Part shown: piece by piece, positions 1 to 24,245 of the stretch
How positions within the stretch are numbered: position 1 is the first letter of the stretch
Layout of the letters: each line of letters opens with the position of its first letter
Origin: Alphaproteobacteria bacterium
GTDB taxonomy: Bacteria > Pseudomonadota > Alphaproteobacteria > SMXQ01
Direction: 5' to 3'
DNA: 24,245 nt
Assembly: GCA_050480665.1 (NCBI GenBank)
Contig: JBJHAU010000001.1
Location: forward strand, 1 to 24,245
Notes under the pieces: generated by a model
What the model was told of the DNA's origin: nothing
The model's input: the letters and a program-made list of their open reading frames with translations, nothing else
Database searches by the model: none
Program-made: the position numbers and the translations under genes

Positions 1-2559
<2,559 letters not shown>

Positions 2560-2644
2560 GACCATCCATGCCCGGCTGTGGGAAATCTCGGGGGCCGCAC
2601 GGCGGCCATGCCCGTCTGTCTTTCAGGTATACCCTAACATTCGC

Positions 2645-3519
2645 TTAGGATTTCAGAGCTTTCACCATCGTGGCGCCGATTGTCGCAGGGGATTTGGCAA
2701 TCTTGAAGCCGGCCTTGCGCAAGGCTTCGATCTTGTCGCCGGCGGCGCCGGATCCCCCGGACACGATCGCTCCGGCATGGCCCATGCGCCGGCCCGGGGG
2801 CGCGGTCTGGCCGGCGATGAAACCGACCATGGGCTTTTTCCGGCGCGAGGCGCGGATGAAGGCGGCGGCGTCTTCCTCACCGCTGCCGCCGATTTCGCCG
2901 ATCAGGACGATGCCCTGGGTTTCCTCGTCATCGAGGAACATCTCGAGACAGTCGACGAAACTCGTGCCATGCACCGGATCGCCGCCGATGCCGATGCAGG
3001 TGCTCTGGCCGAGACCGGCCGCCGTGGTCTGGGCCACGGCCTCATAGGTGAGCGTGCCGGAGCGCGACACGATTCCGATCTGTCCCCGGCGATGGATATG
3101 ACCCGGCATGATGCCGATCTTGCAGGCGTCGGGGGTGATCACGCCCGGGCAATTGGGACCGATCAGCCGGGTTGCGGAACCCCGCAGGGCCCGCTTGACC
3201 CGGACCATGTCGAGCGTGGGGATGCCTTCGGTGATGCAGACCACAAGGGGAATCCCGGCATCGATCGCCTCAAGAATGGCGTCGGCCGCAAAGGGGGGCG
3301 GAACGTAGATCACCGAGGCGTTCGCCCCGGTCCGTTCCACCGCCTCGGCGACGGTGTTGAACACCGGAAGATCGAGATGGGTCTCCCCCCCCTTGCCGGG
3401 GGTGACCCCGCCCACCATCCGGGTGCCGTAGGCAATGGCCTGTTCGGAATGAAAGGTGCCCTGGGCACCGGTAAAGCCCTGACAGATGACCTTTGTCGCC
3501 TTGGAAACCAGAACCGCCA

Positions 3520-3520
<1 letters not shown>
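2645..3520 (-). CDS. sucD: Succinyl-CoA synthetase alpha subunit
   Basis: [28 protein letters not shown]; RLIGPNCPG; phospho-His motif RMGHAGAI; start overlaps the sucC stop by 1 nt. Confidence 0.98.
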
Positions 3521-4689
<1,169 letters not shown>

Positions 4690-4776
4690 GGAAATGACGG
4701 GTTCGGGCGTGGAATTCCGCGCGGATTGAAAGAGAAAAGAGGATCGGGACGAATGCCCCGGAACCGACTGCGGGGC

Positions 4777-4804
4777 ACTTTATCACTGCCGCATGGCGAC
4801 GCAA
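4777..4804 (-). promoter_or_regulatory. Candidate sigma70 promoter for sucCD: TTGCGT-N16-TAAAGT with extended -10 TG
   Basis: Minus strand reads TTGCGT (4804-4799), a 16-nt spacer ending TGA, then TAAAGT (4782-4777). It is ~90 nt upstream of the sucC ATG. Motif match only. Confidence 0.45.
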
Positions 4805-4853
4805 TGGCTAATTTTCAAAGCTAATACTATGCGCCCCTGAAATCGACCCTGTG

Positions 4854-4913
4854 CAAGGAGAAGGGCAAGACGAGGGACAAGGCGAGGGGCAAGGAAAGGG
4901 GCGAGGAGAAGGC
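4854..4913 (+). repeat. Five degenerate 12-bp tandem units (consensus CAAGGMGAGGGG)
   Basis: caaggagaaggg/caagacgaggga/caaggcgagggg/caaggaaagggg/cgaggagaaggc in the mdh-sucC intergenic region. Confidence 0.85.
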
Positions 4914-4965
4914 GCCGGAATCAGCCGATATTCCCGGAACACGCCCCGCCCCTGGCGAAAGATTT

Positions 4966-6129
<1,164 letters not shown>

Positions 6130-7110
6130 TCACATCTCGATCACCACATGGCCCTCGCCGGAACGGCTCTCGGCGAAACCATGGGCCTCGGCCAGATCTG
6201 CCAGCGGAAAGCAGCCGGCGATCCTGTGGATCAGGCCATCCCCGGCGGCGGCCTCGTTGATGGCCCTTGCCGCCGCATCCATGGCCGCTTCCGGCATGGT
6301 GTAGCAGAAGACGAAATGGAGGCTCATGTTTCGCGCCCGCCTCGGGGAGACTGTCAGAACCGGGCGTGGCACCCGGGCCGAAGCATAGGAAACGATGGAT
6401 CCGTGTTCGGCCAGGATCCGCTCATTGACCGGAAGGTTGCCGCCGAACTCGACCTCGCAGATCAGGTCGACGCCGTGGCCGCCGGTCCGTTCCAGGATCG
6501 CCGGGGCCAGATCCTCACGCTCCCGATCAAGCACCGTCCAGGCACCAAGCCGGGCCACGGCCCTGATCGTTTCCGCGCCCCGGGCCGCCGCGATCACGCG
6601 CGCTCCGGCCCGGGCGGCAAGCTGCACGCAATAGGCCCCGACCCGGCTTGCGGCGCCGGGCACATAGACCCACCGCCCCGCGGGGGTTCCTGTCACGGTC
6701 ACCACCCGATGCGCCGTCATCAGCGGAATGCCGAAGCAGGCGCCTTCGGTGAAGCTGACCCCTTCGGGCAGGGGACGAACCTGAAAGGCGGGAAGAACGA
6801 TCCGCTCGGCGGCGGTACCGAAGGCCCGCCCATGCTGGGCATTGAACACCCAGACCCGATCGCCCGGGGCGAAGCCGGACACCCCTTCTCCCAGGGCTTC
6901 CACTAGACCTGCCCCGTCGGAATGGGGAACGATTCTGGGAAAGGCCATGGGATTGCGGGTATCGGCGCGGCGCTTCACATCGGACGGGTTGATGCCGGAG
7001 GCATGCAGCCGGACCAGAACCTCGCCCGGGCCGGGGCGGGGATCCTCCATCCTGCCCACGACCAGCACTTCGGACGCCGCCCCGGTGCGCTCATACCAGC
7101 CGGCACGCAT
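6130..7110 (-). CDS. NADPH:quinone reductase, zeta-crystallin-like medium-chain dehydrogenase/reductase
   Basis: P.PGPGEVLVRLHASGINPSD; VPHSDGAG.V..G..V..F..GDRV; GTAAE; G.GVDLICEV..G..L; GHVV at the C-terminus; no Zn-binding Cys cluster. Confidence 0.9.
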   Translation of the reverse strand: MRAGWYERTGAASEVLVVGRMEDPRPGPGEVLVRLHASGINPSDVKRRADTRNPMAFPRIVPHSDGAGLVEALGEGVSGFAPGDRVWVFNAQHGRAFGTAAERIVLPAFQVRPLPEGVSFTEGACFGIPLMTAHRVVTVTGTPAGRWVYVPGAASRVGAYCVQLAARAGARVIAAARGAETIRAVARLGAWTVLDREREDLAPAILERTGGHGVDLICEVEFGGNLPVNERILAEHGSIVSYASARVPRPVLTVSPRRARNMSLHFVFCYTMPEAAMDAAARAINEAAAGDGLIHRIAGCFPLADLAEAHGFAESRSGEGHVVIEM

Positions 7111-7132
7111 GGTTCATGGCCTCTGCTGGCGA

Positions 7133-7972
7133 TCAGGACAGGACATCGAGACCGATATCCACCGCCGGCGCCGATTGCGTCATCCTGCCGGACGAGATGA
7201 AATCCACCCCTGTTTCCGCCTTGGCCCGCACCGTGTCGAGCCGGACCCCGCCGGAACACTCGATGCGGCAGCGGCCGGCAACGATCTTCACCGCCTCGCG
7301 CAGCATTCCCACATCCATGTTGTCGAGCAGGATCATGTCCACGCCGCTTTCGGCGGCCTCCGCCACCTGCTCCAGGGTATCGCATTCCACCTCGATCACC
7401 GTCAGTGCCGGGGTCGCCCGCTTGGCGGCGGCCACCGTCGCGGTAAGGCTGCCGATGGCGGCGATGTGGTTGTCCTTGATCAGAACCCCGTCGTCGAGCC
7501 GGATCCGATGGTTGCGCGCCCCGCCGATGAAGCTTGCGTATTTTGCAAGGTTGCGCAGCGAGGGAATCGTCTTGCGGGTATCGATCATGGTGCAGCCGGT
7601 GCCCTCGATCGCCTCGACATAGCGCCGAACCTCGGTGGCAATGCCCGACAAGTGCTGAAGGATGTTGAGCGCCGTGCGCTCGGCCGCCAGAAGGGCCCGC
7701 GCATTGCCGGAAACGACCGCCAGAACGGTTCCTTTGGCAACCTTGTCGCCATCGGTGACCTGCGGATCGATCTCCAGATCCTCGACCAGAACGGCAAGGG
7801 TCTGCATGGCGATGTCGAGCCCGCAGACCACCAGCTCCTGGCGGGCGACCATGGCGCCGCGGAAAGACGCATCGGCCGGGATCGTGATCATCGAGGTCAG
7901 ATCCCCGCGGCCGATATCCTCGTCCAGCGCGCGGGCGATGAAGTCTTCGATTTCCCCGGGATTCAGATGCAT
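7133..7972 (-). CDS. nadC: Nicotinate-nucleotide pyrophosphorylase (quinolinate phosphoribosyltransferase)
   Basis: ALDEDIGRGDLTS; AERTALNILQHLSGIAT; DTRKT; NHR..LDDGVLIKDNH; IEVECD; ILLDNM; ECSGG; D.ISSG.MTQSA..VDIGLD. Confidence 0.95.
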   Translation of the reverse strand: MHLNPGEIEDFIARALDEDIGRGDLTSMITIPADASFRGAMVARQELVVCGLDIAMQTLAVLVEDLEIDPQVTDGDKVAKGTVLAVVSGNARALLAAERTALNILQHLSGIATEVRRYVEAIEGTGCTMIDTRKTIPSLRNLAKYASFIGGARNHRIRLDDGVLIKDNHIAAIGSLTATVAAAKRATPALTVIEVECDTLEQVAEAAESGVDMILLDNMDVGMLREAVKIVAGRCRIECSGGVRLDTVRAKAETGVDFISSGRMTQSAPAVDIGLDVLS

Positions 7973-8044
7973 GGCGAACTCCTTCGGCGGCTAGGGGGCC
8001 GGATGGCCCGGATGAAGCACGGACAGGGCCCCGCGCGAAGCGGC

Positions 8045-9307
8045 TCATCCGCTGCGAGGCGGGGCCGGATCTGGCGGATCGGATGAAGCGGGACGTTCTT
8101 GAGACGGCCGGGCCTCATGGCCCGCCCGGGTCACATGATCCAGGGCTTTGTACTCCCGGCTCTGCATCTCGATCAACCGTGAGACGGTACGGGCAAAGGC
8201 GAAGGCGACATCGCCGCTGGGATACAGGGCCTCGGGCCGGGCCTCGGCGGAGCAGACCAGCTTCACCCGATGCTCGTAGAGAGCATCGATCAGGGTCACG
8301 AAGCGTGCTGCCCTGTCGCGCTGCTCCGGCCTCAGCGCGGGAATGCCCGAGATCAGGACACTGTGATAGGCATTGGCGATGGCCAGGTAATCGGCGGCCC
8401 CGAGCGGGCGGCCGCAAAGCTCCTCGAAGGTGAACCAGGCCACCCCGCGGGCGGCGCGCGGCACGGTCAGCACCCGCCCCTGCACGGAAAGGGTATCCTC
8501 GCCACTTTCCGCCGCATCCCCGTTGTCATCGATCAGCTTGCGGAAGATCCCGTCCAGCGAGGCTTCCGCCGCCGCATCGGCCGGGGTGAAATAGACCTCG
8601 AGCGAGGCCAGCCGGGCCATCCGGTAATCCTGTTCGCCGTCAAGATGCAGAACCTTCAGCCGGCGCTTGAGCAGGGCGATGAACGGCAGGAAGCGCTCAC
8701 GCTGCAGACCGTCGCGATAGAGATCGTCAGGGGCCAGATTCGAGGTGGCGACCATCACCACGCCGCGCTCGAACAGGGCCGTGAACAGGCGCGAGAGAAT
8801 CATGGCATCGGCCACGTTGGTCACCTGAAACTCGTCGAAGCAGAGAAGCCACGTCCTGCGCGCGACATCCTCGGCAATGCGGATCAGGGGGTCGGTGTCC
8901 CCGGCCGGGCTTCTGCTGCGGCGCCAGGCATGAAGCCTTTCATGCACCTCCAGCATGAAGGCATGAAAATGAACCCGTCGGCGATGCCGTTGTGCCACGG
9001 GAACGGTGCGGAAAAACAGATCCATCAGCATCGATTTGCCACGCCCGACGCCGCCATGCAGGTAAAGCCCACATGGCGCCACCGCCGCACCCGGAGGCGG
9101 GGCGGCCTTTGCGCCCCGTCGCCGGACGAGGCCCAGCCGCGCAAGAATGGCCCCCATGCGCCCGCCCGAAGCCCGGCGCGGCCGGTATCCGGCAAGGGAT
9201 CGGGACAGGGCCTCAAGGGCTTCCATGACCTGGGCCTGGCCCGGATCGGCGGCAAGACCTTCATCCTGCAGCAGGGCCCGATAGGCGGAAAGCGGGGTTG
9301 TCGGCAT
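8045..9307 (-). CDS. zapE: AFG1/ZapE-family ATPase
   Basis: Walker A GLYLHGGVGRGKSMLMDLF; RVHFHAFM; Walker B LLCFDEFQVTNVADAMIL; ATSN..PDDLYRDGLQRERFLPFI; RFVTLIDALYE; position between sdh and mdh is typical of Alphaproteobacteria. Confidence 0.93.
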   Translation of the reverse strand: MPTTPLSAYRALLQDEGLAADPGQAQVMEALEALSRSLAGYRPRRASGGRMGAILARLGLVRRRGAKAAPPPGAAVAPCGLYLHGGVGRGKSMLMDLFFRTVPVAQRHRRRVHFHAFMLEVHERLHAWRRSRSPAGDTDPLIRIAEDVARRTWLLCFDEFQVTNVADAMILSRLFTALFERGVVMVATSNLAPDDLYRDGLQRERFLPFIALLKRRLKVLHLDGEQDYRMARLASLEVYFTPADAAAEASLDGIFRKLIDDNGDAAESGEDTLSVQGRVLTVPRAARGVAWFTFEELCGRPLGAADYLAIANAYHSVLISGIPALRPEQRDRAARFVTLIDALYEHRVKLVCSAEARPEALYPSGDVAFAFARTVSRLIEMQSREYKALDHVTRAGHEARPSQERPASSDPPDPAPPRSG

Positions 9308-9317
9308 GGCGGCGGGA

Positions 9318-10253
9318 TCAATCTCGGGAAGAAGGACGGCCCGGCCCGGTGACGGCCGGTGCCTGATGGCGTGTGCGCGAGAGAATATAGAGGTTCGCGC
9401 CGATGATCACCGCTGCGCCGGCAAAGGTCCAGAGTCCGGGAAACTCGTTGAACAGGGCATAGCCCCAGGCCACCGCGAAGATCAGGCGAACATATTCGAA
9501 CGGTTCGACCACTGTCGCCTCACCGGCACGCAGGCTGTGAACGATGCAGGTCTGCGCCGCCGCCCCAAGACCGCCCATCAGCGCCAGCAGGGCAAGTTCC
9601 ATGAGGTTCGGCGTCACCCAGACGAAAAGGGTCGGAGGCAACAGAAGAAGGGTCGAGACCACGCTGTACCAGATCATGATGGTCATCGGTTCCTCGGTGG
9701 TGGCCAGCCGCTTGACGCAGACATGCGCAAGACAGAAGAACAGCGCCGATGCCAGCGCCGCCAGCGCCCCAAGCTCCCAGACCCCGCCGAAGCCCGGCCG
9801 AACCATGAGCAGGACACCCAGAAACCCCACCAGGGTTGCCAGCGCCCGGCGGCGGCGGATCGCCTCGCCCAGCAGCAGGACCGCCACCACGATCATGAAC
9901 AGCGGCCGGGTGAAGGAAATGGCCGTGGCATCGGCCAGGGAAATGGTGGTGATGGCGTAGAAGACACAGAAGCTGGCCATCGCCCCGAGCGCGGCGCGCA
10001 ACAGATGAAGACCAACCCGGCGCGTCTTGAATCCGGCCGGGCCCAACCGCATCACGAAGGGCAGGATGGCCGGAACCGCAAACAGGGCGCGGAAGAAGGT
10101 GAGTTCCACGCTGTGAAAAGTTTCGCCCAAAGCCTTGCCGACCGCCTGCATCGAGGAAAAGGCCACGGTGGAGGCCATCATCCACAGCGCCCCGCGCATG
10201 TTGCCCGGCAGGGCTTCGAACCGCTGACGAAGAAGGGCGGGCTTCAGAATCAT
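9318..10253 (-). CDS. DMT/EamA-family transporter (paralog 1)
   Basis: About 10 hydrophobic segments in two EamA halves; ADATAISFTRPLF; LLGE.IR.RR..A..VGFLGVL..VRP; GEAT.V.PFEY. ATGA overlap with the upstream paralog at 10250-10253. Confidence 0.9.
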   Translation of the reverse strand: MILKPALLRQRFEALPGNMRGALWMMASTVAFSSMQAVGKALGETFHSVELTFFRALFAVPAILPFVMRLGPAGFKTRRVGLHLLRAALGAMASFCVFYAITTISLADATAISFTRPLFMIVVAVLLLGEAIRRRRALATLVGFLGVLLMVRPGFGGVWELGALAALASALFFCLAHVCVKRLATTEEPMTIMIWYSVVSTLLLLPPTLFVWVTPNLMELALLALMGGLGAAAQTCIVHSLRAGEATVVEPFEYVRLIFAVAWGYALFNEFPGLWTFAGAAVIIGANLYILSRTRHQAPAVTGPGRPSSRD

Positions 10254-11245
10254 CGTGGAGGCCGCTGCTCTTGAGATCGCGTCGCCGGGGATCGCATTTC
10301 TGGCTGTGCCCGGGATACGGCTTCGGCGCGGGCCTGACGCTGGGCAACATAGAGGGTCGCGCCGATGATGATCGCCGATCCGGTGATTGTCCAGGCATCG
10401 GGGAAGGTTGCGAAGAGGATGATATCGAAGGCGATGGCATACAGCAGGCGGCCATAATCGAAGGGCATCAGGGCGGTCGCTTCACCCGCCCGGAAGCCCA
10501 TGGTGATCAGCCCCTGGCCTGCGGCATAGAGAACCCCTGTCAGGATCAGCCAGGCGAATTCCGCGGCACTGGGGGTCACCCAGACCAGGGCCGCCGGAAG
10601 GGCGCCGACCGCCGTCGAGATCACCAGGTAATAGAACACCACGGTCAGCGGCGAATCCACGCCCGCCGCCTTCTTCAGGAAGACATGGGCGGAGGCATGA
10701 CACAGGGTGGAGAAGACAAGAACGGCCAGGGGCAGGGAGATCCCATCGATCACCGGGCGGGCGACGATCAGGACGCCGAGAAAGCCGACACAGATCGCGG
10801 TCCAGCGCCGCCAGCGCACCCGTTCGCCCAAAAACAGCACCGCGAGGACAACCAGGAACAGAGGCCGGGTGAAGGTGATCGCCGTCACCACGGCAAGAGA
10901 CAGATGCGCCAGGGCGTAGTAGACACAGACCTGACCGACGCCGCCCAGAAGTCCCCGCCCGAGATGCAGACCGGGTCTTCGGGTTCGCACGATCGAAGGG
11001 CCCGCCCGCAGAAGCAGCGGCACCAGAAAGGGCAAGGCCAGAAGGCAACGGAAGAAATTGATCTCGAAGGGATGGATGGTCGCTGTCAGCTCCTTGGCCA
11101 CCGCCATCGCGCATGTGAAGCAGAAACCGCCAAGCAGCATCCACAGGCCGCCGCGCAGATTGCCGGGGATCGCCACCCAGCGGCCTTCGATCCGCCTGCA
11201 CGAAGCGGCCACGGCCTTCGGCAGGAAAATCCGGCCGAACCCCAC
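10250..11245 (-). CDS. DMT/EamA-family transporter (paralog 2)
   Basis: Same architecture: AVVTAITFTRPLF; FLGERVRWRRW.A..VGFLGVL..ARP; GEATALMPFDY. GTG start immediately follows the upstream TAG; the start is uncertain. Confidence 0.88.
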   Translation of the reverse strand: MGFGRIFLPKAVAASCRRIEGRWVAIPGNLRGGLWMLLGGFCFTCAMAVAKELTATIHPFEINFFRCLLALPFLVPLLLRAGPSIVRTRRPGLHLGRGLLGGVGQVCVYYALAHLSLAVVTAITFTRPLFLVVLAVLFLGERVRWRRWTAICVGFLGVLIVARPVIDGISLPLAVLVFSTLCHASAHVFLKKAAGVDSPLTVVFYYLVISTAVGALPAALVWVTPSAAEFAWLILTGVLYAAGQGLITMGFRAGEATALMPFDYGRLLYAIAFDIILFATFPDAWTITGSAIIIGATLYVAQRQARAEAVSRAQPEMRSPATRSQEQRPPR

Positions 11246-11938
11246 CTAAAGCGATGAAAGCAGCGCAAGCGCGGCTTTTGTCGAAGCCGCATCGGCGGCC
11301 GCATCGTAGGATGGCCGCCCCTTGCCGGTGAAGCCGTGCACGCAGCCGGGATAGACGTGAACGCGCACCCCGGGCTTGCCTTCCAGGGCGGCGCGTGTTG
11401 CCTCCACCTCCGCCATCGGGATCGAGGGATCGCTGTCGCCGACATGGATCGACAAGGGGCAGGCGAGCCGGTCGGCCTCGTCGAGGTTGAGCCCGATCTT
11501 GGTGCCGTGAAAGGAGACCCCGCCCTCGACCCCGAGGCGGGTTCCCGCCAGATAGGCATAGCGCCCGCCGAAGCAATAGCCGAAGACGACAACCTTGCCG
11601 TTGCACGCCGCATCCTTGCGCAGCCAGGCCACGGCATCGCCCAGATCGGCCACGCCCTGATCCACATCGAATCCCGCGTAGCGGGCCTGCGCCTTGTCCC
11701 GATCCTCGCCCTCGCGGCCAAGAGGGCCGGGAATGCTGCGCCAGAACAGATCGGGCACCAGCACCGGATAGCCCTTCTCCGCATAGAAGGCCATGATATC
11801 GCGGGTGCCTTCATCAAGGCCGAAGATCGCCGGGACAAGCACGATCCCCGGCGCCTTCGCGGCTGCCGCCTGAGGACGCAGGATCTCCGCAGGCATGGCG
11901 CCGCCATCGGCCGTTGTGATCGAAAGGCTTTCGTGCAT
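11246..11938 (-). CDS. Dienelactone hydrolase family protein
   Basis: Start MHESLSITTADGG (GGAGGGGGAG upstream); nucleophile elbow GYCFGG; GDSD acid; YPGCVHGF catalytic His; GYPVLVPDLF. Confidence 0.92.
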   Translation of the reverse strand: MHESLSITTADGGAMPAEILRPQAAAAKAPGIVLVPAIFGLDEGTRDIMAFYAEKGYPVLVPDLFWRSIPGPLGREGEDRDKAQARYAGFDVDQGVADLGDAVAWLRKDAACNGKVVVFGYCFGGRYAYLAGTRLGVEGGVSFHGTKIGLNLDEADRLACPLSIHVGDSDPSIPMAEVEATRAALEGKPGVRVHVYPGCVHGFTGKGRPSYDAAADAASTKAALALLSSL

Positions 11939-12012
11939 CGGCAGTCTCCCCCTCCGGCACGGGCCCCGGCAAGGGCGCGCTGGACCTCGTTGTGACGGCT
12001 CTCTCCCGCGCC

Positions 12013-12792
12013 CTAGCGCCGCTGGACCATCAGCTGCTTGATCTCGCCGATCGCCTTGGCCGGATTCAACCCCTTGGGACAGGTGTTGGTACAGTTCATG
12101 ATGGTATGGCAACGATACAGGCGGAACGGATCCTCCAGCGCATCGAGCCGTTCGCCGGTATGCTCGTCGCGGGAATCGGCAATCCAGCGATAGGATTGCA
12201 GCAGGATGGCCGGGCCGAGGAAGCGGTCGCCGTTCCACCAGTAGCTCGGGCAGGCGGTGGAGCAGCAGAAACAGAGGATGCATTCCCAAAGCCCATCGAG
12301 CTTCTTGCGCTCTTCCGGAGACTGGAGCCGTTCCCCCCGGGTCGGGGCCGGGGTTTCCGTCTTGAGCCATGGCTCGATCGAGGTGTACTGGGCATAGACC
12401 GTCGAAAGATCGGGCACCAGATCCTTCATCACCTTCATGTGGGGAAGCGGGGTGATCTTCACCTCGCCCTTGATGTCGGAAATCGCCTTGGTGCAGGCCA
12501 GGGTGTTGGTGCCATCGACATTCATGGCGCAGGACCCGCAGACCCCCTCGCGGCAGGAACGGCGGAAGGTCAGGGTCGGGTCGATCTCGTTCTTGATCTT
12601 GATCAGGGCATCAAGAACCATCGGCCCGCAGCTGTCGAGATCCACCTCGAAGGAGTCGAGGCGAGGATTTTCCCCGGTATCGGGATCCCAGCGATAGACC
12701 TTGAAGGTGCGAAGGGTTCCCCCGCCGGAGGAAGACGTGTGGCTCTTGCCTTCGGTCACACGGGAATTTCTGGGCAGCGCGAGTTCAACCAT
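12013..12792 (-). CDS. sdhB: Succinate dehydrogenase iron-sulfur subunit
   Basis: Start [10 protein letters not shown]; [13 protein letters not shown]; [16 protein letters not shown]; [17 protein letters not shown]. Confidence 0.98.
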
Positions 12793-12817
12793 CAGACAGG
12801 TCCTGTTCCCCGACTCA

Positions 12818-14608
12818 CTAGTAGACCCGCTCCTTGGGCGGGATGGATTCGATATCCTTGCTGAGCGGCTCCAGATGCACCGGCCGATACGCCAGCCGCA
12901 CCGCGCGAGGACCATCGTAATAGCCGACCGTGTGCTTCATCCAGGCCGCATCGTCCCGGTCGGGAAAATCCTCATGGGCGTGGGCGCCCCGGCTTTCCTT
13001 GCGGGCTTCGGCGCTGTGCAGGGTCACCACCGCCTGGCTCATCAGATTGTCCAGCTCGAGGGTTTCCACAAGATCGGAATTCCAGATCATCGAACGATCC
13101 GCGACCGAGAGATCGTCCAGCCCCTCGGCTGAGGCGCCGATCAGCGCCACGCCTTCCTTCAGCACCTCGGCAGTGCGGAAAACGGCGCAGTTGTTCTGCA
13201 TCACCTTCTGCATGCGCTGGCGAAGTTCGGCCGTCGGCGTTCCTCCGTCGGCATGGCGGAGACGGTCGAGCCGGGCAAGCCCGGCCTCGCCATCGGAAGG
13301 CTTGAGCCCGATGGGCGCCGAGGAGGGCTTCACCGTCTCGCGGGCACGAAGCGCGGCGGCGCGCCCGAAGACGATGATGTCGAGCAGCGAATTGCAGCCC
13401 AGCCGGTTGGCCCCATGCACCGAAACGCAGGCCGCCTCGCCGATGGCCATGAGGCCGGGCACCACGCGATCCGGATCATCGGCGGTCGGGTTGATGACCT
13501 CGGCATGATAATTGGTGGGAATGCCGCCCATGTTGTAATGCACCGTCGGCAGCACGGGGATCGGCTCACGCGTCACATCGACACCGGCAAAGATTTTGGC
13601 CGTCTCGGAAATGCCGGGCAGGCGTTCATGCAAAAGATCGGCGTCGAGATGCTCGAGGTGCAGATAGATGTGATCCTTCTCGGGCCCGACCCCGCGGCCT
13701 TCGCGGATCTCGATGGTCATGGAGCGCGAGACCACATCGCGCGAGGCCAGATCCTTCACCGTGGGGGCGTAGCGTTCCATGAAACGCTCGCCCTCGGCAT
13801 TGGTGATGTAGCCGCCCTCGCCGCGCGCCCCTTCGGTGATCAGGCAACCGGAGCCATAGATGCCGGTGGGGTGGAACTGGATGAACTCCATGTCCTGCAA
13901 CGGCAGGCCGGCACGCAGCACCATGGCATTGCCGTCGCCGGTGCAGGTATGGGCCGAGGTGCAGGAGAAATAGGCGCGGCCGTAACCGCCGGTCGCCAGC
14001 ACAGTCAGGGGTGCCGAGAAGCGGTGGATGGTGCCATCTTCGAGGTTCCAGGCAATCACCCCCCGGCAGGCCCCGTCCTCGGTCATCATCAGGTCGAGGG
14101 CAAAATATTCGACGAAGAACTGGGCCTTGTGCTTGAGCGACTGTTGATAGAGCGTGTGCAGGATCGCATGGCCGGTCCGGTCGGCTGCGGCACAGGCGCG
14201 ATGGGCGAGCTTCTCGCCATAATTCACCGTGTGCCCCCCGAAGGGCCGCTGGTAGATCTTGCCCTCTTCGGTGCGCGAGAAGGGCACCCCGAAATGCTCC
14301 AGCTCGGTGATCGCGGCAGAGGCCTCGCGCACCATGTATTCGATGGCATCCTGATCGCCCAGCCAGTCCGAGCCCTTCACCGTGTCGTACATGTGGAAGC
14401 GCCAGTCATCCTCGCCCATGTTGCCGAGCGAGGCGCCGACGCCGCCCTGGGCGGCCACCGTATGGCTGCGGGTGGGAAACACCTTGGTGATGCAGGCCGT
14501 GTTGAGCCCCGCGGCCGTCATGCCAAGGGTGGCGCGCAATCCTGCACCCCCGGCGCCGATCACGATGACGTCGAAATGGTGGTCGATGATCTCGTAGCTT
14601 TTCTGCAT
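12818..14608 (-). CDS. sdhA: Succinate dehydrogenase flavoprotein subunit
   Basis: Start [10 protein letters not shown]; VIGAGGAG; covalent-FAD motif [10 protein letters not shown]; QFHPTG; [10 protein letters not shown]; [12 protein letters not shown]; RKESRGAH; ends KERVY. Confidence 0.98.
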
Positions 14609-14612
14609 CACA

Positions 14613-15002
14613 TCAATGTCCGAGAGAAATCTTGAGAACCGCGTAGATTCCGGCAAGGGCCGCCACCACCGAACCGAGCTTCACGGCAATCACCAGGGCG
14701 AAGCGGGCCGCCTCTGCATGCACGTAATCCTCGATCACCACCTGAAGGCCGAGCTGAAGGTGATGAAACCCGGCAGCCAGAAGCAGGATCATGGCCACCG
14801 CCGCAACCGGGCCGGACAGCCAGGCCACAACCTCGCCATGGGAGGCTCCCGCCATGGCGACGAGCGAGACGGCAAACCAGAAGACCAGAGGGACCAGAGC
14901 CACCGCCGTGATCCGCTGAATCCACCAGTGGCCGGCCCCGTCATGGGCCGAGCCCAGACCGCGGACCCGGCCAAGACGGCTTCGGAAGGAGTCTCCACGC
15001 AT
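14613..15002 (-). CDS. sdhD: Succinate dehydrogenase membrane anchor subunit
   Basis: [22 protein letters not shown]; [14 protein letters not shown]. Confidence 0.96.
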
Positions 15003-15005
15003 CGA

Positions 15006-15395
15006 TCAGGCCCCCGTCAGCAAGGCAACGACCCAGGCCAGGATCGTCAGCAGGAAGGATGCTCCCACAACGGCCCAGCCGGACCGGCGGGCCACCGGCA
15101 GGGAAAAGCCCATGCCGATATCCCAGAACAGGTGCCGGATGCCGTTGCAGAGATGATAGAACAGCGCCCAGGTGAACCCGAACACCACCACCTGACCCGG
15201 CCAGGACTGCACAAGCCCCTGCACCGTGGCGAAGGCCCCGGCGCCGGAGGCCGCCGCCACCAGCCAGACCACCAGGCCCACCGCGCCAAGGCCAAGGGCC
15301 ACGCCGGTGATCCTGTGCAGGATCGACAGCACCGAGGTGATCTGGGGACGGTAAACCTGAAGATGCGGGGAAAGAGGCCGGTTGTCATGTGCCAT
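15006..15395 (-). CDS. sdhC: Succinate dehydrogenase cytochrome b556 subunit
   Basis: MAHDNRPLSPHLQVYRPQITSVLSILHRITG; YHLCNGIRHLFWD.G.G. ATG 15395 preferred over 15413 (GGAG 12 nt upstream). Confidence 0.96.
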   Translation of the reverse strand: MAHDNRPLSPHLQVYRPQITSVLSILHRITGVALGLGAVGLVVWLVAAASGAGAFATVQGLVQSWPGQVVVFGFTWALFYHLCNGIRHLFWDIGMGFSLPVARRSGWAVVGASFLLTILAWVVALLTGA

Positions 15396-15671
15396 GGGGG
15401 CAGGAAACTCCATTGATGGCCATTGCCGATGGCCCTTGCGAACGGCAAAACGGCAGAACAGCCCGTGCCGACAGCCCTCGCCGAGGGCTCAGACCGATGG
15501 CCCCCGCTGTGAACCATGACGCGCCGGATGTCTCCCAATCCGATCGCGCAGGGGAAGGGGCGGGATTTCGGAACCGACTTCCGAAGCCGCATCGCGCGGA
15601 ACCGGGAACGCCACCATGGGCAGGGCCGGGGGCCAGGCCACAGGCAGAACCGGAGACAAGGCGTGGGGTTT

Positions 15672-15700
15672 CGTTTAGACCCATGCGATTTACGAGTCAA
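15672..15700 (-). promoter_or_regulatory. Candidate sigma70 promoter of the sdh operon: TTGACT-N17-TAAACG
   Basis: -35 TTGACT (15700-15695, 5/6 consensus), 17-nt spacer, -10 TAAACG (15677-15672). It implies a ~270-nt leader. Confidence 0.55.
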
Positions 15701-15789
15701 CGCCCACAATGGTTCATTCTGGCGGTTTGCCGCAACGCGACAGGGCAACGGTTTTCCGCAACGGCATCCTGTGGCGCAAGGCGCGAGGC

Positions 15790-15878
15790 ACGCCACGGCC
15801 CCCACACCCGCCCCCCCACCCGGTGGTCGGCTTCTTGGCAAGAGGGTCAGCCCTACGCCACGGCCCCCCCACCCGGTG
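15790..15878. repeat. Imperfect direct repeat with C-tracts; canonical G-quadruplex motif on the minus strand (15799-15821)
   Basis: acgccacggccccc at 15790 and 15855; cccccccacccggtg at 15811 and 15864. Minus strand GGG-T-GGGGGGG-C-GGG-TGT-GGGGG. Confidence 0.7.
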
Positions 15879-16075
15879 ACACCGCCCGAGAGCATCCGCA
15901 AGGGATTTCACGGATTGCGACAAGACACGCAGCAGGCTGCCTTCGCGAAGAGGTAACGGAAGGGCTTTTTTCCAGCCGGGCGAACCCCATCCATGAAGCC
16001 ATGAGGGAGGCATGGCGACGACCCCTCGAAGACTTCCTTTCAAATCAAGGGGCTGGAGCCCGGCCCGTGAAGGCC

Positions 16076-16136
16076 TGTGGGCAGTTCTGTGGGAAAGATG
16101 TGACCAGATTGTGGACAGCGCGGATTCTGTGCACAG
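16076..16136. promoter_or_regulatory. Array of five co-oriented DnaA-box-like 9-mers
   Basis: TGTGGGCAG 16076, TGTGGGAAA 16088, TGTGACCAG 16099, TGTGGACAG 16110, TGTGCACAG 16128; spacing 12, 11, 11, 18. Each has 1-3 mismatches to TGTGNAWAA. Confidence 0.45.
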
Positions 16137-16310
16137 GATTCTCTGCGGCCGCACGGCATTTTTCTTGCCCCTGCGCCGCGGCGCGCGCACCCTGATTGCA
16201 GTACAGTGAGGTCACGAACCGACAAGGATCGCACGCCGTGGTATTCGGGGGGACGCCCGGAAACGCGTGCGGGAGACCGGTTCGAAGGTCGGGAGAATGG
16301 TCGGAGGCAC

Positions 16311-16654
16311 TGGCCGGTTTTCCTGACCTGGTCTGGCGGTTCAGACGGGTGATCCGGCCCAGCCGGGTTCTGTCGATCCCCGAGCCCACCTGCCAGGGTG
16401 GGCGCCGCCATGCCGGGGGGCATGTTTTCGCCGCCTTGCCCGGATCAACCGGGAAAGGCAGGGTCAGGCAGGCCAGAGAGCACGCTTCCCGGTGGACAGG
16501 CCCCTTGCGGGGCGCGCGCCGAGGGGTTTCCTGATGCGCCGGGCCGAAAGGGCCGGTGCGGAATCGAGCCCCGGAAGCTGCGCCGATGTCCGCCGCCCAG
16601 GCTGTATGCGAGGCACCGGGAGGATGGCTCAACCTCCTCCCGGTGCCTTTTTTT
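16311..16654 (+). ncRNA. Candidate structured non-coding RNA (5' end unknown) ending at an orphan intrinsic terminator
   Basis: Seven consecutive hairpins, a long-range helix (16311-16330 with 16459-16475), a GAAA-capped hairpin and a plus-strand terminator with no credible plus-strand CDS upstream. I did not recognise a family. Confidence 0.4.
16611..16654 (+). terminator. Rho-independent terminator
   Basis: Perfect 14-bp stem aggcaccgggagga/tcctcccggtgcct, 10-nt loop, T7 run at 16648-16654 (first T is also the last stem base). There is no A-tract on the 5' side, so it is oriented for a plus-strand transcript. Confidence 0.85.
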
Positions 16655-16795
16655 CTCACGGTGCCTTTTTTCTCCGACCTGCCCTTTTCCCGCCTCGACC
16701 ACTGTTTCGTCCGAAGGGCCTTTGGGCCCGGCTTTCGCGCGAAGGATCGGCCGGAAACCCGGGCCCGATACGGGCGGCTTCTATCTTGCCCCGGA

Positions 16796-17698
16796 TCACC
16801 CCTCGTTTTCGGCCTTTCTGGCGTCCAGCATGTCGGCCATGGCCACCAGACGCCGCGCATCCTCGACATGAAGGGCTTCCACCATCCGCCCGTCGAGAAC
16901 GGCCACCCCCTTGCCTTCGGCCCGGGCGGATTCGAAGGCGGCGATGATCCGCCGGGCATCCTCCACCCGTTCCGGGACGGGTCCGAAGGCGGCATTGGCC
17001 GGGGCGATCTGGCAGGGATGAATCACCTGCTTGCCATCGAACCCAAGCATCCGGCCTTGCGCGCAGGAGGCCTCGAATCCCGGCCCGTCCCGGAAGGGCG
17101 GAAAAACCCCGTCGAGAATTCCAAGCCCATGGGCCCGCGCCGCCATCAGGGTCTGTTCCAGCGCATAGAGCATCGCGGTGCGGGGTGGACTGCCATCGGC
17201 CCGCAATTCGGTGGCCAGATCCTCCAGCCCCATGCAGAACAGGCGCAGGGCCGGATGGCTTGCGGCGATTTCGGCAGCCGCCAGAATGGCCCGCGCGGTT
17301 TCCATCATCGCCCACAGCGCTGGCGCGCCCTCCGAACGGCCCAGCCTGTCGCCCAACCGGCGAAGGGTTTCGGGATCGGTCACCTTGGGCACCAGAAGCG
17401 CATCCACCGGGGCCGAAGCGAAGGCCTCGCAATCCGCCTGGCCCCAGGGGGTGTCGGGCGCATTGATCCGCACCACCCGTTCCCGGTCGCCATAGCCCCC
17501 TGCCGTCAGCGCGTCGAGAATGGCGGAACGGGCTTCATCCTTGGCATCGGGCGCGACCGAATCCTCGAGATCGAAGATCAGGACATCGGCATCAAGGCTT
17601 CGCGCCTTGTCATGGGCGCGCCGGTTCACACCCGGCAGATACAGCGCGCTGCGCCGGGGCCGGAAGGCAGGAGAGGATGTGTGCGAAGAGGGATTCAT
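16796..17698 (-). CDS. HpcH/HpaI-CitE family CoA-ester lyase, most similar in motifs to malyl-CoA thioesterase/lyase (Mcl2-like)
   Basis: RRSALYLPG; ADVLIFDLEDSV..DAKDEAR; VVRINA.DTPWG; LLVPKV; WAMMETA; MG.EDLA.EL; LDGV...F.D..G; G...GFDGK..IHP.Q; GVAVLDGRMVE.LH. Start at ATG 17698 preferred. Confidence 0.88.
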   Translation of the reverse strand: MNPSSHTSSPAFRPRRSALYLPGVNRRAHDKARSLDADVLIFDLEDSVAPDAKDEARSAILDALTAGGYGDRERVVRINAPDTPWGQADCEAFASAPVDALLVPKVTDPETLRRLGDRLGRSEGAPALWAMMETARAILAAAEIAASHPALRLFCMGLEDLATELRADGSPPRTAMLYALEQTLMAARAHGLGILDGVFPPFRDGPGFEASCAQGRMLGFDGKQVIHPCQIAPANAAFGPVPERVEDARRIIAAFESARAEGKGVAVLDGRMVEALHVEDARRLVAMADMLDARKAENEG

Positions 17699-17811
17699 GA
17701 GAGACAGGCTCCGGTTGCGCCAAGGACCGATGAGGGCTCGACAATCCATGCCAGCCTAGCCTTCGCCCGCGACCGGGGCAACCGGGGTGCCATACAGGAG
17801 CGCCCTGTTGC

Positions 17812-17859
17812 GTGATGTGTGGCATGATGTGTGGTGTCATGTGCGGTGTCATGCAAGGG
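17812..17859 (+). repeat. Four 12-bp tandem units (consensus RTSATGTGYGGY)
   Basis: gtgatgtgtggc/atgatgtgtggt/gtcatgtgcggt/gtcatgcaaggg, between the divergent lyase and LysE genes. Confidence 0.85.
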
Positions 17860-17984
17860 ACCACGGGGGCGCCGCCGGGGAAGGTTCGGGATCGCTTGCG
17901 CGGCTGTTGTGTCGGCCTTCCGGGAAGGCTAAGAATGTCTGTCTCCGAACGCGGGACGGAAAACAGGGAAAGCGTCCTGACCGC

Positions 17985-18695
17985 ATGTTCATCGCGGAGT
18001 TTTTCATCAAGGGCCTGATCGTGGGCTTTCTCGTGGCGGCGCCGATCGGGCCTGTCGCCGTGATGTGCATCCACCGCACCTTGAATCATGGGCGGCTTTC
18101 CGGCCATGTCTGCGGTCTTGGAGCCAGCTTCGCCGATACCGTGCTCGGCGCCATAGCCGCCCTGGGACTTGGCTTCCTTGCCCATGAAATCGTCGCCAAC
18201 CAGAACTGGCTACGGCTGGTGGGCGGGGCGGTTCTCTGCCTTCTGGGGCTGCGCATGGTCTTTGCCCGCCGGCTTTCGGGACGCACCAAGGCCCAGGAAA
18301 TGGCTGAAACCCTGGCCGAAGCCAAAGGGCTGCGCCATCCCGCAGCCGGGCGTCAGGGGTTCGACGCCCATTTCGGCAATTTCGCCTCGGCCTTTGTCGT
18401 GATGTTGACCAACCCGGTCACCCTGTTTTCCTTCATCGCCCTGTTCGCGGCGATCGACATCGGCCGCATCGGCGAGGAGCTGCGCTGGGGCGGCGCCCTG
18501 GTGCTGGGCATCTTCGCAGGGAGCGTCCTGTGGTGGAGCCTTCTGACCCTGTTATCGAGCCTGTTCCGCCATCATCTGGGCAGCGACGGGCTGTTGTGGA
18601 TCAACCGCGTTTCAGGGGCGCTGATCCTGGCCTTCGGCATGGTTGTCCTGTTCTGGCCGGCGACCCTTGATGAGTTGCGCGGGCTCGACATCTGA
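17985..18695 (+). CDS. LysE/RhtB-family translocator
   Basis: MFIAEFFIKGLIVGFLVAAPIGPVAVMCIHRTL..G..G...GLGA..AD; F...F.V.LTNP.T; G.F.GS.LWW..L; INRVSG..I..FG. Only convincing plus-strand gene. The ORF-track start at 17787 is probably too long. Confidence 0.9.
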   Translation: MFIAEFFIKGLIVGFLVAAPIGPVAVMCIHRTLNHGRLSGHVCGLGASFADTVLGAIAALGLGFLAHEIVANQNWLRLVGGAVLCLLGLRMVFARRLSGRTKAQEMAETLAEAKGLRHPAAGRQGFDAHFGNFASAFVVMLTNPVTLFSFIALFAAIDIGRIGEELRWGGALVLGIFAGSVLWWSLLTLLSSLFRHHLGSDGLLWINRVSGALILAFGMVVLFWPATLDELRGLDI

Positions 18696-18795
18696 CCACG
18701 GCTGACCACGACCTTCCCGGCCGTGCCCTTCCTGCCCCGGGACTGACCCGCCATCGCGCATCCGCAAGGCCGGGCAGGGATGCGGATTCCGGCCG

Positions 18796-19815
18796 TCAGG
18801 AATCCAGATAGGATTCCGCCAGAAGTTCGGCGATCTGCACCGCGTTCAGGGCCGCGCCCTTGCGCAGGTTGTCCGACACCACCCACAGGCTCAACCCATG
18901 CTCGACCGAGGCATCCTCGCGAAGTCTCGACACATAGACGGCATCATGGCCGGCCGATTCCACAGGGGTCACGTAGCCTTCATCGGCCCGATGGTCGATC
19001 ACCACCACCCCGGGCGCCTCGCGAAGGATTTCGCGCGCCTCGTCGGCCGAAAGCGGCGCTGCCATCTCGATATGGATCGCCTCGCCATGGGCGACGAAAG
19101 TCGGCACCCGCACGCAGGTCGCCTGAACGCGAATTTCGGGATCGAGAATCTTCGCGGTCTCGACCCGCATCTTCCACTCCTCCTTGGTCGATCCATCCTT
19201 CATGAAGACATCGATATGCGGAATCACGTTGAAGGCGATCTGCTTGGTGAAAGCCGCCTTCGAGACGGGATCGTTGACGAAGATTCCCCGGGTCTGGTTG
19301 AACAGCTCGTCCATCGCCGCCTTTCCGGCACCCGAAGTCGACTGATAGGTATCGACGACAATCCGGCGAATGCCCGCGGCATCATGCAGCGGTTTCAGCG
19401 CGACCACCATCTGGATGGTCGAGCAGTTGGGATTGGCGATGATGTTCCTTGCCCGGAAACCGGCGATGGCCTCCGGGTTGACCTCGGGCACCACAAGGGG
19501 CACCTCGGGATCCATCCGGAAATGCGATGAATTGTCGATGACCACGCAACCGGCCGCCGCCGCCCTCGGCGCATGCTCCCTGGCCACGCCGCCGCCTGCG
19601 GAAAACAGGGCGATATCGGTTCCGGAAAAATCGAAGGTCGCAAGGTCGCGGGCCTTCAGGGTCTTGCTGTCCCCGAAGGACACCGCCTTGCCGATCGAGC
19701 GTGACGAGGCCAGCGCCACCACCTCGTCCACAGGGAAATCCCGTTCATCGAGTGTCTGCAGCATTTCGCGTCCGACATTGCCGGTGGCACCGACAACGGC
19801 AACCTTGTAGGCCAT
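18796..19815 (-). CDS. asd: Aspartate-semialdehyde dehydrogenase
   Basis: MAYKVAVVGATGNVG; LFSAGG; VIDNSS.FRMDP.VPLVVPEVN; IIANPNCSTIQ; TYQS.SGAG; IAFNVIPHID; TCVRVP.F..H.E; DNLRKGAALNAVQIAE. GAGGAG SD upstream. Confidence 0.98.
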   Translation of the reverse strand: MAYKVAVVGATGNVGREMLQTLDERDFPVDEVVALASSRSIGKAVSFGDSKTLKARDLATFDFSGTDIALFSAGGGVAREHAPRAAAAGCVVIDNSSHFRMDPEVPLVVPEVNPEAIAGFRARNIIANPNCSTIQMVVALKPLHDAAGIRRIVVDTYQSTSGAGKAAMDELFNQTRGIFVNDPVSKAAFTKQIAFNVIPHIDVFMKDGSTKEEWKMRVETAKILDPEIRVQATCVRVPTFVAHGEAIHIEMAAPLSADEAREILREAPGVVVIDHRADEGYVTPVESAGHDAVYVSRLREDASVEHGLSLWVVSDNLRKGAALNAVQIAELLAESYLDS

Positions 19816-19901
19816 GATATTCGTTTGCTCCTCAGATTCCTGATCTCTCGGATGGGTTTCGATTCTTCGGTTCTGATGCGCTTTTGGCTCTGATACGGAT
19901 G

Positions 19902-19973
19902 TTCCGAAACCCGTTCCGCCCGGGCTTCCGGCCCCGTGATTCCGGTTCAGCGCTTCCGGTGTCGTGCTTCCGG
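19902..19973 (-). repeat. Six phased TTCCG motifs (CGGAA on the asd sense strand); last four at exact 14-bp period
   Basis: ttccg at 19902, 19914, 19926, 19940, 19954, 19968; gcttccgg in three copies. Confidence 0.75.
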
Positions 19974-20090
19974 CAAGAATCCTGTCAGGGCCTCGCCGGG
20001 CCTGGATACTCTCTGGAGATACTCTCCGGGCTGCCCGAAACGGAGACGCCCGCACGACAGACCATCGCACGGGCACCGAAAGAGGGGATA

Positions 20091-20119
20091 AGACTAACGG
20101 ATGACGATGGGAAACACAA
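20091..20119 (-). promoter_or_regulatory. Candidate sigma70 promoter for asd: TTGTGT-N17-TAGTCT
   Basis: Hexamers at 20119-20114 and 20096-20091. It implies a ~270-nt leader containing the CGGAA array. Confidence 0.45.
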
Positions 20120-20400
20120 GGCCGACTCCGGGAACGGGGCGGCATTCCCTCGCCTTCGCCTTCCCTTTGCTTTCCTTGCTCCCCCCCTTCCCGATCCCGT
20201 TTCCCTCCTCTTCGCCCCCATGGCGCCAGAACGACACCGAAGGATACGGGAAGGATACGGGAACCGGAATGAACGACGAGGGACAGAACAGATACAGATC
20301 ACGAAGGGAAGGGACGGGGCAGGCTTCCCCCAGGCTTCAACCAAGCTTCTTTCAGGGAGCCCCCGCTCCCGAAAACCCGCCCCGTTGCCGGATGAACAGC

Positions 20401-23163
20401 TCAGACGAAATAGAAATCATTGGCCGTGAGCTGCGAGGCCTTCACCCCCACCAGCGTGACATGGTCGCCACCGCCGAAATCGATACGGCTGTGATTGCCG
20501 AGATCGATGATGGTGAGATCGCCGAAGCCGGCAAGCCCATGATCGCGGACGTCGACGATGTCGCTGCCCTGGTTGAAATCCAGAATCACATCGGCAGAAC
20601 CGCCCGGCGAGAACACGAAGCCGTTCATTCCGCCGCCACCCCACATCATGTCATTGCCGGTGCCGCTGAAGATCCAGTTGTCGCCCGCACCGCCGAACAG
20701 CATGTTGTTGCCGGCATCGCCCCACAGGGCATCATCGCCCGTCCCGGCGAACAGCCAGTCGTCGCCGGAACCACCCATCAGATAGTTCCAGCCCTCGATA
20801 CCGAAGATCCAGTCGTTGCCGGCATTGCCGAACAGCCAGTCATCGCCAGAACCGCCGAACACCCAGTCGTCGCCGGCCTCGCCATAAAGGACATTGTCGC
20901 CTTCCTGGGCAAACAGCCAGTCGTTGCCAGCGCCGCCATAAAGGTAATCATTGCCGGAACCGGCGAACATCCAGTCGTTGCCGGCGCCGCCCCAGGCGCT
21001 GTCATCGCCATCGCCGGCGAAGATCCAGTCGTCCCCGGCACCCCCGGAAAGCTCGTCATTGCCTGCGCCACCGAACAGCCAGTCATTGCCTTCACCGCCC
21101 CAGAGGCTGTCATTGCCATCGCCGCCGAACAGCCAGTCGTCGCCGGCACCGCCCACAAGCCAGTTCTCTCCCTCGCCGGCGAAGATCCAGTCGTCGCCCT
21201 CGCCACCCCGAAGGTCATCGTCGCCGGTGCCCCCGAACAGCCAGTCGTCGCCCGCACCGCCATCGAGGAAATTGTTGCCGGAACCGGCAAACAGCCAATC
21301 CTGTCCGGCACCGCCGTATAGGGAGTCGTTGCCCGCCCCGCCGAACAGCCAGTCATTGCCCGGACCGCCCTTGAGAACATCGTCCCCATCGAGGCCGAAC
21401 ATCACATCGTGGCCCTTGGTGCCCTTCAGCGCATCGTCGCCCTGGGTGCCATAGATCCAGTTGTGCGAACCCGAAGCGGAAGGGGTCAGGGCCGTGGTGG
21501 CCAGAACGACCGTCATCGGGTTGACCGCAAGCCAGCTTGAAATGCTCGGCTGAGGATCGCCCTTGAGGATGAAGTCGCTCTTGCTCAGATCCGACGGATC
21601 GACACCAAGCAGGGTGATGCTGCCGCCACCCCACTGGAAGGTGATGGTGGTGGCATAGCCATCGCCGTCGATCTTGACGTTGCTGAAATCGGAGATGTTC
21701 ATCGGATGAAGGTTGATGCGATCTTCCCCCGGGGTGAAGTCGAGAATCAGATCATTGCTGCCCCAGGCCTTGACGAACACATCCTTTCCCGCACCGCCGA
21801 ACAGGGTGTTGCTGCCCGCGCCGCCGATGATCAGATCATTGCCCGAGCCACCGAACAGCCAGTCATCGCCATGCCCGCCTTCAAGAACATTGTTGCCACC
21901 GACGCCGAACATCCAGTTCTCGCCGTTCCAGCTTTTCAGGTGATCGTTCCCCTCACCCCCGAAAATCCTGTCGTTGCCGCTGCCGCCGGTGATCGTGTTG
22001 TTGCCGGAGACGCCGAACAGCCAGTTTTCGCCGGCATGACTTGTGATGGTGTCGTTGCCGGTGCCGCCGAAGATCCAGTCGTTGCCGCTACCGCCCTCGA
22101 TGGTGTTGTTGCCACCGACGCCGAACAGCCAGTTGTCGCCGGCGTGGCTCTTGATGAAGTCGCTGCCGGTGCCGCCGAACAGCCAATCAGTTCCGGTTCC
22201 GCCGGTGATCTTGTTCTCCCCGGCAACACCGAACATCCAGTTGTCCCCTGCATGGCTGTGCAGCTTGTCGTTGCCCTTGCCACCGAAGAGCATGTCGTTC
22301 CCGGTTCCACCGGTGATCGTGTTGTGTCCGCCGACGCCGAACATCCAGTTGTCGCCGGCCCAACTCGAGATCTTGTCGTTGCCAAGGCCGCCGAACAGCA
22401 GATCATTGCCGCTGCCGCCGCTGATCTGGTTCTTGCCATCGACACCGAACATGATGTTGTTGCCGGCCCAGCTCGAGAGCTTGTCGTTTCCGAATCCGCC
22501 CCACAGCCAGTCGTTGCCGGCACTTCCGCTGATCGCGTTGTTGCCGTCGGTTCCCCAGACGACCTTTCCGCCGCCAGGCTGCCATGAACCCGCGTTAAGG
22601 GTCGAGCCGTCACTTCCCCACAGGACCAGGCCATCAGGCATGGGATCGCTGAGCGCAGCCTGCTTGTTCGCCGCCGCGAGCTTCTCCGCCTCGGCCTGCT
22701 TTTCCGCCTCGGCCTTGCGCTCTTCCTCGGCCTTCCGCTTCTCTTCGGCCTTGCGCTCTTCCTCGGCCTTCCGCTTCTCTTCGGCCTTGCGTTCTTCCTC
22801 GGCCTTCCGCTTTTCCTCGGCCTTGCGTTCTTCCTCGGCCTTCCGCTTCTCTTCGGCCTTGCGCTCTTCCTCGGCCTTCCGCTTCTCTTCGGATTTCTTG
22901 TCTTCCTTGGTGCGATCATCGGCCTTGGCGCCCTTGAACAGGCCGCTCTTCAGGCCGCAGAACGCCAACACCAAGCCAACAAATCCGCCAATCAGCGAAC
23001 CCAGGCCACCGGCAAGACCGGAGGAGGCAGAAGAAGACCCGGAAGAAGCGTCCGTCTTGCCACCCTTGTGGCCGGCGCCCTTGCCAAAGAAGGATCCCTT
23101 GGAAGAGACCGATGTGGTCGAGACCTTGGAGGCCGAGAACTTGCCGAAAAGCCCGCGAGACAT
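20401..23163 (-). CDS. RTX (hemolysin-type Ca-binding repeat) protein, 920 aa, probable type I secretion substrate, unusual architecture
   Basis: About 60 GGxGxDxUx-type nonapeptides in two blocks (aa ~204-464 and ~563-850). Each block is followed by a D.I.DF..G.D.I.L...ITL.GV...L...DF cap. Strong SD (TAGGAG, 7 nt before ATG). No catalytic domain recognised. Confidence 0.93.
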   Translation of the reverse strand: MSRGLFGKFSASKVSTTSVSSKGSFFGKGAGHKGGKTDASSGSSSASSGLAGGLGSLIGGFVGLVLAFCGLKSGLFKGAKADDRTKEDKKSEEKRKAEEERKAEEKRKAEEERKAEEKRKAEEERKAEEKRKAEEERKAEEKRKAEEERKAEAEKQAEAEKLAAANKQAALSDPMPDGLVLWGSDGSTLNAGSWQPGGGKVVWGTDGNNAISGSAGNDWLWGGFGNDKLSSWAGNNIMFGVDGKNQISGGSGNDLLFGGLGNDKISSWAGDNWMFGVGGHNTITGGTGNDMLFGGKGNDKLHSHAGDNWMFGVAGENKITGGTGTDWLFGGTGSDFIKSHAGDNWLFGVGGNNTIEGGSGNDWIFGGTGNDTITSHAGENWLFGVSGNNTITGGSGNDRIFGGEGNDHLKSWNGENWMFGVGGNNVLEGGHGDDWLFGGSGNDLIIGGAGSNTLFGGAGKDVFVKAWGSNDLILDFTPGEDRINLHPMNISDFSNVKIDGDGYATTITFQWGGGSITLLGVDPSDLSKSDFILKGDPQPSISSWLAVNPMTVVLATTALTPSASGSHNWIYGTQGDDALKGTKGHDVMFGLDGDDVLKGGPGNDWLFGGAGNDSLYGGAGQDWLFAGSGNNFLDGGAGDDWLFGGTGDDDLRGGEGDDWIFAGEGENWLVGGAGDDWLFGGDGNDSLWGGEGNDWLFGGAGNDELSGGAGDDWIFAGDGDDSAWGGAGNDWMFAGSGNDYLYGGAGNDWLFAQEGDNVLYGEAGDDWVFGGSGDDWLFGNAGNDWIFGIEGWNYLMGGSGDDWLFAGTGDDALWGDAGNNMLFGGAGDNWIFSGTGNDMMWGGGGMNGFVFSPGGSADVILDFNQGSDIVDVRDHGLAGFGDLTIIDLGNHSRIDFGGGDHVTLVGVKASQLTANDFYFV
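22711..22890 (-). repeat. Ten 18-bp coding units (36-bp super-unit x5) encoding (EEKRKA-EEERKA)x5
   Basis: aa 92-151 of the RTX protein; near-identical DNA repeats with only synonymous differences. Confidence 0.97.
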
Positions 23164-23207
23164 AACAAGACTCCTAGAGGCATTTTATATAATGATTTCC
23201 TTATATG

Positions 23208-23236
23208 CTTATATGCGCCGCCCTGAACAGAGTCAA
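23208..23236 (-). promoter_or_regulatory. Near-consensus sigma70 promoter of the RTX gene: TTGACT-N17-TATAAG
   Basis: 5/6 and 5/6 matches with 17-nt spacing, in a conspicuously AT-rich patch (about 23164-23250). Confidence 0.75.
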
Positions 23237-23292
23237 CATCCAAATTGAAGCCATGATGCCGCCAAAAGAGAGGGCATGTTCGTCCCCCCTGA

Positions 23293-23324
23293 CTCAGAGC
23301 GAGGCCTCAGAGCGAGGCCTCAGA
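23293..23324 (+). repeat. 13-bp tandem repeat, 2.5 copies
   Basis: ctcagagcgaggc/ctcagagcgaggc/ctcaga between the leuB stop and the RTX promoter. Confidence 0.9.
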
Positions 23325-23377
23325 CGCGGATGTGGAAAGGATCGCCCGAACCGATGGCCCGAGAGCGGCGCGCGGCC

Positions 23378-24245
23378 TTACCGCGACAGGGCTGCCATGG
23401 CCTCGACCACCGCCTGGCCCATATCGGTGGTGGAGATCAGGGTCTTGCCGTCCTGCATGATATCGGCGGTGCGAAGCCCGCGATCCAGAACCGACCTCAC
23501 CGCCTGTTCCAGAAGATCGGCTTCATCGCCAAGTCCGAAGGAATAGCGCAGCATCATCGCGGCGGAGAGGATGGTAGCCAGCGGATTGGCCTTGTTGGTT
23601 CCGGCAATATCCGGCGCCGATCCATGCACCGGCTCGTAAAGCGCGGGCCTTCGCCCCGTAGCATCCCTCGCCCCGAGCGAGGCCGAAGGCAGCATGCCGA
23701 GCGAGCCGGTCAGCATCGCCGCACAATCGGAAAGCAGATCGCCGAACAGGTTGTCGGTCACGATCACGTCGAACTGCTTGGGATAACGCACCAGCTGCAT
23801 GGCGCAATTGTCGGCATACATGTGCGACAGGGCGATCTTGGGAAACTCGCTGTCGTGAAGCCTGGTGATTTCCTCGCGCCACAACACGCCCGATTCCATC
23901 ACATTGGCCTTTTCCACCGAACAGACCCGGCCCGAGCGTTGTGCGGCCAGTTCAAAGGCAACCCGGCCGATGCGAACGATCTCGTGGGTATCATAGACCT
24001 GGGTGTTGATTCCGCGACGCTCGCCATTGGGCAGGGTGGTGATTCCGCGCGGCTCGCCGAAATAGACGCCGCCGGTCAGTTCCCGGATGATCAGGATGTC
24101 CAGCCCGGCCACCAGATCGGTGCGCAGGGTCGAGGCCTCGGCCAGGGCATCGAACACGATCGCCGGACGCAGATTGGCAAACAGCGCCATGTCCTTGCGC
24201 AGGCGCAGCAGGCCGCGTTCGGGCTGAAGCGCGAACGGCAGGGAT
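23378..24245 (-). CDS. leuB: 3-isopropylmalate dehydrogenase (5' end outside the window)
   Basis: Frame open to the window edge (..[21 protein letters not shown]); [16 protein letters not shown]; SVEKANVME; [49 protein letters not shown]; [17 protein letters not shown]. Confidence 0.97.

Follow-up and report, generated by a model that had tools for sequence, protein, structure and literature searches.

A predicted structured RNA gene upstream of sdhC in an alphaproteobacterial genome and its relation to an uncatalogued RNA family

Given that the gap between sdhC, which opens the sdhCDAB operon, and a citE-like lyase gene is annotated as empty, the question raised by this locus is what a hairpin-rich stretch within it represents. 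The gap measures 1382 nt (15414-16795), and the stretch had been flagged in a sequence-only reading as a structured RNA transcribed divergently from the sdh operon. The window, by which we mean the whole stretch of DNA analysed (24,245 nt), belongs to a 2.2-Mb MAG in 327 contigs (91% complete), the sole species of its genus among the genomes compared. According to the folding analysis, the plus strand from 16200 to 16654 is most likely a real structured non-coding RNA gene of about 455 nt, longer than flagged, and this predicted RNA would account for most of the 'empty' 1.4-kb gap in the annotation.

Coding potential, folding statistics and the predicted fold

The possibility of a protein-coding gene or pseudogene was rejected. 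Three-phase GC is flat across 15420-16790, as against a codon-position contrast of 0.48 and 0.87 in the flanking genes, the six overlapping ORFs gave 0 Pfam matches, and the corresponding gaps of related genomes hold no consistent ORF; the earlier impression that none of the overlapping ORFs looks like a protein was therefore borne out. Comparison with Rfam 15, a check that had been proposed along with the flagged stretch, gave 0 cmscan matches for the window at the gathering threshold. The gap returned just terminator-driven chance matches of 18 bits or less at E<=10, and the relatives' gaps returned nothing even at E<=1, so that the RNA is uncatalogued there. Repeated palindromes of the REP or MITE kind were rejected as well, since each domain gives mere chance matches of 13-20 nt in the genome. 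Searched by BLASTN in the own genome, in 40 relatives and across the whole order, the gap and the RNA gave self and chance matches alone; one 26-nt match, in the relative G011, was dismissed because it sits upstream of an unrelated gene.

Folding statistics single out one part of the gap. The plus strand of 16200-16654 has a z-score of -7.2 with 60 shuffles, or of -6.2 with a folding tool, far from zero on either estimate, and the minus strand one of -3.0. Removal of the terminator (16200-16605) leaves -4.1 on the plus and -0.8 on the minus strand, and the originally flagged span treated in the same way (16311-16605) gives -2.95. Elsewhere in the gap the scores are -0.08 (plus) and +0.53 (minus) for 15420-15875 and +0.79 and +0.39 for 15700-16155, while 22 random 455-nt windows of the genome have a plus-strand mean of -0.24 (sd 1.06, minimum -2.1). 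The value for 16200-16654 departs by more than 6 sd from both the genome and the adjacent spacer, and this comparison therefore identifies the excess structure as local, strand-specific and a strong outlier.

These scores bear directly on the reading that there is no RNA gene here, and that the stretch consists either of chance hairpins in a GC-rich spacer or of elements that act at the DNA level, for example as DnaA titration sites or as origin-like sequence. Hairpins are indeed common at 68% GC, and a DnaA-box-like array adjoins the stretch (Table 1). However, chance hairpins would not be expected to yield a strand-specific outlier of this size next to a perfect unidirectional terminator. 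A location at oriC was rejected on the basis of GC skew, which is unswitched in the window and which, at the orthologous locus in G020 (the most contiguous relative), stays negative to either side across 400 kb; because the skew keeps its sign in both, the box array is not at an origin. We accordingly regard the absence of an RNA gene as very unlikely.

The fold was computed on the single sequence 16200-16656 (plus strand). The minimum free energy structure (-262.6 kcal/mol) and the centroid hardly differ, and every main helix has a pair probability between 0.85 and 1.0. The two ends are predicted to meet in a closing helix, P1, around five stem-loop domains (D1 to D5), and an intrinsic terminator follows (Table 1); P1 is not predicted once 60 further 5' nucleotides are added to the folded sequence. 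The terminator, described earlier as perfect and as facing away from both flanking genes, proved to be so, with its U7 run on one side and no T run after the stem on the minus strand. A simple consensus terminator scan missed it, as the loop exceeds 8 nt. Downstream, the combination of GGTGCC and a T run occurs twice within 16642-16675, which places a second U-rich tract 18 nt further on.

Some parts of the sequence-only reading fared differently. Its enclosing long-range helix was drawn from complementarities that are present as written (tggcc 16311-15 with ggcca 16471-75; cctgacc 16322-28 with ggtcagg 16462-68), but enforcing that helix costs +15.2 kcal/mol, its pair probability is about 0 and its bases sit in the 19-bp hairpin of D2, the predicted closing pair being P1 instead. 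Five of its seven hairpins (16352-68, 16384-403, 16433-59, 16500-13 and 16536-59) recur in the minimum free energy fold with probabilities near 1, whereas those at 16331-46 and 16409-24 do not; their bases form longer-range helices, in part with one another (16334-40 with 16404-10) and in part with 16484-90. The proposal of an unannotated, multibranched plus-strand RNA, transcribed divergently from sdh and ending at 16654, agrees with the computational tests, although the predicted length becomes about 455 nt, as against some 340 nt in that proposal; nothing was found that points to the protein-sponge RNA also suggested.

Table 1. Coordinates of the features in and around the gap (positions are those of the window)
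Feature	Position	Strand	Basis or remark
sdhC	15006-15413	minus	first gene of sdhCDAB; bounds the gap on one side
Five TGTG-type DnaA-box-like 9-mers, phased	16076-16136	plus	starts at 16076, 16088, 16099, 16110 and 16128; direct reading and nhmmer
Promoter-like element	16165-16193	plus	-35 TTGCCC (16165-70), 17-nt spacer, -10 CACCCT (16188-93); alignment with 25 relatives
Predicted structured ncRNA, about 455 nt	16200-16654	plus	fold z, pair probabilities 0.85-1.0; coding signal, Rfam match and repeat copies absent
P1 closing helix, 5' strand	16201-16207	plus	pairs with 16601-16607 (probability 0.85-1.0); positionally homologous to the family's co-varying 5'-3' helix
P1 closing helix, 3' strand	16601-16607	plus	predicted fold, partner of 16201-16207
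Five stem-loop domains inside P1	16215-16594	plus	helix list of the minimum free energy fold, pair probabilities; sequence similarity to relatives not detectable
D1	16215-16284	plus	stem-loop domain in the predicted fold
D2	16286-16329	plus	19-bp hairpin holding the 9-codon mini-ORF
D3	16330-16414	plus	stem-loop domain in the predicted fold
D4	16415-16490	plus	stem-loop domain in the predicted fold
D5	16491-16594	plus	stem-loop domain in the predicted fold
Intrinsic terminator	16610-16656	plus	15-bp stem (16610-24 with 16635-49), then U7 run
Second, tandem copy of the 3' half of the terminator (GGTGCC and T run)	16660-16675	plus	direct reading of the sequence
citE-like lyase gene	16796-17749	minus	bounds the gap on the other side

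A conserved RNA at the corresponding site in related genomes

Related genomes reveal a conserved RNA at the same site, between sdhC and the citE-like gene, in at least 25 genomes from seven genera of the taxonomic family to which the window organism belongs. The synteny of citE-like gene, gap of about 1.0-1.4 kb and sdhC is kept, and the relatives' gaps are mutually conserved at the DNA level. The profile built from these relatives detects the element in 15 of 15 loci with an orthologous citE-like gene, and the element lies upstream of sdhC in genera g2, g6, g7, g8, g9, g10 and g11 (15 + 10 family loci). It was not found at the sdhC site of genera g3 and g4, where the gaps are short. The RNA usually measures 590-820 nt (about 270 nt in one short form), and bona fide members have plus-strand folding z-scores of -2.9 to -5.7. 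Literature searches did not turn up an account of this RNA.

Alignments show a fixed layout in which phased TGTGGATAA-type boxes, matching the DnaA-box consensus, come first; next are a TGCACAAG element and a promoter (CTTG, 17 nt, GATCAT), and last is the RNA itself. The latter is rich in tetraloop-capped helices of variable length and carries an invariant CYCCCCAAGG motif, a hairpin with the invariant CUCUCCCUGGGGA and a CCGGGAGC hairpin; at its end stands a three-way junction that GGCGUCAGG and CCUGACGCC close by pairing, and a U run comes after it. Compensatory changes occur in the 3' domain. The extreme 5' end pairs, over a long range, with the segment directly before the CCGGGAGC hairpin, and four positions of this helix carry alternative Watson-Crick pair types; cognate 5'/3' duplexes have a mean energy of -14.8 kcal/mol, compared with -9.4 kcal/mol for partners taken from different genera.

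Beyond the taxonomic family, the RNA was picked up by a covariance model of the 3' domain (R1, the E-values of which are rough) in about 10 of 150 other alphaproteobacterial families. The scores of true members range from 27 to 157 bits, and those of members from other alphaproteobacterial families from 27 to 57. Nearly all matches of an exact-motif scan over all species genomes fall in uncultured Alphaproteobacteria, next to a chance background in Actinobacteria.

Several further observations concern the family alone. The natural short form, in G005 (locus L061, genus g6), lies at about 975-1248 in a window-like orientation; it keeps the box array, the promoter, the 5' end, the CUCUCCCUGGGGA hairpin and the terminal junction while dispensing with the middle 400-500 nt, and can usefully serve as a minimal canonical member. 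The invariant motifs CCCCAAGG and CCCUGGGG are complementary to each other at 7 of 8 positions and, judged by this complementarity, could make a tertiary or pseudoknot contact; both are absent from the window. Most genomes of g7, g8 and g10 have an additional perfect TTATCCACA box after the terminator, in the opposite orientation to the array, and this box is likewise absent from the window. Matches of R1 are doubled in some genomes from other alphaproteobacterial families, namely in G158 (L128, about 870 nt apart on one strand) and in G176 (L132 and L136, on two contigs), from which it follows that the family RNA can be duplicated.

The window locus compared with the family

The two best nhmmer matches of the relatives' profile within the 24-kb window are collinear and both fall in the gap, one on the sdh promoter motif (15666-15713) and the other on the box array (16074-16135), which is also the best nhmmer match at the locus in a search of the own genome. 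Array spacing in the window (12/11/11/18) is identical to the geometry in the alignment of 25 family RNAs, although all boxes are degenerate, the best agreeing with TGTGGATAA at 7 of 9 positions. Downstream of the array lies a TGCACAGG element, and the -35 box comes next at the distance seen in the family. This -35 box and the 17-nt spacing are kept with respect to the family's CTTG and GATCAT, whereas the -10 box is poor (CACCCT against GATCAT). A sigma-70 consensus scan over 16165-16193 found no promoter, and it is the alignment with the relatives that suggests that the element may act as one. The 5' end of the predicted RNA, from 16200 onward and including GUACA, aligns with the 5' end of the family, which would place the start of transcription near 16200.

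The closing helix provides a second line of comparison. P1 of the window sits at the position of the family P1, immediately before a hairpin with the stem core CCGGGAGG, which resembles the family's penultimate CCGGGAGC hairpin and here forms the terminator stem. The cognate duplex of the window has an energy of -15.5 kcal/mol, compared with -9.6 and -9.4 kcal/mol when either strand is offered foreign partners, and foreign partners equalled it in 0 of 25 and 1 of 25 cases.

The differences are no less pronounced. R1 finds its best match in the window at 16541-16656 (plus strand), which is where the family layout would put it, but the score is 11.4 bits with a rough E of about 0.05, and its search of the own genome gave no match. 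CYCCCCAAGG is absent from the gap, and CUCUCCCUGGGGA from the window, at up to 3 mismatches; the GGCGUCAGG/CCUGACGCC three-way junction has no match in the gap, where a simple 15-bp hairpin terminator stands instead. BLASTN and nhmmer find the body of the RNA (16216-16600) similar to no relative. A AUGUCCGCCG match to a family motif at 16583-92 was set aside, as it probably lacks structural homology because its pairing in the window differs from that in the family. Neither a second copy (nhmmer with the family profile) nor a canonical family RNA elsewhere was found in the own genome. No close relative of the window-type RNA turned up among GTDB representatives or JGI metagenomes, which makes it a singleton; the metagenome scan, with the citE-like protein as query, found no relative above 61% identity.

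Taken by place, strand, array geometry, -35 box, GUACA start and closing helix followed by a CCGGGAG-type hairpin, the window locus is, on this sequence evidence, homologous to the family RNA gene. It differs in lacking CYCCCCAAGG, the CUCUCCCUGGGGA hairpin and the GGCGUCAGG/CCUGACGCC junction, in its length (about 455 nt against the usual 590-820 nt), in its dissimilar body and in its degenerate boxes and -10 box. The predicted window RNA is a radically remodelled ortholog, its body shortened and rebuilt beyond recognition, and this is the new part of the present finding.

The dissimilarity of 16216-16600 to any relative would also fit the idea that an unrelated, lineage-specific sRNA or a small-ORF mRNA has replaced the ancestral body behind the old promoter, and an SD-like GGGAGA before the ATG of the ORF at 16297 agrees with the second variant. 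Yet the locus shares with the family its 5' end, the layout of the closing helix and a hairpin at the 3' end. The small-ORF reading raised earlier is unlikely, since both the start codon and the ribosome-binding site are buried in the 19-bp helix (pair probability about 1) and a coding GC pattern and Pfam matches are absent in every frame. Replacement by an unrelated RNA or mRNA is, in our judgement, quite improbable.

Decay deserves more weight, as the locus could be a relic, that is, a descendant of the family RNA gene that has lost its function in a small-genome lineage, with a dead promoter and with hairpins and terminator as leftovers. The disappearance of all invariant motifs and of the terminal three-way junction is consistent with this, as are boxes of which none exceeds 7 of 9 positions, a -10 that reads CACCCT, the finding of no other copy in a 91%-complete genome and the evidence from g3 and g4 that loss at the sdhC site happens. 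A body changed beyond recognition should, however, also lose its excess stability, whereas the window RNA, at a z-score of -7.2 (-4.1 without the terminator), exceeds the conserved members. The two strands still differ, the terminator has a perfect stem and the closing helix co-varies with its own partner. We therefore consider a relic unlikely, though less so than replacement by an unrelated transcript.

With moderate confidence, we lean towards the reading that 16200-16654 is a compact non-coding RNA gene, a positional ortholog of the family RNA that is still functional though remodelled. This is favoured because neutral decay to saturation should erase stability, strand signal, terminator and co-varying closing helix. 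Under this proposal, the RNA would be transcribed from a sigma-70-type promoter immediately behind the helically phased DnaA-box-like array, and the replication initiator DnaA would probably tune its transcription, a control that we infer because the promoter lies directly downstream of the array. The 5' end would pair with the segment just before the last hairpin and thereby close the five-domain body, and this hairpin would double as the intrinsic terminator, the penultimate hairpin of the family having been recruited for the purpose. The lineage would have lost the invariant C-rich motifs and the three-way junction and would have allowed boxes and -10 to degenerate, but kept the closing helix and a very stable fold, and it is for this reason that the RNA is probably still made and still selected for structure, though in an altered or reduced role.

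More tentatively, and on balance doubtfully, the window RNA could retain full function as a radically minimised member of a class, so far undescribed, of large RNAs under DnaA control. If so, the 'invariant' C-rich motifs and the terminal junction of the class would be dispensable, and its conserved essentials would be the DnaA-array promoter and an end-closed, very stable RNA body. What matters would then be DnaA-gated transcription or bulk folded RNA rather than a specific sequence motif, and the locus would offer a natural minimal construct with which to study how replication status is coupled to an RNA beside the sdh operon of the TCA cycle.

Known systems, significance and other elements of the gap

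Long, multi-domain, highly paired and tetraloop-capped non-coding RNAs closed by end pairing are known from the Rfam families OLE, GOLLD, ROOL and the raiA motif, all of them large, 'ornate' orphan RNAs of bacteria, which the predicted RNA resembles in these respects. Unlike them, it comes from a different phylum, is smaller, is linked to a DnaA-box array and shows no sequence or structure match to them.

DnaA-regulated promoters outside oriC are found in E. coli at dnaA, nrdAB and mioC. The likeness consists in a DnaA-box-like cluster just upstream of a sigma-70-type promoter, remote from any GC-skew switch; in the window, by contrast, the product is a predicted structured RNA rather than a protein, and the boxes are weak and putative. 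Another point of comparison is CcnA, which has a size of about 180 nt. It is a cell-cycle-linked non-coding RNA of Caulobacter (PMC8959179) that shares with the window RNA its alphaproteobacterial origin and, as is proposed for the window RNA, has an expression tied to the replication and cell-cycle machinery. It differs in being small, in its location at the origin and in base-pairing with the ctrA and gcrA mRNAs; no sequence relation between CcnA and the window RNA was seen.

Few large structured RNAs to which no function is assigned occur in bacteria, and the study of each has been rewarding. The family RNA adds one that is outside Rfam and occurs in many uncultured Alphaproteobacteria, and its DnaA-type boxes hint that replication status may be connected with an RNA next to an operon of central metabolism. 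We contend that the window can be regarded as a natural deletion-and-divergence experiment on this family: array geometry, 5' end, closing helix and high stability survive, while all invariant loops and the terminal junction have vanished, which points to the parts that look dispensable and helps to define the family core. It is also a caution that sequence or covariance models will miss variants of this kind.

The remainder of the gap holds elements of its own. A sigma-70-type promoter of sdhCDAB can be read on the minus strand at 15672-15700 (-35 TTGACT, 15700-15695; 17-nt spacer; -10 TAAACG, 15677-15672), collinear with a nearly invariant motif of the relatives, and it implies a 5' leader of sdhC of about 250 nt in the window, as against roughly 40-110 nt in the relatives. 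Between this promoter and the box array lie some 370 nt (15708-16075) with no coding signal, a folding z-score of about 0 and no similarity to the relatives. Within this segment, a GC-rich sequence of about 23 nt (CGCCACGGCCCCC...CACCCGGTG) is directly repeated, at about 15791-15828 and 15857-15880.

Follow-up and report, generated by a model that had tools for sequence, protein, structure and literature searches.

Our analysis of a locus between asd and leuB in an uncultured freshwater alphaproteobacterium revealed an RTX protein of 920 aa that, judging from its alignment with relatives, consists of two fused tandem paralogues preceded by a new 174-aa N-terminal extension. The open reading frame is a real gene, and the reading of its product that we favour, though tentatively, is a calcium-binding surface protein of fusion origin that would leave the cell through a type I secretion system (T1SS) and stay associated with it. 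An earlier note on this DNA had described the gene as an orphan and as the best candidate for an undescribed system. The first description fails, given that both modules have clear homologues and that a PrtD/HlyD pair lies elsewhere in the genome, and the second was overstated. What the sequence indicates is a variant, if an unusual one, of a kind already known, a single derived gene and no multi-gene system, with a putative function. The features discussed below are collected in Table 1, with positions given in the window, that is, the whole stretch of 24,245 nucleotides that was analysed.

Table 1. Features of the RTX gene and of the region upstream of it, with positions in the window.
Feature	Position	Strand	Remarks
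Upstream control region of RTX gene	23186..23236	minus	read from sequence
-35-like TTGACT	23231-23236	minus	17-nt spacer to TATAAG
-10-like TATAAG	23208-23213	minus	
AT-rich near-palindrome CATATAAGGAAATCATTATATA	23186-23207	minus	
Shine-Dalgarno AGGAG	23171..23175	minus	7 nt 5' of ATG at 23163
RTX open reading frame	20401-23163	minus	920 aa
Basic Gly/Ser-rich leader, aa 1-48	23020..23163	minus	pI 10.7, 7 K/R, 1 acidic
Hydrophobic Gly-rich stretch, aa 49-72	22948..23019	minus	24 aa, Kyte-Doolittle
Charged stalk region, aa 73-174	22642..22947	minus	repeats and predicted helix
Predicted single helix, aa 91-170	22654-22893	minus	pLDDT 77-85
RTX module A, aa 175-533	21565..22641	minus	block 1 and cap 1
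Beta-roll block 1, aa 204-464	21772-22554	minus	29 nonapeptides
Cap 1, aa 465-533	21565-21771	minus	
Linker, aa 534-556 (KGDPQPSISSWLAVNPMTVVLAT)	21496..21564	minus	about 23 aa, pLDDT <50
RTX module B, aa 557-920	20404..21495	minus	block 2 and cap 2
Beta-roll block 2, aa 572-850	20614-21450	minus	31 nonapeptides
Cap 2, aa 851-920	20404-20613	minus	C-terminal end ...LTANDFYFV
Stop codon of RTX gene	20401-20403	minus	

The layout proposed earlier, in which a leader, a glycine zipper and a stalk precede two RTX blocks that each end in a cap and are joined by a linker, was borne out in nearly every feature. Specifically, the count of 29 nonapeptides in block 1 was right (they run in perfect register, with a 36-aa super-repeat), but block 2 holds 31 rather than about 32 and the linker is about 23 rather than about 30 residues long. 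The protein contains exactly 40 Trp, where about 40 had been counted by hand, together with 197 Gly and one Cys. HemolysinCabind is its sole Pfam domain (19 stretches, E 4e-132), and Pfam gave no enzymatic, Ig, cadherin or vWA domain, as had been claimed. An AlphaFold2 monomer model, which the same note had proposed, showed two confident beta-rolls (pLDDT >90), a single stalk helix and an unstructured N-terminus, and Foldseek matched the modelled beta-rolls to CyaA RTX blocks, a family I.3 lipase, AlgE R-modules and serralysins. Nonapeptides in register (29 + 31) and modelled beta-rolls that match solved ones place the protein in the RTX class. The two caps are homologous to each other (35% identity, E 5e-12).

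Both halves of the protein align end to end with RTX-only proteins of about 355 aa from a sister genus, the genes of which stand one to five in tandem at leuB-asd (genomes G005, G014, G018, G021 and G041); these proteins lie between asd and leuB in five of the six genomes of genus g6. An alignment of both modules with 13 proteins of the sister genus was collinear over about 355 residues with an equal repeat count, M175 aligned to the start Met of the stand-alone modules, and the linker occupied the place of a former intergenic spacer. Identity to the sister-genus modules was 35-41% for module A and 43-48% (40-47% by BLASTP) for module B, in both cases with collinearity over the whole length. 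The core of the upstream palindrome does not vary when this genome is compared with four of the sister genus, in which it lies 5' of the first RTX gene. Because the halves match tandem RTX-only genes at the same locus behind a common palindrome, the protein originated by fusion. The stand-alone modules lack a signal peptide, their RTX repeats beginning at once, and would therefore need a T1SS. An 803-aa RTX gene of G005 was considered as a second fusion and rejected, as it has one expanded block and one cap.

A full-length match to a characterised family with the same architecture had been named beforehand as grounds for giving up the earlier view, and no full-length relative of the 920-aa protein of any kind was found in any library searched. 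Among 5.8 billion clusters, the best match to the full-length query (38% identity, 68% coverage) was generic RTX without the shared architecture, and module B alone likewise returned generic RTX similarity. In the other genera of the family, the gap between leuB and asd (1.6-2.4 kb) holds unrelated genes and no source for an anchor or a stalk.

The 174-aa extension itself appears to be new, with no detectable relative in the libraries searched. Residues 1-85 had no match in Pfam and 0 matches among 1.84 billion representatives, residues 1-90 had 0 matches against shorter proteins, residues 1-180 gave only sub-threshold, compositional Pfam matches, and residues 1-200 gave no usable match in the ESM Atlas, in libraries that apparently do not hold the 920-aa protein itself and cover recent metagenomes thinly. 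The extension is coding, because its in-frame GC3 is 0.75-0.80 (0.75 in the leader, like that of adjacent genes), no Shine-Dalgarno sequence precedes M175, and in other populations the indels are in frame and all three of the differences listed for the extension are synonymous.

Within the extension, the leader (pLDDT about 30) contains the words GLFGK and SFFGK, and the hydrophobic stretch behind it, the sole such stretch in the protein, reaches a Kyte-Doolittle maximum of 2.03 at aa 53 and carries the glycine motifs G49xxxG53 and G55xxxG59xxxG63. The single Cys, C69, stands at the end of this stretch in L66-A67-F68-C69. The hydrophobic stretch may tether the protein to the cell, but its role as an anchor is putative and unproven, because one-third of it is glycine and AlphaFold2 left it unstructured (pLDDT about 28) rather than helical. 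The stalk helix is coded by 18/36-nt repeats (KAEEERKAEEKR), the 36-nt unit being present in 5.1 copies at 95% identity (TRF rows 22707-22892), and has an E/K/R fraction of 0.83 over a 60-aa window; with the helix predicted for aa 91-170, these properties are, in silico, those of an ER/K single alpha-helix. A hinge (aa 162-174, pLDDT 40-47) follows, with LAAA at aa 162-165 and QAAL at aa 168-171. The basic N-region and the hydrophobic stretch also look like a Sec/SRP signal-anchor, which speaks against a T1SS substrate, since targeting during translation would be in competition with a type I export that follows translation.

Another distinctive property lies in the beta-rolls. In module A, W/M-x-F recurs in 15 of the 16 strands of one sheet, the other sheet being polar, and in module B all 11 strands of one sheet carry W-[LIMV]-F. 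The motif [DN]W[LIMV][FWY] is present in 24 copies. None of 120 other RTX proteins has more than four, and neither it nor W-x-F was found in the sister-genus modules. Such a uniform Trp-x-Phe face is an unusual, designed-looking surface, of a type that could interest protein engineers who work with RTX scaffolds.

The surroundings of the gene are those of TCA-cycle and amino-acid housekeeping (sucA, sucCD, mdh, nadC, sdhCDAB, asd and leuB), with 585 nt of non-coding DNA between the RTX gene and its neighbours, asd and leuB. Rfam gave zero matches in the window, and repeat scans of both spacers flanking the RTX gene gave nothing notable. A near-consensus promoter and a strong Shine-Dalgarno sequence had been proposed; the latter is there, as is TTGACT-17-TATAAG, but the promoter scan called no promoter at this site, because its -10 element lacks the final T. 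No terminator-like site was found 3' of the RTX stop codon, and the lone such site on the minus strand (23093-23110) falls within the RTX coding region, near its 5' end.

As the earlier note had stated, no T1SS genes for the ABC, MFP or OMF components occur within the 24-kb window. Sought elsewhere in the genome, they were represented on contig C139 by adjacent genes for a PrtD-type ABC protein and an HlyD MFP, which scored 632 and 389 bits, exceeded their curated cut-offs and form the genome's only such pair. No substrate gene lies beside this pair, and the assembly contains no RTX gene besides the 920-aa open reading frame. A TolC/OEP outer-membrane gene was not found in the assembly (TIGR01844, PF02321), which is 91% complete; as OEP/TolC was found in 28 of 30 genomes of the family, we read this as incompleteness and not as true absence. 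PrtD exceeded the cut-off in only one of six g6 genomes, and the module family is therefore not strictly tied to a PrtD-type transporter. With respect to a secretion signal, the C-terminal 117 aa align with residues 496-613 of the 617 in a T1SS-secreted family I.3 lipase, and the end of the protein, ...NDFYFV, resembles the ...NDFLFA of the stand-alone modules. The conserved end of the form ...DF[IY][LF] is also kept in the internal cap, and so may serve the structure of the cap and not secretion.

On the reading that we favour, the RTX protein is specific to its lineage: two adjacent tandem RTX-only genes of about 355 aa, each a beta-roll plus cap, fused through their spacer, and the new extension was gained 5' of the old start codon. 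The polypeptide would remain unfolded in the low-calcium cytoplasm and be exported C-terminus first via the genome's single PrtD/HlyD-type system, after which calcium would fold each beta-roll, starting at its cap. The leader and the glycine-zipper stretch would emerge last and hold the protein at the cell envelope, either by membrane insertion or by bundling with neighbouring copies, and the E/K/R single helix, about 12 nm long, would set the two beta-rolls apart from the anchor. The flat Trp-x-Phe face of each beta-roll would then be the likely working surface, which might bind glycans, lipid surfaces or other copies of the protein.

Possible, if rather doubtful, is that the protein is instead inserted into the envelope by Sec/SRP, held there by an uncleaved N-in signal-anchor or, less likely, by a lipoprotein signal cut before C69, with the ancestral type I route abandoned. 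The helix would then span the periplasm like TolA domain II, and the beta-rolls, folded on calcium, would act either within the periplasm or on the inner side of the outer membrane. Ahead of the hydrophobic stretch there are seven K/R but a single acidic residue, in keeping with the positive-inside rule for an N-in orientation, although an n-region of 48 aa far exceeds those of usual signal peptides. An RTX chain is unfolded without calcium and could pass SecYEG. The order of TM segment, charged helix and C-terminal domain is that of TolA, but the TolA match is weak and compositional, confined to aa 79-178 and scoring 27 bits against a cut-off of 213 (NF007065). As for a lipoprotein, the sole Cys does close the hydrophobic stretch in L-A-F-C; the lipobox rule, [LVI][ASTVI][GAS]C closing a short signal peptide (PROSITE PS51257), is nevertheless broken by the F at -1, and the tetrapeptide comes after a 48-aa n-region. 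Further, the ancestors of the protein are T1SS-type proteins without signal peptides, and this alternative would leave the T1SS pair with no RTX substrate in the genome.

A released, membrane-active RTX protein, toxin- or bacteriocin-like, is unlikely; after type I export its zipper N-terminus would enter a foreign cell's membrane or form oligomers there, with the Trp/Phe faces aiding lipid docking. Its analogues would be the N-terminal glycine-zipper channel segment of VacA and the surface-aggregating CdzC/D of Caulobacter. Flat, Trp-rich faces like those of the beta-rolls tend to partition into membrane interfaces, and the word GLFGK bears a weak resemblance to amphipathic membrane peptides. 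GxxxGxxxG does lie inside the only hydrophobic stretch, but this is a single stretch of 24 aa, compared with a multi-helix domain in RTX cytolysins, and the NCBIfam RTX_toxin model (NF033943) scored 333 bits against a cut-off of 1000, on the repeats only. There is no immunity-like gene adjacent, the flanks being asd, leuB and the 585 nt of non-coding DNA, and the HlyC acyltransferase (PF02794) had no match in the genome, in a search that lacked a positive control, as the control genomes gave none either. Although T1SS-secreted, membrane-active glycine-zipper proteins are known in an alphaproteobacterium (PMC5380434), these Cdz proteins have 60-151 aa and a double-glycine leader (PMC5380434). 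The present protein has 920 aa and no Cdz-type double-glycine leader.

It is very improbable that the gene is a product of misassembly or a chimera in decay, either two genes misjoined or a pseudogene with an accidental upstream frame, because an intact copy at 97.7% identity and without frame breaks exists in an independent freshwater metagenome and most of the listed differences are synonymous (20 of 33, and all three of those listed for aa 1-72); the earlier note had itself named decay as an outcome that would undo its view, and this is largely refuted. The gene is highly repetitive and comes from a metagenome-assembled genome of 327 contigs, and short-read contigs of other runs break at the stalk repeat. 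Against this, a 2248-nt contig of the independent freshwater metagenome runs without gaps through the two modules and the linker, differing at 51 positions, coding GC3 is maintained along the whole gene, and a Shine-Dalgarno sequence precedes the first ATG, upstream of which only seven further codons are open. Indels in other populations are in frame, among them a 15-nt insertion at 22903-22908, in the stalk region, in two other metagenomes. These comparisons indicate that the gene's sequence is constrained in wild populations. Two RNA libraries yielded contigs that match portions of the gene, its start region among them, at most a weak hint of expression; the portions that these contigs leave uncovered say nothing about expression.

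Returning to a T1SS-exported, cell-associated protein, we consider it an improbable extension of that reading that a glycine-zipper anchor of de novo origin and a rigid helix of about 12 nm represent a new way of retaining a type I substrate, turning RTX modules that were once secreted freely into a length-tunable surface display of two Trp-laddered beta-rolls. The genome's LapG-like protease, under c-di-GMP control, might then cut the tether at the Ala-rich hinge. A BTLCP (LapG-like) protease gene (56-57 bits) on contig C187 adjoins a gene for a PAS/HD-GYP membrane protein; it is linked neither to the RTX gene nor to the T1SS genes, and 26 of 31 genomes of the family have it. Such retention would work by a mechanism other than the LapA plug. 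If the extension does tether the protein, the locus would record the passage from a secreted to a cell-bound RTX protein, through tandem genes, a read-through fusion, and a new anchor and spacer, and the ancestral state persists in the sister genus, where it is available for comparison. It would also raise a question of topology for type I secretion, namely the fate of a substrate that has a C-terminal signal and gains a Sec-like N-terminus. If it does not, the protein would be one more uncharacterised calcium-binding exoprotein of a freshwater bacterium.

Compared with known systems, the protein fell outside the toxin, enzyme, adhesin and S-layer classes, as had been claimed. Beyond the cytolysins dealt with above, the NCBIfam scores for RTX enzymes were far below cut-off and covered the repeats and cap only, with no catalytic Pfam domain. 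The S-layer protein RsaA gave a Foldseek TM of 0.15-0.19 at an rmsd of about 27 Å (6p5t) and was not among the 36 PDB sequence matches of the protein. The best matches in sequence and fold were CyaA (PDB 7usl, 7rah, 6sus) and the AlgE R-modules (PDB 2ml1, 2agm), which likewise have tandem beta-roll blocks, each with its own cap and linker. Calcium-driven, cap-first folding is established for CyaA and is the expected mode here. However, the blocks of CyaA number five and follow a catalytic domain, a hydrophobic domain of several helices and acylation sites, the AlgE R-modules are about 150 aa long and attached to an epimerase, and both lack the N-terminal anchor, the E/K/R helix and the W-x-F ladder.

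The adhesins LapA and MpIBP, exported by two-step type I secretion, resemble the proposed arrangement as T1SS substrates retained via a last-leaving N-terminus, and the genome has a LapG-like BTLCP protease gene. The 920-aa protein differs in having no folded retention module and no Ig-like extender repeats, Pfam showing RTX repeats only, and the transporter in its genome is PrtD-type rather than LapB-type. LapG sites follow the rule (T/A/P)AA(G/V); LAAA and QAAL are the sole near-sites in the protein, and a canonical site is lacking. TolA domain II and ER/K helices share with it a TM-like segment followed by a long Lys/Glu/Ala-rich helix, a possible spacer of about 12 nm, although the likeness to TolA is compositional only and TolA domain III is lacking. 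NodO-type rhizobial exoproteins, which are short, almost all nonapeptides plus a C-terminal signal, and served by a PrtD/PrsD-type T1SS, resemble the ancestral module; NodO, likened here by description only, is much poorer in repeats and lacks both anchor and stalk. The sister-genus proteins are single, uncharacterised modules without an N-terminal extension, and their exposed strand positions are mostly Tyr rather than Trp/Phe, with no W-x-F; with the 920-aa protein they share the site, the upstream palindrome, the repeat number, the cap and the ...DFLFA-type end.

The layout earlier read from the sequence alone (a leader, a glycine zipper, a stalk, two RTX blocks with caps, and about 40 Trp) was reproduced by Pfam, repeat counts and composition (40 Trp, 197 Gly and 1 Cys in 920 aa). 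The RTX nonapeptide repeat is the only Pfam match (19 stretches, E 4e-132), in agreement with the claimed lack of enzymatic, Ig-like, cadherin or vWA domains, and in NCBIfam the scores against RTX toxins, serralysins, lipases and a glycanase fell far under the cut-offs, with matches limited to the repeats and cap. The count for block 1 stood, while block 2 holds one repeat fewer than the approximately 32 proposed, and the linker, although present, spans 23 rather than some 30 aa. The caps, one after each block, are homologous (35% identity, E 5e-12). An AlphaFold2 model (mean pLDDT 79.6, pTM 0.66) predicts one helix (aa 91-170) and two beta-rolls (pLDDT >90), with cap 1 at pLDDT 60-70 and cap 2 at ~90. 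Confidence is low for aa 1-90 (leader plus hydrophobic stretch), aa 164-178 (hinge) and aa 538-564 (linker). Foldseek matched this model to CyaA RTX blocks, a family I.3 lipase, AlgE R-modules and serralysins.

Features of the RTX gene, its protein and the adjoining DNA
Feature	Position	Strand	Description
RTX ORF	20401-23163	minus	920 aa; only seven further codons open upstream
Basic leader	aa 1-48		pI 10.7
Hydrophobic stretch	aa 49-72		single hydrophobic maximum of the protein; G55xxxG59xxxG63 inside
E/K/R-rich segment			coded by a 36-nt repeat, 5.1 copies, 95% identity
Beta-roll block 1	aa 204-464		29 nonapeptides in register, with a 108-nt super-repeat
Beta-roll block 2	aa 572-850		31 nonapeptides
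Spacer, RTX stop to asd start	19816-20400		585 nt; no convincing ORF, Rfam match or predicted terminator
AT-rich near-palindrome	23186-23207	minus	CATATAAGGAAATCATTATATA, 22 nt, upstream of the RTX start codon
Perfect 13-nt tandem duplication	23293-23318		CTCAGAGCGAGGC x2, just 3' of the leuB stop codon

An assembly artefact is ruled out by a gapless independent contig, an in-frame indel and coding GC3. Specifically, gene DNA was recovered in runs of three studies (mine tailings, lake water and freshwater), and a 2248-nt contig from a freshwater run spans 20450-22697 without a gap and with 51 differences, therefore bridging cap 1, the linker and module B. At 22903-22908, just past the hydrophobic stretch, contigs of two runs, from lake-water and freshwater populations, have 15 nt inserted in frame, which duplicates DRTKE. 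Further, in-frame GC3 over aa 1-175 (0.75-0.80) equals that of asd and leuB and is lower in the other frames; M175 is the only internal ATG, and no SD precedes it. The decaying chimera that the earlier note had raised is excluded by this GC3, the insertion, the gapless contig and the synonymous majority (20/33) of the best-supported population differences. All three differences that fall within the leader and hydrophobic stretch are synonymous, and the amino-acid-changing ones are concentrated in cap 1. Given the DRTKE insertion and the ending of short-read contigs at the 36-nt stalk repeat, stalk length may differ between populations. Parts of the gene, 23023-23175 among them, are also matched by contigs of two RNA libraries; since such libraries can contain DNA, this hints only weakly at transcription. 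The SD noted earlier is present (AGGAG, 7 nt before the ATG), and the near-consensus promoter held in part: TTGACT-17-TATAAG lies upstream, but a consensus promoter scan does not accept its -10.

The genome (2.2 Mb, 327 contigs, 91% complete) is that of an alphaproteobacterium whose best asd match (74%) comes from a Dongiaceae MAG. The full architecture was absent from 40 related genomes and library proteins, and no full-length match to a characterised family, the other outcome weighed earlier, appeared there. In sister genus g6, however, five of six genomes carry 1-5 tandem RTX-only genes exactly between leuB and asd, which elsewhere in the family and class are adjacent (12-350 nt apart) or split by unrelated genes. 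Their 353-391-aa products start MAYVPGTSGNDTL... and end ...NDFLFA, and modules A (aa 175-533) and B (aa 557-920) align with them end to end, nearly gapless and with equal repeat counts, with M175 on their start Met and aa 557 where the following copy begins. BLASTP identity to g6 proteins is 40-47% for module B and 35-41% for module A, and 41% between A and B. Upstream of the first RTX gene in four g6 genomes (L021, L022, L023, L111), the near-palindrome is kept within spacers that are otherwise GC-rich and divergent, and it probably serves the RTX locus as a common operator or promoter element.

The simplest history, as these alignments suggest, would involve three steps. First, an ancestral array of secreted modules would have stood behind a single regulated promoter. 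Second, read-through would have fused two neighbours, reducing a 164-278-nt spacer to the linker. Third, ~525 nt of new coding sequence, made in part by repeat expansion, would have entered between the former 5' UTR and the former start. The resulting N-terminal extension (aa 1-174) has no relatives in 1.84 billion representatives, the shorter proteins of a 5.8-billion library, Pfam or the Atlas. In g6 genome G005, the array begins with an 803-aa RTX gene (L023:4905-7316, plus strand) that has 66 repeat motifs but only one cap; it shows growth within one block, a route to length unlike the fusion here. The spacer before asd could be what is left of lost module genes, or it could serve as a leader of asd. 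Across alphaproteobacterial loci L025-L114, the leuB-asd junction ranges in length from 12 nt up to 7 kb. The cargo in it is unrelated, with genes such as those for an amidohydrolase, an NRAMP-like transporter and a small DUF-like membrane protein, and the junction acts as a recurrent insertion spot.

Comparison of the strand triplets x7-U8-x9 of successive nonapeptides, with alternate strands forming two sheets, revealed an aromatic face. One sheet of block 1 has W/M/L-x-F/W triplets in 15 of its 16 strands, and the other has Thr/Lys/Ser/His; in block 2, one sheet reads W-[LIMV]-F in all 11. The motif [DN]W[LIMV][FWY] occurs 24 times in the protein and no more than four times in any single one of the 120 top RTX matches. 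Because it is absent from g6 modules, where x9 is mostly Tyr, the W-x-F ladder is a derived trait that sharpens a stripe of aromatic residues the family already had.

No secretion genes occur in the 24-kb window, whose remaining genes are housekeeping (sucA, sucCD, mdh, nadC, sdhCDAB, asd and leuB), as first noted. "Orphan" fits this neighbourhood but not the genome, because a search for T1SS genes elsewhere located an adjacent PrtD-type ABC (632 bits) and HlyD MFP (389 bits) on contig C139, both above curated cut-offs; the g6 stand-alone modules lack a signal peptide, placing the family among type I substrates; and a T1SS-secreted lipase aligns, through residues 496-613 of its 617, with the last 117 residues of the 920-aa protein. 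The C139 pair is flanked by aspartokinase-like and isomerase-like genes, with no substrate gene beside it, and no RTX gene other than the 920-aa ORF was found in the assembly. TolC was not found in this 91%-complete assembly and is present in 28 of 30 family genomes.

Our leading reading, held tentatively at somewhat under even odds, is that type I secretion would export the protein, calcium would fold it, the new N-terminus would hold it at the cell, and the E/K/R helix would serve as a ~12-nm spacer. The main rival, though rather unlikely, is that the basic leader and hydrophobic stretch instead form a Sec/SRP signal-anchor giving a TolA-like topology in the periplasm, a placement that the positive-inside pattern supports. 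A released membrane-active protein, akin to the glycine-zipper protein VacA, is improbable, given no immunity gene beside it, no multi-helix hydrophobic domain and no acyltransferase found (the PF02794 profile also had no match in control genomes). The glycine-zipper proteins CdzC/D (PMC5380434) would be its other parallel.

For the favored cell-held, type I-exported protein, contig C187 offers a protease lead. A LapG-like BTLCP cysteine protease (3722-4519, plus strand, locus L116; PF06035, 56 bits) is divergent from a gene for a 733-aa membrane protein with PAS and HD-GYP-type (HD_5) domains (1095-3293, minus strand), a logic similar to LapG/LapD except that the partner is of c-di-GMP phosphodiesterase type, and the hinge holds LAAA and QAAL. 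It is only a lead, since the protease is widespread (26 of 31 family genomes) and unlinked to the RTX gene. In several other genera, a BTLCP gene lies 1.5-2 kb from a LapB-like (750-850-aa) T1SS ABC gene (G043:C86, G006:C324, G019:C38, G010:C92, G042:C365); classical Lap-type systems therefore occur in the family, not at the RTX locus.

The gene is real and unusual, yet it is a single gene of one uncultured lineage, read from sequence and models, and the "undescribed system" of the earlier note overstates it. Its elements are all known: tandem beta-roll-plus-cap blocks from CyaA and AlgE, retention of a T1SS substrate by its N-terminus from LapA, and also ER/K helices and glycine zippers. What is new is the combination of anchor, ER/K helix and tandem beta-rolls in one protein, together with an orphan N-terminal extension, a uniform W-x-F face, and a traceable fusion origin whose ancestral state is still kept in the sister genus.

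Follow-up and report, generated by a model that had tools for sequence, protein, structure and literature searches.

A double Trp/Phe ladder along two predicted RTX beta-rolls of an alphaproteobacterial protein, a candidate calcium-gated interface

The beta-rolls of RTX proteins are usually seen as Ca-dependent scaffolds for folding and secretion, with outer faces of little informative value. Engineers have mutated these faces to Leu to obtain Ca-switchable cross-linkers, and the Leu-faced beta-roll engineered from CyaA block V in the Banta laboratory cross-links only when it is folded by Ca2+ (PMC6473919). The protein considered here, called P0001, is naturally aromatic at exactly the mutated positions. 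In both cases the outward positions are hydrophobic on one or both sheets, and the face would exist only in the Ca-bound fold. The engineered roll is, however, man-made and aliphatic with 4 strands (8 Leu) per face, while P0001 is natural and aromatic, with a predicted 12–14 strands per face.

Other described systems resemble parts of this arrangement. The designed beta-rolls BRD1 and BRD2 contain a stacked Trp pair at residues 16 and 34, both of them at position 7 of their repeats and 18 residues apart (PMC2174480, Scotter et al. 2007). This is the site of the P0001 ladder, but BRD1 and BRD2 have a single pair only, and with La3+ they formed metal-dependent head-to-tail filaments and not face-to-face contacts (PMC2174480). 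In ice-nucleation proteins, a solvent-exposed Tyr ladder has been modelled as a dimer interface (PMC3196904, Garnham et al. 2011). The likeness here is an exposed aromatic ladder that runs along a beta-solenoid and is proposed to be buried in a dimer; the differences are another repeat family, with 16-residue repeats that lack Ca-binding turns, and a ladder of one Tyr column. The dimer, too, exists only as a model. Region IV of MpAFP is built of 19-residue repeats with a Thr/Asx ice-binding face. Its coils are longer, with one Ca-binding turn each (PMC6891781). Like P0001, MpAFP/MpIBP region IV (3p4g) is a long Ca-bound solenoid whose function resides in one flat repetitive face. P0001 differs from it in the 18-residue period, the GGxGxD at both turns and the Trp/Phe face, and the structural match between the two (Z 22.5) is a likeness of shape only.

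The window, that is, the whole stretch of DNA that was analysed, comprises 24,245 nucleotides from an uncultured Alphaproteobacteria bacterium. The ORF list and translation place the 920-aa RTX protein P0001 at 20401..23163 on the minus strand (stop included), with a GC3 of 0.79, similar to the adjoining genes. An AGGAG ribosome-binding site is read in the sequence 8 nt 5' of the ATG (23171..23175, minus strand), and an AT-rich stretch lies 5' of it. The surroundings contain asd, leuB, a LysE-type exporter gene and TCA-cycle genes, with SdhA among the neighbours. Three plus-strand ORFs over this region (20101-21321, 21706-22587 and 22043-23248) were rejected as shadow ORFs because their codon-position GC mirrors the minus-strand gene.

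A Pfam search of the protein returned RTX repeats (PF00353) in 19 stretches, with E 4e-132 and 429.7 bits against a cut-off of 23, and no other Pfam domain in the 920 aa. About 58 GGxGxDxUx nonapeptides follow each other in register along the chain. The nonapeptides, the predicted parallel beta-roll and the C-terminal cap are shared with RTX proteins such as the serralysin/AprA C-domain, the family I.3 lipases and the CyaA blocks. Compared to typical RTX proteins, P0001 lacks a passenger domain of the catalytic, pore-forming or adhesin type and instead has two full roll-plus-cap modules per chain, an N-terminal hydrophobic segment and an E/K stalk. It also carries a 12–14-rung Trp/Phe double ladder, which is found in 0 of the 389 best-scoring RTX proteins.

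The first 78 residues (22930..23163, minus strand; translation and composition) form a basic, Gly-rich N-terminus with a net charge of +8 and a pI of 10.5. Within it, a hydrophobic segment at approximately aa 49-71 contains the only Cys of the protein. It is followed at aa 79-175 (22639..22929, minus strand; translation and Tandem Repeats Finder) by an E/K/R/A-rich repeat, KAEEERKAEEKR, which is probably a single alpha-helix stalk. The DNA that encodes it is a 36-bp repeat of 5.1 copies with 95% matches at 22709-22892 (Tandem Repeats Finder). The hydrophobic segment and the stalk could have a retention role, as in LapA/MpIBP-type adhesins, to which the searches run found no homology. T1SS substrates do not usually carry a hydrophobic segment at the N-terminus, which makes the location of P0001 uncertain.

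The more complete of the two ladders is in block 2 (aa 563-850; 20614..21477, minus strand), which comprises about 30 nonapeptides as delimited by register, counts and the AF2 model. Its core at aa 599-805 (20749..21369, minus strand; register and AF2) is a run of 12 consecutive alternate W-[LIMV]-F repeats, where the triplets from aa 599, 617, ... 797 read WLF WLF WLF WIF WLF WLF WIF WMF WLF WVF WIF WLF. At positions 7 and 9, 26 of 28 residues are aromatic on this face (face A) and 14 of 28 on the other (face B), and the ligand positions of face A have Asp in 13 out of 14 cases. The module ends with cap 2 (aa 851-920; 20404..20613, minus strand), a C-terminal capping and secretion-type domain assigned by structure and sequence match that terminates in NDFYFV. 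Here, VIA-align superposes model residues 613-741 on residues 488-617 of the MIS38 lipase of Pseudomonas (rmsd 1.7 Å, 33% identity), and phmmer gives a match to PDB 2z8x over residues 367-613.

Block 1 (aa 204-464; 21772..22554, minus strand; register, counts and AF2) has about 28 nonapeptides and a super-period of 36 residues. Between aa 213 and 455, its 14 alternate repeats have the triplets WLW IMF LLF WMF MLF WMF WLF WLF WIF WLF RIF WMF WLF TLF, such that F is last in 13 and W first in 9 of them, while the in-between repeats are KLS QIS KIS TIT KLH KIT FIK TIE TIT TIT HLK VLE LII. Aromatic residues occupy 23 of 28 outward positions on face A and 1 of 28 on face B. The Ca-ligand at position 6 is Asp or Asn in a 7:7 ratio. 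An internal copy of the capping domain follows as cap 1 (aa 465-535; 21559..21771, minus strand; alignment and AF2), which ends in ...SDFILKG, has an AF2 pLDDT of 76-89, and can be aligned with cap 2 (34% identity). A linker that is predicted to be disordered from its AF2 pLDDT (aa 536-562; 21478..21558, minus strand) connects the two modules. Ice-binding by block 1 was considered in view of its TIT/TIE triplets and its structural match to 3p4g, and was rejected; the polar face is too irregular, with position 7 of face B reading K, Q, K, T, K, K, F, T, T, T, H, V, L.

An earlier note on this DNA, which referred to nucleotides 20611-22554 (aa 204-851), had reported both the 12 consecutive W-[LIMV]-F turns of block 2 and the 13 F-ending and 9 W-starting repeats among the 14 of block 1, and a printout in the 9-residue register reproduces them. 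It had also described the rolls as two-faced ("Janus"). This holds for block 1, with its 23/28 against 1/28 aromatic residues, but only partly for block 2 (26/28 against 14/28), which is not strictly two-faced because its other face, on which the note was silent, is half aromatic.

The sidedness of the ladders was assessed by combining the AF2 models with published geometry. For block 2 with its cap, the model has a pLDDT of 94.8 and a pTM of 0.90 and shows strands every 9 residues, and each of the 12 W-x-F triplets of the core opens a predicted strand (model residues 50, 68, ... 248). Block 1 likewise has strands every 9 residues, at a pLDDT of about 90-97. The strands are 3 residues long, cover positions 7-9, and have their first residue at each W7. 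In RTX structures, the U of the XUX unit faces the interior of the roll and both X residues face out (PMC6891781). Taken together, the strand positions and this geometry imply that the W7 and F9 side chains would point outward on one sheet of each roll. With alternate repeats in the same sheet, the prediction is thus a double Trp/Phe column on one face of each rod, of 12–14 rungs and, at ca 0.48 nm per rung, some 6–7 nm long. The models agree with solved Ca-bound rolls at Z 15–22 and a Foldseek E of 3e-9 (CyaA block V, Z 17.4), and the top structural match of block 1 is 3p4g (Z 22.5, in shape only; rmsd 3.2 Å over 273 residues). The structural claims of the earlier note, namely outward-facing positions 7 and 9 and a flat Trp/Phe surface of several nm, are supported by this combination of predicted strands and published geometry.

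In the AF2 model that contains both blocks (pLDDT 87.7, pTM 0.75), both are regular beta-rolls and the linker is disordered, with pLDDT <50 for model residues 359-361 and 363-385 (aa 538-564). By arithmetic from the pTM formula, two independent halves are expected to give a pTM of about 0.5, and the higher value therefore hints, by an indirect argument, that AF2 fixes the blocks relative to each other. No solved chain could be aligned over both blocks at low rmsd. A dip in pLDDT at aa 784-791 is present in the two-block model and absent from the single-block one, and its cause may be the differing alignment rather than packing.

It is important to consider whether a pattern of this kind could arise without function. 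When the order of the repeats is shuffled, a 12-rung run appears in a fraction of 3.5e-5 of 200,000 permutations. The column entropy of block 2 is 0.59 bits for W7 and 0.37 bits for F9, against 2.99 and 2.84 bits for the matching columns of the other face. In their invariance, W7 and F9 equal the Gly and Asp residues that bind Ca. The nucleotide identity among the 18-residue units is only 62-65%. By these measures, the ladder is neither chance nor a fresh duplication, and W7 and F9 are evidently under selective constraint because their entropy is low despite such divergence between the units. This bears on the idea that the ladder is functionless, a by-product of the amplification of one W-x-F-bearing unit of 18 or 36 residues. 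The blocks are indeed tandem repeats, with periods of 54 nt (18 residues) and 108 nt, and no orthologue sharing the ladder was found. The units are old, however, with 63-74% DNA matches; their other outward face is highly variable while W7/F9 is nearly invariant, and both modules keep the ladder at a mutual identity of 34-42%. We consider a by-product to be very improbable.

The comparison set consisted of the 389 best-scoring RTX proteins from two databases, with about 27,700 nonapeptides. W-x-F accounts for 36% of the repeats in P0001 and for 0.16–0.4% in this set, and the longest period-18 run, of either W-x-F or aromatic-7 plus aromatic-9, is 2 among these proteins and 12 in P0001. A phmmer search over 1.84 billion representatives gave no orthologue, the matches being mainly giant RTX proteins of 2,000–7,500 aa. 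Word-indexed searches of 5.8 billion proteins gave a best identity of 38% near the length of the query and, in shorter proteins that correspond to block 2 only, up to 58% over part of that block, with no ladder in any match. Pattern scans of genome and metagenome contigs returned distant RTX proteins only, and the ESM Atlas generic calcium-binding clusters only. The exact P0001 sequence is absent from a collection of 15 billion proteins in which the neighbouring SdhA is present. The ladder is thus, within the collections covered, very rare among related proteins, and since no orthologue shares it, it has no co-variation or comparative support.

Relatives without the ladder are nevertheless found in the same chromosomal slot. 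In genus g6, three loci (L026, L027 and L030) have leuB, then 3–5 RTX modules, then asd (tblastn), whereas in G007 (L028) leuB directly adjoins asd. The g6 modules are about 355 aa long and 41–46% identical to block 2 plus cap 2, and cap 1 can be aligned with their caps as well. They share with P0001 the position, the orientation, the homologous roll-plus-cap and a C-terminus of D followed by hydrophobic residues. However, they are separate genes in tandem arrays of 3–5 without N-terminal anchor and stalk, while in P0001 two modules are fused behind an anchor and stalk. They also have Tyr at position 9 on both faces, a polar or aliphatic position 7 (16% aromatic) and 0 W-x-F repeats; at the ladder columns of P0001, W is replaced by T, K, V, I or Q and F mostly by Tyr. 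Because of these residues at positions 9 and 7, the Trp ladder is judged to be lineage-specific and derived. A tree of the modules, which comprises three lineages without an outgroup, unites the g6 modules in one clade (95/95) and gives block 1 a very long branch, but does not separate one origin of W-x-F from two. A convergent gain of the ladder by the two blocks was considered and dropped.

These relatives also bear on the possibility that the ladder is mainly a stabiliser of the fold, where cross-strand stacking would stiffen a long roll or aid folding at low Ca2+, and could offset the Asn-for-Asp substitution at half of the Ca-ligand positions of block 1. Designers of minimal beta-rolls aimed at stability with stacked Trp pairs at the ladder position (PMC2174480), and Tyr ladders engineered into OspA flatten and stabilise its sheet, to go by the citation of that work in PMC3196904. 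The rolls of P0001 are long, with some 14 turns each, and position 6 of block 1 has the 7:7 ratio given above. On the other hand, the g6 modules are equally long with Tyr at 9 and polar residues at 7, and block 2, which has the fullest ladder, has Asp at 13 of the 14 face-A ligand positions. A stabilising role as the main one is therefore distinctly unlikely in our view. Moreover, around 50 Trp/Phe side chains in water would be costly unless buried, which leads back to an interface.

From the observed pattern we infer, tentatively and with somewhat less than an even chance of being right, that the aromatic face serves as a hydrophobic interface between proteins, gated by Ca2+. P0001 would be an RTX protein in the style of type I secretion substrates, in which a hydrophobic segment at the N-terminus is followed by an E/K-rich helical stalk and two roll-plus-cap modules. 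Its repeats would fold only on meeting extracellular Ca2+, and the aromatic face would consequently form nowhere but outside the cell. Once formed, the Trp/Phe face would most likely be buried in a contact between proteins, which could form between the two rolls of one molecule packed face to face, between rolls of neighbouring molecules, or both, with additional contacts available through the half-aromatic second face of block 2. A surface layer, or adhesion between cells or of cells to surfaces, would result if the protein is retained on the cell by its N-terminal segment and stalk. The Ca-dependent association of engineered beta-rolls with hydrophobic faces, which had been cited in favour of such packing, is a real precedent (PMC6473919). 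Of the functions proposed in the note, polymerisation and the binding of polysaccharide, lipid or plastic would be candidates only, and packing of one block on the other is the one that gains indirect support, from the two-block pTM of 0.75.

A flat aromatic surface could equally bind a ligand or a surface, and this was counted against the interface. Such an external target could be a membrane or LPS interface, a planar polysaccharide (for instance cellulose or chitin), oil or hydrophobic particles, and P0001 would then be a surface adhesin or form a hydrophobin-like coat. Enrichment of Trp is a feature of membrane interfaces and of flat carbohydrate-binding sites. Block 1 is truly amphipathic (23/28 versus 1/28 aromatic), the hydrophobic N-terminal segment together with the stalk suggests attachment to the cell, and the solved long roll that is closest in shape, MpAFP region IV (3p4g, Z 22.5), binds ice via one flat face. 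However, no carbohydrate- or lipid-binding domain was detected in P0001 and no ligand-related genes are nearby (asd, leuB, LysE-type exporter and TCA-cycle genes). The rung spacing of ca 4.8 Å does not match the sugar repeat of cellulose and chitin, which is roughly 5.2 Å, and the two-block pTM of 0.75 suggests an internal use of at least part of the surface. Binding to an external target is thus doubtful, although it retains an appreciable chance.

A more far-reaching form of the interface is that P0001 is a natural calcium-switched self-assembling material, which would leave the cell unfolded, fold on contact with Ca2+ and only then display matched faces; these would zip rolls together within and between molecules into a cell-tethered sheet or filament with an aromatic core, or into an amphipathic, hydrophobin-like coat. 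We consider this unlikely as it stands. If true, it would be the counterpart of the engineered beta-roll cross-linkers; to our knowledge, RTX proteins have not been described to assemble bacterial surfaces in such a mode. The long, conserved natural aromatic face suggests that function may reside in the surface of the roll itself. Should this face drive Ca-gated assembly or adhesion, P0001 would provide a natural template for switchable protein materials, and a role would also be suggested for the many environmental alphaproteobacterial proteins of the "RTX-only" kind, among them the tandem module arrays between leuB and asd.

The high Trp content had also raised the option of a UV-B screen. 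Its basis is composition, with 40 Trp in 920 aa and a calculated epsilon280 of ca 232,000 per M per cm. Screening needs no strict one-face, one-position register of Trp, and the gene surroundings contain no hint of photoprotection, which makes the chance of this being the function virtually negligible.

Finally, P0001 was compared with the known RTX classes and with the secretion genes of the assembly. Its tandem GGxGxDxUx repeats, predicted parallel beta-roll and uncleaved C-terminal cap/secretion domain are those of the RTX beta-roll class. The pore-forming cytolysin model NF033943 matches with 333 bits against a cut-off of 1000, through the repeats only, which places P0001 outside the HlyA/CyaA/LtxA type; PF02794 (HlyC-type acyltransferase) had no match in the assembly, and likewise none in the control genomes. 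The model for serralysins and family I.3 lipases, NF035945, also matches through the repeats only (216 bits, cut-off 500), and P0001 has no peptidase or lipase Pfam domain, nor an Ig-like or ligand-binding one as in giant adhesins. Among secretion genes, a search of the assembly (327 contigs, 91% complete) gave no outer-membrane factor (TolC/OEP). Contig C139 has the gene of a PrtD-type ABC transporter (TIGR01842, 631.8 bits, cut-off 510) and, next to it, that of a HlyD-type membrane-fusion partner (TIGR01843, 389.5 bits, cut-off 209). Substrates of PrtD-type transporters have a C-terminal motif of an acidic residue and a hydrophobic tail, and the C-terminus of P0001 reads D-F-Y-F-V. With the transporter and its partner present, type I secretion of P0001 is plausible, and with 53 motif matches, against ≤5 in any other, it is the only strongly RTX-rich ORF of the assembly.

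The whole feature is held by one open reading frame on the minus strand (window 20401-23163, 920 aa), with a codon-position GC content (0.60/0.48/0.79) like that of the neighbouring genes. An AGGAG motif is found 8 nt upstream of its ATG and is itself preceded by an AT-rich stretch. The overlapping plus-strand ORFs were rejected as shadows, since their codon-position GC mirrors the minus-strand gene. The protein has the sequence, the predicted fold and the C-terminal domain of the RTX beta-roll family, and the only Pfam family detected in it is PF00353, the RTX nonapeptide repeats (E 4e-132, 19 stretches). The NCBIfam models, including those of RTX hemolysin, serralysin and lipase type, all score far under their cut-offs and match the repeats only, and an identity as RTX cytolysin, serralysin or lipase was therefore discarded.

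The protein, encoded throughout on the minus strand, starts with a basic, Gly-rich N-terminus containing a hydrophobic segment (aa 1-78, window 22930-23163), followed by a stalk of E/K/R/A repeats (aa 79-175), block 1 (aa 204-464, window 21772-22554), a capping domain (cap 1, aa 465-535), a linker (aa 536-562), block 2 (aa 563-850) and a second capping domain (cap 2, aa 851-920). The N-terminus has a net charge of +8 and contains three words of the G-[LF]-F-G-K type, together with a hydrophobic, Gly-rich stretch that ends in LAFCG and has the only Cys of the protein; with Phe at position -1, LAFCG departs from the canonical lipobox. It is unusual to find an N-terminus of this sort on a protein with a T1SS-type C-terminus. 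The stalk (KAEEERKAEEKR) is encoded by a 36-bp repeat (window 22709-22892, minus strand, 5.1 copies) with 95% matches, compared to 63-74% for the RTX repeats at their 54- and 108-nt periods (Tandem Repeats Finder). The stalk repeat is thus far younger, and this suggests that the stalk length has been altered recently.

We now turn to the aromatic ladder, that is, the Trp and Phe residues at positions 7 and 9 of alternate nonapeptides. In block 2, the 12 consecutive alternate repeats at aa 599-805 read WLF, WLF, WLF, WIF, WLF, WLF, WIF, WMF, WLF, WVF, WIF and WLF, while in block 1 Phe is last in 13 of 14 alternate repeats and Trp first in 9 of 14. A printout in the 9-residue register reproduces all the repeat counts of the earlier note, as well as the W-[LIMV]-F run. 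Its description of the rolls as two-faced ("Janus") applies well to block 1, where 23 of the 28 residues at positions 7 and 9 are aromatic on one face and 1 of 28 on the other, the intervening repeats being KLS, QIS, KIS, TIT, KLH, KIT, FIK, TIE, TIT, TIT, HLK, VLE and LII. It holds only in part for block 2, in which one face is saturated (26/28) and the other is half-aromatic (14/28).

Block 1 also follows a strict 36-residue super-period (GGxGND-xLF, GGxGND-Kxx, S[WH]AG[DE]N-WMF, GVxGxN-TIT). On both edges, every second turn has Asn instead of Asp as the residue at the Ca-ligand position (7 Asp, 7 Asn), and every fourth repeat has Trp or His at position 2.

The AF2 model of block 2 with its cap, built with an alignment of 13 modules, has a pLDDT of 94.8 and a pTM of 0.90, with a 3-residue strand every nine residues. 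All 12 W-x-F triplets start at a predicted strand (model residues 50, 68, ... 248). In the XUX strands of RTX rolls, the U side chain points inward and the two X side chains outward (PMC6891781), and alternate repeats lie in one sheet, so that W7 and F9 are predicted to form two parallel outward columns of 12-14 rungs, some 6-7 nm long at ~0.48 nm per rung. The sidedness proposed in the earlier note is thus supported by the model taken together with the published geometry. Matches to solved Ca-bound rolls (Foldseek/VIA-align) are region IV of the ice-binding protein MpAFP (3p4g) for block 1 (Z 22.5, rmsd 3.2 Å, 273 residues) and CyaA block V for the two-block model (Z 17.4), and the last repeats with cap 2 superimpose on residues 488-617 of the Pseudomonas MIS38 lipase (rmsd 1.7 Å, 33% identity).

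For the two-block construct (aa 180-920, pLDDT 87.7), the pTM is 0.75, with the linker (aa 538-564) below pLDDT 50. According to the pTM formula (d0 ~9.4 Å), two halves that are well folded but do not constrain each other would reach ~0.5; a pTM of 0.75 implies an expected error of ~7 Å between the blocks, which suggests that AF2 gives the rolls a defined mutual arrangement. An irregular repeat, GIEGWNYLM, with Trp at loop position 5 (aa 784-791, window 20791-20814, minus strand), has a pLDDT below 50 in this model and near 97 in the single-block one; block 2 may be kinked or hinged at this point, or the dip may simply come from the different alignment.

It is important to consider whether the ladder could be a neutral by-product of repeat amplification. 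Judged from their sequence, the RTX repeats are old, the 18-residue units sharing 62-65% nucleotide and 47-55% amino-acid identity. Despite this divergence, the column entropies in block 2 are only 0.59 bits for W7 and 0.37 bits for F9, close to the most conserved Gly/Asp columns (0-0.37 bits), compared to 2.99 and 2.84 bits at the matching positions of the opposite face. Since the same duplications copied both faces, the gap indicates constraint on one of them, and we regard the neutral explanation as very improbable. Shuffling the repeat order reproduces the 12-rung run in 3.5e-5 of the permutations.

For comparison, we used 389 RTX proteins (~27,700 nonapeptides), taken from the best 120 of a 5.8-billion-protein search, the best 150 of an exhaustive search of 1.84 billion representatives, and the best 120 shorter proteins against block 2 alone. 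W-x-F makes up 0.16-0.4% of their nonapeptides vs 36% in the 920-aa protein, and the longest period-18 ladder in these best-matching proteins has 2 rungs, whether W-x-F or any aromatic pair is counted. The ladder is thus very rare among such proteins. That the Trp content serves for UV screening seems to us extremely improbable. The exact sequence is missing from a 15-billion-protein collection that does include the SdhA encoded on this contig (P0391); the RTX gene may have been missed by the gene caller or called with a different start.

None of 40 related genomes has an orthologue. However, one genus of the same family has 3-5 tandem, stand-alone RTX genes of ~355 aa, 41-46% identical to block 2 with cap 2, in the identical slot and orientation (gene order leuB-RTX-asd; G014:C4:34000-47000, G018:C75:75000-85189 and G005:C62:44000-57000). 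These genes are RTX-only, each beginning MAYVPGTSGNDTL... and ending ...NDFLFA. In another genus, leuB abuts asd with nothing between (G007:C13:10500-17500), and this site has the look of a hotspot, specific to the family, at which small secreted RTX modules occur. In the stand-alone modules the Trp columns are occupied by T, K, V, I or Q, with 16% aromatic residues. In the Phe columns 63% of the residues are aromatic, mostly Tyr, similar to the opposite face (57%). Compared to them, the 920-aa protein has two modules fused, with anchor and stalk added, and it has the Trp ladder, Phe for Tyr and a second face of block 1 without aromatics; these last three features are read as derived in this lineage. 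The stand-alone modules form one clade (95/95), and the tree fits the ladder arising either once or twice.

The RTX gene has housekeeping surroundings: the window consists of sucA, sucD, sucC, mdh, sdhB, sdhA, a citrate-lyase-like gene, a LysE-type exporter gene, asd, the RTX gene and leuB. It comes from an uncultured MAG (2.2 Mb, 327 contigs, 91% complete), whose SdhA is at most 85% identical to uncultured Alphaproteobacteria and ~77% to Stellaceae, Rhodospirillales and Acetobacteraceae. The RTX gene has 53 nonapeptide-motif matches, and every other ORF of the assembly at most 5. The secretion machinery of the RTX family is found in part: contig C139 (1136-4172) encodes a PrtD-type ABC transporter (632 bits, cut-off 510) adjoining an HlyD-type fusion protein (390 bits, cut-off 209), the only such pair in the assembly. 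It is flanked by unrelated aspartokinase and NUDIX genes, with no substrate gene beside it, and TolC/OEP was not found in this 91%-complete assembly.

In the models, each of the two predicted beta-rolls bears a conserved, rare aromatic face. The ladder is real, and known from this single MAG example; its function is a proposal. It is improbable that ~50 exposed Trp and Phe side chains would remain in water, which favours an interface in which the face becomes buried. RTX rolls require Ca2+ to fold (PMC6473919, PMC6891781), and, in line with the engineering precedent cited in the earlier note, Leu-substituted roll faces cross-link in the Ca-bound state only (PMC6473919). In ice-nucleation proteins, a solvent-exposed Tyr ladder has been modelled as a dimer interface (PMC3196904). 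We tentatively favour, at somewhat under even confidence, a Ca-gated interface that would become buried as protein packs against protein, be it inside one molecule, between neighbouring ones or in both ways. Another option is that the face binds an external ligand or surface, to which we give a minor but real share of belief; MpAFP resembles the 920-aa protein in its shape and its functional flat face. In a designed beta-roll, Trp residues were stacked at position 7 of repeats that are 18 residues apart (i and i+18; PMC2174480), and a role of the ladder in fold stabilisation is considered unlikely.

In principle, the protein is comparable to both the engineered Leu-faced roll and the roll designed with a Trp pair. 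Pfam detects in it no Ig-like or ligand-binding domain of the kind present in giant RTX adhesins, and its N-terminal hydrophobic segment and stalk could serve for retention. In this natural RTX roll, the working part appears to be the outer face and not an attached domain. Among the 389 proteins, the sole hydrophobic ladder of more than 4 rungs is aliphatic and belongs to P0377 (438 aa, JGI metagenome), with 8 rungs at residues ~201-345 (V-L-I, I-L-L, I-L-V, I-L-L, L-L-V, F-I-V, I-L-V and M-L-L in alternate repeats), a natural aliphatic counterpart of the engineered Leu-faced beta-roll.
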